64,000 bases of DNA from an uncultured Pseudomonadota bacterium (GTDB taxonomy: Bacteria > Pseudomonadota > Alphaproteobacteria > RF32 > CAG-239). The translations under genes and the position numbers were made by a program. The notes beneath the pieces were generated by a model that was not told the DNA's origin, did no database searches, and saw only the letters and a list, made by a program, of their open reading frames with translations. This document shows, piece after piece, positions 1 through 64,000 of this stretch (positions within the stretch are counted from its first letter, which is position 1; each line of letters opens with the position of its first letter). The stretch covers positions 131,811-195,810 of the forward strand of contig CASEZG010000001.1 of NCBI GenBank assembly GCA_949292375.1. The letters run 5' to 3'.

Positions 1-279
1 GTTAAAAGGGTTAAGAATATTGCTGGGACAAAAGGTTTAGAGGGATTATCTTTGGATGCGTTGTTGAAAGCCGGAGAAAAAGATATTTCTGATGAAGATT
101 TAGCAAAAATTGCAGCAAAAGAAAATAACGCAGTGGCAAAAAAAATTCTTGAGAAATCGGGTCAAGATATTAAAAAACGTCGCAAAAAAGATATTAAGGA
201 TATTCCGGATAAAACCAAGGGCAGCAAAAAGGGATTGGTTAGGCGTAATCTGTCTTTGAATAATTTGCATGACCGTTAA
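1..279 (+). CDS. 3' end of a Lys-rich hypothetical protein (partial, runs off window start)
   Basis: Frame is open from position 1 to TAA at 277-279; convergent with ampG; no family recognised. Confidence 0.6.
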   Translation, partial: VKRVKNIAGTKGLEGLSLDALLKAGEKDISDEDLAKIAAKENNAVAKKILEKSGQDIKKRRKKDIKDIPDKTKGSKKGLVRRNLSLNNLHDR

Positions 280-282
280 GGC

Positions 283-1569
283 TTATTTGTTTCCGGCAGG
301 GTATTTCTTTGTTAAATAAGCTAACAAGATAAGTCCAGGGATGACCATTAAAGCGGTTATGAAAAAGAAAATATCCCAGCTGACTTTTGCTGCCAGAAAA
401 CCACTGGTTGCGGCAAAAACATCTCGAGCAAAACTCATTAATGAAGACAGCAAAGCATATTGTGTGGCTGTATAAGCGATGTTGCATAAGGATGACAAAT
501 ATGCTACCAGAGCCGTTGCTCCCATTCCGGCTGAAATATTGTCTAAAGATATGGTTACGGTGAGCAGATATATGTTATGACCGGCGTAAGATTGGGCGAC
601 AAACATCAGGTTGGTTATGCCTTGTAAAACACCAAACCAAAATAGGGACTTCATTATTCCGAAGCGATTGATTATCAGTCCTCCGGCAATGCCGCCGAGA
701 ATTGTGGCTATCATACCATAAAGCTTGCTGACATAGGCAATCTCTACTTTACTGAATCCCATGTCATCATAAAAAGGATAAGCCATGGGGCCCATATAGG
801 CATCACTCATACGATAGAAAAAGATAAACAGTAAAATGACAGCCCAATCCGGCTTGCGCATAAAGTCTTTGAATGGGTCATAAACGGCTGTCAGTAAAAA
901 TTTTTTTATGCGCTTGCGAAGTGGTCCAGAGTATGAAATTTGGGTTTTTTTCGAATCTTGCGCCGGTTCTTTGGAACACAGGATTGCAACCATACCAACA
1001 AGAGCACCTAAAGACATGATAACATAAACATTGTTCCAACTCATGACAGAAGCCATCCAGATGGCTCCGGCTCCCGAAAAAATAAGACCAAAACGATAGC
1101 CTAAAACAAAAATGGCAACGCCGGCTCCTTGTTCTTTAGCGGTAAATCGTTCGATACGATAAGCATCAAGCACAATGTCTTGTGAGGCGGAGGCAATGGT
1201 TACCAAAACAGCAAAAAAAGCCATAGTTAAAGGGCTTGCCGAGGGGTTAACCGTGGACATGCACAGAATGGATAACATCAGAATAATTTGGGTAAACAAG
1301 GCCCAACCGCGTCTGCGACCGAGACGGCAGAATAAAGGAAGTTTAATGCGGTCAATCAGCGGTGACCAAGCCCATTTGAAACTATAAGGGGTTTTTACCA
1401 GAGAAAAAAGCCCGATGGCGGCATAAGATATTCCCGCATCTTTAAGCCAAAGGTTCAGTGTGCCGAAAACCAAAAGCAATGGAAATCCGCTGGAGAATCC
1501 GAGTGCAACCATGGTAAGCATTCGCTTATCCAAATAAATTCTTGCCGCTGTCAGCCATTTTTTTAGCAT
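283..1569 (-). CDS. ampG: AmpG-family muropeptide MFS transporter
   Basis: LGFSSGFPL, PYSFKWAWSPLID, GRRRGW, ASASQDIVLDAYRIE and YTATQYALLSSL motifs. Confidence 0.92.
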   Translation of the reverse strand: MLKKWLTAARIYLDKRMLTMVALGFSSGFPLLLVFGTLNLWLKDAGISYAAIGLFSLVKTPYSFKWAWSPLIDRIKLPLFCRLGRRRGWALFTQIILMLSILCMSTVNPSASPLTMAFFAVLVTIASASQDIVLDAYRIERFTAKEQGAGVAIFVLGYRFGLIFSGAGAIWMASVMSWNNVYVIMSLGALVGMVAILCSKEPAQDSKKTQISYSGPLRKRIKKFLLTAVYDPFKDFMRKPDWAVILLFIFFYRMSDAYMGPMAYPFYDDMGFSKVEIAYVSKLYGMIATILGGIAGGLIINRFGIMKSLFWFGVLQGITNLMFVAQSYAGHNIYLLTVTISLDNISAGMGATALVAYLSSLCNIAYTATQYALLSSLMSFARDVFAATSGFLAAKVSWDIFFFITALMVIPGLILLAYLTKKYPAGNK

Positions 1570-1625
1570 AGGTTTTCTCTCTTTTCTTTGTGTTTGAGCA
1601 TAAGAGAAATAGGTTAAATTTTAAT

Positions 1626-1654
1626 AAAAAACCCCGCGCTTGGCGGGGTTTTTT
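1626..1654. terminator. Intrinsic terminator downstream of secB
   Basis: aaaaaaccccgc-gcttg-gcggggtttttt hairpin flanked by A and T tracts. Confidence 0.8.
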
Positions 1655-2128
1655 CTATTTTTGATTCTTACGATTGTTGTACATGGTTACGAAGTCAACC
1701 GGATTAATCATAAATGGCGGGAGACCGCCTTCAACCAAGCAATTGGTTACAACATTGCGGGCGAAGGGGAATATAAGCCGCGGAATTTCAATCATTAATA
1801 CGGGTTCTGTATGTTCGGTCGGTACATTTAAGGCAACAACGGCGGCATAAGTTAATTCTAAAATAAATAGTTTTTGATGATTTACGTCACCGTTCATTGC
1901 AATTTTAAGTTCAACATTGTAAAAGTTTTTTTCCAAAGATTGGTAGCCAACCTCAATATTAATTTGAACTTCAGGAGCGGAATTTATTTCTTTAAAAATT
2001 TCCGGCGCATGAGGAATTTCTAAAGACAAATCTTTAATATATTGTGTATTAATCATTATGGCCGGTTGATTGTTATTTTGATTTGCCGGCTGTTCGTTGT
2101 CATTACTGGTCTTGTTTTCTTCGCTCAT
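1655..2128 (-). CDS. secB: Protein-export chaperone SecB
   Basis: QYIKDLSLEIPHAP and IEIPRLIFPFAR...GGLPPFMINPVDF; start moved to the ATG at 2128, which follows AAGGAG. Confidence 0.93.
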   Translation of the reverse strand: MSEENKTSNDNEQPANQNNNQPAIMINTQYIKDLSLEIPHAPEIFKEINSAPEVQINIEVGYQSLEKNFYNVELKIAMNGDVNHQKLFILELTYAAVVALNVPTEHTEPVLMIEIPRLIFPFARNVVTNCLVEGGLPPFMINPVDFVTMYNNRKNQK

Positions 2129-2265
2129 TAAAAAAATCTCCTTAAACAAGCTGTTATTTTCTTTTAGCAATACAATAAATAATATCAGTCGTCAAATATT
2201 TATAGTTGATAATAAACGCAATTAAGCTATATTTAGGTTAAGTTAATTTTGTTTATGAGGAAAAA

Positions 2266-2934
2266 ATGGCAGCGTATTTGGATATTATCATTTTGTTGGT
2301 TGTAGTGGTGTTGATTTTTAGCAAACTCAAGAGTTTGCTCGGAACAAGACCCGATAATTTTGAACAACATAAGATGTCTGATGAAAGCGCGGCAAAGATT
2401 TTTGATATCATCGTCAAAGAAGCCGAAAAAAAAGCTGCGGAAGAAGCGAATCTGTCTAAGACAGAGGAAGTTAAGATTCCGGATGCGGAACTCAGCGAAG
2501 TCGATAAAGTTTTGCTTCAGATGCCCGGTTTTAATCGTGAGAAGTTTTTGAGCGGAGCTGAAAAAGCTTTTGAGATTATTGTTGTGGCTTTCAGTAAAGG
2601 TGATGTTGAAACCCTTGAAATGCTTGTAAGCAAGAATTTGTTAAAAAAGTTTCAGGAGATTATTGAAAAACGCAATGCTGACGGTATTACTTCCGAGACG
2701 GATTTTATCGGATTTGATGATGTTGAAATTGTTGATGCCAAAATTACAAAAAATGGTGTTGCTAAGATTTGTGTTAAATTTGTCAGTGAGCAGGTTAATA
2801 TTTTGAAAGATAAAAACGGTGAAGTTATTGAAGGTGACGAGAACTTTATTCAGAATATTACTGATAACTGGACCTTTGAAAGAGCTATCAGCTCTACCAA
2901 CCCCAACTGGATGTTAGTTTCTACGAAAAAATAA
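2266..2934 (+). CDS. Tim44/TimA-family membrane adaptor protein
   Basis: N-terminal TM with LGTR, FLSGAEKAFEIIV, C-terminal WTFER...NPNWML; canonical secB/tim44/mltA context. Confidence 0.88.
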   Translation: MAAYLDIIILLVVVVLIFSKLKSLLGTRPDNFEQHKMSDESAAKIFDIIVKEAEKKAAEEANLSKTEEVKIPDAELSEVDKVLLQMPGFNREKFLSGAEKAFEIIVVAFSKGDVETLEMLVSKNLLKKFQEIIEKRNADGITSETDFIGFDDVEIVDAKITKNGVAKICVKFVSEQVNILKDKNGEVIEGDENFIQNITDNWTFERAISSTNPNWMLVSTKK

Positions 2935-4133
2935 TGAAGCGCGCTATTTTTACTCTTGCTCTTTCTTTGTTGCTCTTTGCTTGTGGCAAGGAAGAAGAAA
3001 AAACTAAAGAATCGGTTGAAGAAAGAACCGAAGAAACCGTTGTTGTGCCGGAAATTGAGGTGTTGCCGACAACTTTTGGTGCTTTGGCTAACTGGAAAAA
3101 TGACGATATGAGCCAAGCTATCCGTGCTTTTGCTGATTCTTGTGCTAAGGTTAGCGGGGAAAAGAGCGAATTTCTTTCGAATGCGATGGTTAAAATCAAA
3201 ACCGCAGATTATCAGGCTATTTGTCGGGATTTTGCGGCGCGAGGAATTCTGTCTGCCGATGATTTCAGAGCATTTTTGGAAAATAATTTTGTTCCAAGTT
3301 TGGTGGTGGGTAAGGGCTCTGAAATCGGAAAATTCACCTCCTATTATGAATCCTCGCTTAATGCTTCTTATCATAAAAGCGATAAGTACAGATATCCTAT
3401 TTATGGACGTCCGAACGACCTGATAGAGTTTAATGTAAAAGATTTTGATGAAAATTTATCCTCTAAGAGATATGTCGGACGTGTTAAAGGGCAGAGATTG
3501 TTGCCTTATTATACACGAGCAGAGATAGAGGCAGGTGCCGGAGATGCGCCGGTGTTACTTTGGGGTGATGATCCGGTTGATATTTATGTGATGCAGATTC
3601 AGGGTTCGGCGGTGGCTGATTTGGATGATGGCCGCAAGGTGCGTATCGGTTATGCGGACAACAATGGGCATGCCTTTAAGGGAATCGGCAGCATATTGTT
3701 GAGCAAAGGCTTGATTAAGCCTGGTGAAGCCTCTATGGGTAAAATCAAAAAATGGTTGAAGAAAAACGGTCAGCTGGCTTTGGATAATATGGCAGAAAAC
3801 AAACGCTATGTTTTTCATCGGTTGGTGGATGCTGAAGGACCGATTGGGGCGCAAGGAGTGCCATTGCGTGCCGGAAGGTCTTTGGCTGTTGACAGAAAAT
3901 ATATTCCGCTCGGGGCACTTTTGTGGTTGGAAACAACAGGACCTGATAAGGAAAAAATTGAAAAACTGGTGGTAGCGCAAGATATCGGCGGTGCAATAAA
4001 AGGCGCGGTTAGAGGAGATTATTTTTGGGGCTCCGGCAAAGATGATGTTTTAGATTATGCCGGCAGAATGAACTCGGAAGGACGTTATTTTATTTTGTTG
4101 CCCAAGCAAACGGGAGTTAAAGCTAATGATTGA
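2934..4133 (+). CDS. mltA: Membrane-bound lytic murein transglycosylase A
   Basis: Lipobox LLFAC; FTSYYE, MQIQGS, SLAVDRKYIPLG and AQDIGGAIKGAVRGDYFWG. Confidence 0.93.
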   Translation: MKRAIFTLALSLLLFACGKEEEKTKESVEERTEETVVVPEIEVLPTTFGALANWKNDDMSQAIRAFADSCAKVSGEKSEFLSNAMVKIKTADYQAICRDFAARGILSADDFRAFLENNFVPSLVVGKGSEIGKFTSYYESSLNASYHKSDKYRYPIYGRPNDLIEFNVKDFDENLSSKRYVGRVKGQRLLPYYTRAEIEAGAGDAPVLLWGDDPVDIYVMQIQGSAVADLDDGRKVRIGYADNNGHAFKGIGSILLSKGLIKPGEASMGKIKKWLKKNGQLALDNMAENKRYVFHRLVDAEGPIGAQGVPLRAGRSLAVDRKYIPLGALLWLETTGPDKEKIEKLVVAQDIGGAIKGAVRGDYFWGSGKDDVLDYAGRMNSEGRYFILLPKQTGVKAND

Positions 4134-4683
4134 GCATAAAAGGATAAGCAAAGCAGATATGCTGATTTATAAGGCTTTGAACAGAGCTATTGAAAATGAC
4201 AAGCTGCGGATTTATTTGGATTATGGCAAAATTAATCGTCCGGGGTCGCCGGTTTATGACCCTTGGGAAAGTTTGTTGCCGATTTTGATTCCGGTTTTGC
4301 TTGGGTTGTTGCTGATTTTTTCGGTCGGCGTATTGTTCGGTTTGCTGTTTATTGTGGCGATGATTTCGGTGTACAGCGTTTATTTTAAGAAAAAGATTTA
4401 TCGGCGGTTAATTGAACGCACTAAACGTTATATTACAACCGGATATGAACATTGTGATGCTTTGTGGAATTTTGGCGGTTTGGTTTTTGTTAATGCCGAA
4501 AACAAAAAGCTTGGTTGTGTTTCGCCGGAAGGGGATTGGAAAGATTTTGTGGTCTTGAATTTTTCGGAGTTTATGACCGAACATAAAGAAGAACCCAGAG
4601 AAGAAAAAGAAGAGAAGAAAGAAGAAGCTCCAGATGAAAATGCAAAAGCTAAAACAAGGTCAAGAACCAACCCCAGAAGATAA
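4126..4683 (+). CDS. Hypothetical membrane protein
   Basis: Overlaps mltA stop and smr start; central hydrophobic hairpin; no family recognised. Confidence 0.7.
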   Translation: MIEHKRISKADMLIYKALNRAIENDKLRIYLDYGKINRPGSPVYDPWESLLPILIPVLLGLLLIFSVGVLFGLLFIVAMISVYSVYFKKKIYRRLIERTKRYITTGYEHCDALWNFGGLVFVNAENKKLGCVSPEGDWKDFVVLNFSEFMTEHKEEPREEKEEKKEEAPDENAKAKTRSRTNPRR

Positions 4684-5188
4684 GGATTTTTGGGCCGAAA
4701 TCGCCGGAGAAGTGGAACGTCTTGACCAACCGCCGGAGCCGCCGCTTAAAAGCGTGGTTATCAAAGAAGTTGAGCAAACAATTCGGATGAATGAGGTTTA
4801 CCACGGTAATGATTTAGGAGAGCTGCGTGAGGGGAGCTTGGCGGATATTGACGGAGCAACTGCCAGAAGATTTAAGCGTGGTGATTTTGCCGTTGAGGCA
4901 ACACTTGATTTGCATGGTTATACGGAAGAGCGTGCTTATAATGCCGTGTCTGATTTTATTAAAAAAGCCTATTTGGCGCAAAAGCGTTGTGTGCTGATTA
5001 TTACCGGCAAAGGCTTGGCGCATGATGAAGAAAGAGATATTTTGGCTTTCAAAGGTTTGTTGAAAGAAAAAGTGCCGCAATGGCTGAATGGGCGTGAATT
5101 ACGGCCGCTGATTTTGGCTTTTCGGCATCCGGATGTTAAGCTTGGCGGCAGCGGCGCTTTGTATATTTTGTTGCGCCGCAAGAGATAG
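4634..5188 (+). CDS. Smr/MutS2 C-terminal domain protein
   Basis: LDLHGYT, VLIITGKG and GGSGALYILLR motifs. Confidence 0.9.
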   Translation: MKMQKLKQGQEPTPEDKDFWAEIAGEVERLDQPPEPPLKSVVIKEVEQTIRMNEVYHGNDLGELREGSLADIDGATARRFKRGDFAVEATLDLHGYTEERAYNAVSDFIKKAYLAQKRCVLIITGKGLAHDEERDILAFKGLLKEKVPQWLNGRELRPLILAFRHPDVKLGGSGALYILLRRKR

Positions 5189-5189
5189 A

Positions 5190-5825
5190 CTAAAGCCTTT
5201 TATCCGAAGAACTGCAATAAGCGGCAATCGGGCATTCGGCACAATTTGGTTTTTGAGCTTTGCAGATGTATCTACCAAACAGAACCAGCCAGTGGTTGGC
5301 GTTTTTGACATAGTTTGTGGGCAAAACTTTCAGCAAGTCTTTTTCCACCTCTAACGGAGTTTTGCCTTGAGAGAAGTCCAGACGATGAGAAATGCGCATA
5401 ACATGCGTATCTACAGCCAGAGCCGGTTCATTAAACCAAACATTTAAGACGACATTGGCGGTTTTGCGCCCGACACCAGCCAAACTTTCCAAGGCTTCGC
5501 GATTGTGCGGAACTTCGCCGTTGTATTTCTCTACCAAGTCTTGGCTCAGGGCCATAATGCTTTTGGCTTTGTTATTAAACAAGCCGATGGTTTTAATATA
5601 TTCCTTGAGCTTGTCTATGCCGAGGCTAAGCATTTTTTGCGGTGTGTCGGCAACTTCAAACAGTGCTTTAGTGGCTTTGTTGACGCCTTTGTCCGTAGAC
5701 TGAGCGGACAAGACAACCGCAACCAGCAAAGTATAGGCATTTTTATAATCCAGTTCACAACGTGGGTTGGGGTCGCGCTGGTTGAAGATTTCCATAATCT
5801 CAAGAATTTCTTTGGCATTACGCAT
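5190..5825 (-). CDS. nth: Endonuclease III
   Basis: LLVAVVLSAQSTD, HhH GVGRKTANVVL, AVDTHV, C-x6-C-x2-C-x5-C cluster; ATG at 5825 overlaps the tsaD TGA. Confidence 0.95.
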   Translation of the reverse strand: MRNAKEILEIMEIFNQRDPNPRCELDYKNAYTLLVAVVLSAQSTDKGVNKATKALFEVADTPQKMLSLGIDKLKEYIKTIGLFNNKAKSIMALSQDLVEKYNGEVPHNREALESLAGVGRKTANVVLNVWFNEPALAVDTHVMRISHRLDFSQGKTPLEVEKDLLKVLPTNYVKNANHWLVLFGRYICKAQKPNCAECPIAAYCSSSDKRL

Positions 5826-6901
5826 CAGGCTTTTACTCCTCCGGCACCGGCTGCTTTGGGTGCGTTGCTGTCTAAGGGCCAACGTGGGCGAGGTTTGAAG
5901 TCTAGGTCATTGGTATAACCTTTGGCAAAACGCTCTAAGCCGGCCCAAGCTATCATCACACCATTATCTGTACAAAACCGAACCGGCGGGGCAGAAAATT
6001 CAAGACCGTTTTTATCAGCCAGTTCTTTAAGTTTGCCGCGCAGAAAAGTGTTGGCGGCAACACCGCCGGAAACAACCAAATCTTTGCCTTCGGGATAGTT
6101 TTGTTTGAAATAGGTGATAGCTTTGGCGAGTTTGCGCGTTAAACAATCTGTGGCGGCAACTTGAAAAGCGGCGCAGATATCTGCTGCTTCACGCTTGCGC
6201 ATGATAGCGTGCTCAATATTGCCGTCTTCCGAATAAGATTCAATAATCTTGCGTACTGCGGTTTTTAAGCCGGAGAAAGACAAGTTGCAGTCACCGGAAC
6301 CAATCAGCGGGCGGGGCAAAACGAATCTGTCCGGATTGCCGACCGCAGCCATCTTTTCTATCATTGGGCCGCCTGGGTAGCCTAAGCCCAACATTTTGGC
6401 AACCTTGTCAAAAGCTTCGCCGGCGGCATCATCAATGGTGGTGCCTAAGCGTTCATATTCCCCGACGTCTTTAACAACGAGAATCTGACAGTGTCCGCCG
6501 GAAACCAAAAGCAACAGATAAGGATATTTCACATCACTGGTTAAGCGGGCGGCAAGAGCATGACCTTCCAGATGATTGACGGCAACAAAAGGTTTGTTTA
6601 GAGCCAGAGCCAAGGCTTTTCCAGCCATGACGCCGACAACAACGCCGCCGATTAAGCCGGGGCCGGAAGAAGCCGCAATTGCATCAATATCTTCCAGTTT
6701 GATGACGGCGCGTTTGACACAGAGCTCTATAATCTCGTCAATATGCTCCAAATGTGCACGGGCGGCAATCTCCGGAACAACACCGCCAAAGCTTTTATGC
6801 TCCTCTTGCGAAAGCAGGCTTTCACCCAGAATTTCTCGTTTGTCATTGACTAGGGCTGCGGCCGTTTCATCACAACTGCTTTCTATTCCTAAAACTATCA
6901 T
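5825..6901 (-). CDS. tsaD: tRNA N6-threonylcarbamoyltransferase TsaD
   Basis: VLGIESSCDET, GGVVPEIAARAH, NHLEGH, SGGH, DDAAGEAFDK and CTDNGVMIAW; start set at ATG 6901. Confidence 0.96.
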   Translation of the reverse strand: MIVLGIESSCDETAAALVNDKREILGESLLSQEEHKSFGGVVPEIAARAHLEHIDEIIELCVKRAVIKLEDIDAIAASSGPGLIGGVVVGVMAGKALALALNKPFVAVNHLEGHALAARLTSDVKYPYLLLLVSGGHCQILVVKDVGEYERLGTTIDDAAGEAFDKVAKMLGLGYPGGPMIEKMAAVGNPDRFVLPRPLIGSGDCNLSFSGLKTAVRKIIESYSEDGNIEHAIMRKREAADICAAFQVAATDCLTRKLAKAITYFKQNYPEGKDLVVSGGVAANTFLRGKLKELADKNGLEFSAPPVRFCTDNGVMIAWAGLERFAKGYTNDLDFKPRPRWPLDSNAPKAAGAGGVKA

Positions 6902-7012
6902 CTGAAAATCCCAAATTTTGTTGCAGTTTTTGTAAAATCTTAATACATTATAAGCATAGTAATAAACTATATTTGAAAAATTGCCAAGAATTATCAGCAA
7001 AAGGATAGGGAA

Positions 7013-8044
7013 ATGGTCAAAGCCGAAGATCTTGCCGAGAAAAAAGAACCGGAGGAAAAAGAACTTTCTAAAGCAAAGTTTTCTAAAGTTAGGTTGTTTT
7101 TCTGGTGTGTGATGATTTTAGCTGTCGGTGGTGCTTTTGTTTATCCGCAGGCTTGGGTTCGGGTTTATGATTATGCCATTGAGCGTTTGGGCAAAAACGA
7201 GCCTCAAGGACCTACGGCTTTGGATGTTTTGCAACAGGAAGTTAATGCTTTGCAAAAGCAGTTGGCACAGATGCAATATCGTCTGGAGAATCAGGGGTCG
7301 ACTACCGCAACGGTGATGATTGATGATGCTGATTTGGCTCAGTTGAAAGACCGCTTGGCGGTTATTGAAAAACAGAATCTGAATGTCATTAATTCTAAGG
7401 CTGATGTGGCTTTGGTTTTGGGTTTGTTGGTGCGTTTGGACAAAGCGGAAGCTCAAATTGATAAGCTAACAAAAATCTCTGATGACGGTGCTTTAATCTT
7501 GAGCGCAACGATGATGGTTAAAAATGCTTCCGAAAATGGACAGCCTTTTGCTTATGAGGCTGAAGTATTGGATATTTTGGCAAAGGGAGATGCGCAAATC
7601 AGCCAAGAAGTTGCCGAGATTGTGAAATATGCGCCGCAAGGGATTAAGTCTAAAGCCGCTTTGATTGCTGAATTTGATTCTCTTTATGAGGAGGCTGTTG
7701 CTCAGCAAAAAGCAGAGTTTACGAAGACCTGGAAAGACAGGTTAAACAGCAAGCTCAACGAAATTATTAAGGTTAAGAAAACCAAGAAACAAGCTCCTGA
7801 GTTTGAAGAAGATAAGTTGCTGGAAAAAGCCAAGAGGCTGGTTGATGAAGGAAAGTTTGAAAAAGCTTTGGCTTTGTTAACAGAAATCGGGCAGAAAGAA
7901 GCCAAAACCGCCGCATTGTTGAACGGGTGGTTGGCTGAAGCTCAGGCAAGAATAGATTTTGATGAAGCAGTGAGCCGGATTTCTGCTCATTCGCTGGCGT
8001 TGATGAAGGTGAACTACATTAAAGGAGAGAACAGTCATGACTAG
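7013..8044 (+). CDS. COG4223 / mitofilin-like (alpha-Mic60) membrane coiled-coil protein
   Basis: N-terminal TM, coiled coil, GQPFAYE motif, C-terminal AL...WLAEAQAR; lies between tsaD and a hemY-like gene. Confidence 0.7.
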   Translation: MVKAEDLAEKKEPEEKELSKAKFSKVRLFFWCVMILAVGGAFVYPQAWVRVYDYAIERLGKNEPQGPTALDVLQQEVNALQKQLAQMQYRLENQGSTTATVMIDDADLAQLKDRLAVIEKQNLNVINSKADVALVLGLLVRLDKAEAQIDKLTKISDDGALILSATMMVKNASENGQPFAYEAEVLDILAKGDAQISQEVAEIVKYAPQGIKSKAALIAEFDSLYEEAVAQQKAEFTKTWKDRLNSKLNEIIKVKKTKKQAPEFEEDKLLEKAKRLVDEGKFEKALALLTEIGQKEAKTAALLNGWLAEAQARIDFDEAVSRISAHSLALMKVNYIKGENSHD

Positions 8045-9464
8045 GAAAATTTCATCTTTTATTTTTATAGGTTTGATTTTTACGCTGGCGGTGTGGATGT
8101 CAGACAAAAACAGCGTGATTACTGTTGATTGGCGCGGTTATGTTAACCATTTTTCCATTCCGGAAGCGATGCTGTTGGTGCTGGTCTTTGTGGCCGTAGT
8201 TGACTTTTTGAACAGAATCTTGCGCAAGTTGGTTATGGCGCAAGTGAAAGAAACTTATCGCTATAATCTCGGAAATATGACGAACGAAGGTGAAGCAATA
8301 AATGTTTTGGCTAACAAAATCAGCGAAAAAATCGTTATTGACCGTCATGACTTTGATAACTCTCTGTTGTTGGTTTTGCGTACAATGACAAGTATTACGG
8401 CAGGAGATATGAAAGAGGCTCGTATTAATTTGCGCGCTTTGAAAAAACTTATCGGAAATGACCCAATCATAGACCTCTTAAAAATGAAAATTTATAAGGG
8501 TGAAAAAGATTTTGATAAGATGGAAAAACTTTCTGCCAAGATTATGAAAAATGATGACATTCGTTTGGTTGGTATGAAGGCTGCCGTTGAGGCACAAATG
8601 CAGAAAAAAGAATTTGCCGAGGCCTTGGAAACAGCGAATAAAGCTTTTGAACTTCGTCAAGATTTGTATTGGGTTATTGAAAGTGCTTTTGAACTTCGGG
8701 CCAAAGCCGGAGATTGGGACGGAGCGTTGCAAGTTTTGGAATCCGGTAATAAGAAAAAAATTATACCGAATGATAAGTTTAAGCGCTTGAGATCTATCGT
8801 TTTATATGAGATGGCTTTGGAGGCTCAGAAGAAAGGCGATGATGTTAACTTCTTCCGCCTGTGTTCTCAGGCAATTGAGTGTGATGAAACTTTGGTTCCT
8901 GCTGCTGTTGCGATGGCTAGATATTATAACGCCAATGATAATCAGTATCGTAAGGCAGCAAAAGTTTTGTTGAATGCTTGGAATAAGAATCCAACAGCTG
9001 ATATTGCTTATGAATATTTGAAATTGTATCCGAAAGATGATATTACCGCAAAAATTCAGCGTATTGAGACTTTGGCGCAGACGAATGCTTTGCGTCCGTC
9101 TTTGAATAATCTGCTGTTGGCAGAGCTGGCTACAGAGGCCGGATTTTGGGGTAAGGCTAAGGCTGAAATCGAGATGTTCTTGATTAATAATCCTGCAACC
9201 AAAAAGCTGGCTAAGATGATTGCTCAGTATGAAAAACTTAGCAATAATGATAAAAAAGAAGCAGCTAAATGGAAAAAGAAGGAAGCAACCTGCGCAGATG
9301 ATGCTATGTGGGTTTGTGATGAATGTGGTCATGCTTCTGAGGAATGGCTGCCGATTTGTCCGAAATGCGGTTCCTTTGGCTTGAGCCACTGGAGATTGTA
9401 TGTCGAAAAGCCGGAAAATGAGGCAATTGTTGAGGTTCCGGCATCGGATGATGATGACGAATAG
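8037..9464 (+). CDS. HemY-like (COG3898/Orf52) TPR membrane protein with C-terminal Zn ribbon
   Basis: Two N-terminal TMs with ITVDWRGY, TPR-like helices, WVCDECG...WLPICPKCG; follows the mic60-like gene. Confidence 0.75.
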   Translation: MTRKISSFIFIGLIFTLAVWMSDKNSVITVDWRGYVNHFSIPEAMLLVLVFVAVVDFLNRILRKLVMAQVKETYRYNLGNMTNEGEAINVLANKISEKIVIDRHDFDNSLLLVLRTMTSITAGDMKEARINLRALKKLIGNDPIIDLLKMKIYKGEKDFDKMEKLSAKIMKNDDIRLVGMKAAVEAQMQKKEFAEALETANKAFELRQDLYWVIESAFELRAKAGDWDGALQVLESGNKKKIIPNDKFKRLRSIVLYEMALEAQKKGDDVNFFRLCSQAIECDETLVPAAVAMARYYNANDNQYRKAAKVLLNAWNKNPTADIAYEYLKLYPKDDITAKIQRIETLAQTNALRPSLNNLLLAELATEAGFWGKAKAEIEMFLINNPATKKLAKMIAQYEKLSNNDKKEAAKWKKKEATCADDAMWVCDECGHASEEWLPICPKCGSFGLSHWRLYVEKPENEAIVEVPASDDDDE

Positions 9465-9473
9465 TTAAAAAAG

Positions 9474-9505
9474 TGACGGCTGACAGTTTTTTCTGTCGGC
9501 CGTTA
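9474..9505. terminator. Intergenic hairpin, possible terminator
   Basis: tgacggctgacag-tttttt-ctgtcggccgtta inverted repeat followed by tttt. Confidence 0.5.
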
Positions 9506-9532
9506 TTTTAAATGAAATTAGCGGAGAGGGTT

Positions 9533-10930
9533 ATGGAAAACAAGATGCTTAAAAAAGTTTGGTCTGAGAAGTTTAAACAGGTTTCCGAAATATTGCAGAG
9601 AATCCGTGAAGTTAGGTCTGCAGCGACGGCTTTTAATACAAATATTGATGCCGTGTTGAAAATTAAGGGTAAGGATTTGGAAAAACTGGCAAGCAAACAA
9701 AAGCTCTCTTTGCGAGATTTGGAGCATATTGAATATACAAAATTGTTAACTCCGTCTGATGTGGTTAAGGGAATTTTTAAGTGTTTTAAGAATGGTATTG
9801 CCGAAGAATGGTTGACCGAAGACAAAGCTATTTATGACTGGATGGTGGAGAATTTGGGCTATGACCGTTTGCAGATGGGCGGGCAAGGCGGTATTGTGGC
9901 CAATGTTTTGGCTGTGGTTGGAGTGCAGAAAGTGGTAGCGCATACAAACTCTTTGCCTAAGCTCCAAGCTGAGCAGTTTTTGCCATTGAAAAACTTGGTT
10001 TCTTTTGATGAAAAAGGAGCTGAAAAACCGGCTTATGAAATTGATAGGAATCAAGATATTCCGCTCATTCATTGGATTATTGAGTTTGATAAGGGCGATG
10101 AGGTTGTTTTGGACGGGCAGAAGTTTGTTTGTCCGAAGTCTAACCGCTTTATTGCAACTTATGATCCGTTGAACCTTAAATTGGTGGTGGATGAAAATTT
10201 TGTTAAGGCTTTGGCAAAAGATAAGGCTGAATATATTGTCCTTTCCGGTTTTCATGCCTTAACCGAACAAAATAACGGTGTTAAGCTGCAGGATGATATT
10301 TTGCCTGTTCTTAAAAGTTGGAAAGAACAGGGTAGTCTGATTCATTTGGAAATTGCTTCTACACAAGATATTGCCGTGCGCAAGGCGTTGTTGCAAAAAA
10401 TCGCACCGATTGCTGATTCTGTCGGTATTAATGAGCGCGAGGCGATGGATATTCTGGAAGTTATCGGTGAAGAAAAATTAGCCGAAGAATGCAATGCTAA
10501 CCCGAACTCGGTGAATATGTTTAAGGCTTTGTTTAAGATTAAAAAACATCTGAAAGCCCCCAGAATCCAGCTGCATATGTTTGGGTTATATATGACTTTG
10601 CAAGATGAAGGTTTCAGAATTTCGCCGGAAGCAAATTTGCGCGGAATGATGTTGGCTGCTACAGTTGCAGCCGGAAAAGCCGGTACGGGAAATATCAATA
10701 AAGCAGAAAATTTGTTATGGGCACAAGGCCAGGAGGTATCAGACATTGGGTTAAACGAGCTGGCAAAGTTGGCTGATTATGTTAAAAATCAGAAGTTGAC
10801 GGAAACAGGTTTGGCGGAATATGAGGGTTTTGAGTTGATTGCTTTGCCGACAATTATTGTTGAAAAACCGTTGACCCTGGTCGGAATGGGCGACACAATA
10901 TCTTCGCTTTCTTTATTGGCTGCCAGATAG
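9533..10930 (+). CDS. ADP-dependent glucokinase (ADP-PFK/GK family)
   Basis: AFNTNIDAV (NxNxD), QMGGQGGIVAN, IHWIIEF, NRFIATYD, IHLEIAS, SVGINERE and VGMGDTIS; ATG 9533 follows GGAGAGGG. Confidence 0.88.
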   Translation: MENKMLKKVWSEKFKQVSEILQRIREVRSAATAFNTNIDAVLKIKGKDLEKLASKQKLSLRDLEHIEYTKLLTPSDVVKGIFKCFKNGIAEEWLTEDKAIYDWMVENLGYDRLQMGGQGGIVANVLAVVGVQKVVAHTNSLPKLQAEQFLPLKNLVSFDEKGAEKPAYEIDRNQDIPLIHWIIEFDKGDEVVLDGQKFVCPKSNRFIATYDPLNLKLVVDENFVKALAKDKAEYIVLSGFHALTEQNNGVKLQDDILPVLKSWKEQGSLIHLEIASTQDIAVRKALLQKIAPIADSVGINEREAMDILEVIGEEKLAEECNANPNSVNMFKALFKIKKHLKAPRIQLHMFGLYMTLQDEGFRISPEANLRGMMLAATVAAGKAGTGNINKAENLLWAQGQEVSDIGLNELAKLADYVKNQKLTETGLAEYEGFELIALPTIIVEKPLTLVGMGDTISSLSLLAAR

Positions 10931-10941
10931 AAAGTTTTTTT

Positions 10942-11574
10942 ATGCTAAGCAGACTTTCGGAACTAAACGATAAATATGTCCAAAATAATGGATTTGGGGC
11001 AGGAGAGGCGGCTTTTGTCTTTACGAATCGAAAGTCTAAACTTGTTTTGTCTGCGCCACACGCGGTTAAAACGCATCTTAACGGGCAAGTTAAGCCGGCG
11101 GATTTGTTTACGGGAGCGTTGGTAGAATTTGTCGGCGAAAAATGTAATATTTCAACGCTTGTTCGCACATCATATCAGGATAAAGAATATTTAGCCGATG
11201 AATTTATTAAGGAGCAAAATATCGGAGAAAAATTCTTTTTAGATATTCACGGAATGGTGGATTATGAGGATTTTGAGTTGGCTGTCGGCACGGGGTTGTT
11301 GGAAGCTGATGCATACCAAAAAGCCATAAAGGCCATTGAGGTTGTCGGACAGAGATATGGGTTTCGTAAGGTTCTTAATCATCCTCATTATTCCGGTATT
11401 GCCGGAATGAAAGCTTTGACCGCACGTATGCAGATGCTTACGGGAAAGCCATTGGCTTTGCAGCTGGAAATCGGACGAAGATACAGAGATTTTGAAAAAT
11501 TTCCGCTAAAGGTCATAGAAAAGACCATCCCTTTTTTGCAAGAGTTGGTGTTGGGTTTGGAGAAACAGCTTTAA
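10942..11574 (+). CDS. Hypothetical protein, possible N-formylglutamate amidohydrolase-like metallohydrolase
   Basis: SAPHA...D...DIHGM...LQLEI pattern. Confidence 0.55.
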   Translation: MLSRLSELNDKYVQNNGFGAGEAAFVFTNRKSKLVLSAPHAVKTHLNGQVKPADLFTGALVEFVGEKCNISTLVRTSYQDKEYLADEFIKEQNIGEKFFLDIHGMVDYEDFELAVGTGLLEADAYQKAIKAIEVVGQRYGFRKVLNHPHYSGIAGMKALTARMQMLTGKPLALQLEIGRRYRDFEKFPLKVIEKTIPFLQELVLGLEKQL

Positions 11575-11577
11575 GCC

Positions 11578-12138
11578 TTAGTTTTTATCTTTCAGAAAAG
11601 CGTTAATTGCATCAATAACGCGTTGAACGGTATTGTCTACTTGCTCTTCTTTGGTCTCAACAATAATGTCTGCTTCGGAATAGTAGGGGTATTCTTCTTT
11701 GATGTATTTTTCCAGTTTGTTTTTTAAGTGCTCATCATTGCCTTTGAGAAAAGGACGATGCTTGCGACCGGCTGTGCGATGATAGAGCACGTCTATATCG
11801 GCCTTGAGCCAAATAGTGATAGCATGTTCTTTGGCTAAAGCTCTGGTTTGTTCGGCCACAAAAGAGCCGCCGCCTGAGGCCAAAACACATGGAGCACCTT
11901 GCAGCAGACGTTTCATAACGCGTTGTTCGCCGGCACGATATTCTTCTGCACCAAAGCATTTCAAAACATCAATCAAAGAAAGACCGGCAGCTTTCTCAAT
12001 CTCTTGGTCGCCGTCTACAAAGGGAAGATCTAATTTCTTTGCCAGTCTTTTGCCCACACTGGTTTTGCCGCTTCCCATTAAGCCGACCAGCAGGATTATT
12101 TTATCAAATTGTTGCATTTTTTTTAATTTTTCTTTCAA
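11578..12138 (-). CDS. aroK: Shikimate kinase
   Basis: LVGLMGSGKTSVG P-loop, FVDGDQEIE, ASGGGSF and RPFL; true start may be the ATG at 12117. Confidence 0.92.
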   Translation of the reverse strand: MKEKLKKMQQFDKIILLVGLMGSGKTSVGKRLAKKLDLPFVDGDQEIEKAAGLSLIDVLKCFGAEEYRAGEQRVMKRLLQGAPCVLASGGGSFVAEQTRALAKEHAITIWLKADIDVLYHRTAGRKHRPFLKGNDEHLKNKLEKYIKEEYPYYSEADIIVETKEEQVDNTVQRVIDAINAFLKDKN

Positions 12139-12202
12139 TCTCTTTTGATAAATAATATAGTGAATCGTAGATTTAGCAATAATTTTTATAAGGTTATAAG
12201 AT

Positions 12203-12346
12203 ATGAGACAGAAAAAATCAAATGCAATATTTTATATTTTGGGTGTTGTTATTTTGGCTGGAGCTTTCTTTGTGCTTTCTCGCGAAGTTAGCGTTAAGAC
12301 AGAAGTTGTTGAGCAGCCTTTGGAAAATACGTTTTTAAATAAATAA
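12203..12346 (+). CDS. Small single-TM protein (47 aa), not in the ORF track
   Basis: MRQKKSNAIFYILGVVILAGAFFVLSREVSVKTEVVEQPLENTFLNK*; fills the gap 8 nt before xerD. Confidence 0.65.
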   Translation: MRQKKSNAIFYILGVVILAGAFFVLSREVSVKTEVVEQPLENTFLNK

Positions 12347-12354
12347 AGTTAAAA

Positions 12355-13260
12355 ATGCAGAATTTCGGAATCGATGAGTTTTTGGAGATGATGGTAGCCG
12401 AAAAAGGGGCTGCTCAAAATACGCTTGAGGCTTATCGACGAGATGTTCAGCAGTTTATAGATTTTGTTGCTGCAAAGGATGTTTCTGATTTTACGAGGGC
12501 TGATGTTTCAGCTTTTGTGCAAGACTTGGGCGAGCGCAAATTTTCGCCTAAAACCGTTGCAAGAAAGCTCTCGGCCGTGCGTGAGTATTTTAAGTTTTTG
12601 TATTCGGAAAAAGAGATTAAAGATAATCCGGCGGCAAATGTTCTATCTCCTAAAAAAGAAAAGTCTTTGCCAAAGTTTTTGACCGAAGAAGAAATCAGAT
12701 TGCTGATTGAGGCGGCAAAGGCTCATTCAGATTTTCGGCACAAAAGAACGGCGGTTATGTTGGAGTTGATGTATGCCTGCGGTTTGCGTGTGTCCGAGCT
12801 TGTCAGTCTGCCGGAAAATTGCATAAATTATGATAAAAAGCAGATTATGCTTAAAGGCAAAGGCAGCAAAGAGCGAATCGTTCCCGTGGCTCCGGCGGCG
12901 TTGAATGCTGTTTCCGAGTATATGACTTATCGGGATTATTTTTTGAAAGCAGGCCGAAAATCGATTTGGTTGTTTCCTTCCAAAATATCTTCTTCCGGAC
13001 ATATTACGCGGGATGCTTTTTTTAAAAACATTAAAGATGCAGCGATAGAGGCGGGTTTGCCTCGCGAAAGAGTTACGCCGCATGTTTTGCGCCACTCCTT
13101 TGCCACCCATTTGCTCAACCATGATGTGGATTTGCGCTCCGTGCAAAAAATGCTCGGGCATGAAGATATCGGCACGACCGAAATATATACCCATATCATC
13201 TCCGAAGCGTTGATTAGGAAGGTGCAGAGTAAACACCCTCTGGCTAAAAAACTCGTATAA
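12355..13260 (+). CDS. xerD: Site-specific tyrosine recombinase XerD
   Basis: NTLEAYRRD, YACGLRVSELV, GKGSKER, PHVLRHSFATHLL and LGHEDIGTTEIYTH; divergent from aroK as in other alphaproteobacteria. Confidence 0.93.
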   Translation: MQNFGIDEFLEMMVAEKGAAQNTLEAYRRDVQQFIDFVAAKDVSDFTRADVSAFVQDLGERKFSPKTVARKLSAVREYFKFLYSEKEIKDNPAANVLSPKKEKSLPKFLTEEEIRLLIEAAKAHSDFRHKRTAVMLELMYACGLRVSELVSLPENCINYDKKQIMLKGKGSKERIVPVAPAALNAVSEYMTYRDYFLKAGRKSIWLFPSKISSSGHITRDAFFKNIKDAAIEAGLPRERVTPHVLRHSFATHLLNHDVDLRSVQKMLGHEDIGTTEIYTHIISEALIRKVQSKHPLAKKLV

Positions 13261-13371
13261 TGGGTAACTAATACAGAAACTGCGGGGTAAAATTTTTAGT
13301 CATGTACTTCTGTGTACACTCAAAAAATTTTTCCCTTGTTTCTTATTATTTACCTCATTCTCCGAGTTTTT
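13247..13371. repeat. RPE-like ~125-bp imperfect palindrome overlapping the xerD stop
   Basis: Ends aaaaactcg/cgagttttt; core tca-tgtac-ttctgt-gtaca-ctc; arms taatacagaaac/gtttcttatta. Confidence 0.8.
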
Positions 13372-13470
13372 ACAAAAAGTGGTCATCTAGTACAGATTTT
13401 GCAGGTCAAAAGTGTCCTCACGACCTTCATTCTCCAAGTTTTTACAAAACTCGTATAAGGGTTATCTGGT
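13372..13470. repeat. Decayed tandem fragments of the same palindromic element
   Basis: tagtacagattttgc, tcctcacg, cattctccaagttttt and aaaactcgtataa recur from the adjacent copy and the pnp copy. Confidence 0.6.
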
Positions 13471-13489
13471 AGTTGTGCAAGAAAATTTA

Positions 13490-13528
13490 AAAAAATTACG
13501 GGAGGGTGCGGTTAAGCAACTCCTCCCG
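13490..13528 (-). terminator. Intrinsic terminator of ORF 13546-14421
   Basis: cgggagg...cctcccg stem with an upstream A tract. Confidence 0.55.
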
Positions 13529-13545
13529 AGGTTTGACATCATAAT

Positions 13546-14421
13546 TCATTTTTCTAAGCTCTCTGCGTATTTTTTGCAGAAGAGCTCCAGTAAGTCTCTT
13601 ACCGTGCTTTCGTCGGTGATTTCTTCCGAAAGCGTTTGGAAGACTTGAATGTTCAACTCATCCTCTGTCCATGCGATGGCAAGATCCCATTCCTGAGGAC
13701 CAAATCCAACCGGATGCAGTTCTTTTACCTGACAAGCCAATAAAGTTTCGTTCAGCTCCTTCCCAACCATCTGCGCATAAATGACTGCAGCTTTGGTTTT
13801 GAATCTTTCGATGAGCTGTTCTTTCGTTGGTGGCAGGGCCTTTAGAACTCGAGCTCTGACATCCGAAATTTTTTCATTCCCGGCACTGAAATATTCTGCA
13901 ACATCGTTGAATGTTGCTTCTTCATCCAGATAAGCCAATGGTTGGCTATCTGCCGAACTTAACGGACGACCAGTCAGATATTCCAAGGCTTCTACCAAAT
14001 CAATCAGTAAAGTTCTTGGTATTGCCGGACTATCAACCTTTTTTTCTAAATCGCGCAAAAAACAACCTGATTTGTCGATGAAGAATTTCTTTATTTCGTA
14101 TGAGTCCTTGAATGTAAGGATACTACTTTCTTCGCCGGCATAGAATTTAACGATATTTTCAAAATTTAATTCTTTTTGAAAATAAGTTAAACCAAGACGG
14201 TTGAATTTCTGATTGGTTTTTTGTGCAATGATCTTGACGGCATTGCAGAAGTTTATTGCTCTGAAAAAAGCGGGAGCTTTCATCAGAACTTCCCCAGCCT
14301 GAGAAGGATCTTCTGAGTTAAACACTACCTCGCCGTTTGTTCCGGCGTACAATGGTTTCAACTTCGGTGATCTGTCTACCAGCTCCTGAGCCAGTAAAGC
14401 AGAGATTTCAAATTTGTTCAT
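13546..14421 (-). CDS. Orphan protein with degenerate ACP-like repeats
   Basis: 291-aa ORF with its own promoter (TTGATT-17-TATTTT); C-terminus WTEDELNIQV...STVRDLLELF resembles ACP helices II-IV. Confidence 0.7.
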   Translation of the reverse strand: MNKFEISALLAQELVDRSPKLKPLYAGTNGEVVFNSEDPSQAGEVLMKAPAFFRAINFCNAVKIIAQKTNQKFNRLGLTYFQKELNFENIVKFYAGEESSILTFKDSYEIKKFFIDKSGCFLRDLEKKVDSPAIPRTLLIDLVEALEYLTGRPLSSADSQPLAYLDEEATFNDVAEYFSAGNEKISDVRARVLKALPPTKEQLIERFKTKAAVIYAQMVGKELNETLLACQVKELHPVGFGPQEWDLAIAWTEDELNIQVFQTLSEEITDESTVRDLLELFCKKYAESLEK

Positions 14422-14506
14422 AATAAAAATTAATTTTTAAAAGTTATGGAGGGAAAATAGCACTTTGAAGTTTTAAAATCAAGAGTTAATTTGGGCAAAA
14501 TTGACA

Positions 14507-14534
14507 AAAAAAGAGAGCCGATGGGGCTCTCTTT
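14507..14534 (-). terminator. Intrinsic terminator of ORF 14553-15101
   Basis: aaagagagcc-gatgg-ggctctcttt. Confidence 0.7.
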
Positions 14535-14552
14535 GAATTTTTTTGATAAAAA

Positions 14553-15101
14553 CTATTCATCCGAGTAAAATTCTATCAAATCTTTGATAGTTTTTTTGAG
14601 GATGAAGTCTTCATCCGGTATTTTTCCGAATCGGTCCTTGCACCAGCTCAGAACCGTTCGGTAGAAGTTATAATCCCTGAAATCTGCCGGAAGCATCATA
14701 TTAATTTGTGTGCTTTCATCCAGAGTTTCAGCGTCCCGATTCAGACAATCAGCCAAAAACTGTTTTACCTGCGTGGCTGTTGTCTTGGGTTTCATCAGTT
14801 CCGCCCGAATCAAGGCTGATGTTTTAGGGTCGGAGCAGAAAAATTCGGCAAACTTTATCGCCGGTAAGTCTTTTTCTTGCAGGCGCCGCTCTACATAATC
14901 CCATTCGGCTCGGTTCGTGAGAGCGAAAGAGGTTTGTCCGGCGCGGGCTCTCATTTGATCAACTATTTCCTTGAAATAGGTGAAGGATACTTTTCCTCCA
15001 TTTAAGGAAATCATAAGGCCTTCTACTTGTTGTTTGGTGAAGGCGGTCTTGTGACGGATGATGTTAATCGCATCTCTCCGCCTAAAAGTTGCTGTAGCCA
15101 T
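14553..15101 (-). CDS. Orphan protein with C-terminal serine-less ACP-like domain
   Basis: VKQFLADCLNRDAETLDEST...ADFRD...DRFGKIPDED...TIKDLIEF; own promoter TTGATT-17-TATAAG. Confidence 0.7.
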   Translation of the reverse strand: MATATFRRRDAINIIRHKTAFTKQQVEGLMISLNGGKVSFTYFKEIVDQMRARAGQTSFALTNRAEWDYVERRLQEKDLPAIKFAEFFCSDPKTSALIRAELMKPKTTATQVKQFLADCLNRDAETLDESTQINMMLPADFRDYNFYRTVLSWCKDRFGKIPDEDFILKKTIKDLIEFYSDE

Positions 15102-15196
15102 AATATTAAGTTTTGATTAGACATCATAATTTGATTTTTGGAATTACCTTATATATCAGCATTCTTTTAAAATCAACAAAAATCGACAAAAACGCT

Positions 15197-16048
15197 TTAG
15201 AGAAGGCGGGCAAGAGCTAAATATTGCTCAGGCGTCAGTTCTTCTGCGCGCATTGTTAGCGGAATATTTAATTTTTGGCAAAGCAGCTCCAGATTGGAAA
15301 TAGATTTTAGGCTTTGGCGAATCATTTTGCGACGTTGACCAAAAGCTAAGGTTGTTAAACGTTCAATATTGGCGATGTCTTTTTCTGAAAGACCTGAATG
15401 TAAAGGCGTAAATAATAAAACCGATGACCAAATTTTTGGTGCGGGAACAAAACATTCGGGGTTTAAGTCAAACAGCTTTTCTACTTTGCAAAGCAATTGT
15501 GATAAAACTGAAATGCGTCCGTAATCTTTGGTTTTGGTTTTGGCCATGATACGTTCGGCAACTTCTTTTTGAAACATCAGGGTTAGACTGGTAAAGTTTT
15601 CAATGTCTTTGAGCCAACTTATGAGCAGAGGAACAGAAATATTATAAGGCAAATTGCTGACGATATGTCTTGGCGCATCAGCCAAGGCGGCCAGATTTTG
15701 CTTAAGTGCATCACCGTTTATAATGGTTAATCTATCTCCGACTTTGTTTTTTATTTCTTGCATAATGTCTATGCAGCGCTCGTCCATCTCAATGACTGTT
15801 AAATTATCCGGTTCCGCGCTCAAGATGGCTCGGGTTAACCCTCCTGGTCCGGGGCCAATCTCAAAGACATTGGCTCCCTTATAATCTGACAAGTTTTGGC
15901 CGGCGAGCGATAAACGAATTATTTTATCCGTGATGTTTTGGTCTAGTAAAAAGTTTTGACCTAAGGCTTTTTTTGCCATCAAACCATGAGCCTCGACAGT
16001 GGTACGAAGCGCAGGCAACATCTTTATTTTTTCACTTAGGCTAAGCAT
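15197..16048 (-). CDS. rsmA: 16S rRNA m6,2A methyltransferase RsmA/KsgA
   Basis: KKALGQNFL, EIGPGPGGLT, NLPYNIS, MFQKEVAER and FGQRRKM. Confidence 0.96.
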   Translation of the reverse strand: MLSLSEKIKMLPALRTTVEAHGLMAKKALGQNFLLDQNITDKIIRLSLAGQNLSDYKGANVFEIGPGPGGLTRAILSAEPDNLTVIEMDERCIDIMQEIKNKVGDRLTIINGDALKQNLAALADAPRHIVSNLPYNISVPLLISWLKDIENFTSLTLMFQKEVAERIMAKTKTKDYGRISVLSQLLCKVEKLFDLNPECFVPAPKIWSSVLLFTPLHSGLSEKDIANIERLTTLAFGQRRKMIRQSLKSISNLELLCQKLNIPLTMRAEELTPEQYLALARLL

Positions 16049-16050
16049 CT

Positions 16051-17151
16051 TTACATTCTGACTTCAACAACGGAGGCTTGACGGAGTTCTTGCAAGTGTT
16101 TGGCTGCAAGTTCTTCCATCCGACGTTCTTCCAAGAATTTTTTTATGTTTTCTTTTGTCGGGGTTTCTGCCTTATCCTTTTTAGGGTCAAAAATTCTTTC
16201 TAATTTTAAGATATAGTAGTCTTGTCCGACTTTGATGGGATCAGACACTTCTCCGGCTTTTAGTTTTCCGAGAGCTTTTTTTAGCGGAGCAATTAGGCGT
16301 TCTTTGTTTATCCAGCCTAAATTTCCGCCTTTCGATGAACTTGGGGCTTCGGAAAATTGCATGGCGTAGAGATCAAAGCGCGGATCTTGTCTGAGATTTG
16401 AGACCAAAACGTCTAAGTTTTTGGCATTTTTATTTTTTATCAAAATTTCTGATACCATATATTTGGGCGTGCTTAAGTCTTTATCAGCTTCCTTTTGGGC
16501 TGTTTCAATTTCTTTTTCGGTTAATTCGCCTTCGGCATAAGACAGTTTTCTGATTATGCGAATCCAAGCTAAGTCCGATTTCATTTGTTCCAAGAAAACA
16601 TCATAGTTAACACCGTTTTCTTTTAGAATTTGTTTGAGTTTTCCGGCCGGGATTTTGTTGCTTGTCTCAAAAAACTTGACGGATTGTTCAATGTCTTTGT
16701 CGCTGATGGTAATGCCGTTTTTTTCAGCATCTTGCAGCTTTAATTTTTCATCGATGGCTGCTTGCAAGGTTCTTTGAACAATCATGTTTTGGGTTTGTTC
16801 ATTAACCGGAATGCGTGTGTTCATGACAAAAGCATTGATACGGTTTTGTAGGTCTTCAGTAGTTATGATTTCTCCATTGACTACAGCAACGATTTTAACG
16901 GCTCCCGGAAAAATGATTTGAGGTTTTGTCGGAGCTGGCTGGGCTTGCTTTATGACTGAGGATGGTTGCTCTTGTTTTATAACGGAAGTTTGAGAATCTG
17001 TTTCGGAAGAATCTGTTTCAGAATCCCCTTCAAACATAACGGAATTGCCGTTGGGTTGATTCCTTTGGCCGATAGAAGAAAGGTCAAGAGCCATTGTAGG
17101 CATTGTAGTAATCGTACTGAGCAGAAAGGCTGTTATAAAAATTTTTTTCAT
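16051..17151 (-). CDS. surA: SurA-like periplasmic chaperone/PPIase
   Basis: Signal peptide, IVAVVNGEIIT, parvulin FSEAPSSSKGGNLGW; downstream of lptD; start at ATG 17151. Confidence 0.85.
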   Translation of the reverse strand: MKKIFITAFLLSTITTMPTMALDLSSIGQRNQPNGNSVMFEGDSETDSSETDSQTSVIKQEQPSSVIKQAQPAPTKPQIIFPGAVKIVAVVNGEIITTEDLQNRINAFVMNTRIPVNEQTQNMIVQRTLQAAIDEKLKLQDAEKNGITISDKDIEQSVKFFETSNKIPAGKLKQILKENGVNYDVFLEQMKSDLAWIRIIRKLSYAEGELTEKEIETAQKEADKDLSTPKYMVSEILIKNKNAKNLDVLVSNLRQDPRFDLYAMQFSEAPSSSKGGNLGWINKERLIAPLKKALGKLKAGEVSDPIKVGQDYYILKLERIFDPKKDKAETPTKENIKKFLEERRMEELAAKHLQELRQASVVEVRM

Positions 17152-17167
17152 AAACTTTCTCCTTATT

Positions 17168-19453
17168 TTATTTTGAGCCAAAGCCGCCTAAAGTTTTGAG
17201 CAGGAAGGAAACGCTGAACTCATAATTTCCTTCATATTCGGGGTCGTTTGAGTGGTAGCGATGGATGTCGGTTATGAGTTTGAAACATTCATCCTCGTAA
17301 ATTATTTCTCCGCCATGTTCAATGGAGCCTCCTTTGGGGGCAAGGTCTTGTCTGTTATAGATGGTTAAGCTCCAGTCTTTTGTAAGCTTGGCGGTTACTG
17401 ATATGTATAGTTCTTTTCTTTCTTTGTTGTCGTAAAAATTTTCAAAAGAATTATTTTTTTGTAAATAAATATATGAAACATAAGTTCTCAGCATATTGGG
17501 GCCAAAAGAGGAACCTAGTTCGCTGTATTTTTGTTCCAGAGTATCTTTATCTAAACGGAAACGGTAGGTTAAATCCAGAAAATCTGACGGAGCGGCATAG
17601 ATGCGTCCGACATAGTCCGTGAAGTTGCTGTCCTCATCAATATTTTGGGTAAAGCTTTCGTCTTTGTTGAATTTATAGCTTTGAGCGATGAATGCTGATG
17701 TTCTACCTAAAATGTTACCGTAAGAGCTCCAATTGATACCATAGCTGATACGACTTCCCGTGTCATTGCGGTCATAACCGGGGTAACGATCCAGATTTAG
17801 GATATTTGCATCGGATAATTCGATATCCTGACTGTCCTCATTAGGGATTTTGTCTTCCTCATTTCCGCCGTTGGGTGCTGCAACAGCAACGATTACGGGT
17901 TCTAAAATTTGACGAGAGTTTTCTGTTGCTCTGACAAAAGGCAGCCGCCACTCTAAGCCGACTTGAGGGAAAACTCTTGCAACGCCACCGGTAAAATTTT
18001 CATTTTCAGAATTTGTATAGTTATCTACATAATATAAGTCTGATTTGACAGATGCTACCATGCGGTATTTTTCACCATATGGACTTGTGTATGGTAAAAC
18101 CCAAGAATTTATCATTGAGGCGCGTTGGGTGCTGACATCTTCTTCACGGTAGATTGAAGCAAAATCAAAGTTTGTTTTGTTATATGCACCGTATGGTCCG
18201 ACATCGCTTATGTTTTCATATGAGATGAGCGGTGCAACAAAAGGTTTGTTTATGCTGCGGCGGTTAAATTCGTTTTTGTCTGCTTCTCGGAGGTTGTAGC
18301 TGACAAGTTTGTAATAATATGCTTCCACGGAGGCATAATTTCTATTGTCGAAACCCTGCATTCTTAAACGAGATGTTAGCCAAGTGTCATCTTTGTCAGG
18401 CAGAGATAAATCTTTTAAGTATAAACTGTCTGAAGCATAGTTGATGTCAGCGTCAGCAAGCCAGAAATCATTGAGTTCGTAACGCGCTTTTACAAATAAG
18501 CTACCACGGTTTTTTTCTTTGTCTTCATCGTATAAAAATGAACCTTGGGCATCAATATCGCCGTTATAAAAATATTTTCTATATTGTCCGTCCCAAACTA
18601 TGCCTTTGTCATAACTTAGTATTGGTGAAAAAACTAAATCTTCGTGATCGGATATATTCCAAAAATAACGAGGCTGGAAAAAACCACCAAGATAAGATGA
18701 ACTACCCATTGTCGGCGCAATAAAACCGGAACGGCGTTTTACGCTAGGGTCCGGATGGGATAAAAACGGCGTGTAAAAAACAGGTACGCCTTTTACTTCC
18801 AAAAAGGCATCATTGTAGTAGATATTTTGACTTTGGGCATCATGTTTGACTTTTCGAGCTTTTATCTGCCATAAAGGATCCTTGGTTTGGCATACATCAC
18901 ATGGAGAGTATACAACATTTTCCATTACTTTGTTATCATTGGCAAGTTTGCGGAATTTGCTCGCGGCTATGCGGGTTTCATCCTTCATGATAATACGGAC
19001 ATCAGTCATATGTCCTTTGGTCATTTGGTCATCAAGCTCAACGTAATCCGAAAAAACAACGGTGCCGTCTGCTTGTACAATGCTTACGTTTCCGACAGCT
19101 GTTACAATGTCATCTTTTTGGTTATAAATAACCTTATCTGCTTTTAGGCTTTGATCTTTGCGAATGATATTAACATCTCCAACGGCCGTGATTGTTTGCA
19201 GCTCTTTATTATCTATCATTTCATCGGCACTGAAGTAGATGTCTTCAGTTTCTTTTTCGATACCTTGCTCTGACTGGGGTTTTTTATCCATAAATGAAGT
19301 AATGTTATATTGCGGATTGAGTTCTGCGTAAGGTGTTGCTTTGGGAAGCTCAACGCGGAAAGGCTCTGGCTCGAATGCCACGGACGGTGCCGCAGACGCA
19401 GTCCAGAGAGCTACGGTTGTCCAAAATAGATTATGGCTAAAAAGTTTAGTCAT
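17168..19453 (-). CDS. lptD: LPS-assembly outer-membrane protein LptD
   Basis: YSPCDVC...PLWQIKA, GVPVFYTP, HPDPSVKRRSGF and YEDECF; start at ATG 19453. Confidence 0.93.
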   Translation of the reverse strand: MTKLFSHNLFWTTVALWTASAAPSVAFEPEPFRVELPKATPYAELNPQYNITSFMDKKPQSEQGIEKETEDIYFSADEMIDNKELQTITAVGDVNIIRKDQSLKADKVIYNQKDDIVTAVGNVSIVQADGTVVFSDYVELDDQMTKGHMTDVRIIMKDETRIAASKFRKLANDNKVMENVVYSPCDVCQTKDPLWQIKARKVKHDAQSQNIYYNDAFLEVKGVPVFYTPFLSHPDPSVKRRSGFIAPTMGSSSYLGGFFQPRYFWNISDHEDLVFSPILSYDKGIVWDGQYRKYFYNGDIDAQGSFLYDEDKEKNRGSLFVKARYELNDFWLADADINYASDSLYLKDLSLPDKDDTWLTSRLRMQGFDNRNYASVEAYYYKLVSYNLREADKNEFNRRSINKPFVAPLISYENISDVGPYGAYNKTNFDFASIYREEDVSTQRASMINSWVLPYTSPYGEKYRMVASVKSDLYYVDNYTNSENENFTGGVARVFPQVGLEWRLPFVRATENSRQILEPVIVAVAAPNGGNEEDKIPNEDSQDIELSDANILNLDRYPGYDRNDTGSRISYGINWSSYGNILGRTSAFIAQSYKFNKDESFTQNIDEDSNFTDYVGRIYAAPSDFLDLTYRFRLDKDTLEQKYSELGSSFGPNMLRTYVSYIYLQKNNSFENFYDNKERKELYISVTAKLTKDWSLTIYNRQDLAPKGGSIEHGGEIIYEDECFKLITDIHRYHSNDPEYEGNYEFSVSFLLKTLGGFGSK

Positions 19454-20573
19454 CCGCGATATCCTTAAGTCTTTTTTTGCGTGCAAAGAATGCCGGATTA
19501 TAGAACAATAAAAGATAAATGCAAGCAAACAAAGGAATTAGGAAGTTTGCGTATAAGAGCGGAAGAAAATAAAGGTTTTTTGCCGAAAGATTGGTGAAGG
19601 CCAAGTCACATGCTTGTACAATAACCATTACTAAAATAGAGCTTGATATGATTTTGGTTTGTCCGCGACGATTGAAGTTTCCAACCAAAAGCCCCGTACA
19701 GGCTAAAATAGCAAATACCAAGTTATATAGTGGTGTTAGAATCCTTTTGTGCCCTTCCGTGACATATCGGTTGGCTTCAGCTTCTGTCAGGGTGGGATCA
19801 TTTTTGGCGTTGAATAGTTCTACCAAATTTTTTTCTCGAACACCTTCTTCTTTTTCTTCTTTGGGGCTGGTAGTGCCAAAGTCAACAGAATAGCGGTCGA
19901 AAGATAACGAAGAAAATTGAGAGTTTTTTGTGTTTATTTCTTGTCTTACACCGTTAACCAAGATAATACGAGGCCCTTTGTCGGTATAAACAACGCGCCC
20001 TTTTTCTGCGGATAAGGTCATTTTTTTGTTCGGGTTGCGCTCGTCGTTAACTAAAATTCCGCTTAGAGAACCATCTTTTTCGTGTGTGGTAACAAAGACG
20101 GTAAGCATATATTGTAAGGTGGTAAATTCACCTTCTCTGAACATAAGGTGCGATACGTCGTTTTTTACTTTCCATTCAAGTTCATTGAAAGTTTTTTCTG
20201 CTTGCGGAATGCCGATGTTGTTTACATATAAGCCAAATATTGAAAGCATTATCCCCATAAAAACCGCCGGTTTGGCGTTTTGCCAAGGGCTGATACCTGC
20301 AGATTTCATAACCACAAGTTCTCGGTCAGATAGCATTCGGTTGTAAACAAACAAAACGGCAACAAATAAGGCGATGGGGGATAAGATAATGTATAATCTG
20401 GGCATTAGTAATGAGGTCATCTCAATAAACAAGCTTAGAGGCAAGCCTTTATTGGTTATGAGCTCAACAAAGCGTAACGATTGTGTTAACCACAAAATGG
20501 ATAACAGCGAGAAGGTTACCAGAAGGAAACCGACAAATATTTGTTTGGCTATATAGACGTTTAGTTTTTTCAT
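19446..20573 (-). CDS. lptF: LPS export ABC permease LptF/LptG family (LptF-like)
   Basis: WLTQSLRFVELI, YNRMLSDRELVVMKSAGIS and EGEF motifs; six-TM layout. Confidence 0.85.
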   Translation of the reverse strand: MKKLNVYIAKQIFVGFLLVTFSLLSILWLTQSLRFVELITNKGLPLSLFIEMTSLLMPRLYIILSPIALFVAVLFVYNRMLSDRELVVMKSAGISPWQNAKPAVFMGIMLSIFGLYVNNIGIPQAEKTFNELEWKVKNDVSHLMFREGEFTTLQYMLTVFVTTHEKDGSLSGILVNDERNPNKKMTLSAEKGRVVYTDKGPRIILVNGVRQEINTKNSQFSSLSFDRYSVDFGTTSPKEEKEEGVREKNLVELFNAKNDPTLTEAEANRYVTEGHKRILTPLYNLVFAILACTGLLVGNFNRRGQTKIISSSILVMVIVQACDLAFTNLSAKNLYFLPLLYANFLIPLFACIYLLLFYNPAFFARKKRLKDIADD

Positions 20574-20723
20574 ATCATCAGATGTTTATTTGTACAAATC
20601 GGTTTGGATTATAAACAAAATATATTATAAAAAAACTAATATTTTTAAAAATTTTCATAATTTATTTTATTTTCTTTGTTTTTAATGTTATAATAGACAA
20701 AAAATTAAGCAAAACGGAGATGC

Positions 20724-22097
20724 GTGATGGTTAAAAATCAGCAGTCAGAGGAAAAGGAGGAAAAAGCCTCAAAAGAGGAGGCTCAGCGACTTTTGGATTT
20801 AGCCAAAGAGGATGAAAAGCGCATTAAAGAAGAAATCAGAGCTCTGAAGGCTGAAATTGAAAATGCACAACAGGTTAAGACAGGGCGCGTTATTGATGTT
20901 CATTGGGCGCAAGAGCAAATTGCCGAATATAGTTTTCTTGCGGAAGTTGCCGGTAGAAAAAAAGACCGTTTAGAAAAAATTGTGACTTTGGGTATTCAGG
21001 ATGGATTGCCTGAGTTGATTAATTTTACTCCTAAACAGAAGGTTTATTTTGATAAAAAAAGCAATGAAGAAGCTTTGGATGAGGAAAAGCCCAAAGATGA
21101 TAAACAAGAAAAAAGAGAGCCTGTCGAAGAGAAAAAGCCCGAAAAAGAAGAAAAGAAGAAAAAAACTGAAAAAAAGTTGAAAAAAAACAAAAAGATTGCC
21201 GGAGAAGAACAGAAAAAAACCGGAAATGCTAAATTGAAGGAAATAGCCAGAGGTGTTTCGGCTTTTGCGTTGGAAAAACAGGCAAGAGAGATTAACTCTT
21301 CCGTGAAGGGTTTGGATAATGCGGCAAAGAATCCGTCGCAAAAAGAACAGCTGAAAAAAGAAAAAGAGCAAGAAAAAGTTTTTAAGAAGTTACAGAAAGA
21401 AAATGATAAAGGGATTACGGCTACTCGGACAGAAGGGCTGTTTGTGAATAAGGATGGAAAAAAAGAAGATAAGACCACAATTCAGAAAACAGCCGGTGAT
21501 GATAAGAAAAAGATGGATGAGTTGCGTCATACCGAACTGAAAAAGAAAATTGAAAATCTGCGTGAAAAACTCGAAAAACTTCAAGAAAAACGGCTTCAAC
21601 AAGCGAAAGGTTTCGGGCGAGAAGTTGATGAGGTTAGGTTTAATGCTCAGGAAGCTAAAAAATTGCCCAGCGTAAAAGCAGGAGAGGCCGTGAAGAAAGC
21701 TCTTGAGGCAAAAGAACTTCCCAAAGCGGAAATAGGCGGGGTTATCAGCGAATCGAGTTTGAATAAAGTAGAATATGCAACAAAAAAAGCAGAAGAAAGT
21801 GTTAAAACGGCATCTTTTGTGCCTGATTATGCTACTCCTGAATTTAAGAAAAAAGCTGAGGAACAAAAAAGAAATAAAAATGCGGATAGGCAGAAGTTAT
21901 TGGCTTTAAGCGGTAGGTCTGTCGCAGATAATCGTGCAGAAAATTCTCAAGAAAATGAAAAGACACAGGAAAAGCAGGAATATAGGATTGATCCGGAAAA
22001 AAGCAAACAAAGAGATGCCGAGAAAAATGGCAAAGAGATTAGTTTGCAACAATATCAGGAGATGAAACGTTTGAAATCTAACTCAATGGCGGGTTAA
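20724..22097 (+). CDS. Lys/Glu-rich coiled-coil hypothetical protein
   Basis: 457-aa ORF with GGAG RBS and a downstream terminator; low complexity, no family recognised. Confidence 0.75.
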   Translation: MMVKNQQSEEKEEKASKEEAQRLLDLAKEDEKRIKEEIRALKAEIENAQQVKTGRVIDVHWAQEQIAEYSFLAEVAGRKKDRLEKIVTLGIQDGLPELINFTPKQKVYFDKKSNEEALDEEKPKDDKQEKREPVEEKKPEKEEKKKKTEKKLKKNKKIAGEEQKKTGNAKLKEIARGVSAFALEKQAREINSSVKGLDNAAKNPSQKEQLKKEKEQEKVFKKLQKENDKGITATRTEGLFVNKDGKKEDKTTIQKTAGDDKKKMDELRHTELKKKIENLREKLEKLQEKRLQQAKGFGREVDEVRFNAQEAKKLPSVKAGEAVKKALEAKELPKAEIGGVISESSLNKVEYATKKAEESVKTASFVPDYATPEFKKKAEEQKRNKNADRQKLLALSGRSVADNRAENSQENEKTQEKQEYRIDPEKSKQRDAEKNGKEISLQQYQEMKRLKSNSMAG

Positions 22098-22122
22098 GCG
22101 TTTTTGATATTTTGTTTGTTTT

Positions 22123-22147
22123 GAGGGGGCTTTTTAGCTCCCTTTTT
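22123..22147 (+). terminator. Intrinsic terminator
   Basis: agggggc-ttttta-gctccct followed by tttt. Confidence 0.6.
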
Positions 22148-22275
22148 ACATTCTGTTTTTTCCGGCTCTTATTTTTTTATGCTTGCATAAGCTTTTGTTT
22201 ACTAATACTCTATTAACATATTTTTATTGTCCGTAATGATTGGCGGACCTTTGTTAACGAAAGAAAGGGGAAAAG

Positions 22276-22755
22276 ATGACCGACGCTTCAGTTGCCTCGC
22301 AAGTTGCCGCCAAGTGGCGGAAAAAAAGAGGGTCATTAATTATGGCTCTGCACGAAATCCAAAGCGTGAAGGGCTATGTGCCTTGGGAAGATGCCGTTGA
22401 TATTGCTAACGGAATGGGAATTCCTCTGGCGCGTATTTATGAAGTTCTGACCTTCTATAATTTCTTTAAGTTAGATGCCCCCGGCAAAGCGGTTATCTCA
22501 GTTTGTACTGGAACCGCTTGTTATTTAAAAGGCAATGACAAAGTGTTGGAAGAGTTCAAAAAAGAACTGGGAATCGGTGAGGGCGAGAGCACACCGGACA
22601 GAATGTTCCATCTGCAGGTGGTTCGTTGTGTGGGGTGTTGCGGTTTGGCTCCGGTTTGTGTGGTTAACGGAAAAACTTATGGTCGTGTATCTCCGAATGA
22701 TGTCAGAAATATTTTGGATGAATGGCGTGCCAAATTAGCTGATGATAAGGAGTAA
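22276..22755 (+). CDS. hydC: [FeFe]-hydrogenase gamma subunit (NuoE-like, [2Fe-2S])
   Basis: LHEIQ...GY, TFYNFF, VCTGTAC and RCVGCCGLAP. Confidence 0.9.
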   Translation: MTDASVASQVAAKWRKKRGSLIMALHEIQSVKGYVPWEDAVDIANGMGIPLARIYEVLTFYNFFKLDAPGKAVISVCTGTACYLKGNDKVLEEFKKELGIGEGESTPDRMFHLQVVRCVGCCGLAPVCVVNGKTYGRVSPNDVRNILDEWRAKLADDKE

Positions 22756-22760
22756 AGAAT

Positions 22761-24389
22761 ATGGCCGAGATTGATATTGATAAAAGATTTGATATTCATG
22801 AAATCGCCAAAAACAAGAAAGCTGATTTGGACAGATTTCATGACATTATATCTTTATTGCAAGATGCGGTGGAAGAATATGACCTTAAAGACAAGGTACG
22901 CATCGTGGCTGCCGGTTGTATGGGGTTGTGCGCACAAGGTCCGTTGATGAGAGTTGAAATCAAAGGCCAAAAAGATATTCTTTACAAGCGTCTGGAGCCA
23001 TTGATTGCGCGCTTGATTGTTGCTGAACATGTTGTTCCTGCTTTGAAACTGGAAGAAGGCGAAACTTTTGAGTTGCCTGAGTTCTTACAGCAACATGTTT
23101 TGTCTTTGGATTTGCCTTTCTTTACCAAGCAAGAAAAAGTGGTTTTGAAGTTGGCCGGACATATGGATCCTGAAGATATTCAGGAATATATGGCTCATGG
23201 CGGTTATTTGGCTTTGGAAAAAGTGCTTAAAACCATGACGCCGGCTCAGGTTGTTGATGAGATTAAACGCTCTGGTTTGCGTGGCCGCGGTGGTGGCGGT
23301 TTCTCAACCGGTATGAAATGGGAATTGGCTGCAAAAGTGCCGACGATTGATGAAAAGTTCATTATCTGTAACGGTGATGAAGGCGACCCCGGTGCTTATA
23401 TGGACAGAAGTATTTTGGAGGCGAATCCGCATGCCGTGATTGAGGGTATGATGATTGCGGCTTATGCCATCGGGGCAACGGAAGGATGGTTTTATATCCG
23501 TGCCGAATATCCTTTGGCGGTTGAGCGGCTTGAAAAAGCCATTAAAGCTTGCAAAAAGAATCGTCTGCTCGGCAATAATATTATGGGTACGGATTTTAAC
23601 TTTAATATTGATATTCGTCTCGGTGCCGGTGCTTTTGTTTGCGGTGAAGAAACAGCCTTGATTCACTCTATTGAAGGAAAGCGCGGTACGCCGCGTCCGC
23701 GTCCGCCTTATCCGACAGATAAGGGACTTTGGGGCAAGCCAAGTTGCGTAAACAATGTGGAAACGCTTGGCAATGTGGCTTCGATTATCTTAAAAGGTGC
23801 GGATTGGTTTGCATCCTTTGGTACGGAAACATCTAAGGGAACAAAAGTTTTTGCTTTAACCGGACAAGTTGAACATTCCGGCTTGATTGAGGTGCCGATG
23901 GGAACGACGATTAATGAAATCGTAAATGAAATTGGCGGCGGAGTACCAAACGGCAAAAAGCTCAAAGCGGTTCAGACAGGAGGACCTTCCGGCGGTGTTA
24001 TTCCTTCAGAATATATGGATTTGCCCGTTTGTTATGAGGAGCTTAAAAAAGTCGGTTCAATTATGGGCTCTGGCGGTATGATTGTTATTGATGATACGCA
24101 AGATATGGTTTCCTTGGCAAACTTTTATCTGGACTTTACGGTTGATGAATCTTGCGGAAAGTGTGCTCCTTGTCGTATCGGCGGAAAACAGATGCTTTTG
24201 TTGTTGGAAAAAATCAATAAAGGTAAAGGAACTAAAGAAGATATTGAAGAACTGCGCAAAATCGCTCATGCTATGCAAAAAGCTTCTCTTTGCGGCTTGG
24301 GGCAGACCGCGCCGAATCCGGTATTGTCAACTTTGAAGTTCTATGAGAACGAGTATTTGGCCAAAGTTGAGAAAAACGAGAAAAAATAG
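22761..24389 (+). CDS. hydB: [FeFe]-hydrogenase beta subunit (NuoF-like FMN/NADH-binding), lacking the C-terminal ferredoxin domain
   Basis: GLRGRGGGGF, CNGDEGDPGAYMDR, GAGAFVCGEET, GGPSGG and ESCGKCAPCR...SLCGLG. Confidence 0.9.
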   Translation: MAEIDIDKRFDIHEIAKNKKADLDRFHDIISLLQDAVEEYDLKDKVRIVAAGCMGLCAQGPLMRVEIKGQKDILYKRLEPLIARLIVAEHVVPALKLEEGETFELPEFLQQHVLSLDLPFFTKQEKVVLKLAGHMDPEDIQEYMAHGGYLALEKVLKTMTPAQVVDEIKRSGLRGRGGGGFSTGMKWELAAKVPTIDEKFIICNGDEGDPGAYMDRSILEANPHAVIEGMMIAAYAIGATEGWFYIRAEYPLAVERLEKAIKACKKNRLLGNNIMGTDFNFNIDIRLGAGAFVCGEETALIHSIEGKRGTPRPRPPYPTDKGLWGKPSCVNNVETLGNVASIILKGADWFASFGTETSKGTKVFALTGQVEHSGLIEVPMGTTINEIVNEIGGGVPNGKKLKAVQTGGPSGGVIPSEYMDLPVCYEELKKVGSIMGSGGMIVIDDTQDMVSLANFYLDFTVDESCGKCAPCRIGGKQMLLLLEKINKGKGTKEDIEELRKIAHAMQKASLCGLGQTAPNPVLSTLKFYENEYLAKVEKNEKK

Positions 24390-24402
24390 AGGAGAGCTTA
24401 GA

Positions 24403-26172
24403 ATGGTAAAATTGAAGATTGATAACTATGATGTCGAAGTTCCGGCCGGTACCTCTATTTTGGATGCGGCTCGTACGGTGCAAATAGAAATTCCGACTTT
24501 GTGCAAACATCCTGATGTTGACCCAAGTGCCGGTTGTGGTATGTGTATTGTTCGTGTCAACGGGCGAATTATGCGTTCTTGTTGTACGCCCGTGAGTGAG
24601 GGAATGGAAGTTATTACTTCAGATCCGGAGCTTGTTGATGTGCGTCGCACGGTGTTAAAGTTGATTTTGAGTAACCATCCAAACGAATGTTTAACTTGTA
24701 TTCGTTCCGGACATTGCGAATTGCAGGATATGGCAAATACGTTTGGTATTAGGGACAGCAAACTGCCCAGCTTAAATAAAAAATATGAAATTGATGATTC
24801 TACCAAAGCCATTGTTTTGGATGCATCTAAATGTATTGTTTGCGGCAGGTGTGTTGAAGTTTGCCAAAACCAACAAAATGTTTGGGCTTTGAGCTATTTG
24901 AATCGTGGTTTGGCAACCAGAATTTCGGCTGCCGGCGGGATTAAACTGGCGGACAGTCCTTGTATTAAATGTGGTCAATGTTCGGCGCATTGCCCGACAG
25001 GTGCAATAGTTGAGTATGATGAGACCGAAAAAGTTTGGAATATGTTGAATGATCAAAATCTTTATACAATTGTACAGATTGCTCCGGCTGTACGCGTGGC
25101 TATTGGTGAAGAGTTCGGTTATGAGTTTGGTGAAAATCTGACAGGAAAGACTTATGCTGCTTTGCGTCGTATGGGATTCAAAAAGGTATTTGATACGAAT
25201 TTTGGTGCCGATTTGACCATTATTGAAGAAGCTTCTGAGTTTGTGGAACGCTTTAAAAATAAACCCGAGAGCTTGCCGATGTTTACGTCTTGTTGTCCGG
25301 CTTGGGTGGATTTGTTGGAAAAATATCATCAAGATATGATTCCTCACTTTTCTACTTGTAAATCTCCGCAATCTATGGTCGGAGCAATGGCTAAAACTTA
25401 TTATGCCGAAAAAATGGGAATTGATCCGGCAAAAATCAGAGTTGTTTCGGTTATGCCTTGTACGGCTAAAAAATGGGAGATTGTTCGTAGCGAGGATATG
25501 CGTAGTTCCGGCTATCAGGATGTTGATGTTTCTATCACGACACGTGAATTGGCTCGGATGATTAAACAAGCAGGAATAGATTTTCGCAAGTTGCATGATG
25601 AGGAGGCGGATAGTCCTTTGGGAGAATATTCCGGTGCTGCGACAATTTTCGGAACAACCGGCGGTGTTATGACTGCGGCATTGCGCACTGCTTATTTCTA
25701 TATTACCGGTGAGGAACTCGGTGATTTGGACTTTAAGGAAATTGACGGACTTGAGGGAATTAAAGAGGCAGAGGTCGATATAAAAGGGACCAAGGTTAAA
25801 ATTGCCGTTGCTCACGGAATAGGAAATGTTGAGCAGGTTTTGGATAAGGTTCGTCAGGCTAAAGAAAATGGTGAAGAAATGCCGTATCACTTTATTGAGG
25901 TTATGGCTTGTCGCGGCGGATGTGTTGCCGGCGGTGGACAGCCCCGCGTGATGATGCCGGACCAACCCAAACCACGCGGTATTACCGATGATATTCGGAA
26001 AAAGCGGGCTAAGGGGTTGTTTGATGAAGATTTGAATGCTAAAAACAGATTATCTCATCATAACGAATCTATTAAAACCTTGTATGCCGAATATTTAGGA
26101 AAAGCAGGTTCGGAAAAGGCGCATGAGTTGCTGCATACACATTATGTGCCGAGAGGACTGTATAAAAAATAA
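24403..26172 (+). CDS. hydA: [FeFe]-hydrogenase catalytic subunit (group A)
   Basis: H-cluster motifs TSCCPAW, MPCTAKKWE and EVMACRGGCVAGGGQP; N-terminal [2Fe-2S], HxxxCxxC and two CxxCxxCxxxC; ATG 24403 follows GAGGAG. Confidence 0.95.
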   Translation: MVKLKIDNYDVEVPAGTSILDAARTVQIEIPTLCKHPDVDPSAGCGMCIVRVNGRIMRSCCTPVSEGMEVITSDPELVDVRRTVLKLILSNHPNECLTCIRSGHCELQDMANTFGIRDSKLPSLNKKYEIDDSTKAIVLDASKCIVCGRCVEVCQNQQNVWALSYLNRGLATRISAAGGIKLADSPCIKCGQCSAHCPTGAIVEYDETEKVWNMLNDQNLYTIVQIAPAVRVAIGEEFGYEFGENLTGKTYAALRRMGFKKVFDTNFGADLTIIEEASEFVERFKNKPESLPMFTSCCPAWVDLLEKYHQDMIPHFSTCKSPQSMVGAMAKTYYAEKMGIDPAKIRVVSVMPCTAKKWEIVRSEDMRSSGYQDVDVSITTRELARMIKQAGIDFRKLHDEEADSPLGEYSGAATIFGTTGGVMTAALRTAYFYITGEELGDLDFKEIDGLEGIKEAEVDIKGTKVKIAVAHGIGNVEQVLDKVRQAKENGEEMPYHFIEVMACRGGCVAGGGQPRVMMPDQPKPRGITDDIRKKRAKGLFDEDLNAKNRLSHHNESIKTLYAEYLGKAGSEKAHELLHTHYVPRGLYKK

Positions 26173-26185
26173 TGGTGAAAACACT

Positions 26186-26216
26186 AAAAAACCTCTCCTT
26201 AAGGAGAGGTTTTTTT
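26186..26216. terminator. Bidirectional terminator between hydA and the GT5 gene
   Basis: aaaaaacctctcct-ta-aggagaggtttttt. Confidence 0.85.
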
Positions 26217-26219
26217 ATG

Positions 26220-28265
26220 CTATATTTGTCCTGTTTTTAACAAGTTGAAATATTTGTAAATGGAGCCCTCGGGAACATTCCAGCTAAAATCTTTTGACAT
26301 TGCATTCTTGGTCATTTGTTTGATTTTGTCAGGATGACGATAAAAGGCTTCAAGAGCTTTTTGTACTGTTTCGGCATAAGCATTGATATTATTTTTCAGT
26401 CTTTGAGCGGTTAGGTTTGAGCCGTAAACACGTCTTTTTTCGGTGAAAAATACTTCTGTGCGGAAACCGTCAACGCTGTCTTCAATGGTGTCAACTAAGC
26501 CGCCTGTGGACATCGCAATCGGCAGGGCTCCTTTGGCCATAGCTTCCATTTGAGTCAGGCCGCAGGGTTCAAAACGACAAGGCATTAAGTAAAAGTCTGA
26601 AGCTAACTGAATCGCATAGGCAAACTCATCTCTGTAACCACGGAAAACAAAGAGCCGTTTAGCCGCTTTCGGGTTGATTTCTGTGATTTTGTCTTTTAGT
26701 TTGGTTAGGAGTTCAAAGTTTTTGGCATCTCCGGCACCTCCTAAGATGAAAATCGGAAATTCCTTTTTGAAATTGTTGAATTTTGTGCAGAGGTTGATAA
26801 GAGCCTGAGCTGCAATATCATATCCTTTTTGCTCAACCAGACGGCTGGTGGCACAGAAAACCGGTGTTTTGGTTATATCTTGTATAATGCCGCTCAAGTC
26901 ATCAAACTTGTAGGTATCTATCAGCGGAATGGTTTGTTTTTTATATTCATTATCCGTTGCAATCTTGGAAAGAAGTTTGATAAATTCTTTTTTATTATGT
27001 AGCTTTGTTTCCAGATTATGTTCATCATAGACTTGAAAATCAAAGTCTTTAAAATACTCGTTGATGTGGTCTATTTTGGCTTTGTTGGGCGAAATGAGCT
27101 TTTTGTCATAGCCGTTGACGATGCCAAAAAAGTTACGATGATCTTTGCGTATTTTTAAAATATCGCGGAAGTCTAAACCGAAACCTAATTCTTTTGAAAC
27201 TTCTTCCATATAGTTTTTGGAAACCGTAACCACACGGTCAGCCAGATGAAAGTTACAAGAAGCTTGGTTATAGCTGTCATGAACAATCAGAGTATTTGTT
27301 GCGCGCGGGTTGGCGTTTTTGATAGCTTTGGCATTGCGAAAAACGGTTGAAACCGTTTCTTCATACAAGGAATTGAGAATTTTTGAAGTGTTTTCGTAAT
27401 CCCAGCCCTGATAACCTAAGTGATGTGCAATATGAATAATCGGGATGGATTTTATTTGTTCGGCAAGCGCGCTTGACATGGTTTGGTTTTCGACCTTTGC
27501 CGTTGTGAAATATTTGGTTAGGCCGGATAAAGCTCCGCTGTGCCAATCGTTGGCGATGAGAACATTCGGTTTTGCAATATCTTTGATTTTATTGTCGCAG
27601 ATATTTTCAATCAGCATATAAACGGCTTTGGAAAAGAAAGCAAAGCGCTCAACCTCATTAATGCCAAATTCATTTAAAACATAGCACCCGTCTTGTGCCG
27701 ATGGGTTTAGCGGATGCGGGTTGATTGAGAAAAAGCGTTCGTTTTCAAGAAATAAGTAGTCGGTGTTGGCAAAGTGACCTTTATAAACGGTTACTTTGTG
27801 ATCAACCAATGCATTTTTGTCGCCGAAAAAAGGAACCGTAATTGTTTTTATTTTTGTAACCGATGTTGTTTGATGTTCCGCTCCTTCATAGGTATCATTG
27901 GTTAGAGTTGCTTTTTTCTTTCCGGTGTTACCTAAATACATGGGGGTAACTATGGTTAAGGCGTGGCCATCTTTGCCGAAACATGCATTGAAAGCTTCAG
28001 GAAGTTCGGAAGCAACCATTCCCAGACCGCCCCATTTCATGAAAGATGCCGTTTCAGACGTAATCATCCAGCCTTGGATATTATTGATTTCCGGCCAAGG
28101 TGTTTTGCCTAAACATTGCTTTTTGCCAAGGTTTTGAATCTCTTGTAAGTTTGGATTGGAAACAACAGTACTATAAGTGAGAGTGAACTTCTTTTTATTA
28201 AAATCTGTCGGGAGGAAATTTGTATTGTTTTTTGTGTCGGTGTTTAGCGGAATTACGGCATTCAT
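26220..28265 (-). CDS. glgA: Glycogen/starch synthase (GT5), long divergent form
   Basis: SE...KWGGLG, ERFAFFSKA, NDWHSG, GIVNG, SRLVEQKG, RFEPCGLTQMEAM and TGGLVDT. Confidence 0.82.
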   Translation of the reverse strand: MNAVIPLNTDTKNNTNFLPTDFNKKKFTLTYSTVVSNPNLQEIQNLGKKQCLGKTPWPEINNIQGWMITSETASFMKWGGLGMVASELPEAFNACFGKDGHALTIVTPMYLGNTGKKKATLTNDTYEGAEHQTTSVTKIKTITVPFFGDKNALVDHKVTVYKGHFANTDYLFLENERFFSINPHPLNPSAQDGCYVLNEFGINEVERFAFFSKAVYMLIENICDNKIKDIAKPNVLIANDWHSGALSGLTKYFTTAKVENQTMSSALAEQIKSIPIIHIAHHLGYQGWDYENTSKILNSLYEETVSTVFRNAKAIKNANPRATNTLIVHDSYNQASCNFHLADRVVTVSKNYMEEVSKELGFGLDFRDILKIRKDHRNFFGIVNGYDKKLISPNKAKIDHINEYFKDFDFQVYDEHNLETKLHNKKEFIKLLSKIATDNEYKKQTIPLIDTYKFDDLSGIIQDITKTPVFCATSRLVEQKGYDIAAQALINLCTKFNNFKKEFPIFILGGAGDAKNFELLTKLKDKITEINPKAAKRLFVFRGYRDEFAYAIQLASDFYLMPCRFEPCGLTQMEAMAKGALPIAMSTGGLVDTIEDSVDGFRTEVFFTEKRRVYGSNLTAQRLKNNINAYAETVQKALEAFYRHPDKIKQMTKNAMSKDFSWNVPEGSIYKYFNLLKTGQI

Positions 28266-28431
28266 CTTTAGGTCTCTCAGTATCCAAAAATAATTATACG
28301 GAAGTATAAACATTTTTTTGGAAAAGTACAGCGCAAAAAAGCATCTGGGCTTGACTTGTTAATCTTTAATAACTAAGTTCTTAGTATAGTTATATATACA
28401 CGCAGTGGTAAAAAATTTAAAGAGGAAAAAT

Positions 28432-29034
28432 ATGAAAAAGTTTAAAAATCACCATCAGGAAAATCAGCAAAATTCAGGTGAAGAAGTTGAGGAAATTTTG
28501 GAAAAAGAATCCGAGGTAGAAGAAACTCCTGATGCCGATGAAATATCTGCGGCAGGTGATGATGATATTGTTGAGGCTCTTAAAGAAGAAAATCAGAAAC
28601 TTAAAGAGGATTATCTTCGGGCTTATGCTGAGTTGGAAAACACGAAAAAACGTTGCGCACAAGAGATTGAAAAGAATAATAAATATGCCGTATCGGCTTT
28701 TGCTAAAAATCTGTTGAGTGTGGCGGATAATTTGCACAGAGCTTTAAGTGCAATTCCTGAAGAAAAGCGTAATGAATGTGATGGCTTGATTAACCTGCTT
28801 AAAGGCGTGGAGCTTACGGAAGCTGATTTGATGAAAGCTTTTGAGAAGAATGGTATCAAAAAAATGGATATTATCGGGCAAGTTTTTGATCCAAATTTTC
28901 ATCAGGTTGTGCAAGAAGTTGAAGATGCAAGCAAGCCAAACGGTACAATTATTGCTGAGCTGCAAACAGGTTATATGCTTAATGACCGAATTTTGCGCGA
29001 GGCGATGGTTGTGGTTACTAAAGGCGGAAAATAG
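28432..29034 (+). CDS. grpE: Nucleotide exchange factor GrpE
   Basis: LRAYAELENTKKR, LLSVADNL, FDPNFHQ and GYMLNDRILREAMVVV. Confidence 0.95.
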   Translation: MKKFKNHHQENQQNSGEEVEEILEKESEVEETPDADEISAAGDDDIVEALKEENQKLKEDYLRAYAELENTKKRCAQEIEKNNKYAVSAFAKNLLSVADNLHRALSAIPEEKRNECDGLINLLKGVELTEADLMKAFEKNGIKKMDIIGQVFDPNFHQVVQEVEDASKPNGTIIAELQTGYMLNDRILREAMVVVTKGGK

Positions 29035-29050
29035 TTTTGTTTGTTGCTAA

Positions 29051-29078
29051 AAAAGCCGGAGAAAAATCTCCGGCTTTT
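29051..29078 (+). terminator. Terminator after grpE
   Basis: aaaagccggaga-aaaa-tctccggctttt. Confidence 0.8.
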
Positions 29079-29180
29079 GTGTATAAACCGGTAGGTATTT
29101 TTTTAATATTGTGCTTGCCGTCAAAATCGTTTTGCCGTAAATTAAAGCAGGTTGTTTTTTTTAGTTGAAGAGAGATTGAT

Positions 29181-29891
29181 ATGCGCCATTCCAATCGTTT
29201 AAAAGATGAAATCAGAAATATTGAGATTATACCGAATTTTAATCCTTATGCCGAAGGTTCCTGTCTGATTAAGTGCGGGGGAACGCATGTGGTTTGTACG
29301 GCCAGCGTGGAAGATAAGGTTCCCGCTTGGCTTAAAGGACAAAACAAAGGCTGGATTACGGCAGAATATGCCATGTTGCCGCGTGCAACACAAGTTAGAG
29401 TACAGAGAGAAGCCAAAAAACCTTCCGGTCGCACACAGGAAATTCAGCGGCTTATCGGGCGTTCGCTCAGAGCTGTTGTGGATTTGGAAAAAATGAAAGA
29501 TGTATCAATCTGCATTGATTGCGATGTTATTCAGGCAGATGGGGGAACGCGTACAGCGTCTATTACGGGTGGCTTTGTGGCTCTTTATTTGTGCGTGCGT
29601 AAGCTTTTGCTTGAGAAAAAACTTAAAACAAACCCTATTCGTGAATATGTTGCTGCCGTGTCTTGCGCCATTCATGAAGGAGAGAAAATTCTGGATGTGG
29701 ATTATGAGGAAGACTCTCATGCGCAGGCGGATATGAATTTTGTTTTAACCGAAAGCGGAAAGATTGTTGAAATTCAGGGAACAGCCGAAGGGAATCCGTT
29801 TGAGGAAGATGATTTTAAGGAGCTTTTGGGTTTAGCTCGCACGGGAATCGCCAAACTGATTGAGAAACAAAGAGAAGCATTGGGAATGTAG
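29181..29891 (+). CDS. rph: Ribonuclease PH
   Basis: GWITAEYAMLPRAT, EIQRLIGRSLRA, DCDVIQADGGTRTASITG and EIQGTAE. Confidence 0.96.
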   Translation: MRHSNRLKDEIRNIEIIPNFNPYAEGSCLIKCGGTHVVCTASVEDKVPAWLKGQNKGWITAEYAMLPRATQVRVQREAKKPSGRTQEIQRLIGRSLRAVVDLEKMKDVSICIDCDVIQADGGTRTASITGGFVALYLCVRKLLLEKKLKTNPIREYVAAVSCAIHEGEKILDVDYEEDSHAQADMNFVLTESGKIVEIQGTAEGNPFEEDDFKELLGLARTGIAKLIEKQREALGM

Positions 29892-29893
29892 AG

Positions 29894-30484
29894 ATGAGTT
29901 TTGAAAAGATTGTTTTAGCAACGCATAATCAGGGTAAAATTGCAGAAATGAGAGAGATGTTGAAACCTCTCGGAATTGCGGTAAGTTCGGCTGCAGAGTT
30001 AAATCTGCCTGATGTGGAAGAAACAGGCTCAACCTTTGAGGAAAACGCAAAACTCAAAGCCGAGCAGTTGTCAGCATTGTCCGGATTACCTTGTTTGGCT
30101 GATGATTCCGGTTTGTGTGTAGATGCGCTTAATGGTCGCCCAGGGGTTTATTCTGCGCGCTATGCACCAAACAGAGATTTTGACAAAGGTATGCAGATGC
30201 TACTTGATGAGTTGTCTGCGACCAAAGACACCGAACGTAAGGCTCATTTCTCCTGTGTGATGGCTTTTGCAAGACCAGATGAAAAAACACAGGTTTTTGA
30301 AGGCAGAGTTGACGGAAAAATCGCTCAGGCCAAAAAAGGCTGCGGAGGGTTCGGTTATGACCCGATTTTTGTGCCGGATGAGGGAGATGGGCGGAGTTTT
30401 GCCGAGTTTGACGGTGCAGAAAAAAATAAAATCTCGCACAGAGGCAGAGCTTTAAGAAAATTTTTGGAATATTTGCAGAAATAA
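29894..30484 (+). CDS. rdgB: dITP/XTP pyrophosphatase (HAM1)
   Basis: ATHNQGK, ADDSGL, PGVYSAR, GFGYDPIF and SHRGRAL. Confidence 0.95.
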   Translation: MSFEKIVLATHNQGKIAEMREMLKPLGIAVSSAAELNLPDVEETGSTFEENAKLKAEQLSALSGLPCLADDSGLCVDALNGRPGVYSARYAPNRDFDKGMQMLLDELSATKDTERKAHFSCVMAFARPDEKTQVFEGRVDGKIAQAKKGCGGFGYDPIFVPDEGDGRSFAEFDGAEKNKISHRGRALRKFLEYLQK

Positions 30485-30505
30485 GTCGATTACAGAGGAT
30501 TAAGC

Positions 30506-33385
30506 ATGGGTAAAATTTTTAATATTCCGGCGAGCTTGTCGGCGGTTGATGTGTTGGCCGAGAAGTTTTTGGCGGAATATGAACAAGACCCTTTGGCTTT
30601 GTCTGATGTACTGATGTTGTTGCCAAACAGGCGTGCGGTAAAGGCTTTGTCGGATGCCTTTGTAAGACAACGCGGGCTTGCGCCGACTTTGTTGCCGAAA
30701 ATGCTACCAATCGGCGATGTGGAAGAAGACGAACTTTTTCTGACGGGATTTGACTTTTCGGAAAGTTTGGCCTCACTGGCTCCCGCGATTGAGCGCAATG
30801 AGCGGTTGCTTTTGTTTACCAAGATTATTTTGAGCAAACCGACAGAGTTCGGACTTGAGAAAATGAGTGCGAATCAGGCATGCTATTTGGCTCAAGAATT
30901 GGCCGGTCTGATTGATACGGCGCATAATGAAAATTTGTCTTTTGATAAGCTGAAAGATTTGGTTCCGGCAGAATATGCCACGCACTGGCAGGAAACACTT
31001 AAGTTCTTGGAGATTATTACGAAATATTGGCCGGAGATTTTGCGAGAACGCGGGTTGATTGACCCAGCAGAGAGGCGCAATTTGTTGATTGCAGCGCAGG
31101 CAGAAATGTGGAAAAAGAATCCGCCAAACAAAAGAATCTGCGTTATCGGAACAACGGCAACTTTTCCGGCAATGAAAGATTTAGTTTCTGTGGTTTTGAC
31201 TTTGTCTGAGGGCGAAGTTTATTTGTCAGGTTTGGATAAGTTCTTAGACGATGAGAGTTGGGCAGCGGTTGATGAAACGCATCCGCAATTTGAGCTCAAA
31301 GACTTGCTTGCTTATCTGAAAATTGAGCGTGAAAATGTAGAGAATCTGCTGTTGCCGCAAAATAAGCCGCGTGAAAAGTTTATTTCAGAGATTATGCGGC
31401 CGGCCAAAACGACCGATAAATGGCGAGATATTGCTCAGGTCGGGCTTTATCATGAAGCTTATGACGGGATTAGTCTGATTAATTGTGCCGATGTGCGGCA
31501 AGAGGCTTTGGCTATTGCGCTGATTATGCGGGAATCCTTGGAAACGCCAGAAAAAACAACAGCTTTGGTTACGACGGACAGAAGCTTGGCCAGACGAGTG
31601 GCTTCAGAGCTTTGGCGTTGGAATATTAAGGTGGATGATTCCGCCGGTTGTCCTTTGGCGCAAACACCTGTCGGTATCTTTTTGCGACAGATTGCCATAG
31701 CTGTTAAAAGCAGTTTTATGCCGATTGAGTTTTTGTCTTTGCTGAAGCTGCCTTTGGCAGCGGGCGGATGTTCTTATGCCAAAATCAGACGTTTGGTCAG
31801 AGATTATGAGAAAAAGGTTTTGCGCAGCGGGTTTGCCGATGAAGTTTTGGAAGCCAAGATAAACAAGCTCAAAGATATTTTACGGCCGTTTTATGATTTG
31901 ATGCAACAACCCAAAGCAGATTTTAAGCTGCTTTTGGAAAAGCATATTAGAGTTGCGGAAGCTTTTGCCGCTTTGCCGGATAAAAAAGGCGCGGATATTT
32001 TGTGGCGAGGAGACGACGGTGAAGCAATGGCTGCTTTTGTGGCGGATTTGTACCAAAGTGCCGAAGTTTTGGGTGAGATAGAAACGGCTGAATACGCGGG
32101 TTTATTAGATGCGATGATGGCAAGTATTACCGTGCGTCCAAAATATGGTACGCATCCACGCCTGAAGATTTTGGGTCCGATTGAGGCAAGGTTGACGCAT
32201 TTTGATACAATTATTATCGGAGAGGTTAATGAAGGGGCTTTTCCAAAAGCAACAAGTGCTGACCCGTGGATGTCCAGACCGATGAAGAAGGATTTTGGTT
32301 TTCCGCTGCCGGAAAAAGCTATTGGGGTTTTGGCGCAGGATTTTTGTAATCTGCTTGCCGGAAAAAGGGTTTATTTGACCAGAGCTGAGCGCGTGCAGGG
32401 AACGCCGATGGTGAAATCTCGTTGGTGGATGCGGCTTGAAACGGTTTTGAAGGCCTTAAAAGTTGATATTGAGGATTTGGAAGACAATGCCTTTAGGGCT
32501 TGGGCTGAGTTTTTGGACAGAGTGGAAGTCTTTAAGCGTTTGTTGCCGCCGGAACCCAGACCGCCGGTTGAGGCTCGCCCACGGGTGATGTCGGCGAGCG
32601 CGGTGGAAAACTGGATGCGCGACCCGTATATTATTTATGCCAAATATATTCTTAAGCTTAAAAAACTTGATGATTTGGAACAAGATTTGAGCCTGAAAGA
32701 TTATGGCACAATTATTCATGCGGTTTTGGAAAAATTTAATAATAAATATGCGACAAGTTTTCCGCCTAATGCCAAAGAGGAGCTTTTGGCTTTGGGGCGT
32801 GAATATTTTAACGAAAACAAGATAGCCATGGAAACCAGAGCTTTTTGGTGGCCGGCTTTTGAAAAAACGGTGGATTGGCTGATTGGCGCAGAGCTAGATT
32901 ATCGCCCTGAGGTTAAGCAAGTGCATAATGAGGTGGAGGGGAGTTTTTCTTTTGAGGCTCCGGCCGGAAAGTTTACGATTACGGCCAAGGCCGACCGTGT
33001 TGATGAGACCAAAGAAGGTAAAATTAATATTATAGACTATAAAACAGGATATGCACGGAGTGCTAAAGAGGTGGCTTTCGGTTATGCGCCGCAATTGCCG
33101 ATAGAAGGGTTGATTGCAAAATTCGGCGGATTTGAGAATATTCCGGCAGCGGAAGTTGATAAGTTGATTTATTGGCAGCTCGGGCGAAAAGATATTGTTA
33201 TTGAGGATGATATGAATGAGCTGCTTGATAAAAACTATGAAAATATTGTTGCTTTGGCATCTGTTTTTGATTTTGAAAAAACAGCATATATCAGCAAGCC
33301 GAATCCGAAATATGCGCCGAAATATTCGGATTATGAGCATTTGGCCAGAGTGCGCGAATGGTCGGTTGTTGATGATGAGGAGTGA
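30506..33385 (+). CDS. addB: Double-strand break repair protein AddB
   Basis: LPNRRA, LGPIEARL, DPWMSRPM, SRWW, RDPY and KADRVD...IIDYKTG nuclease motif. Confidence 0.93.
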   Translation: MGKIFNIPASLSAVDVLAEKFLAEYEQDPLALSDVLMLLPNRRAVKALSDAFVRQRGLAPTLLPKMLPIGDVEEDELFLTGFDFSESLASLAPAIERNERLLLFTKIILSKPTEFGLEKMSANQACYLAQELAGLIDTAHNENLSFDKLKDLVPAEYATHWQETLKFLEIITKYWPEILRERGLIDPAERRNLLIAAQAEMWKKNPPNKRICVIGTTATFPAMKDLVSVVLTLSEGEVYLSGLDKFLDDESWAAVDETHPQFELKDLLAYLKIERENVENLLLPQNKPREKFISEIMRPAKTTDKWRDIAQVGLYHEAYDGISLINCADVRQEALAIALIMRESLETPEKTTALVTTDRSLARRVASELWRWNIKVDDSAGCPLAQTPVGIFLRQIAIAVKSSFMPIEFLSLLKLPLAAGGCSYAKIRRLVRDYEKKVLRSGFADEVLEAKINKLKDILRPFYDLMQQPKADFKLLLEKHIRVAEAFAALPDKKGADILWRGDDGEAMAAFVADLYQSAEVLGEIETAEYAGLLDAMMASITVRPKYGTHPRLKILGPIEARLTHFDTIIIGEVNEGAFPKATSADPWMSRPMKKDFGFPLPEKAIGVLAQDFCNLLAGKRVYLTRAERVQGTPMVKSRWWMRLETVLKALKVDIEDLEDNAFRAWAEFLDRVEVFKRLLPPEPRPPVEARPRVMSASAVENWMRDPYIIYAKYILKLKKLDDLEQDLSLKDYGTIIHAVLEKFNNKYATSFPPNAKEELLALGREYFNENKIAMETRAFWWPAFEKTVDWLIGAELDYRPEVKQVHNEVEGSFSFEAPAGKFTITAKADRVDETKEGKINIIDYKTGYARSAKEVAFGYAPQLPIEGLIAKFGGFENIPAAEVDKLIYWQLGRKDIVIEDDMNELLDKNYENIVALASVFDFEKTAYISKPNPKYAPKYSDYEHLARVREWSVVDDEE

Positions 33386-33394
33386 GGTTTTTTG

Positions 33395-36300
33395 ATGATG
33401 GACGAGATTGCAACAGAACGCCAAAGACTTGGTGAAAAAGCTACTCTTCAACAGAGGAAGGCTGCAAACCCGTTGCGCTCGGTTTGGGTGGAAGCCTCAG
33501 CCGGAACGGGCAAAACCAAAGTGCTCTCAGATAGGGTTTTGCGTTTGTTATTAAGCGGGGTGCAACCGGCAAAAATTTTGTGCCTGACCTATACAAAAGC
33601 AGCAGCGGTGGAGATGAGTTCGCGTATTGCCGGAAGGTTGAGCCGTTGGGCGGTGGCAAGTGATGATGACTTGCATAAAGAACTTTTGAAGCTTTTGGGA
33701 AGTCTGCCGGAAAACCACAAAGATTATGCCAAATTGGAAGCGCAAGCTCGCAAGCTTTTTGCTGTTTTGTTAGACACGCCCGGCGGAATGAAAATCCAGA
33801 CTATTCATAGTTTTTGCCAAGAGGTTTTGAAAAGATTTCCGTTGGAGGCAAAAGTTTCGCCATATTTTGAGGTGATGGATGACCGTACGGCGGCGGAAGC
33901 TTTGGAAGATATTAAGCAAGCTTTATTACAAAAAATTGAGCTAGAGCCGGAAAGTCGTGCCGGAAAAGCTTTGGCCTTTTTGACCAAAAACGTGAGCGAA
34001 TTTCAGTTTCCGAAAATTATGAATGCGATTGCTGAAGCAAGAAATAAGATTATTCGGTTGTTTGCGGCCTATGGTGATGCAGAAGCCGTTTTGGCAGAGC
34101 TTAGTCGGCGATTGGGTGTGGCAGAAGAAGACACGGAAGAAGCTTTGGTGGCTGAATTTATGGCACAAGCGGACAGAGCCGAAGTTCGGCGTTGGGCTGA
34201 GGCATGGCAGCACGGAGGTGTGAAAGACAGTGCTAAAGCCGAAAAAATTTATGCTGTTTTGGAAAGCGGATTTGACCGCCAAAATTATGAGCTTTATAAG
34301 TCGGTATTTTTGACGAAGAAAAACGAACTTTATGCAAAATACGGCGATAAAGAATCGTTAAAATATTATGCCGAATTATCCGAAAAAGCCGCCTTGGAAG
34401 CAGAAAGGATTTTGGCTCTTGAAAATAAACTGACGGCAGTGCGGGTTTTGGCTTCTACGCGAGCCGTATTGTTTTTGGCAGAAGATTTAATTTCGGGTTA
34501 TAACCACTTCAAAAAAATACATTCCAAAATGGACTATGAAGACCTGATTGTGCTGACAAGACGGTTGCTGGAAAATTCTGCCGTGGCGGATTGGGTATTA
34601 TTTAAGTTGGACGGCGGTATAGAGCATGTATTGATTGATGAGGCACAAGATACTTCTCCCGACCAATGGGCTATTGTTAAGGCTTTGACGGCGGATTTTT
34701 TTGCCGGAGAAGGTGCCGGAGATGCTTTGAGAACGGTTTTTGCCGTGGGGGACAGAAAACAATCTATTTATAGTTTTCAGGGTGCGGACCCCAGAGGTTT
34801 TGATGAAATGCGGCAATATTTTGCCAAGCAAGCCAAAGATTTTGATCAGGTTAATTTGGCTGTGTCTTTCCGTTCAACCTCGGCAGTGCTGGACGTGGTT
34901 AATGAGGTTTTCAGAGACGAAAAAGCCTCACAAGGTGTAGCAAACGAAGGTGAAGATATTACGCATATTCCGTTTAGGTCAGGTGACGGCGGGCGGGTTG
35001 AACTTTGGCCTTTGGTAGAGCCTGAAGAAGATGATAAAAATGATGTTTGGTTGCCGCCGGTAGAAAGAAGCCGTGGCGAATCTACCAGTGCAAGATTGGC
35101 GCAAAAAATTGCTTCAAAAATCAAGAAAATGGTAGAAAGCAGAGAAATCTTAGTTTCACAAAACAGGCCTGTGCGTTATAAGGATTTTATGATATTGGTT
35201 CAACGCCGAAACGCCTTTGTGGAAGAGATGGTGCGTGCTTGTAAAAATGCTAATGTTAATGTCGCCGGTGTTGATAAAATCCGTTTGTTGGAGCAAATAG
35301 CTATTCAGGATTTGGTGGCTTTGGGTGAGTTCTTATTGCTGCCTACCGATGATTTGACTTTGGCAACAATCTTGAAGTCACCGCTTTTCGGACTTGATGA
35401 TGATGATTTGTTCCGCTTGTGTTATGAGAGAGGGCAAACCACTCTTTGGACAAGGCTTGGGCAAGATGATAAATATGCAGAAGTTTATAAAACTTTGCAG
35501 GATTTGTTGGATAAGGCGGATTTTGTTCGTCCGTTTGAGCTTTATGCTTATGTCTTAAACAAGCTTAATGGGCGCAAAAAATTTGTGGAACGTATGGGCT
35601 ATGAGGTTGAAGACGGGTTGGATGAGTTTGTTAATCTGACTTTGGCTTATGAGCAAGAACATATTCCGACTTTGCAAGGTTTTATCTGTCGGATTAAGCA
35701 AGATGAAATAGAAATTAAGCGCGAGCTGGAGCAAAGCGAGGCAGATGCGGTCAGGATTATGACCGTGCATGGCTCCAAAGGTTTGCAAGCTCCGATTGTG
35801 ATTTTGCCGGATACGGTGCGTGTGGTCGCAACCAAAAAAGAAGCCGGATTGCTCTGGGATGATGTCTTTTATTATCCTCTCTCCGCCAAAGATTATGAGG
35901 CAAATTGTGAAAAAGTTAAAGCCAAAGAATCCGAGCTGGCGTTAAACGAATATCGTCGCTTGCTCTATGTTGCTTTAACGCGTGCCGAAGACAGGTTGTG
36001 TGTTTGCGGGTATCGTAAAAAGACAAAAGAATCCGAAGATTCTTGGTATTCTTTGGTGAAAAAAACTTTTGCTTCCTTAGCAGAAGAAAAAGATGACGGG
36101 ACTTTGGTTTATGATGTGGTGCAAAAGCTCCCCGTGAAAGAAGATGAAGGTACAAAAGCCAAGAGTTTTATGCGTCCGCCTTTTGATTGGATTTATCAAA
36201 ATCCGCCGGAAGAGGGGGCTTTGGCAAAACCTTATACGCCATCAAAGCCCGAAGATACTGAAGAGCAGGCACTGTCTTCGCCGATTGGCGAGGGCGGGCA

Positions 36301-36769
36301 AAGCAGGTACCGGCGCGGGCGGCTTATTCATAAGTTGTTGCAGTTTTTGCCGGATGTGGCAGCAAAAGACAAGAGCAAAATTATCAAAGAGTTTTTAGCC
36401 AAAGAAGCATATGGTTTGGATGAATCTGAAGTTGAGAGAATTTGCTCGGAGGTTTTGTCTTTGTTGGAGAATCCGAAATTTGCTGAAATGTTTGGCGCAA
36501 ATTCTAAGGCCGAAGTGCCGATTATGGGCGTGGTTGACGGCAGAATTGTGTCTGCGCAAGTGGATAGGTTGGCGGTGTTTGATGACAAAGTCGTGGTTAT
36601 TGATTTTAAGACAAACCGTCCGGCGGCCAAAACTTTGGCGGATGTTCCTTCAATATATGTACGGCAGCTTGAGGCATATCGTAAGCTGCTTGAAGCCGTT
36701 TATCCGGCAAAGCGGGTCGAAACCTATATTTTGTGGACAGACACGGCTCATTTGATGGAAATTGCATAA
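33395..36769 (+). CDS. addA: Double-strand break repair helicase/nuclease AddA
   Basis: ASAGTGKT, LIDEAQDT, GDRKQSIYSFQGA, MTVHGSKGLQ, LLYVALTRA and QVDRL...IDFKT. Confidence 0.95.
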   Translation: MMDEIATERQRLGEKATLQQRKAANPLRSVWVEASAGTGKTKVLSDRVLRLLLSGVQPAKILCLTYTKAAAVEMSSRIAGRLSRWAVASDDDLHKELLKLLGSLPENHKDYAKLEAQARKLFAVLLDTPGGMKIQTIHSFCQEVLKRFPLEAKVSPYFEVMDDRTAAEALEDIKQALLQKIELEPESRAGKALAFLTKNVSEFQFPKIMNAIAEARNKIIRLFAAYGDAEAVLAELSRRLGVAEEDTEEALVAEFMAQADRAEVRRWAEAWQHGGVKDSAKAEKIYAVLESGFDRQNYELYKSVFLTKKNELYAKYGDKESLKYYAELSEKAALEAERILALENKLTAVRVLASTRAVLFLAEDLISGYNHFKKIHSKMDYEDLIVLTRRLLENSAVADWVLFKLDGGIEHVLIDEAQDTSPDQWAIVKALTADFFAGEGAGDALRTVFAVGDRKQSIYSFQGADPRGFDEMRQYFAKQAKDFDQVNLAVSFRSTSAVLDVVNEVFRDEKASQGVANEGEDITHIPFRSGDGGRVELWPLVEPEEDDKNDVWLPPVERSRGESTSARLAQKIASKIKKMVESREILVSQNRPVRYKDFMILVQRRNAFVEEMVRACKNANVNVAGVDKIRLLEQIAIQDLVALGEFLLLPTDDLTLATILKSPLFGLDDDDLFRLCYERGQTTLWTRLGQDDKYAEVYKTLQDLLDKADFVRPFELYAYVLNKLNGRKKFVERMGYEVEDGLDEFVNLTLAYEQEHIPTLQGFICRIKQDEIEIKRELEQSEADAVRIMTVHGSKGLQAPIVILPDTVRVVATKKEAGLLWDDVFYYPLSAKDYEANCEKVKAKESELALNEYRRLLYVALTRAEDRLCVCGYRKKTKESEDSWYSLVKKTFASLAEEKDDGTLVYDVVQKLPVKEDEGTKAKSFMRPPFDWIYQNPPEEGALAKPYTPSKPEDTEEQALSSPIGEGGQSRYRRGRLIHKLLQFLPDVAAKDKSKIIKEFLAKEAYGLDESEVERICSEVLSLLENPKFAEMFGANSKAEVPIMGVVDGRIVSAQVDRLAVFDDKVVVIDFKTNRPAAKTLADVPSIYVRQLEAYRKLLEAVYPAKRVETYILWTDTAHLMEIA

Positions 36770-36857
36770 TTTTTGGTTGTTTTTATTTTAATAGACTTTA
36801 ATATATCTAAATCAAAACCTATATAGTTTTTGTTACTACTAATTGAAAGGGAATAAT

Positions 36858-37172
36858 ATGAAGCAAATTACAGACAGTCAGTTTGAATCAGAGGTTCTTA
36901 AATCTAAGGGTTTGGTTCTGGTTGACTTTTGGGCAGAATGGTGCGGTCCTTGTCGTCAGTTGGGGCCGGTTTTGGAAGAGGTTTCTAAGGAAATGGGCGA
37001 CAAAGTTACCATTTGCAAGATGAATGTTGACGAATCTCCGAATACGGCTGCTCAGTATGGAATCCGTAGTATTCCGACAATGTTCTTGTTTAAGGACGGT
37101 AAGCAAGTTGATGTTAAGGTTGGCTTGAACTCTCAAGCCTCTTTGGTTTCTTGGATTGAGTCCCACAGATAA
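36858..37172 (+). CDS. trxA: Thioredoxin
   Basis: VDFWAEWCGPC; canonical addB-addA-trxA order. Confidence 0.96.
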   Translation: MKQITDSQFESEVLKSKGLVLVDFWAEWCGPCRQLGPVLEEVSKEMGDKVTICKMNVDESPNTAAQYGIRSIPTMFLFKDGKQVDVKVGLNSQASLVSWIESHR

Positions 37173-37182
37173 GATATTAGAG

Positions 37183-37210
37183 AAAGGGCAGATTAGTTTC
37201 TGCCTTTTTT
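37183..37210 (+). terminator. Terminator after trxA
   Basis: aaagggcaga-ttagtt-tctgcctttttt. Confidence 0.8.
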
Positions 37211-37263
37211 ATGAACTTTTATACAATCAAAAGTTTATTTATTAAAAATAACTATGAAATAAG

Positions 37264-37292
37264 TTGCTTTAAATATATTTGTATATTATAGT
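37264..37292 (+). promoter_or_regulatory. Candidate sigma70 promoter upstream of the structured RNA
   Basis: TTGCTT-17 nt-TATAGT; a second candidate, TTGCAA...TATATT, lies at 37309-37338. Confidence 0.4.
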
Positions 37293-37396
37293 TCTTTGTA
37301 ACAAATGGTTGCAAAGCAACTTAAAGTGTGTTTATATTAGGAGTGTATGGAAGTTCAATGCAACTTTCAGTATTCTCAAAAGCGAGAATCGGAGCG

Positions 37397-37578
37397 GTAA
37401 GAGGCTTTTACAAGCAGCGGGCGGTATTGATGACGATTGTATCGTGTCAATACCGTTACTGGTATGGACCGGTTGTTCTGCAAGTTATGTGGAAAATCGT
37501 GGTATCTCTGTAACGGAAGGTTTGCTTTCGTTTCAGAACTATCGCTGCTTAGTACTCTTACATACTGCGATTTTCCAC
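37397..37578 (+). ncRNA. Candidate structured ncRNA of unknown family
   Basis: Six nested stems plus a 17-bp non-nested pairing; all non-Watson-Crick stem pairs are G-U on the + strand. Confidence 0.6.
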
Positions 37579-37585
37579 CTCTTGA

Positions 37586-39070
37586 CTAGCAGCAGAGTTC
37601 TTCAATGATTTTGTTTAAAACCGCAAAGCCTTTTGATGTTGCTTTGAGGTTGTTTTTTGTTTCCGTTAAAAAGCCTTCAGAAATAAGATGTTGTAGATTT
37701 TTTGTGTTGATTGTTTCAGCAAAAGTTAAGCCGCAATTTTCAAAAAATCGTTGTTTGTTTATGCCCTGATTAAGCCGTAAACCCATAATGATTAATTCTT
37801 CAGCGCGTTCCTGTGCCGTGAGCTCTTCTATGTTTAAATGATGCGTGGTGGCATAAATTTTGCCCTCAGACATAAATCTTCCGTGGGCGGATTTGCCAAT
37901 GCCTATATAATCATCTCCTTCCCAATAAAGCAGATTATGTTTGCAAGGCAGTCCATAGTTTGAAACTTCGTATTGCGGATAGCCGTTGGTGTTAAGATAA
38001 TCGTTGGTGAAGGCATACATCTGAACAGCAGCCTCATCTTCTAAGGCACGTACGCCTTTGGCCGCAAAAACCGTACCTTCTTCAATGGTTAATTGATATA
38101 GGGAAATGTGCTTAAAACCAAAATTTGTTGCTTGTTTCAGCTCTTGTTTCCATTCTTCCAAGCTTTGCTGTGGACGGGCATAAATCAAATCCATAGAATG
38201 ATTGTCAAAGATATTTAAGACTTCATCTATGGCTTTTTGAGCTTGTTTGAGGTTATGTGTGCGGCCTAAGAATCGTAAGTCTTTGTCATTTAGAGCCTGA
38301 ACGCCTAAAGATAACCGATTGATTCCGGCAGTTTTTAGCTCATAAAACATATTTTCTCTGTCTGAGTTGGGGTTGGCTTCCAGACTAATCTCTATATCTG
38401 AACGAATCTGCCATTTTTTAGCAATGAAGTTGATGATTTTTTCTATGTTTTGCGGCTTAATCAGCGATGGTGTACCGCCGCCGAAAAAAATACTACTGAC
38501 AGTTTTATCTTGTGTGAACCGATGATAATATTCTAAGTCTTGCAAATAGCCGTCTATTATTTCTTCTTGTGCTACATCCTTTTTGACTTCCTTATAAAAG
38601 TCGCAATAAGGGCAACGAGATAGGCAAAACGGCCAGTGGATATAAACTCCGAAAGGTTTTAAAACTCGTCTGGTGGGCAACTGCTTGGGCAATCCGGTGC
38701 TCACATCCTCATGTACATTAGAGTACATTCCGGTGTTGCGCTCCGTGTCGTCCGGCGCATTTCCCTCACCAGCCGAGTTTTGGAAAGTGGAGGCGGGTAG
38801 CTGCTTGGGCAATCCGGTGCTTTTATTCTCATGTACATTAGAGTACATTCCGGTGTTGTGCTCCGTGTCGTCCGGCGCATTTCCCTCACCAGCCGAGTTT
38901 TGGAAAGTGGAGGCGGGTAACTGCTTGGGCAATCCGGTGCTTTTATTCTCATGTACATTAGAGTACATTCCGGTGTTGCGCTCCGTGTCGTCCGGCGCAT
39001 TTCCCTCACCAGCCGAGTTTTGGAAAGCGGAGGCGGGTAACTGCTTGGGCAATCCGGCATTCATATCCAC
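37586..39070 (-). CDS. hemW: Radical SAM heme chaperone HemW (HemN-like) with repeat-derived N-terminal extension
   Basis: YIHWPFCLSRCPYCDF, FFGGGTPS, EANP, RLSLGVQ, DLIYARP, SLYQLTIE, YEVSNY and HNLLYW; start codon uncertain. Confidence 0.9.
   Translation of the reverse strand: MDMNAGLPKQLPASAFQNSAGEGNAPDDTERNTGMYSNVHENKSTGLPKQLPASTFQNSAGEGNAPDDTEHNTGMYSNVHENKSTGLPKQLPASTFQNSAGEGNAPDDTERNTGMYSNVHEDVSTGLPKQLPTRRVLKPFGVYIHWPFCLSRCPYCDFYKEVKKDVAQEEIIDGYLQDLEYYHRFTQDKTVSSIFFGGGTPSLIKPQNIEKIINFIAKKWQIRSDIEISLEANPNSDRENMFYELKTAGINRLSLGVQALNDKDLRFLGRTHNLKQAQKAIDEVLNIFDNHSMDLIYARPQQSLEEWKQELKQATNFGFKHISLYQLTIEEGTVFAAKGVRALEDEAAVQMYAFTNDYLNTNGYPQYEVSNYGLPCKHNLLYWEGDDYIGIGKSAHGRFMSEGKIYATTHHLNIEELTAQERAEELIIMGLRLNQGINKQRFFENCGLTFAETINTKNLQHLISEGFLTETKNNLKATSKGFAVLNKIIEELCC
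38657..39057. repeat. RPE-1-like palindromic element amplified as a 120-bp tandem array (3 units plus a partial)
   Basis: Near-identical units start at 38681, 38801 and 38921 with a partial at 39041; one complete palindrome spans 38657-38786. Confidence 0.92.
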
Positions 39071-39079
39071 GACCTATGT

Positions 39080-40390
39080 TTATAAAATGAACTTGGATAA
39101 ATCAGAGGCTTCGGTATATTTTGCCAGTTTTTCCTCAACCATCTGCGCGGTTATTACTTCTTTTTCACCACTGCGGTCAGATGCCGTATAACTGATATCT
39201 TCCAGCAAAATTTCCAGAACCGTATGTAATCTTCTTGCTCCGATGTTTTCGACATTTTCATTGATGGCAACGGCAATGTCTGCAATTTTATCAATAGCTT
39301 CTTTTTCAAATTCTAAATCAAAATTTTCGGTCTTCATCAAGGCGACATATTGTTCTATCAAATTTGCTTCCGGCTCGGTTAAGATACGTACAAAGTCCTC
39401 ATGTGTTAAGGCTTTTAGTTCAACACGTATCGGCAAGCGTCCTTGAAGTTCCGGCAATAAATCTGAAGGTTTGGAAAGATGAAATGCACCGGAGCAGATA
39501 AACAAGATATGGTCAGTTTTAACCATACCGTATTTAGTGCTTACGGTTGTTCCCTCAATCAGCGGCAAGAGGTCTCTTTGGACGCCTTCGCGTGAAACAT
39601 CGCTGCCACGGCGGTCATCTTTGCCGGCAATCTTATCTATCTCATCAATAAAGACTATGCCATCATTTTCTACGGTTTTGATGGCTGTTTGAATAATAGT
39701 ATCATTATCCAAAAGTTTGTCACATTCTTCTTCCATCAAAACTTTGTAGGCATCGCCAACCGTCATCTTACGTGTTTTATATTTGTCGCCGAATGGTTTG
39801 CCTAATAAATCTCCTAAATTTAGCATTCCCATTTGTGCGCCGGGCATTCCCGGAATATCTATGGTCGGCATAGAGGGGTTGCTGTTATCGATAACCGCAA
39901 TTTCAATTTCTCGGTCATTGAGCTGATTTTCTCTTAAGAGTTTGCGGAACTTTTCTTTAGTTTCTTCTCTTGCCGATGCTCCGACCAAGGCCTCCAAAAC
40001 TCTTTCTTCTGCGCCGATTTCGGCTTTGGCGGCAACACTTTTGCGCAAGTCTTTTTTGGTGGAAGCAATGGCGATTTCTACCAAATCGCGGATGATGGAT
40101 TCAACATCTCGTCCAACATAGCCGATTTCGGTGAATTTTGTGGCCTCTACTTTGATAAAAGGTGCTTTTGCCAGTTTTGCCAATCGGCGAGAGATTTCGG
40201 TCTTGCCGACACCCGTTGGTCCGACCATTAAGATATTTTTGGGTACAATCTCTTCGCGCAAATGTTCGGAAACCTGCATTCTTCTCCAACGATTTCTCAA
40301 AGCAATTGCAACGGCTTTTTTGGCTTCGTTTTGACCGACAATAAAACGGTCCAGTTCTGATACAATCTCTCTTGGGCTGAAATTGGCCAT
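39080..40390 (-). CDS. hslU: ATP-dependent protease ATPase HslU
   Basis: [40 protein letters not shown] and NIGARRL. Confidence 0.97.
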
Positions 40391-40391
40391 T

Positions 40392-40916
40392 TTAATCTAC
40401 CTTTTCAATAATTACGTTGTGGTTGGTGTATACGTCAATGTCGCCGGCAATCTTCATTGCTTTATGGGCGATATCTTCCAGACTTAATCCGTTAATGTCA
40501 TATAGGGCCTTGGCTGCGGCCATGGCATAGTTGCCGCCTGACCCGATGCCGATTATTCCGTCGTCAGGTTCCATTACTTCGCCCGTGCCGGAGATGACCA
40601 GTGAAACATCTTTGTCTGCAACAATCATAAAGGCTTGGAGTTGTCTTAAATATTTATCCATCCTCCAGTCTTTAGCCAGCTCGACAGCTGCTCGTTTGAG
40701 TTGGTTGGCATGCTTTTCAAGTTTGCTTTCCAATCTTTCTATCAGGGTTATGCCATCTGCGGCGGCTCCGGCAAATCCGGCAATGATATTGCCGTTGCCG
40801 ATGCGGCGGACTTTTACGGATTTTGACTTGAAAATGACGGCTTCTCCTAATGTGGCTTGTCCGTCTCCGGCCATGACAACTTCGTTGCCTTTGCGAATGC
40901 ATAAAATTGTGGTCAT
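40392..40916 (-). CDS. hslV: ATP-dependent protease subunit HslV
   Basis: N-terminal TTI, AGDGQ, GFAG and GIGSGG. Confidence 0.96.
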
Positions 40917-40990
40917 AGTATTATATCCTATCTTTAAGTTTGCTTTTCTTTATGTAGGGTGCTTAAAATGATTTTGCAACAATTTAGAGT

Positions 40991-41018
40991 AAAAACCCCG
41001 CAAAATAGCGGGGCTTTT
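40991..41018 (-). terminator. Terminator of ORF 41022-43277
   Basis: aaaaaccccgc-aaaata-gcggggctttt. Confidence 0.75.
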
Positions 41019-41021
41019 GTT

Positions 41022-43277
41022 TTATTTGCGGTCTTTGGCATCCATAACAGCCGGATCTTTCGGTCCGCTGTTTTTCAGAATAGCCTCTGTCAGCGGTTTG
41101 TATTTTTGCCATGGGCTTTTTTCCGTGAAGGCTTTGCCGCAGATGGATAAACCAACAGAGCGTAAAGCCGTTTCGGTCGGGATAAATAAGTCCGGACTAT
41201 CATCGGTCTTTTTACCCTGTGTTGCAAAGCCGTTGATGGTTCCGTGCTCATCAATCAAAGCTCCGCCGATGGTTACGGTTTGAACAAAGGTATCAATGAT
41301 AATCTCTGCACCTTTTTCTTCCGAGTAGCGATAGCCGCTGACCGTTCCGGCGTTGTCTAAATAGCCTTCGCCGTTTTCAAAGCTGCCTTCAATGTCTAAC
41401 AATCCCAGAGCCAAGAAACCGCTCTTGCCGACGTCAGGCAAATCAAGGTTGAGAGAAAGCGGGGTATATTTGGTCTTTTCATCCAAGACTAACAGAGCCG
41501 TGTTTTTGCTTGGGTTGATGCGGAAGGCCGTTGCTTTCAGTTTGCCACCGTTGATTGTTTCAAGATTATATCTGTTGTTGTCCTTAACAATGAGGTCAGC
41601 TGAGGTCAAAACAAATTGTTCGGAAACAATCAAACCTGCGCCTTTTTTGCCGTTGGCATTGGTGACGCTGACAACAGAAGCTCTGACTTTATACAGATTT
41701 TCCGGCGTTAGTTTTTCGTAAGGTTCTCTGTCAATGATGCAAAGCGAGTTTCCGCTGGCAAAGAAGGCCTCTTCAGCGGCTTCTCTTTTATCTGAGTCTA
41801 TGTCAATCCAGGAATCGTCAACGATAGCCACGGTGTTGCTTTCTTCTGCGGAATGTTCTGTTATGCCTGAGGCTTCAACAATATCAATTTGTTTCTCTTC
41901 AATGCTTTCTTCTGCCGGAGGCATGATGAGAGTTTGTGTTCCGATTTCCGGCAGCATTTTGGTTTCTCCGCCATTGGAGATAACGCCGGAATCTTCAATG
42001 ATTTCGGTTACGGGTTCTTCCACAACATCTACGGTATCCAACATTACAATGTCAGTCGGAACTTCAGTTATAGTCTGGATTTCATCATAAACCTGAACGG
42101 AATCGTCAGCGGGGATTTCCAGAACTTCTTGAACAACGGGAACCATTTGGCACATTTGTATGGGTTGACCGTTTTCATCAAATTGTCCGGGGATCATGGA
42201 GCAAATATTGTAATTTTCCTCCATCGGAACGGCGGCTTGTTCGGTTAATTCCTGCAAAGTGTTAAACTCGGAGGCTTCCGCTTTCTTTATTTCTGGCTCA
42301 AATTTACATTTAATCGGGTCAGCAATTCTTTCCGCTTCTATCAGAGCCAGACGTTCCGCTTCGTGTTCGTCAGGGTGGACACGCGTTGCCAATTGCTTTT
42401 CAAATCCGGGGAGATTACGCAAGTTTGATACGGCATCGGCAAAAGCTTTTTCAACCAAACGTATTTCGGCGTTATATTCTCCTTCGTTGACTTCACCATA
42501 GCCTGTTGATGTCCCTTTCCAATAGACATTGGTTTTGGTTATGTCCATTAATCTCCAAGTAACGGTCATTTCCGAAGAACCCGTGCGGCGGTCTTCTTTT
42601 TGAGAATCGTCCCAGTCATATTCATCGCAAAGATTCATATAATAATCGGTTATTTCGGCGGTTAAAATATATTCCGGCAGAGGAGAGGGGTTGGTTTCAA
42701 GACACAAGCTTGAGGGCATTTTAACAATCGGATAGCAGTTGCCGACAATCTGGTTGAATATGGGAATAAACTGCATATCTTTTTGCATAATGCGACCTTG
42801 ATTCAAGATGGCGTCTTTTTCAAAACGACGGCAACCGAAAATGCGAAAACGATATTGTCCGAGCTTGGTCGAATAAGGGGCATATTTTTTGCCTTTTTTG
42901 ATGCGGAAGTCTACATATTCAAGGCTAATCGGAGCAAAATTTTTGCAGTCTCGGTAAACAGATTTATAGATTTCGTCATCGTAGGCTACTTCATAATTTT
43001 TTACATTCGGCTTTTTTTGTTCGCAGTTGACGCATTTTGTGGTCGGACAACTGACGCAACTTCCTCCCGGAAAAATGCTGCCGTCTTTGTCTTTGGGGTT
43101 GCAAGAGGTGCATTCTCCGCCGGGGAAAATACTGCCGTCTTTTGATGAATTTGCTTCTTCAGGCTTGAAAAAACTTCTGACATTGGCTGATGCCATATTT
43201 TCGTTGCTTATGGCAAAGATGCCACATCCTAATGCGGCTAAAAAGAAAAATGATTTAACAGCCTGTTGAATTTTCAT
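41022..43277 (-). CDS. Exported Cys-rich protein with a C-terminal degenerate trypsin-like domain
   Basis: Signal peptide; SVVSV...GAGLIV...VLTSADL...TALLVL...TIGGALIDEHGTING follows the trypsin-like layout. Confidence 0.7.
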   Translation of the reverse strand: MKIQQAVKSFFFLAALGCGIFAISNENMASANVRSFFKPEEANSSKDGSIFPGGECTSCNPKDKDGSIFPGGSCVSCPTTKCVNCEQKKPNVKNYEVAYDDEIYKSVYRDCKNFAPISLEYVDFRIKKGKKYAPYSTKLGQYRFRIFGCRRFEKDAILNQGRIMQKDMQFIPIFNQIVGNCYPIVKMPSSLCLETNPSPLPEYILTAEITDYYMNLCDEYDWDDSQKEDRRTGSSEMTVTWRLMDITKTNVYWKGTSTGYGEVNEGEYNAEIRLVEKAFADAVSNLRNLPGFEKQLATRVHPDEHEAERLALIEAERIADPIKCKFEPEIKKAEASEFNTLQELTEQAAVPMEENYNICSMIPGQFDENGQPIQMCQMVPVVQEVLEIPADDSVQVYDEIQTITEVPTDIVMLDTVDVVEEPVTEIIEDSGVISNGGETKMLPEIGTQTLIMPPAEESIEEKQIDIVEASGITEHSAEESNTVAIVDDSWIDIDSDKREAAEEAFFASGNSLCIIDREPYEKLTPENLYKVRASVVSVTNANGKKGAGLIVSEQFVLTSADLIVKDNNRYNLETINGGKLKATAFRINPSKNTALLVLDEKTKYTPLSLNLDLPDVGKSGFLALGLLDIEGSFENGEGYLDNAGTVSGYRYSEEKGAEIIIDTFVQTVTIGGALIDEHGTINGFATQGKKTDDSPDLFIPTETALRSVGLSICGKAFTEKSPWQKYKPLTEAILKNSGPKDPAVMDAKDRK

Positions 43278-43289
43278 TATTTTTATCTC

Positions 43290-44813
43290 CTAAACTTGGC
43301 GACCGGGAATGCGGCTACGCAAGGCTAAAGCTTCAGCTATATGCATCTTAAGAACTTTCGGCATATTTTGCAAGTCTGCAATTGTTCTTGCTAACCGCAA
43401 AGTGCGATGATATGCCCGTGCCGAAAGTTTGGCTTTTTCGGCAAAGCTTATTAATAGGGTTGAAGCATCGTTATCCAAGGCGGCAACTTCTTCCAGCATA
43501 TCTCCTTTGAGTTGCGCATTGGCGGTGAGTTCGGGGTGACCGAGTTGTCTGAATCTTTCTGCTTGGATTTTACGCGCTTTAATGACTCTTTCTCGGATGA
43601 TTTCTGAGCTTTCGCCTTTTTTGACATCATTCATTTCCCACGGACTGACGGCAGGAACCTCGATATGGATGTCTATGCGGTCTAGGAGAGGACCGGAGAT
43701 TTTGGCTTGGTATTCTTCAGCGCATTTGGGTGCGCGACTGCAGGCCAGTGCCGGATTTCCCAGATGTCCGCAGCGGCAGGGGTTCATTGCCGCAATGAGT
43801 TGGAAACGCGCAGGATATATTGTATGTGCGTTGACTCTTGAGATGGATACATAACCGTTTTCGAGAGGTTGACGCAGGGCTTCCAGAGCCGAGCGGCTAA
43901 ACTCGGGTAGCTCGTCTAAGAACAAAACGCCGTTATGCGCCAGAGAAATTTCTCCCGGTTGTGCTTTGCGTCCGCCTCCGACCAAAGCAGGTGTCGAGGC
44001 CGAGTGGTGGGGGTCGCGGAAAGGTCTTTCAAAACAGATTTTGCTGTCTTTGAGTTCTCCGGCAACAGAATGTATGATGCTGGTTTCAAGAGCTTCTGCC
44101 GGAGTCAGCGGCGGGAGAATCGTCGGCAAGCGGGCAGCTAACATAGATTTTCCGGCTCCGGGAGGGCCTATCATTAATAAATTATGTGCGCCGGCGGCAG
44201 CAATTTCTAAGGCTTTTTTGGCGGATTCCTGACCTTTAACATCGCTCATATCCAGAGGAGATTTTGTGTCCGATGCTTTAAGAGCCGCCGGAAAAGGAAT
44301 GAGTTGCGTGCCTTTGAAATGATTGATGAGCGAAAGCAGATTTTCCGGTGCGATGATGTCTTTTAAGCCTGACCAAACAGCCTCAGAGCCATTAGCTGCC
44401 GGACAGATTAAACCTTTTTCAGTACGATTGGCTTTAATGGCAGCAGGTAAAATGCCGTTGACGGAGATTAGGCTTCCGTCTAAACCAAGTTCGCCAAGCG
44501 CAATATAGTTTGCAAGTTCTTCTTGCGGAACAATGCTCATGGCGGCCAGAAGCCCCAGAGCAACGGGTAAATCAAAGTGTGAGCCCTCTTTGAGTAAATC
44601 AGCCGGAGCCAAGTTTATGGTGATGCGTTTGGCGGGCAGGCTTAAACCAAGTGATTGGAGTGCGGCGCGAACACGTTCTTTACTTTCGGCTACGGCTTTG
44701 TCGGGTAAGCCAACAATCGTAAAAGCGGGTAAACCTGAGGAGATTTGCACTTGCAAATCGACATCCAGAATGTCTAAACCATTAAAAGCAACCGTATTGA
44801 CCCGAGATAACAT
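43290..44813 (-). CDS. comM: ComM/YifB Mg-chelatase-like AAA+ ATPase
   Basis: IVGLPDKAVAESKERV, GPPGAGKSMLA, PHHSAS, GEISLAHNGVLFLDE and ARTIADL. Confidence 0.93.
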   Translation of the reverse strand: MLSRVNTVAFNGLDILDVDLQVQISSGLPAFTIVGLPDKAVAESKERVRAALQSLGLSLPAKRITINLAPADLLKEGSHFDLPVALGLLAAMSIVPQEELANYIALGELGLDGSLISVNGILPAAIKANRTEKGLICPAANGSEAVWSGLKDIIAPENLLSLINHFKGTQLIPFPAALKASDTKSPLDMSDVKGQESAKKALEIAAAGAHNLLMIGPPGAGKSMLAARLPTILPPLTPAEALETSIIHSVAGELKDSKICFERPFRDPHHSASTPALVGGGRKAQPGEISLAHNGVLFLDELPEFSRSALEALRQPLENGYVSISRVNAHTIYPARFQLIAAMNPCRCGHLGNPALACSRAPKCAEEYQAKISGPLLDRIDIHIEVPAVSPWEMNDVKKGESSEIIRERVIKARKIQAERFRQLGHPELTANAQLKGDMLEEVAALDNDASTLLISFAEKAKLSARAYHRTLRLARTIADLQNMPKVLKMHIAEALALRSRIPGRQV

Positions 44814-44819
44814 GGCTTT

Positions 44820-45155
44820 TTACCATCGGGGTGTTCTTTCCCCATTACGCCAACGCCGTGTGGGAAAAGTTTCTTTGGTTAAGCGGTCGTATTTTGCAAC
44901 CTTGTAGGGAATGTCGCGCAGGCGAACATAGTTTCGTTCTTCAAAATAGGTTGCGCAAGTTTCTGCCGAGGCATGTTTACTATCTCTGCAAATGATGATT
45001 ATTCTGGTTTTGAGATGTTGCAATTTTATCTCTTCTCCCATAGATAAAAAGGTTTCATTGGAGAGAGAGGCATTATTGCGTGGTTCGGCAGTGTTTGAGC
45101 AACTACCTAAAATGACAGCAAAAAGTAAGGTTTTTAGTATGTTTTTGTTCCACAT
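44820..45155 (-). CDS. Putative lipoprotein
   Basis: Lipobox-like ILGSC; translationally close to comM. Confidence 0.6.
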   Translation of the reverse strand: MWNKNILKTLLFAVILGSCSNTAEPRNNASLSNETFLSMGEEIKLQHLKTRIIIICRDSKHASAETCATYFEERNYVRLRDIPYKVAKYDRLTKETFPTRRWRNGERTPRW

Positions 45156-45234
45156 GTGAGTTCTATCCTCGGCTTGCAAGTGCTTTATTGTAGGCCGAAA
45201 AAGGTTAAAATTAGGTTATCGGCACATAAAATGC

Positions 45235-45375
45235 TTGCAAAATTAAAGTTTTAGAGTATATTCGCAATCGTCCCTTGCCGCAGGAGTCCGAATTATAATA
45301 AAGACAAAAGCTTGCGGCTATACAAGAACCCGGCTCTTTATTGAGCCATTTGTTGAGAATCCATAAGGAGATATT
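45235..45375 (+). promoter_or_regulatory. rpsF promoter and structured leader (probable S6:S18 autoregulatory leader)
   Basis: TTGCAA-17-TATATT; leader begins tcccttg (CCC motif, can pair with aaggag RBS); hairpins gccgcagg/cttgcggc and ggctc/gagcc. Confidence 0.55.
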
Positions 45376-45379
45376 TTAG

Positions 45380-45712
45380 ATGTCTAATTACGAAAGCGTG
45401 CTGATTGCACGTCAAGACCTCGGTACTTCTCAAGTTAACAACATTGTTTCTGAATTGAGCGATGTTATTAAGAAAGAAGGCGGTGAGGTTGTTAAAGTTG
45501 ATAACTGGGGTTTGAAGAACCTGGCTTATCGTATTAAGAAAAACCGCAAAGGCCACTATGTTTTGATGAATATCTCTGCTCCGGCTAACGCTATTGCAGA
45601 ATTTGAAAGAATCATGAGATTCAACGAAGATATCATCCGCTACATGACTGTTAAGGTTGAAGAATTTAATGACCTTTCTTCTTCCGAAGACAGAGAAACT
45701 GTAGAAGAATAG
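45380..45712 (+). CDS. rpsF: 30S ribosomal protein S6
   Basis: [10 protein letters not shown] and [18 protein letters not shown]. Confidence 0.97.
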
Positions 45713-45722
45713 GAGAAATATA

Positions 45723-45950
45723 ATGGCTAAACAAGTATTTTTCAGAAGAAAGAAAGCATGTCCGTTTTCCGGTGAAGACGGCTTGAAGATTGACTATAAG
45801 GATGTTAAATTGCTCTCCCGTTATATTTCGGAAAAAGGCAAGATTATTCCTAGCCGTATTACGGCCGTTTCAGCTAAAAAACAAAGAGAACTGGCCCGCG
45901 CTATCAAACGCGCACGCTATTTGGCTCTGCTTCCCTATGTTGCGGCTTAA
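45723..45950 (+). CDS. rpsR: 30S ribosomal protein S18
   Basis: [15 protein letters not shown] and [13 protein letters not shown]. Confidence 0.97.
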
Positions 45951-45961
45951 GGAGAAATACG

Positions 45962-46447
45962 ATGGAAGTTATCCTTTTAGAACATGTTGAAAAATTGGGT
46001 AAAATGGGCGACAAAGTTACCGTTAAAAACGGTTATGCCCGTAACTACCTCTTGCCTCAGAACAAAGCTTTGCGTGCTACAGAAGCAAACGTTGCTTTCT
46101 ATGAGAAGAAAAAAGCTGAGTTAGAAGCTCATAATAAGGCTTTGTTTGACGAAGCTACCAAAAAGGCTGAAGCTCTTCAGGGATATAGTGCTGTTTTGGT
46201 TCGTCAGGCTGCTGAAACCGGACAATTGTACGGTTCTGTTACCATTCGTGACATTGCCGCTGCCATTAAAGCTTCCGGCTTTGATGTTGAGCGTCGTTGC
46301 GTTTATTTGGAAAAGCCGATTAAAGACCTCGGTATTTATCAGGTTAAATTGAACTTGCATCCGGAAGTATCTCAGACGATTTTGGTTAACGTTGCCAGAA
46401 CCGAAGATGATGCTAAGAAGCAGGAAAAGGCTTATAACAAAGAATAG
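45962..46447 (+). CDS. rplI: 50S ribosomal protein L9
   Basis: MEVILLE, GYARNYLLP, LYGSVT and LHPEV. Confidence 0.97.
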   Translation: MEVILLEHVEKLGKMGDKVTVKNGYARNYLLPQNKALRATEANVAFYEKKKAELEAHNKALFDEATKKAEALQGYSAVLVRQAAETGQLYGSVTIRDIAAAIKASGFDVERRCVYLEKPIKDLGIYQVKLNLHPEVSQTILVNVARTEDDAKKQEKAYNKE

Positions 46448-46469
46448 TTTTGTCATAAAGCTATGCAAT

Positions 46470-46501
46470 AAAAAAGACCGACTGAAAAGCCGGTCTTTTT
46501 T
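46470..46501. terminator. Bidirectional terminator between rplI and ftsK
   Basis: aaaaaagaccg...cggtctttttt. Confidence 0.85.
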
Positions 46502-46509
46502 ATTATGTT

Positions 46510-48793
46510 TTATAGAACTTCGCGGCGGCCGACGTGGTCTGCGGCGGAGATGATGCCTTCTTCCTCCATCTTGTCTATCAGCGAAGCGGCACGGTTGTAT
46601 CCTATGCGGAGTTTGCGTTGGATGTAGCTGGTGGAAGCTTTTTTATCATTTTGAACGATGGCTACGGCTTGTGCATACAAGTCTTCATCTGAACCGGCGG
46701 CAAAGTCGCCTTTGTCAAAGACAGAGCCGCTATCTTTTTCAGATAATTCGCCTTCGGTTACACCGGAAACATATTCAGGTTCTCGCTGGGTCTTTAGGAA
46801 CTCAACGACTTTTTCGACCTCGCTATCCTTAACAAAAGAGCCGTGTACGCGAATCGGTCTTTGTCCGGCCGGCATATAAAGCATATCTCCCATACCGAGT
46901 AATTGTTCCGCGCCTTGTGATACGTGTCGGGAAGTTAGCTTTAATTGTACCGGTAATGACATCAACAGATGGTCTTTGGGTGGACATAATCAGGTGTAAG
47001 CCTGCGGCACGAGCCATTTGGGCTAAGCGTTGGATGGCGGCTTCAACATCTTTGCCGGCTACTAACATAAGGTCGGCCATTTCATCTACAACAATGACAA
47101 TGTAGGGCAAAGGTGTGAGGTCTAGTTCTTGTTTTTCAAAGATGGGTTTGCCGGTCTCAGCATCAAATCCGGTTTGAACGGTGCGTTCAATTTTTTCGCC
47201 ACTGGCTTTGAGTTCCTGAAGTTTTTGGTTATAGCCGGCGATATTGCGGACGTTGAGTTGCGCCATAGCGCGATAGCGGTCTTCCATTTCCTTAACCGCC
47301 TAGCGGTCTTCCATTTCCTTAACCGCCCATTTTAAACCAATAACGGCTTTGGCGGGATCGGTAATAACCGGTGTGAGCAAATGCGGAATGCCATTATACA
47401 TTGAGAACTCAAGCATTTTCGGGTCAATCATTATCAATTTGCATTCTTCAGGGCGCATACGATACAGAAGAGAAAGAATCATCGTGTTAACACCGACCGA
47501 TTTACCGGAACCGGTGGTACCTGCGACCAACAAGTGCGGCATTTTGGCGAGGTCAGCATAAACATTGCGGCCACCGATATCTTTGCCAAGAACAACATTT
47601 AAGGTGTTTTTGGTTTCGCGGAAAGCAGGGTCTTCAAGTAAGTCCTTGAACCATACGGTTTCGCGGTTTTTGTTTGGCATTTCGATACCAATCGTATTTG
47701 AACCGGGGACAACGGCGATACGGACAGAGACTGCAGACATAGAGCGTGCAATATCATCCGCTAAGCCGATAACGCGGGCAGTTTTGGTGCCGGGGGCGGG
47801 TTCTAATTCATATAAGGTTACGACCGGACCGGGACGGACTTTGACGATTTTACCGTTAACACCAAATTCTTGCAGAACATTTTCTAAATCGCGGGCGATG
47901 CTTTCAAGTTCTTTTTCGCTGATAAGATTGCCGCCTTTGTCTTTAGGGCGAGAAAGCAAGTTGACATCCGGATACATATAGCCATCATCAATATCTTTCT
48001 TTTTATTTGTTTTTGTTGCAGATTTATTCGAAGCAGCGGGAGCATCCTCTTTTTCACTTTTAACCTTAGGTTCTTTTCGCTCTTTGGGGGCTTTTTCTTT
48101 GCTTGGCTTGATGACAAGCTCATTGTTTTCTTCATCGGAATGCTTAAATTTGATTTTAGAAAGTCCCAAAGCGATGATGCGGAAGCAGAGGCGTAAAAAT
48201 TTCCATATATATATAGCTATGGTGCGAAAACCTCTGTACCATGTTTTATAAGTTATACCGACTGCAAAGTTGAAAGACAGCATAGTTAAGCAGAAGCTGA
48301 CAAAAAGCAGAATTTCGCGGCGGAAAGGGAAATTGAAAATGTTAGATGAATTCATGCTTAAAGATGCAAAAAGATGTCCGATGCTGCCGCCTAGTTTGTA
48401 TTGGCCAAAATATTCTGAAGGCAAGAGCCCTAAGAAAATAGCCAGAAACAGAGAGCCAAGGAAAAAAGCCATAATACGGGTGTAGGGGTGCAAAAACTCG
48501 CGGAGGCGGAGACAATTATAGCCCCAAGAAATTGGTGCAACTAAAAAGACGGCAAGAGAGATTCCCCAATAGGTTACGATAAAGTCAGCCAGTTTTGAGC
48601 CGAAAGAACCTAGATAATTGTTGATTTGTCTTGCTGTTGCTACGTTTGAGGAGGCGTCCATTGCATCATAACCAATAAGGCTGACAAAGGCAGCCAACGT
48701 AAAAGTGATGATGAATGCGCCAAACAAACGCCATAGTACTTTATTTAAAAAGCTTTTTTCTTTTTTCTTTGCTTTTTTTGCCATAATTTCCAC
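46510..48793 (-). pseudogene. ftsK: DNA translocase FtsK, interrupted in this sequence (in-frame TAG plus a frameshift)
   Basis: N-terminal TMs, [53 protein letters not shown] and gamma-domain GYNRAA are split over three ORFs. Confidence 0.85.
47274..47327. repeat. Perfect 27-bp tandem duplication inside ftsK
   Basis: tagcggtcttccatttccttaaccgcc occurs twice. Confidence 0.97.
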
Positions 48794-49027
48794 CTGAAAA
48801 TCGTCCGAAGTTGTGTTGATTTTAACAATAAATCATCAAGAAAATATTAATATTGCCGCTTAAATGTTGATTTATGCAGATGAGGGTTTTTGAGCAAAGC
48901 CAATGAGGGTCAAAGAAAGAGCCGAAAAGACAAAGAACCGAAAGGTTAAGAAATTTTAAAAACTTGACTTTTGTGCAGGAATCTTTAAACCTGAATGCGA
49001 TATTTTAATAATTTGAAGGTTTATTTA

Positions 49028-49972
49028 ATGAAATATGCATTTGTATTTCCCGGACAAGGCTCTCAGTTTGTCGGTATGGGAAAAGAACTGGCAGAAAATT
49101 TTAAGTCTGCTAAAGAGGTATTTCAGGAAGTTAACGACGCTCTTTCTCAAGATTTGTTTAAGCTGATGTTGGAAGGTCCGGAAAACGAACTTACACTAAC
49201 GGCTAATGCTCAACCGGCTTTGATGGCTAATTCAATGGCTGTTGTTCGGGTGTTGGAGAAAGATTTTGGCGTTAATCTCAAAGACAAGGTTTCATTTGTG
49301 GCAGGACATTCGCTCGGTGAGTATTCCGCAGCTTGTGCCGCCGGTGTATTTTCTTTGGAAGATACGGCAAAATTGTTGCGTATCCGCGGTGATGCCATGC
49401 AGAAAGCCGTGCCGGTCGGGGTTGGCGGAATGGCTGCAGTGATGGGCGTTTCGTTTCAAGATGTTCAGGCTTTGGCTGAGGCTTGCGCCGATGAAGAAAA
49501 TGTTTGTGTGGCTGCTAATGATAATGCCGATGGTCAAGTGGTGTTGTCCGGACATTTGAAAGCAATTGAGAAAGCGGTTGAGATTGCTTCTGAGTTTGGT
49601 GCTAAAAGATGTATCAAACTTCCGGTCAGCGCGCCGTTCCACAGCCCGTTGATGCAGCCGGCCGCCGAGGTTATGGCTCGGGCTTTGATGCAGGTTGAAG
49701 CTCATGATGCTCAGATTCCGTTGATTGCCAATGTGTTGGCTTCTGCTATCAGTGACCATAAGGAAATTGTTAAGCATTTGGTCGAGCAGGTTACAGGTTC
49801 GGTTCGGTGGCGCGAAAGCGTTATTTATATGAAAGAACAAGGTGTTACGGATGTTGCTGAGCTTGGTGCCGGTAAGGTTTTGATCAATATTATTAAGAGA
49901 AGCGATAAAGAAATGAATGCTTTTTCTGTCGGAACAGCAGCTGAAATTGAAGAATTGGCTAAGAATTTATAA
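49028..49972 (+). CDS. fabD: Malonyl-CoA:ACP transacylase
   Basis: FPGQGSQ, GHSLGEY and VSAPFHS. Confidence 0.96.
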   Translation: MKYAFVFPGQGSQFVGMGKELAENFKSAKEVFQEVNDALSQDLFKLMLEGPENELTLTANAQPALMANSMAVVRVLEKDFGVNLKDKVSFVAGHSLGEYSAACAAGVFSLEDTAKLLRIRGDAMQKAVPVGVGGMAAVMGVSFQDVQALAEACADEENVCVAANDNADGQVVLSGHLKAIEKAVEIASEFGAKRCIKLPVSAPFHSPLMQPAAEVMARALMQVEAHDAQIPLIANVLASAISDHKEIVKHLVEQVTGSVRWRESVIYMKEQGVTDVAELGAGKVLINIIKRSDKEMNAFSVGTAAEIEELAKNL

Positions 49973-49984
49973 GGAGACAATAAT

Positions 49985-50722
49985 ATGTTTGAATTGCATG
50001 ATAAAGTAGCTCTTATTACCGGTGCTGCCGGCGGTTTGGGTGATAAAATTGCTCGTACTTTGCATAAGCAGGGTGCAACTTTGGCTTTGACCGATATGCG
50101 TGAAGAACCGATGCTCAAACTCAAAGAAGAATTGGGTGACCGCGTTGAGGTTTTCACCGCTAATTTGACCAATGCTGATGATGTTAAGAATTTGGTTGCT
50201 AATGTTGAGGCTAAATTGGGTCGTATTGATATTTTGGTTAACAACGCCGGTTTGACCCGTGATAATTTGTTTATGCGTATGAGCGATGAAGATTGGCAAT
50301 TGGTTTTGGATGTTAACCTTTCTGCCGGATTTAAGCTGGCTAAGGCTGCCGTTCGCGGTATGATGAAACGTCGTTTCGGTCGTATTATCGGTATTGCTTC
50401 CGTTGTCGGTGTTACGGGTAATGCCGGACAAGCTAACTATTCTGCTTCCAAAGCAGGTATGATTGCTATGAACAAGTGCTTGGCTCAGGAAGTAGGTTCT
50501 CGCGGTATTACGGTTAACTCTATTGCACCGGGCTTTATCAGAACCCCGATGACTGATGTTTTGCCGGATGATGTTAAGGCTGCTTTGTTGGCAAAGATTC
50601 CGGAAGGAAAACTCGGTGAGGCTCAGGATATTGCTAATGTGGTTGCATTCCTCGCTTCTGATGAGGCTCAGTATATTACCGGTCAGACAATCAATATCAA
50701 TGGTGGTATGGCTATGATTTAA
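49985..50722 (+). CDS. fabG: 3-oxoacyl-ACP reductase
   Basis: LVNNAGLTRDNL, GNAGQANYSASK and YITGQTININGG. Confidence 0.96.
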   Translation: MFELHDKVALITGAAGGLGDKIARTLHKQGATLALTDMREEPMLKLKEELGDRVEVFTANLTNADDVKNLVANVEAKLGRIDILVNNAGLTRDNLFMRMSDEDWQLVLDVNLSAGFKLAKAAVRGMMKRRFGRIIGIASVVGVTGNAGQANYSASKAGMIAMNKCLAQEVGSRGITVNSIAPGFIRTPMTDVLPDDVKAALLAKIPEGKLGEAQDIANVVAFLASDEAQYITGQTININGGMAMI

Positions 50723-50741
50723 GCCTGATAAGGTTTAGAAG

Positions 50742-50773
50742 AAAAGACCGCTCGTTATTCGGGCGGTTTTTTT
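50742..50773 (+). terminator. Terminator after fabG
   Basis: gaccgctcg-ttatt-cgggcggtt followed by a T tract. Confidence 0.8.
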
Positions 50774-50849
50774 GTAAAAAGATGAAAAAATGCTGGATTT
50801 TTTCTGAACTTGTGTTATATGTATTGACAATATCAGGAAAAATTATTGG

Positions 50850-50877
50850 AAAGTGGGGTCAAAAACCCCGCTTTTTT
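50850..50877 (+). promoter_or_regulatory. Terminator-like attenuator in the rimP-nusA leader
   Basis: aagtggggt-caaaa-accccgctt-tttt directly before the rimP RBS, at the position of the known NusA-responsive leader. Confidence 0.6.
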
Positions 50878-50889
50878 GTTAAGGAAAAA

Positions 50890-51396
50890 ATGATGCAGAA
50901 TAAGCACCCATTGGAGAATATGCTTACGCCGGTCATTAATCAGCTTGGTTTTGACGTGGTTCGTATTTTGACAATCGGTCAGAAGAATCCGACATTGCAG
51001 ATTATGATTGAGCGCAAGGACCGTACGGATATCGTTGTGGATGATTGCGCAACGGTTAGTCGCGCGGTTTCGGAAGTTTTGGATGAAAAAGACCCCATTA
51101 AAGACCAATATAATTTGGAGGTTAGTTCTCCGGGGTTGGATCGTCCTTTGACCAAGGCAGAGCATTTTCAACGTTTTGCCGGTTATGAGGCAAAGATTGA
51201 AACCTCGGTAGAGGTGGATACGCGCAAACGTTTTAAGGGGAGAATCCTCTCTTTGGATGACAAAGAAAATATTCATTTTGATATGGACGGTAAAGAATGG
51301 ATTATTCCGTTTGAGGCTGTTTCTAAAGCAAAATTATTGATTACTGATGAACTTTTGGCAAAATATGCCGAAAATCATCCTGAAATTGAACTTTAA
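50890..51396 (+). CDS. rimP: Ribosome maturation factor RimP
   Basis: LQIMIER, DDCATVSR and LEVSSPGLDRPL. Confidence 0.95.
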   Translation: MMQNKHPLENMLTPVINQLGFDVVRILTIGQKNPTLQIMIERKDRTDIVVDDCATVSRAVSEVLDEKDPIKDQYNLEVSSPGLDRPLTKAEHFQRFAGYEAKIETSVEVDTRKRFKGRILSLDDKENIHFDMDGKEWIIPFEAVSKAKLLITDELLAKYAENHPEIEL

Positions 51397-51423
51397 TTCT
51401 AACGACTTATGTAAGAGGACAAA

Positions 51424-52941
51424 ATGCAAAATATTGAAAATATGCCCAGACCTGAAATTATTCTTGTGGCTGATACGGTTGCCAGAGAAAAAAATATTGA
51501 TAAGGAAGACGTATTTACCGCTATGGAAGTAGCTATTCAGAAAGCTGGTCGTTCAAAATATGGTTTTGAACATGATATCAGAGCTAATATTGACCGCAAA
51601 ACAGGTGCTATTTCGTTGGCTCGTTATCGTGAAGTGGTTGAGGGTCCGGAGAATGTTGAAAACGAAGTCACCCAGCTCGCTCTGGAAGATGCCAAAATGT
51701 ATGATGCAAATGCAAAAGTCGGTGATTTTATTATTGATCAGTTGCCTCCGATTGATTTCGGGCGTATTGCAGCTCAAACAGCCAAGCAGGTTATTGTGCA
51801 GAAAGTTCGTGATGCAGAACGTAACAAGCAATATGAGGAATATAAGGAAAAAATCGGTACGATTGTTAATGGTACAATCAAAAGAATTGAGTTCGGTAAT
51901 GTAATCTTGGATATTGGTAAAACGGAAGCTATTTTGCGCCGTGATGAAATTATTCCGCGGGAGAAGTTTAAAAACGGCGACCGTATTCGTGCGTATGTTT
52001 TGGATGTTCGTCGCGAAAATAAAGGGCCGCAAATCTTTCTTTCTCGTACTTGTCCGGAATTTATGGCTAAATTGTTTACGCAAGAAGTTCCCGAGATTTA
52101 TGACGGTATTGTCAAAATTATGGGTGTGGCTCGTGATCCGGGTTCTAAGGCCAAGATTGCAGTTAAGACAGATGATATGACGATTGATCCGGTTGGCGCA
52201 TGCGTTGGTTTGCGCGGTATTCGTGTTCAAGCTGTCGTTACGGAGTTGCAAGGTGAGAAAATTGATATTGTTCCTTATTCTGAAGATAAGGCTCAATATA
52301 TTGTAAGTGCTTTGGCTCCGGCTGAGGTTACCAAGGTTGTTTTGGATGAAGAAAACAATCGTATTGAGGCTGTTGTTCCGCAAGAACAATTCTCTTTGGC
52401 AATAGGTCGTCGTGGTCAGAATGTTAAATTAGCATCTCAGTTGTTGGGTTGTGATATTGATGTCTTGACCGAGGAGCAAGAGCAAGAACGTCGTTCAAAT
52501 GAGAACAAGGTTCGTTCACAACGCTTTATGGAAGCTTTGGATGTTGATGAGATGATTGCTCATTTGTTGATTGCCGAAGGTTTCTCAACCGTTGATGAAG
52601 TTGCTATGGTTTCTTTGAACGAGCTTGCAGAAATTGAAGGCTTTGATGAAGATGTTGCCGCAGAACTGCAGAAACGCGCCAAAGACTTTGTCGCTAAACG
52701 TAATGAAGAATTTGCCGAAAAGAGCAAAAATCTTGGTATTGATGAGCAGCTCAAGACAATCGAAGGTTTGGATCAGGATATGATTTTGACTTTGGCAGAC
52801 AAAGGTGTTAAAACTTTGGATGATTTGGCTGATTTGGCTGCCGATGAGTTGATAGAAATGCTCGGAGAAAATGTTCTCTCAGAGGTTGAGGCAAATAAGA
52901 TTATTATGAAAGCCAGAGAGCACTGGTTCTCAGAAGAATAG
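51424..52941 (+). CDS. nusA: Transcription factor NusA
   Basis: FGRIAAQTAKQV, ARDPGSKAK, DPVGACVG and SLAIGRRGQNV. Confidence 0.97.
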   Translation: MQNIENMPRPEIILVADTVAREKNIDKEDVFTAMEVAIQKAGRSKYGFEHDIRANIDRKTGAISLARYREVVEGPENVENEVTQLALEDAKMYDANAKVGDFIIDQLPPIDFGRIAAQTAKQVIVQKVRDAERNKQYEEYKEKIGTIVNGTIKRIEFGNVILDIGKTEAILRRDEIIPREKFKNGDRIRAYVLDVRRENKGPQIFLSRTCPEFMAKLFTQEVPEIYDGIVKIMGVARDPGSKAKIAVKTDDMTIDPVGACVGLRGIRVQAVVTELQGEKIDIVPYSEDKAQYIVSALAPAEVTKVVLDEENNRIEAVVPQEQFSLAIGRRGQNVKLASQLLGCDIDVLTEEQEQERRSNENKVRSQRFMEALDVDEMIAHLLIAEGFSTVDEVAMVSLNELAEIEGFDEDVAAELQKRAKDFVAKRNEEFAEKSKNLGIDEQLKTIEGLDQDMILTLADKGVKTLDDLADLAADELIEMLGENVLSEVEANKIIMKAREHWFSEE

Positions 52942-53026
52942 ATTTTGTGGAAGAAGAGATGATTTTCGGGGCGAGGATTTATGTATTAATTTTATTGCTC
53001 CGGAAATCTCTCTATCCTTATAATCT
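52940..53026 (+). other. Long imperfect intergenic hairpin
   Basis: gattttcggggcga/ttgctccggaaatc 14-bp core with G-U pairs on +, closed by agatt/aatct. Confidence 0.55.
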
Positions 53027-53048
53027 TGAGATTTTGGGTTGAAAGAAA

Positions 53049-53621
53049 ATGAAACAAGAAACAGAAAATCGGAAATGCATTGTTTGCGGTGAAGTGAAAG
53101 AAAAAGAGCAATTGTTGCGCTTTACTTTGACGCCGGATAATCAGATTGTTCCAGATTTTAAGAAAAAATTGCCGGGAAAAGGGATTTATGTTTCTGTTTC
53201 TAAAGCGGCTTTGCTGAAAGCGATTGAGAAAAATTTGTTTGCAAAAGCTGTGAAAAAAAATGTTAAAGTTAGTGCAGATTTGGTGCAAACCGTGGAAAAT
53301 ATTCTTAAAAAAAAGGGTTTGGAATCAATATGTTTGGCTAAAAAAGCCGGAGATTTAATTACCGGTTTTGAAAAAGTGAGCGAAAAACTTAAGTATGGCA
53401 AAATTGCTTTTTTGATTGAGGCGGTTGATGCCGGTGCTGACGGACACCAGAAGATAGTTTCTGTTGCCAAAGGTTTGGATGTTTTTGCTCTGTATAGTGT
53501 TGAGGAGTTAGATAAGGCATTAGATAAAGTTAATACAGTTCATGCAGCTTTGCTGAAAGGTGATATGGCAAGTTTGGCTCATAGGGATTTGATGCGGTTG
53601 CAAAGTTTTTTGAATGCTTAA
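53049..53621 (+). CDS. YlxR(DUF448)-L7Ae fusion RNA-binding protein
   Basis: RKCIVCG...LLRF...KLPGKGIYV plus [14 protein letters not shown]; between nusA and infB. Confidence 0.9.
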
Positions 53622-53652
53622 GATTTTGAAAAAATATGGAGATATAAACGGA

Positions 53653-56124
53653 ATGACACAAGATAATGCAAATGGTAAACTAACATTATCAGGCAAATCA
53701 ACTCTTACACTTAAAAATTTGGGTGATGCTTCTAAGGCTCATAACCATGATGGGAAAAAATTTGTTCAAGTTGAGGTGCGGAAAAAAAGAATTATAAATC
53801 CGACGCCGCAAACAGAACAAAAAGTTGAGATTGATGAGGTTACGGCTCAGAAGTTGAAACTTATTGCTGAGGCAAAAGAGCATGAAGCTCGTCGCCGTCA
53901 GGAGGAAGAAGAACGCGAGAAGGAACGTGCTCTGCAGAGAGAAAAGGAAGAGCAAGAGCGTTTGCAGAAAGAGAAGGAAGAGGCCGAACGCAAAAAAGCA
54001 GAGGCTGAGGAGCAGGCAAGAGCTGAACTCAAGGAAGAAATTGTTGCCGAAGAAAAGTTTAAAGCTAAAAAGTCTAAAGATTATGACGAAGATGACGACG
54101 ATGAGGATGATGAAGAGGAATATCGCGGTAAAAAGTTTAAGAAAGCGTCTTCTGAAAAGCCGTTAACTCGTGAGGAAACTTTTGAGCAAGAACGCAAAAA
54201 GATTATGAAGCGCAGCTTTGAACCGCAACGCCGCGGCGGAAAAGTTAATCTGCATAATATTGGTTCGGTTGATGACGACGATGATGATTATGGCTTTGGT
54301 GCGCCAAGACGTCGGTTTAAGAAAAAACAACCCAAACCTGTTCAGCCGCAACAACCGCAAGAGAAAATTATTAAAGATGTGGTTGTTCCTGAGATTATTA
54401 CGGTTCAGGAATTGGCTAACCGTATGGCAGAAAAGAGCGCGGATGTTATTAAGAAGTTAATGTCTTTGGGCGTTATGGCCACTATTAACCAACCAATAGA
54501 CGGAGATACTGCGCAAATTGTGGTTGAGGAAATGGGGCATCGAGTTAAACGTGTGGCAGATAGCGATGTAGAGCAGGGCTTGAAGGGTGAAGAAGATAAG
54601 CAAGAAGATATGAAACCCAGAGCTCCTGTAGTTACGGTTATGGGACACGTTGACCATGGTAAGACCTCTTTGTTGGATGCTTTGCGCGAAACAAACGTTG
54701 CTTCTCATGAGGCAGGAGGTATTACGCAGCATATCGGTGCATATCAGATTACGGTTAAAACCGGAGATAAAATTACATTTATTGATACTCCGGGACACGA
54801 GGCATTTTCTGAGATGCGTGCACGTGGTGCGAAAGTTACGGATATTGTGGTCTTGGTTGTTGCTGCAAATGATGGAATTATGCCGCAGACCGTTGAGGCT
54901 ATTCGTCATGCTCAGGCTGCGGAAGTGCCAATTGTTGTTGCAATTAATAAGATTGACTTGCCCGGAGCTGATCCGATGAAGGTTAAAACCTCGTTATTGC
55001 AGCACGGAATTGCTGTTGAAGAGCTTGGCGGTGAGTGTCTGTGTGCCGAAGTTTCAGCAAAAAAACGTATTAATATTGATAAGTTGGTTGAAGCTATTTT
55101 GCTGCAAGCAGAGATTTTGGATTTGAAAGCTAATCCGAATCGCAAGGCAGAAGGTGCTGTTATTGAAGCCAAAATGGAAAAAGGTCGTGGTTCTGTTGCG
55201 ACTGTTTTGGTTCAGAAAGGTACGCTTCATGTCGGTGATATTGTTATTGCCGGTAAGGAGTGGGGACGTGTTCGCGCTATGTTTAATGAAATGGGTAAGA
55301 AGATGTCTGAAGCAGCTCCCGCCACGCCTGTTGAGGTTTTGGGATTGCAAGGAACTCCGGCTGCCGGTGATGACTTTATTGTTGTTGCTGATGAAAACCA
55401 AGCTAAAGAAGTTACGGGATATCGTATCCGCAAAGAACGTGACGCCAAGCTGGTTAAGAGTGCGAAATCGGCTATGGAGCAGATGCTTGATAAAATTAAG
55501 TCCGGCGAGGTTAAGCATTTGCCGGTTATTATCAAAGCTGATGTTCAGGGTTCTATTGAGGCTATTGAAGGTACGATTACCAAGCTCTCTAACGATGAAG
55601 TAAGTGTTCAGATATTGCACTCTGCTGTCGGTCCGATTTCGGATTCTGATGTTACTTTGGCCAAAGCATCTAATGCCTTTATTATCGGCTTTAATGTTCG
55701 TGCTATTCCGCATGCCAGAGATATGGCGCGTCAAGATGGGGTAGATATTCGCTACTACTCAATTATTTATGATGTGGCTGATGATATTAAGAAGGCTTTG
55801 GAAGGTATGCTTTCTCCTGAACTCAAAGAGAAGATTTTGGGTTATGCAGAAATTCGAAATGTCTTTAATATTACCGGTGTCGGTAAGGTTGCCGGTTGTA
55901 TGGTTACCGAAGGTTTGGTTAAACGTGGTGCTAAGGTCAGATTGCTGCGTGATAATGTGGTTATTCATGACGGTGCGCTTGGACAGCTTAAACGCTTTAA
56001 AGATGACGTTAAGGAAGTCAAAGACGGTTATGAGTGTGGTATGAGTTTTGAAAACTATAACGACATTCAGGTTGGCGACTTTATTGAATGTTATGAAATA
56101 GAATCTATTGCGGCTAAGCTCTAG
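53653..56124 (+). CDS. infB: Translation initiation factor IF-2
   Basis: [34 protein letters not shown] and LKRFKDDV. Confidence 0.97.
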
Positions 56125-56146
56125 GTGATTTGAAAGGATAAAAGTT

Positions 56147-56527
56147 ATGGCTGATAAAGAACCTTCACAAAGACAACTTCGTGTCGGACAGGAGATTAAG
56201 AAAATTTTGGCCGGAGAGATTGAGCGCGGATTGGTGCGTAATCTGGAAGGAATTGATGCTCTTGTTACGATTATGGAAGTTCGGGTTGCGCCGGATTTGA
56301 AATATGCCAATGTATATTTCATCACCTCCGTTAATGAAAAGAATGAGGAAGTGCGTGAGGCTTTGCAATTGGCGGCTAATCATTTTCGCAAACTTATAGG
56401 TGCAAGAATGGAACTGCGTTATGCGCCGGAGCTAAACTTTAGAATTGATACAAGTTTTGCCGAAGTGGCGAAGATGGAGCGTTTGTTGAGAGACCCCAAA
56501 GTTGCGCAGGATTTGAAAAAAGCATAA
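56147..56527 (+). CDS. rbfA: Ribosome-binding factor A
   Basis: RQLRVGQEI, VAPDLKYA and LRYAPELNFRID. Confidence 0.95.
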   Translation: MADKEPSQRQLRVGQEIKKILAGEIERGLVRNLEGIDALVTIMEVRVAPDLKYANVYFITSVNEKNEEVREALQLAANHFRKLIGARMELRYAPELNFRIDTSFAEVAKMERLLRDPKVAQDLKKA

Positions 56528-56533
56528 AAGAAA

Positions 56534-56566
56534 AGGGCAGCTTTCTAGAAGTTGCCCTAATTTTTT
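56534..56566 (+). terminator. Terminator after rbfA
   Basis: agggcagcttt-cta-gaagttgccct followed by a T tract. Confidence 0.7.
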
Positions 56567-56626
56567 GTCTAGTAAAATAAAAAAATTGTGATATAAAGCA
56601 AATTTGTTTTTTATAAATTTTATTAT

Positions 56627-57172
56627 ATGGATGTATTATTTGATAAGAGCAAATCTGAAGAAAGTAAGGTTTGTAACAAAGTGAGTCCCAGAATTTTTGA
56701 TTGGGAAGTTGTTGAACGCTATGAGGGTTTGGTCGTTGATCGAAACGGAGCAAATACTAAGTTGGTACTCTATGATGAGCTCGCTAAGAAAAAGACTGTA
56801 GTTATTGACAGTATTTTGCAACAAGATTTGCTGATTACGGCTCAAGATGCTACGACGGTTTGGACCTTTATTCGGTGTAATGGATTGTTTTTGCACATTA
56901 AACCTACATGTGTGATTCAGTATGTCGATGGCTTTCATTTTGAGGTATATGAGTATGCCAAAGGTGTGGTTGTTTATTTCTTTAATTCGGAAGGAAAAAT
57001 AACCAGCCGCAAACTTTTTGATTCAGGTTACAAGAAAAATGGTCACTGGTTTTTTGAAAATGAGGTGGCAGTTTATCGTGTAACGATGAAAGATGAACCA
57101 ATGCGTTTGAGTGTTATTTTTTACAAACATCAGCCGCGTGGACATTGGTATTGGCCATTCTGGAAGTTTTGA
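56627..57172 (+). CDS. Orphan hypothetical protein inserted between rbfA and truB
   Basis: 181-aa ORF flanked by terminators; beta-rich; no family recognised. Confidence 0.7.
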   Translation: MDVLFDKSKSEESKVCNKVSPRIFDWEVVERYEGLVVDRNGANTKLVLYDELAKKKTVVIDSILQQDLLITAQDATTVWTFIRCNGLFLHIKPTCVIQYVDGFHFEVYEYAKGVVVYFFNSEGKITSRKLFDSGYKKNGHWFFENEVAVYRVTMKDEPMRLSVIFYKHQPRGHWYWPFWKF

Positions 57173-57186
57173 GAAATTTAAAAGCG

Positions 57187-57223
57187 AAGCTTCGTATCTT
57201 TTAAGATACGGAGCTTTTCTTTT
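57187..57223 (+). terminator. Terminator after the orphan ORF
   Basis: gaagcttcgtatct-ttta-agatacggagcttt-tctttt. Confidence 0.75.
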
Positions 57224-57275
57224 GACAAGATAAGAAATTCTGCGTAATCTTTGAAAAAAATATAGGAAAAGTAAT

Positions 57276-58187
57276 ATGGGACGGCATAAAAAAGGCGAAG
57301 AGATTAACGGTTGGTTGGTGATTGATAAGCCGCGGGATATGGGCTCAACCGATGTGGTGAATTTTACTAGACGGTTGTTTAAGGCCAAAAAAAATGGTCA
57401 TTGCGGAACATTAGACCCTTTTGCAACGGGGGTTTTACCGATTGCTTTTGGTGAGGCAACCAAGCTTATTTCTTATGTTACGGAGGCGCGTAAAGAATAC
57501 GAGTTTGTACTTAAGTGGGGCGAAGCTACGTCAACGGCAGATACGGAAGGGGAAGTTGTGGACATATCTGACAAGGTGCCTGAAAAAGAGGAAATTTTGG
57601 CTGTGTTGCCGCTGTTTTTAGGTGAAATTGAGCAAGTTCCGCCAGTGTATTCAGCTATAAAAATCAATGGAAAACGTGCTTATGATTTGGCGCGCAAAGG
57701 TGAAGATGTGGTTATGCCTTCCCGCAAGATAAAAATTTATAATTTGGAATTAATAGAAGAATTACCGAATAATCAGGCTCGTTTTAGGGTTGAGTGTTCT
57801 AAAGGAACATATATTCGAACGCTTGGGCAAGATATTGCCTTAAAACTTGGGACGGTCGGGCATTTGAAAGAGCTTAGACGGACAAAATGCGGGAATTTCG
57901 GCCTTGATGATGCAATAACGCTTGAAAAATTGAAAAATATGGTGCATAGTAGCACTCCAAATGAAGTTTTGCTTCCGATAGAAACATATCTGCGCGACAT
58001 CGCGGTTATTGCTGTTTCGGAAGCTGATGCAGCTAAACTGAAGTTGGGACAAGGGCTTTCGCCTAGGGCTTATGGCTTGGACGGCTCGGTTGAGTATGAG
58101 GCCGTTGCTACCCATGACGGTAAGATGGTTGCGATTGTGCGAATCGACAATAGAAAAATTGCTCCGGTTCGTGTGTTTAATCTTTAA
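57276..58187 (+). CDS. truB: tRNA pseudouridine(55) synthase
   Basis: GHCGTLDPFATGVL, QVPPVYSA and CSKGTYIRTL. Confidence 0.96.
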   Translation: MGRHKKGEEINGWLVIDKPRDMGSTDVVNFTRRLFKAKKNGHCGTLDPFATGVLPIAFGEATKLISYVTEARKEYEFVLKWGEATSTADTEGEVVDISDKVPEKEEILAVLPLFLGEIEQVPPVYSAIKINGKRAYDLARKGEDVVMPSRKIKIYNLELIEELPNNQARFRVECSKGTYIRTLGQDIALKLGTVGHLKELRRTKCGNFGLDDAITLEKLKNMVHSSTPNEVLLPIETYLRDIAVIAVSEADAAKLKLGQGLSPRAYGLDGSVEYEAVATHDGKMVAIVRIDNRKIAPVRVFNL

Positions 58188-58204
58188 TATAAAAGGAAAA
58201 TGTG

Positions 58205-58474
58205 ATGTCGATTACAAATGAACAGAAACAAGAAATTATTAAAAACTTTGGTACAAAACCGGGTGATACCGGATCTGCCGAAGTTCAAATTGCTATCTGG
58301 ACAACCAGAATTAACAATTTGATTGAACACTTCAATACACACCAGAAAGATTTGCATTCTCGTCTGGGTTTGATGAAAATGGTTGGTAAACGCCGCCACC
58401 TCTTGGATCACTTGAAATCTAAGAGTGAAGAAAGATATCAAAACATTATTGAAAAACTGAATCTGCGTAAGTAA
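58205..58474 (+). CDS. rpsO: 30S ribosomal protein S15
   Basis: [21 protein letters not shown] and VGKRRHLL. Confidence 0.97.
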
Positions 58475-58479
58475 GATTA

Positions 58480-58690
58480 GTTTATGCAGCATTGGGAGCG
58501 AAAAATACAAAAGAACCAAGAAACATGCAGTGCTACTGCGGTTAGTTTTTCTTTTGGATGCTTGGGTGTTACGCTTTGTGCTGTGTCGTAAATTTTGGGG
58601 TATGCGGGGCAATGGGGCTCCGCATTCCTTTTATGTCGGGAAACCGGCAAATGGTAGGAAATCTCAATTCATGGGGAATTGAGTGAGGAT
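58480..58690 (+). promoter_or_regulatory. Structured pnp 5' leader (probable RNase III processing stem)
   Basis: Long rod atgcagca...ggagcg...caaaag...gcagt/actgc...cttttg...cgcttt...tgctgtgt, plus hairpins at 58602-58625 and 58663-58683. Confidence 0.55.
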
Positions 58691-58719
58691 TGTAAGAGAA
58701 TAGATGAAAGGAAGAATTT

Positions 58720-60846
58720 ATGATCGATTTTAAAGTGTGCCGCAAAGAAATGGAATGGGGCGGACGCAAGTTGGTTTTGGAAACGGGAAAAGTTGCCAGA
58801 CAAGCCGAAGGAGCTGTTTTGGTTACTTATGGTGAAACAGAGGTTTTGGCTACAGTTTGCGCCGCAAAAGAGGTTAAGGCAGATCAGGATTTCTTCCCTT
58901 TGACCGTTAATTATCAGGAAAAATATTATGCAACGGGTAAAGTTCCCGGTGGCTTTATGAAGAGAGAAGGCAAGCCTTCTGAGCGCGAAGTTTTAATCTC
59001 TCGTTTGATTGACCGTCCGATACGCCCGCTGTTTCCGGATGCTTTTAAAAATGAAGTTCAGGTTATTTGCACGGTTTTGTCTCATGATCAACAAACAGAT
59101 TCCGATATTCCGGCAATGATTGCCGCTTCGGCTGCTTTGACAATTTCGGGTATTCCGTTCTTGGGTCCGATTGGTGCGGCTAAAGTTGGTTATATTGATG
59201 GACAGTTTGTTTTGAACCCGACAATTGAGCAGATGCCGAACACAAATTTGGAGCTCTCTGTTGCCGGTACGTCTGAAGGTGTTTTGATGGTTGAATCTGA
59301 GGCTAATGAGCTTTCAGAGGAGACAATGCTTAATGCAGTTATGTTTGGTTTTGAAAGCTTCCAGCCTGTTATTAAGATGATTAAGGAACTCAAGGCCGAA
59401 GCCGGAAAACCAGACTGGGAAGCTCCTGCTTTTCCGCCGGAGTTCGATGCTTTGTATGCTCGTATCGAAAAAGAATTTATCGGTAAATATGAAGAGGCAT
59501 TTAAGGTTACAGATAAACTTAAGAGAGGCGAGTTGGTTGGACAGGCTTCGGAAGAAGTTAAAGCAACGATTGACCCCGAAAATGAGCTTGAAATGCGTTA
59601 TGTCGGGGATGCTATTGAAAAGTTGATGCATAAAGTTGTTCGTGAGAAGGTTTTGACTACGGGACACCGTATTGATGGTCGTGATACCAAGACGGTTAGA
59701 CCAATTCAGTGCGAAGTTGATGTTTTGCCTTGTGCGCATGGTTCTGCGTTGTTTACGCGTGGCGAAACTCAGGCAATGGTTGTTACAACTTTGGGTACTG
59801 GCGATGATGCTCAGGTTGTTGACGGCTTGATGAACGAATATAAGGAAGACTTTATGTTGAACTACAACTTCCCGCCGTTTTCGGTTGGTGAATGTGGTAG
59901 AATCGGAAGTCCCGGACGTCGCGAAATCGGTCACGGTAAGCTCGCTTGGCGCGCTATTCATCCGATGATGCCGAAAAATAAGGATACTTTCCCTTATACT
60001 GTTCGTGTTGTTTCAGAGATTATGGAATCCAATGGTTCTTCTTCAATGGCAACGGTTTGCGGTACGACAATGTCTTTGATGGCTGCAGGTGTACCGATGG
60101 AAAAACCGGTTGCAGGTATTGCTATGGGCTTGATTAAGGAAGATGATGGTCGTGTGGCTGTCTTGACCGATATTTTGGGCGATGAAGACCATTTGGGCGA
60201 TATGGACTTTAAGGTTGCCGGTACGAAGGACGGCGTAACAGCTTTGCAGATGGATATTAAAATTACATCTATCACCAAAGAGATTATGCAGACGGCCTTG
60301 GCTCAGGCGCATGAGGGTCGTATTCATATTCTGGGCGAAATGGCAAAAGCTATTGCTGAGCCTCGTCCGCATGTTTCTGACCGTGCGCCGCGCATTATTG
60401 CCATTAAGATTCCGGTTGATAAAATCCGCGAAGTTATCGGTTCCGGTGGTAAGGTTATTCGTGAAATTACCGAAAAGACCAATACCAAAATTGATATTGC
60501 TGATGATGGTGTTATCAAGATTGCTTCAATCAAGAAAGAAGACGGTGAAGCCGCTTTGGATTGGATTATGGGTATTGTTGCCGAGCCGGAAGAAGGTAAG
60601 ATTTACCATGGCGTGATTACCAAGATTATGGACTTTGGTGCTTTTGTACGCTTCCTCGGAACAACCGAAGGTCTGGTTCATATTTCAGAAGTTAAGAACG
60701 AGCGTATTGCTTCTGTTTCTGACTTCTATAAAGAAGGTGATGCTATCTGGGTTAAGTGCTTGGGTACGGATAACCGTGGTAAGGTTAAACTTTCAGCAAA
60801 AAGGGTTAATCAGGAAACCGGTGAGGATTTGGAAAAGCACGAATAA
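58720..60846 (+). CDS. pnp: Polyribonucleotide nucleotidyltransferase
   Basis: [51 protein letters not shown], then KH and S1 domains. Confidence 0.97.
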
Positions 60847-60992
60847 TTGGTGATTAATACAGATTTTGCGGGTTGCTGACATCCTCACGTACTTCTGTGT
60901 ACGCTCCGGTGTCAGCCCCCTGAAATCTTATTACTCCCCTAATTCTTCGTGCTTTTCTTTGACGCGGAATTGGTGATTAATACAGATTTTGC
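60832..60992. repeat. RPE-like 126-bp palindrome overlapping the pnp stop, plus a 25-bp partial second copy
   Basis: gaaaagcacgaa/ttcgtgcttttc ends; core catcctcacgtac-ttctgt-gtacgctccggtg; aattggtgattaatacagattttgc at 60845 and 60968. Confidence 0.85.
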
Positions 60993-61010
60993 TGATTATG
61001 CATAAAAAAT

Positions 61011-61041
61011 GGGCTGGTTTTAAAAATCAGCTCTTTTTTTT
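61011..61041 (+). terminator. Terminator after pnp
   Basis: gggctggtt-ttaaa-aatcagctc followed by a T tract. Confidence 0.7.
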
Positions 61042-61054
61042 GTTTAAAATATGT

Positions 61055-61083
61055 TTGACAGAAGAGTCTTTTTTGTCTATTGT
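61055..61083 (+). promoter_or_regulatory. Sigma70-like promoter of orphan pair 1
   Basis: TTGACA-17-TATTGT with an extended TG. Confidence 0.65.
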
Positions 61084-61138
61084 GTAGGTAACTTTAATAT
61101 AATTGTGACTAAGAATTATAAACTTAATAATTTTAAAT

Positions 61139-61432
61139 ATGGATGCTTATTTAATTTTGTTTGCAATTGTTGTGATTGTGATCGTGGCTTTCTGGTTTTT
61201 TTTGAAAGCGTTTAGGACTCCTATTAAAGTAGAAAACGAAACTTTTAAGGTTCGTCTTTTATATTTTGATAAGGATGCATGGCTCTGTCACTTTGAAAAC
61301 GGCACAGATGTTGGGCGGGGATTTGTTTATCTTCCCGAAAAAGGACATTATGCTGGTGAAGAAGTGGAAGTTATGCTTGAGGGGAAAGAAGTGTTAGAGC
61401 TTTTTTCGCCGGTAGAAAAAGAAGAGTATTAA
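61139..61432 (+). CDS. Small orphan membrane protein
   Basis: One N-terminal TM plus a short beta-rich domain. Confidence 0.7.
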   Translation: MDAYLILFAIVVIVIVAFWFFLKAFRTPIKVENETFKVRLLYFDKDAWLCHFENGTDVGRGFVYLPEKGHYAGEEVEVMLEGKEVLELFSPVEKEEY

Positions 61433-61449
61433 CCTTAAAAAACACATTT

Positions 61450-61965
61450 ATGGAAGCTTTGAATTTAAGTATCATGGCAGTATCAATTATTATCTGCCTG
61501 ATATTGTTTTTTTATTTGCTAAGTTGGTCTTTACGCAAACGCGTGAAGCCAATTTATGTAAAAAGAAATGTTCTAACCTTTGCTTGGGTTCAGGCATTGG
61601 TACTGGAGACAGCTTTATTGCTTAATTGTGTTGTCATGGATTTTCGTGGAATTAAGACGGAATTTGATGACTATTATGCAATAATACCAATAGTTATCTC
61701 CGTTCTCTTGGGACTTATGTGCCGAGAGGTGTTATTGAAAAATTATAAGAAATATATCCACATCGGCGATAAATGTAATTTTGTTGTTGCCAGTGTGGGA
61801 GAGCGCCGATTGCAGGGCTATGTCGTTATCGGTAATAATAATTGGTTACCGGCGGAAGCGATAATTGCTCCTGAAGAAGCAGAAAAATATTTTGAAGAAC
61901 AACAAATGACAGCGGTCATTTGTGATAGGGACCCTGATAATAAGTTTCTTATTGTTGAGGTCTAG
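61450..61965 (+). CDS. Orphan membrane protein
   Basis: Three TMs plus a C-terminal beta-rich domain. Confidence 0.72.
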   Translation: MEALNLSIMAVSIIICLILFFYLLSWSLRKRVKPIYVKRNVLTFAWVQALVLETALLLNCVVMDFRGIKTEFDDYYAIIPIVISVLLGLMCREVLLKNYKKYIHIGDKCNFVVASVGERRLQGYVVIGNNNWLPAEAIIAPEEAEKYFEEQQMTAVICDRDPDNKFLIVEV

Positions 61966-61981
61966 ATTAATAATCAGCGTG

Positions 61982-62017
61982 AGAGGGGTTGCTCGTGAGA
62001 GTAGCCTCTTTCTTTTT
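61982..62017 (+). terminator. Terminator after orphan pair 1
   Basis: agaggggttgctc-gtga-gagtagcctcttt followed by a T tract; GNRA loop. Confidence 0.8.
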
Positions 62018-62022
62018 GCCTG

Positions 62023-62051
62023 TTGACACAAAAAACAGTTTTGTCTATAGT
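62023..62051 (+). promoter_or_regulatory. Sigma70-like promoter of orphan pair 2
   Basis: TTGACA-17-TATAGT with an extended TG. Confidence 0.7.
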
Positions 62052-62093
62052 TTAAGCGTTTTGATATAATTGTGAAACTTAAACTTTTTTATT

Positions 62094-62630
62094 ATGCATA
62101 TATTTATAGACAGAGTCTTGCTTTTAAGCTGTGGGCTATTGAGTTTTTTGTATCTGATCGGTGCATTTTTTATTTATTTTAAGCAAATTGTGCCGGGATA
62201 TGTCGGGATGAAGCGTTTTCGGAAAATTAGGCGGTGGCATAAGTTTTTTTGTGTCCCATTGCTTTGTTTGTTTGCCTTTTATGCTTTTACACCATGGTCA
62301 TCGTTTGGCAATTTTGAAAAAATGGTTGCTTTGGCTGTTGTTTATTTTACTTTGGCTGGTTTTTTTGTTTTCCGCTATGTGGTGGATAAGGCTTTGCTGA
62401 GTTTGAACGGGCAAAAGGTTGCCATAAAAGTTGATTTTGCTGATGAACGAGACATTGTGTATCGGATTGTTTATAAGGGCAAAAATATGGAATATGTTAA
62501 TTCCCCGCGTTATTGCTGGGAGGGATATGATTTGAAATCCGGAGATGTACTTTGGGCTCGTGTTGAGGCCAGTATTGTTGATGGAGAAGTTTGTTTAAAA
62601 TTAAAATTCTTTAGCAATGGATGCAATTAA
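62094..62630 (+). CDS. Orphan membrane protein
   Basis: Three TMs plus a C-terminal beta-rich domain. Confidence 0.72.
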   Translation: MHIFIDRVLLLSCGLLSFLYLIGAFFIYFKQIVPGYVGMKRFRKIRRWHKFFCVPLLCLFAFYAFTPWSSFGNFEKMVALAVVYFTLAGFFVFRYVVDKALLSLNGQKVAIKVDFADERDIVYRIVYKGKNMEYVNSPRYCWEGYDLKSGDVLWARVEASIVDGEVCLKLKFFSNGCN

Positions 62631-63198
62631 TTTAATCGAGAAATGGTTGTTTGTTTTTACAGATAACGTTGTGTATGTTTATTTTGCCTTTTATTTTATG
62701 TATAGATGGCGAATGAGCCCAATTTCCGTAAAAGAATGTTGGTGTTTGAATTTATTGGATGGATTTACGTATTACGTTTTGTTGCCAATGATATCAATGC
62801 TTGGATTCTTTCAGCTAACAGATTGGGGTACTTGTAATATGCTTACTATCTCTTTTAATATGGTGCTTATTATGGGTATGATGCATTTGGTACGGAAAGC
62901 TGCGGCTTCGACGTATTTTCATGTTAAAGGAGAATTGGTGGATTTGGTTGTTGTGGCAAAAAGCGACAAAGAAGCAACCTATATTCTTCAGACCCTTGAC
63001 GGATGTATCTTTTGGGAAGAAACGACCAAAGAAATTCCTTTGCTGAAGTTGTTTAATTCGGCAGAAGAGAATTGTTATTTAGTAAAAATCCGAGAGGTTA
63101 TCTTGAAAGAAGAAAACCCTTTTGTGATTGAGTTTCTGACGGAAGAAGAGGTTCGAAAAGAAATTAAAAAAATCAAAAAACAGAGAGGTTCGGAGTAG
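62617..63198 (+). CDS. Orphan membrane protein
   Basis: Three TMs plus a C-terminal beta-rich domain; overlaps the previous ORF. Confidence 0.72.
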   Translation: MDAINLIEKWLFVFTDNVVYVYFAFYFMYRWRMSPISVKECWCLNLLDGFTYYVLLPMISMLGFFQLTDWGTCNMLTISFNMVLIMGMMHLVRKAAASTYFHVKGELVDLVVVAKSDKEATYILQTLDGCIFWEETTKEIPLLKLFNSAEENCYLVKIREVILKEENPFVIEFLTEEEVRKEIKKIKKQRGSE

Positions 63199-63213
63199 TC
63201 CGAGCCTCTTTTT
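63184..63213 (+). terminator. Terminator overlapping the stop of orphan pair 2
   Basis: agaggttcgga-gtag-tccgagcctct-tttt. Confidence 0.75.
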
Positions 63214-63261
63214 GTTTTAAAAAGTCCTTGAAATATGGAAAAGAAAGTTGTATGAGTCTTT

Positions 63262-63294
63262 TTGTCGGCGGGCACCCCTGGAGGCTCGCGACAA
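63262..63294 (+). promoter_or_regulatory. rplY leader hairpin (probable autoregulatory element)
   Basis: ttgtcg-gcgggc-acccctggag-gctcgc-gacaa, a GC-rich hairpin in an AT-rich leader. Confidence 0.5.
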
Positions 63295-63324
63295 GGTGAT
63301 TAATTTTCAGTAAGGATTTTTAAT

Positions 63325-63615
63325 ATGACAAATATTACTTTTAATGCTGTTAAGCGTGAGAAAGCAGGTAAGGGGGCAGCTCGTGCATGTCGTCGTGAGG
63401 GTCGTATCCCTGCCGTTATTTATGGTGGAAACAAAGAGCCGGAACTCATCAGCTTGAACCCTGTTGAGGTTACCAAGGCTTTGGATACTTTCGGTTTCTA
63501 TGATGCCGATATCGAAGTTGTTGTTGACGGCAAGTCTCACAAGGTTATCTGTCAGGATGTGCAGTTCCATCCCGTTTCTGATGCGCCGCTGCATGTTGAC
63601 TTCTTGAGAAAATAA
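63325..63615 (+). CDS. rplY: 50S ribosomal protein L25, short single-domain form
   Basis: GKGAARACRREGRIPAVIYG and QFHPVSDAPLHVDFL; 96 aa. Confidence 0.95.
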   Translation: MTNITFNAVKREKAGKGAARACRREGRIPAVIYGGNKEPELISLNPVEVTKALDTFGFYDADIEVVVDGKSHKVICQDVQFHPVSDAPLHVDFLRK

Positions 63616-63708
63616 GTCTTATCTGTTTTTGAAACAGTTTAGGGAGAAATTGTCCGATTGTTTTGAGGATGTTTTCTCCCTTTAATTTTATGTTAGGTCG
63701 AGGTTTTG

Positions 63709-64000
63709 ATGTTTTTGATTGTGGGGTTGGGTAATCCGGGAAATGAATATGCCGAAACAAGGCATAATGTCGGTTTTATGGCGGCGGATTGTTTGGCAGA
63801 AAAATATAATTTCTCTCCTTTTAAGGCAAAGTTTGATGGGTTGGTTGCCGAAGGCGTGATTGAAGGGGAAAAAGTTTTGCTCCTTAAACCGCAAACTTTT
63901 ATGAATCTTTCCGGAAACGCGGTGGTTAAGGCTGCTTCTTTTTATAAAATATTGCCGCAAAATGTGGTTGTGATTCATGATGATATGGACTTGCAGCCGG
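63709..64000 (+). CDS. pth: Peptidyl-tRNA hydrolase (partial, runs off window end)
   Basis: [23 protein letters not shown]...[12 protein letters not shown]...VIHDDMDL, translated by hand. Confidence 0.95.

Follow-up and report, generated by a model that had tools for sequence, protein, structure and literature searches.

A long hairpin over the xerD stop codon belongs to an apparently undescribed family of palindromic repeats with constant orientation to replication

Introduction

What is a hairpin of about 125 nt doing across the stop codon of xerD, and is it as RNA or as single-stranded DNA (ssDNA) that its fold matters? The question arises in the window analysed here, a stretch of 64,000 nt from a 1.44-Mb gut alphaproteobacterial metagenome-assembled genome (MAG; G000 in the following), for which an earlier note had proposed, from the letters alone, selection on a fold of either kind.

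Results

The elements at xerD, hemW and pnp

A hairpin overlapping the xerD stop and decayed tandem fragments behind it had been described, and both are confirmed, with all statements made about the sequence holding true. The locus comprises:

12355-13260, + strand: xerD, the co-oriented upstream gene (translation; Pfam Phage_integrase, E 1.5e-45)
13246-13372 (approximate span), + strand: full-length element, a 125-nt hairpin (sequence, fold; best covariance-model match, 142 bits)
13374-13444, + strand: second copy, internally deleted (nhmmer partial match over model positions 13-75; alignment with the relative L018)
13446-13472, + strand: third fragment, left terminus only, AAAACTCGTATAAGGGTTATCTGGTAG (repeat family D12; alignment)

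The gene ends in AAA AAA CTC GTA TAA; its last four codons and stop (KKLV*) come from the 5' arm of the element, the TAA (13258-13260) lies 11 nt inside it, and 14-15 nt of the hairpin are xerD coding sequence. The internally deleted copy is a fusion at 13422/13423 of a b-type left half (to CTCACG, 13422) with the right end of the following copy. The relative L018 (97% XerD identity) retains both full copies in the alignment where the fusion sits, and carries an additional copy between xerD and the window-type copy. Two further arrays lie in the window:

38661-39060, + strand: hemW array of a GC-richer subfamily, three tandem 120-nt copies and a partial fourth (repeat family D1, covariance model)
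60832-60957, + strand: full-length element over the pnp stop (EKHE*, TAA 60844-60846; sequence, fold, covariance model 122.5 bits)
60966-60997, + strand: what is left of the 5' (left) arm of a second copy, downstream of the pnp element (repeat family D5, 93% to 60845-60874)

The predicted fold of the xerD copy has -42.3 kcal/mol on the + strand (z -6.72) and -43.9 on the - strand (z -7.08), that of the pnp copy -57.6 (z -8.50) and -58.2 (z -8.70) on its two strands, and none of 200 shuffles equalled the native energy in any of the four folds. Common to both copies are the loop GTAC-TTCTGT-GTAC, the adjoining TCA/CT internal loop and a TAATACAGA/TCTTATTA segment with a bulged C. Other parts differ yet still pair, as in the outer stem (AAAAACTCG/CGAGTTTTT at xerD, GAAAAGCACG/CGTGCTTTTC at pnp) and the sub-apical stem (TAAAATTTT/AAAATTTTT versus GCTGACA/TGTCAGC), so the earlier description of common loops and exchanged stems is borne out; the same is true of the ends said to be common to the xerD copy and the hemW array (AAAACTCG/CGAGTTTT). 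The hemW array is antisense to hemW, with its reverse complement in frame with the gene, and the hemW frame is open through one, three and five copies in three species.

A family with a covarying fold

The covariance-model search of the genome and its relatives that had been proposed uncovered a family of about 25 loci in G000 (31 matches by nhmmer, 42 by the covariance model), with matches in 60 of 101 related genomes (E<=1e-5) and, within family f1, in 53 of 60. Its distribution covers one family of gut Alphaproteobacteria. The element, about 125 nt long, has the architecture Y-A(3-6)-N3-4-CG ... CG-N3-4-T(3-6)-R, and GTAC or GTAG is confined to the apical stem. In an alignment of 58 copies (57 distinct) fitted to the covariance model, many of them orthologues and hence not independent events, 91.1% of cells are paired, whereas shuffling lowers the value to 72.5% and sliding the partners to 42-50%; double compensatory changes occur in 42 of the 47 base pairs, with covariation in all stems, the apical and internal loops are fixed, and none of 500 shuffles reaches the native value in any of five measures. 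The strong covariation, together with the invariant unpaired positions, means that a single-strand fold is under selection, in agreement with what had been deduced from the window. The outer stem keeps its length and register in all copies and covaries within the model, and its origin as the leftover of an earlier terminator was rejected on these grounds.

The earlier note had offered a minus-strand reading of the internal loops (GAG/UGA, compatible with tandem sheared G-A pairs). That reading is not favoured, since three observations identify the plus strand as the conserved one: covariance-model scores are 92-142 bits forward and 34-54 bits in reverse; fixed G.U (or G.T) pairs exist on the forward strand only (positions 50-109, 33 GU versus 1 AC; positions 65-96, 30 UG versus 0 AC); and the forward strand is the mRNA sense of the upstream gene in 50 of the 58 copies. 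An artefact of skewed mutation was rejected as the source of this orientation, given that discrete asymmetric loops and bulges are worth about 80 bits.

Rfam gave no match at gathering score in the 64-kb window, and at E<=0.1 over 12 element-carrying loci no match falls on an element. Searching an AT-rich copy by blastn against plasmids and phages returned no match. A loose probe for dif-like sites produced only two matches with 8 mismatches, and the partial similarity of CGTATAATG to a dif arm is put down to chance. The tetranucleotide GTAC has an unremarkable observed/expected ratio of 0.88, with no avoidance.

Position at stop codons

A co-oriented open reading frame of at least 100 codons, with its stop starting between -12 and +26 nt of the element, accompanies 50 of the 58 copies, compared to 3 of 58 in the mirror control. 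The stop offsets peak at -1 (16 copies), +11 (9), -5 (7) and 0 (5). Among the upstream frames, 36 of 38 are Pfam core genes. The 5' end of the element lies against or across the stop of a leading-strand gene and has a TAA in each of the three frames within its first 25 nt; in a pair of filled and empty sites the element begins exactly at CTC TAA. XerD and PNPase owe their C-terminal tails to it. The element is preceded by T, A or G, which an A-run of variable length follows, so that no fixed tetranucleotide is present. Inspection by eye of 24 junctions revealed no target-site duplication (TA, TAA, TTAA or direct repeats).

Turnover and age

Arrays run head to tail, and copies are gained, lost and recombined between close strains. 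In the close relatives L019, L020, G002 and G006 copies are decayed or absent without replacement. At orthologous sites the subfamilies may differ (C7/L130, 92 of 125 positions identical; C21/L134, 87 of 125). Other copies are well conserved: the orthologous pair C18/L131 is identical at 124 of 126 positions, compared to 99 of 150 third codon positions, with diverged flanks, and the pnp copy at 123 of 127 positions in three congeneric species, compared to 166-178 of 200 third codon positions. Conservation of copies above that of third codon positions fits both host-level constraint and recent homogenisation. The same sites are occupied across genera, and wherever the flanks of matches in G001, G002, G004 and G005 could be located in G000, both genomes have the orthologous site filled; the insertions may therefore be old, and the present diversity may come from recombination or gene conversion as opposed to transposition.

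A wider superfamily

The apical motif TCAYGTAC-N6/7-GTACRCT marks a superfamily that keeps the position at stop codons and is represented in Sphingobium, Agrobacterium vitis and Shinella, among others. The exact motif is present in 33 of 401 sampled alphaproteobacterial genomes, and the genome G395 has 104 motif matches in 0.9 Mb. There are 32 matching plasmid records (Sphingobium, Shinella, Agrobacterium, others), and IMG/VR holds 28 covariance-model matches in 45 motif-carrying loci. In 3 of 4 cases an annotated coding sequence stops at the hairpin or immediately in front of it, and for the GC-rich copies a co-oriented frame ends in the 5' arm in 25 of 29 and a frame converges on the 3' side in 7 of 29. 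Some of the GC-rich members may already be known under the names of older rhizobial repeats (RIME, Sm-repeats, Bru-RS). Br-REP1 and Br-REP2 of Bradyrhizobium are other sequences.

Orientation to replication

With replication direction inferred from GC skew on draft contigs, the forward strand of the element lies on the G-rich (leading-sequence) strand, that is, on the lagging-strand template, in every copy tested. In G000, 25 of 25 loci on 14 contigs agree with the sign of the replication component of the skew, and the long reading frames on those contigs divide into 230 leading and 175 lagging, with about 43% of the genes thus on the other strand. Agreement extends to all 13 testable 20-kb regions of G001, G002, G004, G005 and G038 (26 forward matches) and to 9 of 9 motif matches in the distant genome G348, where they follow the skew through its change of sign within a contig of 1.43 Mb. 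Even the hemW and C32 arrays, which run antisense to the genes on either side, keep the polarity. The constant orientation relative to replication suggests that the elements spread or act as folded ssDNA. Of the two options first offered, RNA or ssDNA, the selected single-strand fold as such stands, and the choice now falls in favour of ssDNA, in view of a polarity that is strict even where copies are antisense to the genes next to them.

Search for a mobilising enzyme

A linked nuclease of the HUH/RAYT type or a reverse transcriptase, as the earlier note had envisaged, was sought and not found. G000, at 92% completeness, has no match to RVT_1, to DDE_Tnp_1, rve or IS110, and none over the cut-off to TnpB; the best score for an integron integrase (TIGR02249), 78.8 bits, falls short of the cut-off of 265. 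The sole Y1/HUH gene (PF01797) in G000 is an ordinary IS200 whose flanking hairpins are unrelated to the element. Among 10 genomes compared, PF01797 is absent from 3 of 5 element-rich ones (G395, G261, G209) and present in 2 of 5 element-free ones (G035, G051). A Y1/HUH partner was rejected on both counts, and a classical MITE on account of the 24 junctions lacking a target duplication and of the missing DDE_Tnp_1, rve and IS110 matches in G000.

Discussion

The explanation we place first, with confidence evenly balanced, takes the xerD hairpin for one of a set of non-autonomous palindromic elements that are handled as ssDNA at the replication fork, and tolerated or co-opted in 3' untranslated regions (UTRs). 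Folding of the single strand exposed on the lagging-strand template at the fork would allow such an element to be recognised and to be moved, or copied to other loci. A trans-acting enzyme might read the conserved apical stem-loop, as in single-strand transposition of the IS200/IS605 or REP type. Selection on mobility would preserve the integrity of the hairpin, and the covariation would be explained by it. Insertions would survive mainly at the 3' ends of genes, with the built-in stops capping the reading frame, and once transcribed there the hairpin may take on a secondary role for the host as part of the 3' UTR. A bolder form of the idea, tentatively possible though on the doubtful side, is a new replication-coupled ssDNA element, conserved throughout the Alphaproteobacteria and lacking a transposase of its own: either a host or unrecognised enzyme would read the apical stem-loop on the lagging-strand template and place copies precisely at the stops of leading-strand genes, or the element would be a polar chromosome signal for the replication or repair machinery.

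The element might instead be a host-serving 3'-UTR RNA structure, transcribed with the upstream gene and acting as terminator, block to 3' exonucleases, RNase III site or stop-codon brake, with the covariation produced by selection on the mRNA fold; judged from the sequences, this is rather unlikely. The sense orientation of 50 of 58 copies starting at the stop codon of a core gene speaks for it, as do the fixed G.U pairs on the sense strand, the conservation of the pnp and C18 copies above third codon positions and the occupancy of sites across genera. Ribosome stalling has been reported for REPs lying no more than 15 nt from a stop codon (PMC5082802). The A-run and T-run ends also resemble a bidirectional terminator. 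In the AT-rich family the T-run that follows the hairpin is base-paired to the 5' A-run; the elements are not picked up by a consensus terminator scan, whose limits on stem and loop are too small for them. What an RNA function leaves unaccounted for is the polarity: despite the roughly 43% of lagging-strand genes, none of the 25 copies in G000, the 26 in the five further genomes and the 9 in G348 is oriented with one, and the genes on either side of the hemW and C32 arrays run antisense to them. Ordinary terminator hairpins, moreover, are still present downstream of the xerD and pnp arrays, GC-rich relatives have no U-run (T-run), and the copies decayed or absent in L019, L020, G002 and G006 have no replacement.

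The polarity, perfect in all three data sets, would also be accommodated by a chromosome-level ssDNA signal maintained by the host, a polar hairpin on the lagging-strand template used, for example, as priming or restart site or as orienting sequence. Conservation of the apical module across the class, the failure to find a transposase and the high density in some small genomes such as G395 are in line with it. We nonetheless consider it improbable: the distribution is patchy (the exact motif in 33 of 401 genomes, and 7 of 60 f1 genomes without a model match), the subfamilies, tandem arrays, internal deletions and changes of copy number between strains are typical of selfish repeats, and the position at stop codons is left unexplained. 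Integron-like attC sites marking gene cassettes share with the element a folded single-strand substrate of similar size, imperfect hairpins with conserved extrahelical bases and variable stems, a start at or overlapping the stop of a co-oriented frame and a strand orientation tied to replication, but are highly improbable here, as no integron integrase was found in G000, the genes in front are dispersed housekeeping (core) genes of conserved synteny and not cassette arrays, and the termini are A-runs and T-runs, not attC core sites (by eye, against the attC consensus).

Returning to the mobile ssDNA element, there exist clear analogies to IS200/IS605 and its miniatures and to REP/BIME-RAYT systems, which are likewise defined by hairpins, make no target duplication, use a fixed strand at the fork and are extragenic, often at gene 3' ends. 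The active strand of IS200/IS605 reportedly lies on the lagging-strand template, as is said to have been established by Ton-Hoang et al. in 2010, and the element has a fixed orientation of this type, with the direction taken from GC skew. It differs in being one long 125-nt hairpin, whereas IS200/IS605 has separate subterminal hairpins at left and right end and a fixed target of 4-5 nt. REPs are palindromes of 20-40 nt (e.g., 35 nt) with a GTAG or CGTC head, as compared to 120-125 nt with A-run and T-run ends. In RAYT systems the Y1 gene is usually flanked by the repeats; the element has no cognate or co-occurring Y1, and with copies uniform in direction throughout a replichore, none of the genes lies between inverted copies.

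Other families resemble it in part. According to PMC3049150, SPRITE of Streptococcus pneumoniae is AT-rich and terminator-like, with AAAA/TTTT termini, located near the 3' ends of coding sequences, and has no detectable target duplication and no known transposase; it is, however, a Firmicute repeat in which a duplex of 18 bp precedes a long U-rich tract, and 63% of it is on the leading strand, unlike the hairpin of about 50 bp with fixed bulges, 100% polarity and a start right at the stop codon. Among Alphaproteobacteria, the Rickettsia palindromic elements measure 100-150 bp, can lie in frame within genes and have no known transposase (PMC10969869). In-frame position is also found here, in the N-terminal repeats of HemW and the C-terminal tails of XerD and PNPase. 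The Rickettsia elements, compared by description only, are mostly internal in-frame insertions, and the part of the source covering them mentions neither abutment to stop codons nor replication polarity (PMC10969869). The enterobacterial ERIC (about 127 bp) is similar in length, is an imperfect palindrome, is co-transcribed and has orientation-dependent effects on mRNA (PMC10969869, PMC3049150); it belongs to another bacterial class, and in the passages of these sources that describe it, the sole basis of comparison, strict polarity and stop-codon position are not reported.

The literature search returned no description of the element, nor of polarity, start at the stop and apical module together, and the large family of palindromic repeats of about 125 bases is apparently undescribed. 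Small palindromic repeats as such are widespread, and its apparent novelty is in the combination: an orientation to replication without exception, a start at the upstream stop and an apical module conserved between gut MAGs, Sphingobium and Agrobacterium. Should the polarity mirror the mechanism, ssDNA transactions at the fork independent of a known HUH enzyme would have a natural system in this family. Genome annotation is affected, since XerD and PNPase receive altered C-termini, and HemW N-terminal repeats, from the element. MAG assemblies are broken by it, as seen from the many copies at contig ends. Four contig runs, probably of DNA, break at the repeat and give no evidence either way on expression. 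The orientation of the element could, in turn, mark the direction of replication on draft contigs.

A family of oriented hairpins

The palindrome that overlaps the xerD stop codon has a counterpart of closely related fold at pnp, and the pertinent features of the window are:

12355-13260, + strand: xerD, 3' end ...CAC CCT CTG GCT AAA AAA CTC GTA TAA
about 13246-13372: xerD hairpin element, a near-perfect 125-nt palindrome
60832-60957: pnp copy of the element

Folded as RNA, the xerD copy gives -42.3 kcal/mol on the + strand (z -6.72) and -43.9 on the - strand (z -7.08), the pnp copy -57.6 (z -8.50) and -58.2 (z -8.70) on its two strands, and none of 200 shuffles equalled the native energy in any of the four folds. 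The features from which the earlier note had linked these copies are all present in the sequence: the shared loop, the TCA/CT internal loop and the TAATACAGA/TCTTATTA segment, together with stems that differ yet still pair and ends common with the hemW array. In the genome that contains the window (G000; 1.44 Mb, 38 contigs, 40.7% G+C), about 20 places were found by the loop signature alone, 31 matches by iterated nhmmer, and 42 matches at E<=0.01 by R1, a covariance model built from 21 copies with the fold of the xerD copy as its structure; the family proposed in that note is thus confirmed. Each copy folded singly forms the same long hairpin, and the true copy number is probably higher, since many of those found are at contig ends. 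Read forward, full copies reach 92-142 bits, compared to 34-54 bits in reverse at the same places; the element therefore has a definite orientation. The XerD relatives are uncultured gut Alphaproteobacteria (MAGs from human, chicken and ruminant), Candidatus Scatocola faecigallinarum among them at 83% identity. With up to 32 candidates scored per genome, R1 matches at E<=1e-5 occur in at least 60 of 101 related genomes, comprising at least 53 of 60 within the window's own family and, counted by genus overall, at least 28 of 63.

In a first alignment, RNAalifold predicted 32 pairs, with compensatory changes in 25. A second alignment, which was fitted to the model and has many orthologous rows, draws 58 forward copies (57 distinct) from the window, from further contigs of G000 and from about 35 additional genomes. 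The idea of covariation around invariant internal loops holds in it, for 42 of 47 pairs have changed on both sides while the unpaired positions are fixed: the 3x3 loop that follows the outer stem, one C.T mismatch, the C bulged out of TAATA-C-AGA, and, beneath the apical YGTAC stem, the TCA/CT loop. Paired cells amount to 91.1%, compared to 72.5% after shuffling and 42-50% with partners slid by 1-3 columns, and on each of five measures the observed value was unreached in 500 shuffles. Two positions are mostly G.U (G.T), in the forward strand only (33 GU vs 1 AC; 30 UG vs 0 AC).

Orientation follows replication

Replication direction was read from the replication component of the GC skew, which in G000 is about 0.14, the coding-strand contribution being about +/-0.10; mean values in the window are about +0.24 for + genes and about +0.04 for - genes. 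At 25 of 25 G000 loci, on 14 contigs, the forward strand of the element is the strand of positive replication component. If copies merely took the direction of the adjacent gene, about 43% would be expected in reverse, given 230 vs 175 long ORFs between the strands of those contigs, and the chance of finding none of 25 opposed would be 0.57^25, or about 8e-7; the hemW and C32 arrays, moreover, are antisense to their surrounding genes yet keep the polarity. Fourteen 20-kb regions of five other genomes (G001, G002, G004, G005, G038; 26 forward hits) behave alike: all hits of any one region share one strand, which is the replication-component strand in 13 of 13 computable regions (one value weak, -0.025), and the fourteenth has a whole-region skew of agreeing sign. 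In G348, a genome of a distant family (48% G+C), polarity of the apical motif agrees at nine of nine places. On its 1.43-Mb contig, six places from 301 to 613 kb, all with a positive component, have the motif in + orientation, and one at 1,149 kb, where the component has turned negative, has it in -; a second contig with a negative component adds two places in -.

In its 5' to 3' direction the G-rich strand follows the movement of the fork, and as parental strand it is the lagging-strand template. The forward hairpin is hence the one exposed as single-stranded DNA. Selection at the RNA level alone is ruled out as the source of perfect polarity, because 43% of genes lie on the other strand. Such polarity would call for a process on single-stranded DNA at the fork, and a process of this kind is the favoured reading. 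The cumulative GC skew of contig C1 is lowest at about 115-120 kb, some 12-17 kb ahead of the window, so that the replication origin is probably just upstream of it; the entire window belongs to one replichore, with + as leading strand.

Position at stop codons

The 5' end of the element coincides with the stop codon of a co-oriented ORF at 18 of 25 G000 loci, three at contig ends being left out of the judgement; the four exceptions are the hemW array, the C32 array, C1:205078 and C9:71491. For 50 of the 58 aligned copies, the stop of a co-oriented ORF (100 codons or longer) starts at -12 to +26 of the first stem base; the mirror control, an ORF converging on the 3' end, gave 3 of 58.

Commonest stop offsets relative to the first stem base
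-1: 16 copies; T/AAAA, TAA completed by the A-run
+11: 9 copies; TAA in GTA TAA TGG, as at xerD and pnp
-5: 7 copies; largely one orthologous locus
0: 5 copies; first stem base is the stop start

TAA can be read from the sequences in all three frames within 25 nt of the 5' arm. The upstream ORFs are ordinary core genes in 36 of 38 tested (Pfam), with matches usually reaching the profile end; they include XerD, PNPase, pyruvate kinase, PGK, ThyA, LepA, IF-2, MutL, BamA, FtsH, Era, RelA/SpoT and Ddl. At bamA, comparison of a filled locus (L153) with the empty one on G000 contig C4 places the beginning of the element exactly after CTC TAA, where the empty site continues directly into the lpxD ribosome-binding site. 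Insertions with built-in stops capping the gene would survive at 3' ends, and the observed position probably reflects such survival combined with a strand-specific preference for T/A-rich ends.

Turnover at orthologous sites

The xerD 3' site carries an internally deleted element remnant in relatives of 83-85% identity, an ordinary terminator in those of about 70%, and other subfamilies in a clade of 56-61%, whose XerD tails are longer by 3-13 codons. At pnp, the window's copy is common to three congeners, a further one has a different copy and another a remnant; in one more the site is empty, with EDLEK* followed by ordinary terminators. Within the genus, no clean empty site was found opposite a filled one among sites with placeable flanks. 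The host may have co-opted some copies as structures of the 3' UTR, that at pnp being the best candidate.

Identity of element and adjoining gene at compared sites
C7 / L130: element 92/125; third codon positions 99/150; different subfamily
C21 / L134: element 87/125; third codon positions 94/150; different subfamily
C18 / L131: element 124/126; third codon positions 99/150; near-identical copy
pnp, three congeners: element 123/127; third codon positions 166-178/200; near-identical copy

Copies join head to tail (...TTTT-R | Y-AAAA...). Arrays are not simple tandem duplications, because subfamilies are mixed within them. The one behind xerD varies by strain: locus L017 equals the window, and L018 (XerD 97% identical) has an additional internally deleted copy right behind xerD, altering the XerD tail, and two full copies in place of the window's single fusion.

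The hemW frame (37586-39070, - strand; compared loci L231, L233) is open through the reverse complement of a 120-nt element array of one copy in G001, three in G000 and five in G004, adding 40 residues per copy (...GLPKQLPAS.FQNSAGE.NAPD.TE.NTGMY..VHE...). Ahead of the conserved PFGVYIHWPFC, only the array offers start codons. Like RPEs, the copies are in frame with the gene, and HemW may, judged from its reading frame, carry a putative variable N-terminal repeat in the RPE manner.

A wider superfamily

In IMG/VR, 45 loci carry the apical motif TCAYGTAC-N6-GTACRCTSNG, and on them R1 gave 28 matches at E<=0.01 (G+C 0.46-0.64); the GC-rich copies fold as hairpins of 120-178 nt. Blastn with one of them returned 32 plasmid records, from Sphingobium (13), Shinella (5), Agrobacterium (4), Phyllobacterium (3) and, with one each, Ensifer, Allorhizobium, Novosphingobium, Bosea, Rhizobium, Aminobacter and Mesorhizobium; none of the 32 was from Sinorhizobium. 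In three of four annotated examples the hairpin lies at the end of a co-oriented CDS or a few bases beyond it. Of 29 GC-rich copies, several of them orthologous between related strains, 25 have the end of a co-oriented ORF longer than 100 codons in the 5' arm, and in 7 an ORF converges from the 3' side.

In an even sample of Alphaproteobacteria, the exact motif TCAYGTAC-N6/7-GTACRCT was present in 33 of 401 genomes (the unpublished G101 included), with a maximum of 104 in a 0.9-Mb genome; the reversed control pattern gave four single hits. A phylum sample yielded 1-2 matches in about 8 of some 253 non-alphaproteobacterial genomes, near background. In nearly all matches listed, Y and R covary (C...G or T...A). 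One 1.5-Mb genome labelled non-alphaproteobacterial, G485, has two loops that match those of the window's family exactly, which suggests a misplaced or contaminated bin.

Candidate enzymes and related systems

The earlier note had envisaged mobilisation by a reverse transcriptase or an HUH/RAYT-type nuclease, and neither suggestion was borne out. G000, 92% complete, has no match to RVT_1, DDE_Tnp_1, rve or IS110, and no TnpB or integron integrase over cut-off. Its four tyrosine recombinases include XerD; the second Xer-type protein is probably XerC. Its sole Y1 transposase is a standard IS200 whose own flanking hairpins are unrelated to the element, and PF01797 does not track the element: of five element-rich genomes three lack it, and of five element-free ones two have it. 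The IS200-type TnpA (intact, 149 aa) lies outside the window at G000:C27:13750-14106 (L127:1474-1923), flanked by its CCGGCTAGGCCGG hairpins, directly behind a transporter-gene terminator and close to the contig end. Whereas RAYT genes are bracketed by inverted repeats, inverted element copies bracket no gene, since all copies of a replichore share one orientation.

The closest working model would be single-strand handling of the IS200/IS605 or REP type. Membership in these families is not claimed, because three of their defining features, namely enzyme, end structure and fixed target, fail in the element. No description of the element was found in the literature searched, where RIME, Sm-repeats and Bru-RS were known by name, not sequence. 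That literature includes a review of MITEs in which RPE, ERIC, Correia and SPRITE are treated (PMC10969869), an article on SPRITE (PMC3049150), one that deals with Br-REP1/2 and with REP close to stop codons (PMC5082802), and one naming RIME, Sm-repeats and AB/C palindromes without sequence (PMC2573895).

Other repeats and composition

Flank searches in G000 revealed another, unrelated repeat some 90-100 nt long, partly beside hairpin elements:

C18:21426-21518
C18:25006-25097
C1:10796-10886
C1:12287-12370
C3:66087-66184
C29:13445-13543

In the window, a 27-nt unit is exactly duplicated in tandem at 47274-47327 (family D8), at the junction of two minus-strand ORFs. Genome-wide, CATG, CTAG, GGCC and TCGA have ratios of about 0.5, and GATC is strongly depleted, with 871 observed vs about 4754 expected (ratio 0.18).

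Follow-up and report, generated by a model that had tools for sequence, protein, structure and literature searches.

The window, the whole stretch of 64,000 nucleotides that was analysed, comes from a 1.44-Mb genome (G000; 38 contigs, 92% complete) and carries a gene for an AddA-like helicase-nuclease upstream of trxA, which is followed by the RNA described here and by hemW on the opposite strand. An initial annotation had placed a multi-stem RNA between trxA and hemW, downstream of a trxA terminator and of candidate promoters, and both of these surroundings were borne out, as trxA has its own hairpin and T run and the predicted promoter is conserved. The RNA lies on the plus strand from about 37345 to about 37583, roughly 240 nt, and some transcripts may begin near 37300. 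The features of the locus are listed below.

36858-37172, plus strand: trxA, the upstream neighbour of the RNA
37187-37210: hairpin and T run of trxA, ahead of the RNA
37264-37292, plus strand: P_up, promoter-like, with TTGCTT (37264-37269), a 17-nt spacer and TATAGT (37287-37292); predicted start near 37300
37309-37338, plus strand: P_down, promoter-like, with TTGCAA, an 18-nt spacer and TATATT; predicted start near G37345; 9 of 12 matches in the scan
about 37345 to about 37583, plus strand: the RNA
37579-37589, plus strand: U-run remnant CUCUU and deletion scar GACTAG, overlapping the hemW stop
39070-37586, minus strand: hemW open reading frame, convergent with the RNA; stop CTA at 37586-37588

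Two promoter-like sequences, spaced by 45 nt, are arranged in tandem on the 5′ side of the RNA. P_up is conserved in six of seven congeners (alignment A4), with G006 having a single promoter only, and a -35/-10 pair at a fixed distance from GTATGG (37345) was present in all seven genomes. Consensus and conservation together support a conserved promoter belonging to the RNA itself. In the window, the next feature 3′ of the RNA is the convergent hemW stop, and the RNA does not occupy the 5′ UTR of a gene here. A coding function was rejected, as the 109-aa open reading frame at 37279-37608 is disrupted in congeners by gaps of 1, 2, 4 and 7 columns, and no conserved leader peptide was seen by eye in the RNA region. 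Within the 5′ part of the hemW reading frame, a 120-nt tandem repeat was observed (38675-39057, 3.2 copies, 96% matches), which gives three repeats of ~40 aa in an N-terminal extension; the HemW N-termini in G003 and G006 are shorter and unrepeated.

Folding of the plus strand from 37380 to 37590 gave -81.6 kcal/mol, compared to -55.6 ± 4.3 kcal/mol for 200 dinucleotide shuffles (z = -6.0), with none of the 200 shuffles folding as well, and the minus strand of the same region gave -59 kcal/mol (z = -4.7). The structure, which was derived from one sequence, was then compared across an alignment of seven sequences from the same genus (A2), four of which are near-identical (97-98% identity). The structure that was counted, consisting of the initially annotated stems with a UCUG/CAGA extension of P6 and without one stem discussed below, holds 73 pairs and 503 cells. 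Pairing was retained in 96.2% of these cells, compared to 92.5 ± 0.5% in shuffles (0 of 500 as high), and two-sided changes were found at 14 of the 73 pairs, compared to 6.0 ± 1.8 in shuffles (0 of 500), while sliding the partners by 1-3 columns reduced pairing to 37-48%. Of the 503 cells, 484 pair on the plus strand versus 445 on the minus strand, with 45 G-U pairs on the plus strand against 6 A-C, which upholds the earlier argument that the wobbles point to a plus-strand RNA. The elements of the RNA are as follows.

37348-37369, plus strand: 5′ leader hairpin (UGGAAGUU / AACUUUCA); all seven species fold one, at -6.0 to -12.1 kcal/mol
37372-37389, plus strand: H0, AUUCUC, a 6-nt loop and GAGAAU; six invariant pairs, two loop positions vary
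37397-37420, plus strand: 5′ strands of P1 (37397-37403) and P2 (37412-37420) with an 8-nt joining strand between them; invariant
37421-37456, plus strand: P3, a long hairpin of 16 pairs; four two-sided changes, 97% paired
37458-37473, plus strand: P4, a short hairpin; outer four pairs 100% paired
37475-37488, plus strand: joining strand; with 37488-37494 as its 3′ side it makes up a competing, antiterminator-like hairpin that is weak in this species
37489-37505, plus strand: 5′ arm of the 17-bp long-range helix, with its partner at 37562-37578
37507-37537, plus strand: P6 hairpin including the invariant UCUG/CAGA base; six two-sided changes
37542-37561, plus strand: 3′ strands of P2 (37542-37550) and P1 (37555-37561) with an AGUA bulge between them; invariant
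37562-37578, plus strand: 3′ arm of the 17-bp helix, abutting P1 directly; substitutions track 37489-37505

All of the stem sequences in the initial annotation are present where it had placed them, and the fold as a whole was supported by the comparison. One stem, gttctg (37475) with cagaac (37534), was rejected: it was 83% paired, showed no covariation and has five of its six pairs broken in G006. It competes with the UCUG/CAGA base of P6, in which the invariant CAGA pairs better. The pairing of an internal strand with the 3′ tail, on the other hand, is the best supported single element of the fold: the 17-bp helix is 98.3% paired and covaries in the seven genomes, with three two-sided and seven one-sided changed pairs in A2. 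In G006, its 5′ arm has GG in place of AA and its 3′ arm has, correspondingly, CC in place of UU, and the duplex energy in four species was between -22.9 and -25.1 kcal/mol. Among the local hairpins, P3 carries a flip from U-A to A-U at 37437/37441 in G005, the inner two pairs of P4 are 86% paired with one two-sided change, and the base of P6 in G006 reads UCUGUCC/GGACAGA. The 5′ leader hairpin is built from a different sequence in each species, directly 3′ of the predicted start. An alternative closing helix P0 (37384-37391 with 37568-37575), in which the 3′ strand of H0 takes the 3′ tail as its partner and which appears in the unconstrained minimum-energy fold, was rejected at 94% pairing without covariation; its mismatches fall exactly where the 3′ arm changed to follow 37489-37505.

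In contrast to the 17-bp helix, which covaries, the helices P1 and P2 that cross it do not change, which bears on an H-type pseudoknot. Their 5′ strands (37397-37420) are the perfect complement of 37542-37561, with no variation in 10 distinct sequences; in A2, P1, P2 and the stem of the 5′ hairpin H0 are likewise invariant. Since H0, P1 and P2 never vary, the comparison neither supports nor refutes these helices. About 90 nt of the RNA are invariant across the genus, while the third codon positions of trxA differ by 35-39%, and invariance of this kind in H0, P1 and P2 is odd for plain helices, suggesting sequence-specific contacts, several alternative partners or an operator at the DNA level.

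Comparison to the 4227 models of Rfam 15 gave no matches at gathering thresholds in the whole window, and so no strong match to a known family, and none in 20 related loci. With permissive filters, seven matches were obtained for 37100-37700, all with E of at least 1.5 and far below threshold; within 37340-37600, no model reached E < 1 and the best was a snoRNA model (16.5 bits, E 2.2). The initial annotation had been unable to match the RNA to tmRNA, RNase P, SRP or 6S RNA, and this proved correct, as each of these was located elsewhere in G000 above its cut-off: the only 6S match in the genome (RF00013) is at C3:31444-31599 (60.8 bits), the alphaproteobacterial two-piece tmRNA model RF01849 matches contig 21 (209 bits), RNase P RNA (RF00010) is at C3:53497-53882 (285.6 bits) and SRP RNA (RF00169) is at C1:95921-96016 (62.7 bits). 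ARAGORN found nothing in the window.

By blastn, the RNA was found in all six other genomes of the genus at 82-98% identity, with G006 aligning in parts only, and in 0 of 34 other relatives (E of at least 0.056). A covariance model built from A2 (R1) matched all seven genus genomes at E ≤ 1e-54. Among 144 other genomes of the family, from 22 genera, it gave only six matches of 13-15 bits (E 0.11-0.34), and one further match of 15 bits in an order-level sample of 151 genomes, 149 of them from the same family. When a single genome for each GTDB species was scanned with a pattern that required the P1 and P2 sequences, six records were returned, all from this genus and all uncultured gut Alphaproteobacteria, one being 'Candidatus Scatocola faecigallinarum'. 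A metagenome scan anchored on H0 and CAGAACTA, with P1 and P2 left free, returned 18 contigs, several from human gut, all of the same genus types (R1 E ≤ 4e-65); these add only three new variants, giving 10 distinct sequences in 25 rows. Such exact-pattern scans are blind to relatives with changed anchor motifs. The RNA stretch is single-copy in G000 and viral contigs gave no match with either pattern, which argues against a repeat or mobile element. The RNA thus falls outside the described families, and its range is a single genus of gut Alphaproteobacteria with small genomes. The main text of Fremin and Bhatt 2021 (PMC8040213) does not mention Alphaproteobacteria, thioredoxin, helix-turn-helix or pseudoknot, and its supplementary candidates may include the motif. 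The listed papers on 'Scatocola', judged by titles and abstract openings, are microbiome surveys or deal with nomenclature.

Contigs assembled from RNA libraries (Logan) cover the RNA in three runs: a 247-nt contig spanning 37332-37576 (X5), a 259-nt contig from the same study spanning 37322-37580 (X7) and a 163-nt contig from a second study spanning 37348-37510 (X6). The two longer metatranscriptome contigs begin upstream of the predicted start of P_down. In X5 and X7, there was no trxA or hemW cover except a 33-nt thioredoxin motif, which has mismatches and foreign flanks and comes from other organisms, while X6 covers trxA and hemW at similar depth; a 318-nt contig in X9, with 22 differences, runs from 37432 on into hemW. 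A plus-strand transcript of 200-300 nt had been expected, and the lengths of 247 and 259 nt agree with this, although such contigs carry neither strand, true ends nor level, and DNA can occur in RNA libraries. These data moderately support a separate and relatively abundant transcript whose extent is close to the predicted one.

In three congeners, two plus-strand genes lie 3′ of the RNA, followed by convergent hemW (loci L034, L036 and L037, of the G003, G002 and G006 types, respectively). The first encodes a 75-82-aa helix-turn-helix (HTH) protein of XRE type (Pfam HTH_3, E 5e-7 to 9e-6) and the second a 300-aa multi-pass membrane protein, for which no Pfam or NCBIfam family match was obtained and whose resemblance to EamA proteins in a protein atlas is a lead only. 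The statement that no plus-strand gene lies downstream thus holds in this window and fails in the congeners. The HTH start codon lies 12-45 nt 3′ of the helix in these three of the seven species; counted from the U run, the distance is 12-17 nt in G003 and G002 and ~40 nt in G006. So short a gap leaves no room for a promoter, indicating that the HTH and membrane-protein genes can hardly own one and must be reached through the RNA. In these relatives, then, the RNA lies in the 5′ UTR of a same-strand gene and contains a structured domain with covariation.

Directly 3′ of the 17-bp helix comes a U run, which reads CUUUUU in G003, CUUUU in G002, CUUUUAUU in G006 and CUCUU in the window, or, past one C, UUUUU, UUUU, UUUUAUU and UCUU, respectively. 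With 56 nt between its arms, the helix cannot be called by a consensus terminator scan, and intrinsic terminators do not usually have a loop of this size. The strand immediately 5′ of its 5′ arm forms, with that arm, a competing hairpin of -11.3 kcal/mol in both G003 and G002 and -13.5 kcal/mol in G006 (z -3.6 to -4.6), in one sequence form shared by G003 and G002 and an unrelated form in G006. In G000, G001, G004 and G005, the same region gives -4.6 kcal/mol (z -0.6), like shuffles, and 11 nt of the arm are free. The 17-bp duplex thus stands at -23 to -25 kcal/mol in all species against -11 to -13.5 kcal/mol for the competitor where the genes are present. Judged by these energies in few lineages, the layout looks like a terminator facing an antiterminator, as in a transcription attenuator; the association of antiterminator strength with gene presence compares two or three independent lineages against one. 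The earlier view that a cis riboswitch is unlikely is therefore contradicted by the congeners, in which the RNA stands 12-45 nt upstream of same-strand genes in this layout. A stand-alone, possibly novel RNA, absent from Rfam 15, remains apt for the window's own genome, and it is the dismissal of a cis role for the family that did not hold. The initial annotation was, overall, partly confirmed as an observation and partly supported in its first interpretation.

How the long helix and its surroundings fit together can be read in two ways, as the sequence would be compatible with either P1/P2 and the 17-bp helix coexisting in a pseudoknot or the two alternating as a switch. The 5′ arm of the presumed terminator lies inside the domain closed by P1 and P2, which implies a pseudoknot or mutual exclusion, and, as P2, P1 and the long helix have their 3′ strands in one unbroken stretch (37542-37578), a bent or side-by-side arrangement would be required for them to coexist. 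The P1/P2 domain is complete only a few bases before the 3′ arm of the terminator, which argues against a kinetic aptamer closed by P1. This timing leaves room for a factor that might bind the single-stranded invariant 5′ strands, or H0, earlier.

The window's genome and its three close relatives have neither of the two genes. No orthologue of the membrane protein was found in G000, G001, G004 or G005: G000 has no match, and the other three have only a 26-28% identical paralogue that is also present in G002 and G003. A relocated HTH gene was not found in G000 either, where there were only generic HTH matches (29-30% identity, E 0.002-0.005). The window reads CCAC-CUCUU-GACTAG-CAGCAG across the end of the RNA, and in L034 the membrane-protein gene ends in GACTAA overlapping the hemW stop; the window therefore retains the final codon and the stop of the membrane-protein gene that was lost. 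The same junction is found in all four genomes. As read from this junction, a single 1.2-kb deletion removed both genes while sparing hemW and the RNA up to its helix.

We compared the four deletion-sharing genomes with each other to see how the RNA has varied without the genes. Variable columns numbered 15 of 286 in the RNA and promoter, compared to 23 of 127 in the spacer at 37173-37299 (Fisher p = 7e-5), with 14 of 241 in the RNA and 1 of 45 in the promoter region at 37300-37344. The mean pairwise difference was 3.0% in the RNA, and at third codon positions it was 14% in addA, 7.5% in trxA and 23% in hemW, the last including the repeat region. Paired positions carry nine substitutions, eight of which retain pairing; two compensatory doubles were found (37437/37441, U-A to A-U, and 37515/37529, G-C to A-U), four of the remaining stem changes are of wobble type and one gives an A-C mismatch (37531), while the other five variable columns lie in loops. 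By this comparison, the RNA in the gene-less clade is still under purifying selection. Low variation and kept pairing make a pure relic unlikely and point to a role of the RNA that is independent of the neighbouring genes.

On balance, this evidence leans towards an orphaned attenuator leader, of an unclassified RNA type, that is now made as a stand-alone RNA. The fold and its strand, the confinement to one genus, the gene order, the deletion and the constraint are backed by the data, whereas for the terminator, its switching, the sensor and what the RNA does today we infer a course in which the RNA would have arisen as the 5′ leader of a two-gene unit encoding the XRE-type HTH protein and the 300-aa EamA-like membrane protein. 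The 17-bp helix and U run would form an intrinsic terminator, and the antiterminator would be a local hairpin in which the 5′ arm of the terminator pairs with the strand preceding it, with the invariant 5′ domain (H0, P1, P2 and the joining strands) as the likely sensor for a ligand or protein. The 1.2-kb deletion in the window's clade took both genes exactly up to the putative terminator; with no read-through target left, the antiterminator would then have decayed, leaving a constitutively terminated stand-alone transcript. Given that purifying selection persists, the orphan RNA presumably acts on its own: it may bind or titrate the partner of the former leader, or pair in trans. An extension of this, which we think unlikely as a whole, is that the RNA represents a new class of sensing RNA with its terminator interlocked with the sensor, the 17-bp helix being threaded from a junction strand in the multi-helix domain to the 3′ tail, and that after loss of the operon it became a trans-acting or factor-titrating RNA.

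A different account, which we rate as credible though rather unlikely, is that each of the seven species has the RNA as an independent trans-acting sRNA, and that the HTH and membrane-protein genes owe their expression to incidental read-through and were never regulated by it. The conserved promoter and a 5′ hairpin typical of stable sRNAs, the discrete contigs in RNA libraries, the ~90 nt that stay invariant despite the third-position divergence of trxA and the retention of a constrained RNA after loss of the neighbouring genes would all be expected of such an sRNA. What it leaves unexplained is that a start codon 12-17 nt past the U run in G003 and G002 makes the genes dependent on passage through the helix, and that a strong competing hairpin, in two sequence forms, occurs exactly where the genes are. 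These two features fit an attenuator leader. Loss of the regulated genes and decay of the competing hairpin and U run could also mean that the RNA is a non-functional leader relic, not yet eroded since the deletion. This is quite improbable given that variation in the RNA is 3-4 times lower than in the adjacent spacer and at silent sites in the four deletion-sharing species, that eight of nine stem changes keep pairing, with two compensatory doubles, and that RNA-library contigs cover it.

The invariance might also be sought at the DNA level, in a palindromic repeat, a bidirectional trxA/hemW terminator or an array of HTH operators without functional RNA. H0 as ATTCTC-N6-GAGAAT, together with GTAAGAG-G-CTTTTAC, makes 37372-37411 palindrome-like, these blocks are invariant in all species and the HTH gene adjoins the RNA in congeners, so they may additionally serve an HTH dimer as DNA operators. 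As a full explanation, however, a DNA element is very unlikely: the wobble count and the strand test favour one RNA strand, compensatory changes link segments 57-90 nt apart, the element is single-copy, trxA has its own hairpin and T run at 37187-37210, and the blocks are still invariant in the clade that lacks the HTH gene. The multi-stem fold with its long pseudoknot-like pairing is of a complexity similar to that of self-cleaving ribozymes or large known ncRNAs, but membership in either is extremely improbable, as the best Rfam match to the RNA was the snoRNA model at E 2.2 and the contigs of 247-259 nt span the whole RNA unbroken.

Riboswitches, T-box leaders and protein-dependent attenuators are leaders that attenuate transcription. 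The RNA resembles them in having its own predicted promoter, a conserved multi-helix domain, a helix and U run before the first gene in congeners, and a competing upstream hairpin that shares the 5′ arm of the putative terminator. It differs in matching none of the 4227 Rfam models, in its single gene context within a single genus, in the placement of the terminator 5′ arm inside the P1/P2 domain and in the lack of a cis target in the window's genome. SreA and SreB of Listeria and EutX/Rli55 are terminated riboswitch leaders that also act in trans; they still precede their genes, and their ligands and targets are known. As with these, premature termination would turn the leader into a separate RNA that has its own function, which would explain selection after gene loss, though in the window's clade the genes themselves have been deleted. 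Structured bacterial ncRNAs without an assigned function, such as raiA, OLE, ROOL and GOLLD, are all in Rfam; the RNA is like them in exceeding 200 nt and in having several covarying helices and long-range pairing, and unlike them in its attenuator-like 3′ end, its far narrower distribution in one genus and the absence of covariance-model similarity. It shares with 6S RNA a similar length, a putative stand-alone gene and probable abundance in RNA libraries, but it is multi-branched, not a rod with a central bubble, and the 6S RNA of this genome is on another contig.

The locus thus adds a well-supported unclassified structured RNA, expressed according to RNA-library contigs, from an uncultured gut lineage, and it offers a rare before-and-after comparison, with the RNA ahead of genes in three species and alone in four. 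As the antiterminator has decayed in the four gene-less species while the rest is under selection, the path from leader to independent RNA becomes testable, and if the orphaned leader has indeed been taken over for a new role, the clade would show, in nature, a cis leader in transition to a stand-alone ncRNA. Its narrow distribution in one genus and a function predicted from sequence limit its reach, and the ~90 invariant nucleotides point to a specific partner.

Outside the genus, orthologues of the membrane protein are 56-69% identical, and some match was found in 33 of 46 family genomes. The usual order in other genera is trxA, the membrane-protein gene and convergent hemW; the membrane-protein gene is preceded either by other genes or by a short spacer. 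No homologous RNA was found before this gene in other genera by R1 or Rfam, and R1 with filters off gave noise only (≤ 9.3 bits) at five such loci. Orthologues that occur elsewhere without the RNA indicate that the RNA and HTH gene are an addition specific to this genus. In genus g13, a 40%-identical homologue of the small HTH protein is encoded after the membrane-protein gene on the minus strand (L088:1285-1497 and its equivalent in L089), preceded by its own ~210-nt spacer, which contains two hairpins and, immediately 5′ of the start codon, a GCCUUUUU run; the z values for folding of these spacers were only -1.4 and -2.8. In genus g6, the 228-nt spacer between trxA and the membrane-protein gene (L097:1273-1500) folds at -74.3 kcal/mol (z = -7.5) into several GC-rich hairpins and a strong terminator, matches neither Rfam nor R1, and may be another unclassified RNA or a repeat element.

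What the first reader, a model, noticed from the sequence alone, without database searches (positions are those of the whole stretch)
38657..39057. RPE-1-like palindromic element tandemly amplified in frame, creating a new N-terminus for HemW
Seen: three near-identical 120-bp units (40 codons) keep the hemW frame open and add roughly 135 aa before the normal YIHWPFC region. The copy at 38657-38786 is a complete imperfect palindrome (aaaactcg..ctggtg / caccag..cgagtttt) with core tca-tgtac-attaga-gtaca-ttc. Known, recalled from memory: Rickettsia RPE-1 inserts in frame into housekeeping genes and encodes a peptide like GDTERSTAAYxxVREDASTGLxxKLP, ending in gcgagtttxggaaag. Here the peptide is DDTERNTGMYSNVHEDVSTGLPKQLP and each unit carries gccgagttttggaaag. 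Inference: a protein-building selfish element occurs in a lineage that appears not to be Rickettsia (it has an FeFe-hydrogenase and glycogen synthase), with tandem amplification that I do not recall for RPE-1.
Basis: partly seen in the sequence, partly recalled or inferred. Interest (0 to 1): 0.85.

Follow-up and report, generated by a model that had tools for sequence, protein, structure and literature searches.

The report
RPE1-like hairpin repeat array in hemW
A selfish hairpin-forming DNA element of the kind known from Rickettsia sits in frame at the start of the heme-chaperone gene hemW of a chicken-gut alphaproteobacterium and has been copied head to tail, so that related strains carry from none to five extra 40-residue blocks on the protein.

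Summary
Window 38675-39057 is a 120-bp repeat, 3.2 copies, in frame on the minus strand at the 5' end of an intact hemW directly downstream of hslVU.

- **Identity:** the protein hits the RPE1 model TIGR01045 at 62.8 bits (cut-off 30). Single units score only 22.5-26.8 bits. Each unit is a strong palindrome.
- **Host:** an uncultured gut alphaproteobacterium, not Rickettsia by its record titles.
- **Spread:** the element family occurs across this bacterial family, in frame in hemW, truA, prfC, ftsY and other genes. Five genomes hold single copies above the RPE1 cut-off.
- **Core:** a roughly 58-nt core is 74-93% identical to over-cut-off copies in a genome of another family, not placed in the window's order.
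- **Age:** the hemW insertion is old or recurrent, in at least five genera. The tandem amplification is the recent part.
- **Copy number:** close relatives carry 0, 1, 2, 3 or 5 units. A direct repeat built into the element explains expansion and contraction.
- **Translation:** no start codon lies between the element and the radical-SAM motif, so at least part of it must be translated. Translation of the whole array from the ATG after hslU is likely but unproven.
- **Assembly:** the copy number of three was not verified.

I rate it a new variant of a known kind.

The parts
37586..39064 (-). hemW (radical SAM heme chaperone) read from the ATG at 39062-39064; 492 aa plus stop
   Evidence: ORF. 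TIGR00539 scores 274.6 bits (cut-off 205.4) at aa 142-468. In the AlphaFold2 model the core has pLDDT above 90. This exact 492-aa protein is in the public collection.
38675..39057 (-). Tandem array of the RPE1-like element: 120-bp period, 3.2 copies
   Evidence: TRF. RPE1 TIGR01045 matches in 3 stretches. The hemW frame has no stop across the array.
38933..39052 (-). Unit 1, farthest from the hemW core (40 codons)
   Evidence: Units parsed by the recurring right-arm segment, spaced 120, 120, 120.
38813..38932 (-). Unit 2 (40 codons)
38693..38812 (-). Unit 3, next to the hemW core (40 codons). Together with 38657-38692 it forms the one complete palindrome.
38657..38692 (-). Last copy of the direct repeat (right-arm segment) plus the closing stem of the palindrome. 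Native hemW codons (PFGVYIHW) begin immediately after it.
   Evidence: Fold. Alignment with 12 other hemW-site copies, all ending before the P-F-G codons. The 0-unit alleles keep exactly this part.
39062..39064 (-). Most likely hemW start codon (ATG), 15 nt after the hslU stop codon
   Evidence: Sequence. The same ATG and upstream context occur in L034, L035 and L046. Public gene calls of the 0-, 1- and 2-unit alleles begin here: P0006, P0015, P0016, P0004, P0001.
39080..40390 (-). hslU, directly upstream on the same strand
   Evidence: TIGR00390 scores 604.8 bits.
40392..40916 (-). hslV
   Evidence: NF003964 scores 256 bits.
60832..60990 (-). Second, intergenic-type hairpin element of a related family. 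It has the same GTAC-N6-GTAC central loop, its own upstream direct repeat, and stops in all frames.
   Evidence: nhmmer core hit at C1:192684-192720. Fold of -60.0 kcal/mol. Sequence. Motif match at 60884-60902.

Best explanation
The array is a palindromic, non-autonomous mobile element of the RPE1 superfamily. It was inserted in frame a few codons after the hemW start codon, at the tight hslU-hemW junction, and displaced the native N-terminus.

The element carries a copy of part of its right arm upstream of its left arm, which forms a direct repeat 120 bp apart. Slippage or unequal recombination between these repeats adds or removes whole 40-codon units. Close relatives therefore differ in unit number (0, 1, 2, 3, 5), and every allele stays in frame automatically.

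HemW is most likely translated from the ATG 15 nt after the hslU stop. That gives an intact enzyme with a disordered N-terminal extension of about 130 residues that is tolerated rather than needed.

**Shown:** the repeat, the palindrome, the RPE1 hit, the shared DNA core, the spread in the lineage, the copy-number alleles, and the absence of any start codon between the element and the catalytic motif.

**Inferred:** the mobility mechanism, the slippage mechanism, use of the upstream ATG, and neutrality of the extension.
For: **Repeat and palindrome:**

**RPE1 model:**
- The protein scores 62.8 bits against a cut-off of 30.
- Within the window's order, 26 of 251 genomes, G000 included, match at E<=1e-3. 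Five of them have single copies over the cut-off, at 31.9-42 bits.
- None of the 14 control genomes matches at that E-value.

**DNA core** (identity to the over-cut-off copy G360b):
- Own units: 42-43 of 58 positions.
- G023 copies: 39-51 of 57-59.
- G017 hemW copy: 54 of 58.

**In-frame insertions elsewhere:**
- truA, confirmed by TIGR00071 at 164.1 bits.
- prfC, an rnpA-like gene, ftsY, and an Era-like GTPase.
- By my reading of the translations, about 8 of 12 G023 copies lie in a frame that stays open across the 190 nt examined.

**Hairpin conservation:** among 13 hemW-site copies, 34 pairs are predicted and 20 of them show changes on both sides.

**Copy-number alleles:**
- L034 has 5.2 units and L035 has 1.
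- Of the 15 listed members of the 49-member cluster, lengths are 372 aa x3 (0 units), 412 aa x8 and 408 aa x1 (1 unit), 452 and 448 aa (2 units), and 492 aa (this window).

**Start codon:**
- No ATG, GTG or TTG lies between the element end and PFGVYIHWPFC.
- In 47 of the 61 family hemW loci the frame is open for fewer than 25 codons upstream of the match, my count. The native protein there is about 364 aa.
- In relatives lacking the element, hemW starts at or within 10 nt of the hslU stop. L037 has TAATG, where the stop and start codons overlap.
- Single-copy alleles have their only start upstream of the element: ATG in G002, G633 and G444, and GTG in L036.

**Periods:** every array that TRF detected has a period divisible by 3. 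These are hemW 5' arrays of 120, 144 and 114 bp; truA 123; ftsY 123; the rnpA-like gene 126; and hemW-internal 123 twice.

**Structure model:** residues 1-133 have pLDDT below 50 and no secondary structure, while the core is above 90.
Against: - A single unit in this window does not reach the RPE1 cut-off (22.5-26.8 bits). Only model positions 15-39 of 48 match, so the arms are lineage-specific.
- There are no expression or peptide data. Each unit is a hairpin of about -54 kcal/mol that a ribosome would have to open.
- Each unit holds an in-frame ATG, and the Shine-Dalgarno match before the upstream ATG is weak.
- In G458 the most upstream copy is out of frame with hemW. Arrays can therefore extend beyond the translated part.
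- Substitutions among the 10 aligned units are about 11 replacement to 7 silent, by my own count. That is at most weak constraint on the peptide.
- Because 120 is divisible by 3, frame preservation among the copy-number alleles needs no selection.
- No contig of the 4 runs laid bridges the whole array, so the number three is unverified.
- No transposase, target-site duplication or transposition event was identified.
Confidence: 0.78

Rival explanations
1. The array is mostly an untranslated structured leader between hslU and hemW. HemW would start at an ATG, GTG or TTG inside the last unit. The upstream hairpins would act at the RNA level, like REP-type elements, protecting the hslVU message or tuning hemW expression.
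For: - Each unit has an in-frame ATG, and the last unit also has an in-frame GTG and TTG.
- The hairpins are very stable, and their pairing is maintained by covariation.
- The array begins 9-15 nt after the hslU stop.
- In G458 an upstream copy is out of frame.
- The peptide is under weak constraint at best.
Against: - The frame is open from the ATG after hslU through all units in the 0-, 1-, 2-, 3- and 5-unit alleles.
- The 0-unit allele has essentially only that start.
- The internal Met is not conserved: it is V in L036 and G002. The upstream start is conserved.
- The three hemW 5' arrays have different periods, all divisible by 3.
- The same kind of unit is necessarily translated inside truA, ftsY and the hemW core.
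- No terminator-like or promoter-like site was found in the array on the minus strand.
Confidence: 0.17
2. The three-unit array is an assembly artefact, and the real locus has one unit or a different number.
For: - In all 4 runs laid, the short-read contigs break inside the array.
- Several related arrays carry runs of N: L046, L083, L144 and L023.
- Most public alleles of the cluster have one unit.
Against: - Contigs of three runs from three studies run from the end of one unit's core through the junction into the next unit. These are X1 38758-38857 with 0 differences, X3 38878-38948 with 0, and X4 38811-38960 with 4. X1 may be the sample the window was assembled from.
- The three units differ from each other at several positions.
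- Other assemblies give 2 and 5.2 units.
- Short-read assemblers collapse repeats more often than they expand them (general knowledge).
Confidence: 0.12
3. The likeness to RPE1 is convergent: a lineage-specific hairpin repeat that happens to encode a similar peptide, not a relative of the Rickettsia element.
For: - Single units are below the curated cut-off.
- The arms are unlike the model outside positions 15-39.
- No named Rickettsia sequence could be compared. Two plasmid searches found nothing useful.
- G360, the genome with 101 matches, is unnamed, and its family holds only 10 genomes.
Against: - Sister copies in the same bacterial family score 31.9-42 bits alone.
- The DNA core aligns without gaps apart from the loop, at 74-93% identity to over-cut-off copies.
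- Those copies share the same central GTAC-N6-GTAC loop and the same reading frame.
Confidence: 0.06

Closest known systems
Rickettsia palindromic element RPE-1 (NCBIfam TIGR01045; Ogata et al. 2000, known to me only as cited in PMC10969869 and PMC1779305)
   Same: - A palindrome of 100-150 bp found in intergenic and coding DNA.
- Inserted in frame in unrelated housekeeping genes without breaking them.
- Encodes a conserved peptide. The model matches here and the DNA core is shared with over-cut-off copies.
- Passages read: PMC1779305, PMC10969869, PMC4316617, PMC1458961.
   Different: - The host is a gut alphaproteobacterial MAG lineage, not Rickettsia.
- Only the core (model positions 15-39) is conserved in this window.
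- The element is amplified head to tail in frame, with copy-number variation. My five literature searches and the passages read do not mention this for RPEs.
- Few copies per genome: here two coding loci plus about ten related intergenic hairpins. R. bellii is reported to have 526 (PMC1458961).
[quoted passage not shown]
   Same: A coding palindromic repeat outside the genus Rickettsia, in an alphaproteobacterium.
   Different: Not compared at sequence level here. Wolbachia is an intracellular member of Rickettsiales. The present lineage consists of gut-metagenome genomes of about 1.3-1.9 Mb carrying the RPE1-type core itself.
MITEs and extragenic palindromes of bacteria (REP/BIME, ERIC, Correia and others; review PMC10969869)
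   Same: Short, non-autonomous, hairpin-forming and dispersed. They sometimes form in-frame fusions with host ORFs.
   Different: - No cognate transposase or target-site duplication was identified here.
- The closing stems differ from copy to copy yet stay complementary.
- The element builds in-frame tandem arrays.
Coding minisatellites (VNTRs) of bacterial genes (general knowledge)
   Same: Period divisible by three, copy number varying between close strains, and expansion or contraction by slippage.
   Different: The repeat unit here is a mobile palindromic element. The gene is a cytoplasmic housekeeping enzyme rather than a surface protein.

Membership tests
RPE1 (NCBIfam TIGR01045, palindromic element RPE1 domain) | Whole-protein score at or above the curated cut-off of 30 bits | tested here: met
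   62.8 bits, E 2e-17, 3 stretches. The score is the sum of three copies.
RPE1 (NCBIfam TIGR01045, palindromic element RPE1 domain) | A single copy reaches the cut-off and matches the model end to end | tested here: not met
   The units score 26.8, 22.9 and 22.5 bits and match model positions 15-39 of 48 only. Copies in 5 of 251 genomes of the same order do pass alone, at 31.9-42 bits over positions 9-44 at best.
RPE1 (NCBIfam TIGR01045, palindromic element RPE1 domain) | Palindromic DNA of about 100-150 bp | tested here: met
   The 130-nt copy folds to -54.4 kcal/mol, z -6.73. Thirteen hemW-site copies fold at -45 to -68 kcal/mol, and 20 of 34 pairs covary.
RPE1 (NCBIfam TIGR01045, palindromic element RPE1 domain) | Dispersed copies in the genome, in genes (in frame) and between genes | tested here: met
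   The own genome has copies in hemW and truA, plus 10 weaker core hits (E 8e-7 to 0.018) of which 9 are intergenic-type hairpins. G023 has 12 dispersed copies. Host genes in relatives are hemW, truA, prfC, ftsY, an rnpA-like gene and an Era-like gene.
RPE1 (NCBIfam TIGR01045, palindromic element RPE1 domain) | DNA-level similarity to accepted (over-cut-off) RPE1 copies | tested here: met
   Core identity to G360b is 42-43 of 58 for the own units and 54 of 58 for the G017 hemW copy. G360 is unnamed, so the link to named Rickettsia DNA was not made.
RPE1 (NCBIfam TIGR01045, palindromic element RPE1 domain) | Host is a Rickettsia | tested here: not met
   The closest records are uncultured gut Alphaproteobacteria and Candidatus Scatocola faecigallinarum. 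The runs that hold the locus are mostly chicken-gut metagenomes.
HemW (TIGR00539, radical SAM heme chaperone) | Equivalog score over the cut-off, with the CxxxCxxC motif and the HemN C-terminal domain | tested here: met
   274.6 bits against 205.4. Pfam Radical_SAM and HemN_C both match. C147, C151 and C154 are invariant in 30 sequences.
MITE in the strict sense | Terminal inverted repeats with a target-site duplication and a cognate transposase somewhere | tested here: inconclusive
   Inverted arms are present. The flanking direct repeat is part of the element itself and is similar between copies, so it is not a target duplication. No transposase search was done.
REP-like RNA stabiliser or intrinsic terminator | Extragenic position, with a terminator-like stem and U-tract after a gene | tested here: not met
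   No terminator-like site was found in 38657-39070 on either strand. The array is in frame with hemW. No RNA data were available.

The most novel reading that the evidence does not exclude
RPE1 may not be a Rickettsia peculiarity. It may instead be a coding hairpin element shared by, or moving between, distant alphaproteobacterial lineages, including extracellular gut commensals.

- Its roughly 58-nt core is kept at up to 93% identity between genomes of different families, the second not placed in the window's order.
- Its stem is maintained by paired changes.
- Its built-in direct repeat makes it a generator of in-frame protein minisatellites (0-5 units at hemW; 2-3 units at truA, ftsY and inside hemW in other genera).

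That would be a general way of adding and resizing protein segments in housekeeping enzymes. The retention of the hemW and truA insertions across genera could mean the peptide or the hairpin has acquired a function.
Probability: 0.35. Interest if true: 0.8.

Novelty: new variant of a known kind. Interest (0 to 1): 0.62.

Why it matters
RPEs are the textbook case of selfish DNA that ends up inside proteins, and the papers I read treat them as a feature of Rickettsia genomes.

This locus places an RPE1-type core in a gut-commensal lineage. It is inserted at the same sites in several genera and expands and contracts in 40-codon steps inside an essential-type enzyme gene.

- That gives a natural series of alleles (0 to 5 units). 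With it one can test whether such peptides are translated, tolerated or useful, and how palindromic elements amplify.
- It also raises the question of whether the element is ancient in Alphaproteobacteria or transferred between lineages.
- Practically, these arrays break short-read assemblies (contig ends, N-gaps) and mislead start-codon calling.

Tried and rejected
- **Rfam:** no family matched anywhere in the window at gathering score.
- **Plasmid collection with the unit:** only chance hits at E about 4, none in Rickettsia.
- **Plasmid collection with a G360 copy:** no match. No named Rickettsia DNA could therefore be brought in.
- **The search for homologous proteins on residues 1-135:** only 2 proteins passed, because E-values are scaled to 5.8 billion sequences.
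- **Metagenome scan for the unit-unit junction:** 0 matches.
- **Reads:**
  - All four runs are contigs, and none bridges the whole array.
  - Parts of the array have no cover in single runs.
  - Contig depths are higher on repeat pieces than on flanks, but by the tool's own rules depth is not a copy number. I draw nothing from either.
  - X5 is labelled RNA-Seq but is probably DNA, so there is no expression evidence.
- **Plus-strand ORF 38673..39191 (172 aa):** it hits Pfam C2-set_3 at 30 bits against a cut-off of 27. I reject it as the mirror reading of a palindromic repeat, with the score inflated by the repeats.
- **Minus-strand ORF 38701..39060 in another frame:** it is interrupted by 3 stops when the whole array is read.
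- **Promoter and terminator scan:** nothing in the array.
- **Codon-position counts among units:** too weak to decide coding.
- **G360 as a Rickettsia:** I first assumed this. Its family has only 10 genomes in the collection and carries no name, so I dropped the assumption.
- **Single ancient insertion at hemW:** the tree allows it. However, the G500 hemW copy has truA-type arms, so recurrent insertion or conversion is not excluded.
- **Literature and earlier notes:** PMC186582 (Ogata 2002) is not held. Earlier scan notes by place and by sequence returned nothing.
Full report
**What is there**

Window 38675-39057 is a tandem repeat of period 120 with 3.2 copies, 96% matches and no indels. It lies on the minus strand inside an ORF that runs from 39070 to 37586 (494 aa from a GTG). 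An ATG lies two codons further in, at 39064.

Residues 142-468 are an intact HemW:
- TIGR00539 scores 274.6 bits against a cut-off of 205.4.
- Pfam Radical_SAM and HemN_C both match.
- The three cluster cysteines are invariant in 30 homologues.

hslU ends at 39080 and hslV lies before it on the same strand. The copy next to the hemW core (38657-38786) is a long imperfect palindrome: -54.4 kcal/mol, z -6.73, with 0 of 200 shuffles as stable. Across the array only two of the six frames lack stops, the hemW frame and one plus-strand frame.

**What the unit is**

The NCBIfam model for the RPE1 palindromic-element domain (TIGR01045) hits the protein at E 2e-17 and 62.8 bits, against a cut-off of 30, in three stretches. 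Taken singly, the units score 26.8, 22.9 and 22.5 bits and match only model positions 15-39 of 48. In this window, therefore, only the core is RPE1-like.

Membership is carried by relatives. Of 251 genomes of the same order, G000 included, 26 have a match at E<=1e-3 (f1 25 of 249, f2 0 of 1, plus G000). Five have single copies over the cut-off: G470 42.0, G458 41.9, G633 41.4, G555 33.5 and G440 31.9 bits. None of the 14 control genomes matches.

At DNA level a core of about 58 nt around a GTAC-N6-GTAC loop aligns between four sets of copies:
- the window's own units;
- copies in other genes and genera of the family;
- the copies of G360;
- the copies of G051.

G360 is an unnamed 0.9-Mb genome of another family (kinship 'same class', so not placed in the window's order) with 101 matches, most of them over the cut-off. 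Identity to copy G360b is 42-43 of 58 for the own units, 39-51 of 57-59 for twelve copies in G023, and 54 of 58 for the hemW copy of G017. I could not compare named Rickettsia DNA.

**Whose genome**

The hemW core finds its closest relatives in records titled uncultured Alphaproteobacteria from human, ruminant, horse and bird gut, and in Candidatus Scatocola faecigallinarum. The neighbouring genes match the alphaproteobacterial AddA and AddB equivalogs.

Twenty of the 24 runs listed hold at least part of the locus. Nine of the 17 strong holders are labelled chicken gut metagenome, and the strong holders come from seven studies. The assembly is 1.44 Mb in 38 contigs.

In a sample of 401 genomes of the class, 7 including G000 had a match at E<=1e-3, and only G360 was over the cut-off. 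One of the seven, G065, is flagged unpublished. The only claim resting on it is that its family (f42) had a sub-cut-off match.

**The element family in this lineage**

In the window's own genome a second coding site lies 9 kb beyond the window. It is a truA ORF (TIGR00071, 164.1 bits) carrying an in-frame RPE1-like block. The end of contig C11 overlaps it and adds a second, diverged tandem copy, so the assembly broke inside that array.

A profile of the core finds the three hemW units and the truA copy at E<=2e-13, plus ten weaker hits at E 8e-7 to 0.018. One of the ten is the C11-end truA copy. The other nine are 120-130-nt hairpins with stops in all frames, the intergenic type. One of them lies in the window at about 60832-60990.

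In relatives the element sits in frame in these genes:

| Host gene | Genomes |
|---|---|
| hemW start | G016, G017, G440, G444, G458, G470, G500, G633, and the window's genus |
| truA | G428, G445, G505, G553, G555 |
| prfC | G007 |
| ftsY | G604 |
| rnpA-like ORF | G020 |
| Era-like GTPase | G023 |

By my reading of the translations, about 8 of the 12 G023 copies lie in a frame that stays open through 190 nt.

A different palindromic element, with period 123, is inserted and duplicated inside the hemW core of another clade: L044, L045, L049, L082, L083, L087 and L092.

**Anatomy and copy number**

Read in the coding direction, the locus is as follows:
1. The hslU stop codon.
2. 15 nt of spacer.
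3. ATG AAT GCC.
4. A segment identical to part of the element's right arm.
5. Three 120-bp units, each ending in that same segment.
6. The closing stem.
7. The native codons PFGVYIHW.

The element is thus flanked by a direct repeat 120 bp apart. The intergenic hairpins of the genome have the same build, and their upstream repeats are similar between copies. The repeat therefore belongs to the element and is not a target duplication.

Alleles found in close relatives:

| Units | Where seen |
|---|---|
| 5.2 | L034 |
| 1 | L035 |
| at least 2, with a run of N | L046 |
| 2 | P0001 |

G004, G001 and G005 have the same ORF lengths as L034, L035 and L046. I count each pair once.

The window's 492-aa protein belongs to a 49-member cluster, of which 15 members were listed:

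| Length (aa) | Members listed | Units |
|---|---|---|
| 372 | 3 | 0 (they read MNAGLPKQLPARRVLKPFGVYIHW..., or the same with PT for PA) |
| 412 | 8 | 1 |
| 408 | 1 | 1 |
| 452 | 1 | 2 |
| 448 | 1 | 2 |
| 492 | 1 (this window) | 3 |

The 0-unit form keeps one copy of the direct repeat and the closing stem. That is what recombination between the repeats would leave.

**Is the array real?**

Only contigs were available, and in all four runs laid they break inside the array. None bridges it. Contigs of three runs from three studies do run from the end of one unit's core through the junction into the next unit:
- X1, 38758-38857, 0 differences.
- X3, 38878-38948, 0 differences.
- X4, 38811-38960, 4 differences.

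X1 may be the sample the window was assembled from. At least two tandem units therefore exist outside this assembly. The number three rests on this assembly alone.

**Is it translated?**

There is no ATG, GTG or TTG between the end of the element and the PFGVYIHWPFC motif. An active HemW must therefore begin inside or before the element.

Evidence from relatives without the element:
- In 47 of the 61 family hemW loci the frame is open for fewer than 25 codons upstream of the match, my count. The native protein is about 364 aa.
- Their ATG sits on or within 10 nt of the hslU stop. In L037-L039 the two codons overlap as TAATG.

Evidence for the upstream ATG in this window:
- It is 15 nt after the hslU stop, with the same context in L034, L035 and L046.
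- Public gene calls for the 0-, 1- and 2-unit alleles begin there, namely P0006, P0015, P0016, P0004 and P0001.
- Single-unit alleles of more distant relatives have their start before the whole element: ATG in G002, G633 and G444, and GTG in L036.
- The Met inside the unit is not conserved.
- All arrays found by TRF have periods divisible by three. These are 120, 144 and 114 bp at the hemW start in three genera; 123 in truA; 123 in ftsY; 126 in the rnpA-like ORF; and 123 twice inside hemW.

Evidence against:
- There are no expression data.
- Each hairpin is very stable.
- The Shine-Dalgarno match is weak.
- G458 has an out-of-frame upstream copy.
- The replacement-to-silent ratio among units is about 11 to 7 by my own count.

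The AlphaFold2 model gives pLDDT below 50 and no secondary structure for residues 1-133, and above 90 for most of the enzyme. Few aligned rows cover the extension, so this is weak evidence.

I put translation of at least the last part of the element at about 0.9, and translation of the whole array at about 0.65.

**History**

On a tree of the HemW core (72 rows, extension excluded, quick method), all 14 element-bearing genes fall in one set of 22 rows with SH-aLRT support of 87. The label needs only 2 changes, against a mean of 13 in shuffles, and 0 of 500 shuffles were as low. The other 8 rows of that set are the clade with the internal element.

All 13 hemW-site copies that I aligned end just before the P-F-G (or corresponding) codons. 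Their outer stems differ between genera but stay complementary: of 34 predicted pairs, 20 show changes on both sides.

The G500 copy has the arms of the truA-type element. One old insertion with concerted change of the arms, and repeated insertion or conversion at a permissive site, both remain open. Either way the insertion predates this genome. The amplification to several near-identical units (93-96% alike) is recent.

**How it most likely works**

A hairpin element lands a few codons into hemW, at a junction where translation is coupled to hslU. The insertion survives because it keeps the frame and leaves the radical-SAM fold untouched. The element's own direct repeat then lets replication slippage or unequal exchange add and remove 40-codon units.

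The copy-specific but complementary closing stems seen in G023 and at hemW fit templated correction within quasi-palindromes (established mutational mechanism, recalled). This is inference.

**Compared with what is known**

The passages I read cover the following:
- RPEs are 100-150-bp elements abundant in intergenic and coding regions of Rickettsia (PMC1779305).
- They insert without disrupting ORFs (PMC4316617).
- R. bellii has 526 copies, 53 of them in genes (PMC1458961).
- They made 44 insertions in R. conorii genes (review PMC10969869).
- Orientia repeats are unrelated to RPEs (PMC2575882).
- Wolbachia has its own palindromic element (PMC4898810).

Five full-text searches listed no paper on RPE1 in gut Alphaproteobacteria or on tandem in-frame RPE arrays. 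Subscription papers and supplements were not searchable, and the 2002 Genome Research paper is not held.

This scan has noted RPE-like behaviour in many other genomes, including an RPE-1 match in Cardinium (unchecked by me). It is therefore not the first sighting of RPE1 outside Rickettsia within the scan.

I class it as a new variant of a known kind: the RPE1 core in a new host lineage, with in-frame tandem amplification and copy-number polymorphism.

Noticed in passing
window 60832-60990 (minus strand): An intergenic hairpin element (-60 kcal/mol) with the same GTAC-N6-GTAC centre as the hemW units, its own upstream direct repeat, and stops in all frames. Eight more of this type lie elsewhere in the genome (C9, C31, C11 x2, C21, C7, C16, C17).
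   Followed up: partly
own genome C1:205119-205176 and the 3' end of C11 (L005; outside the window): truA carries two diverged tandem RPE1-like blocks in frame between its N-terminal strand and the GRTDAGVHA motif. The assembly breaks inside this array: the ends of C11 and C1 overlap by 24 residues of translation. The same site is occupied in G428, G505, G555, G445 (3 copies) and G553 (2 copies).
   Followed up: partly
L044, L045, L049, L082, L083, L087, L092 (hemW of another clade), e.g. L087:3805-4086: A different palindromic element (period 123, 1-2.3 copies, also with a GTAC...GTAC centre) is inserted and duplicated in frame inside the hemW core after GRFCFSGFKG. L083 has a run of N there. 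L042 appears to hold only a remnant.
   Followed up: partly
G023 loci L123-L134: Twelve dispersed copies share a near-identical core, but the outermost 6-10 bp of the closing stem differ from copy to copy while staying complementary. In the Era-like gene (L123) the right closing stem overlaps the conserved S-G-F codons. Whether the stem is made at insertion or corrected later is unexplained.
   Followed up: partly
L037, L038, L039 (hemW loci without the element): The hslU stop codon and the hemW start codon overlap (TAATG). This suggests translational coupling of hslU and hemW in this bacterial family, and it is exactly the junction where the element sits in the window.
   Followed up: no
L040 / L136 (G006, same genus): hemW has a 30-residue N-terminal extension without the RPE1 core (MKSKTRIPAAEQPLSRAGTDGKANAGNVPFGIYIHW). 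It may be a decayed or internally deleted element.
   Followed up: no
window 38673-39191 (+): The plus-strand mirror ORF of the array (172 aa) passes the Pfam gathering score for an immunoglobulin-type domain (C2-set_3, 30 bits against 27). This is a false positive produced by the repeat.
   Followed up: yes
window 41022-43277 (-): A 751-aa ORF next to hslV has no NCBIfam match at E<=1e-5. Its sequence has a signal-peptide-like start and cysteine-rich short repeats.
   Followed up: no
G087, G257 (family f63), G332 (f169): L116, L117, L118, L120: Long hairpins (-43 to -71 kcal/mol) with sub-cut-off RPE1 matches over nearly the whole model (positions 1-48) but a different centre (GTAT...ATAC), some with stop codons. 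They look like more distant relatives of the element in other alphaproteobacterial families.
   Followed up: no
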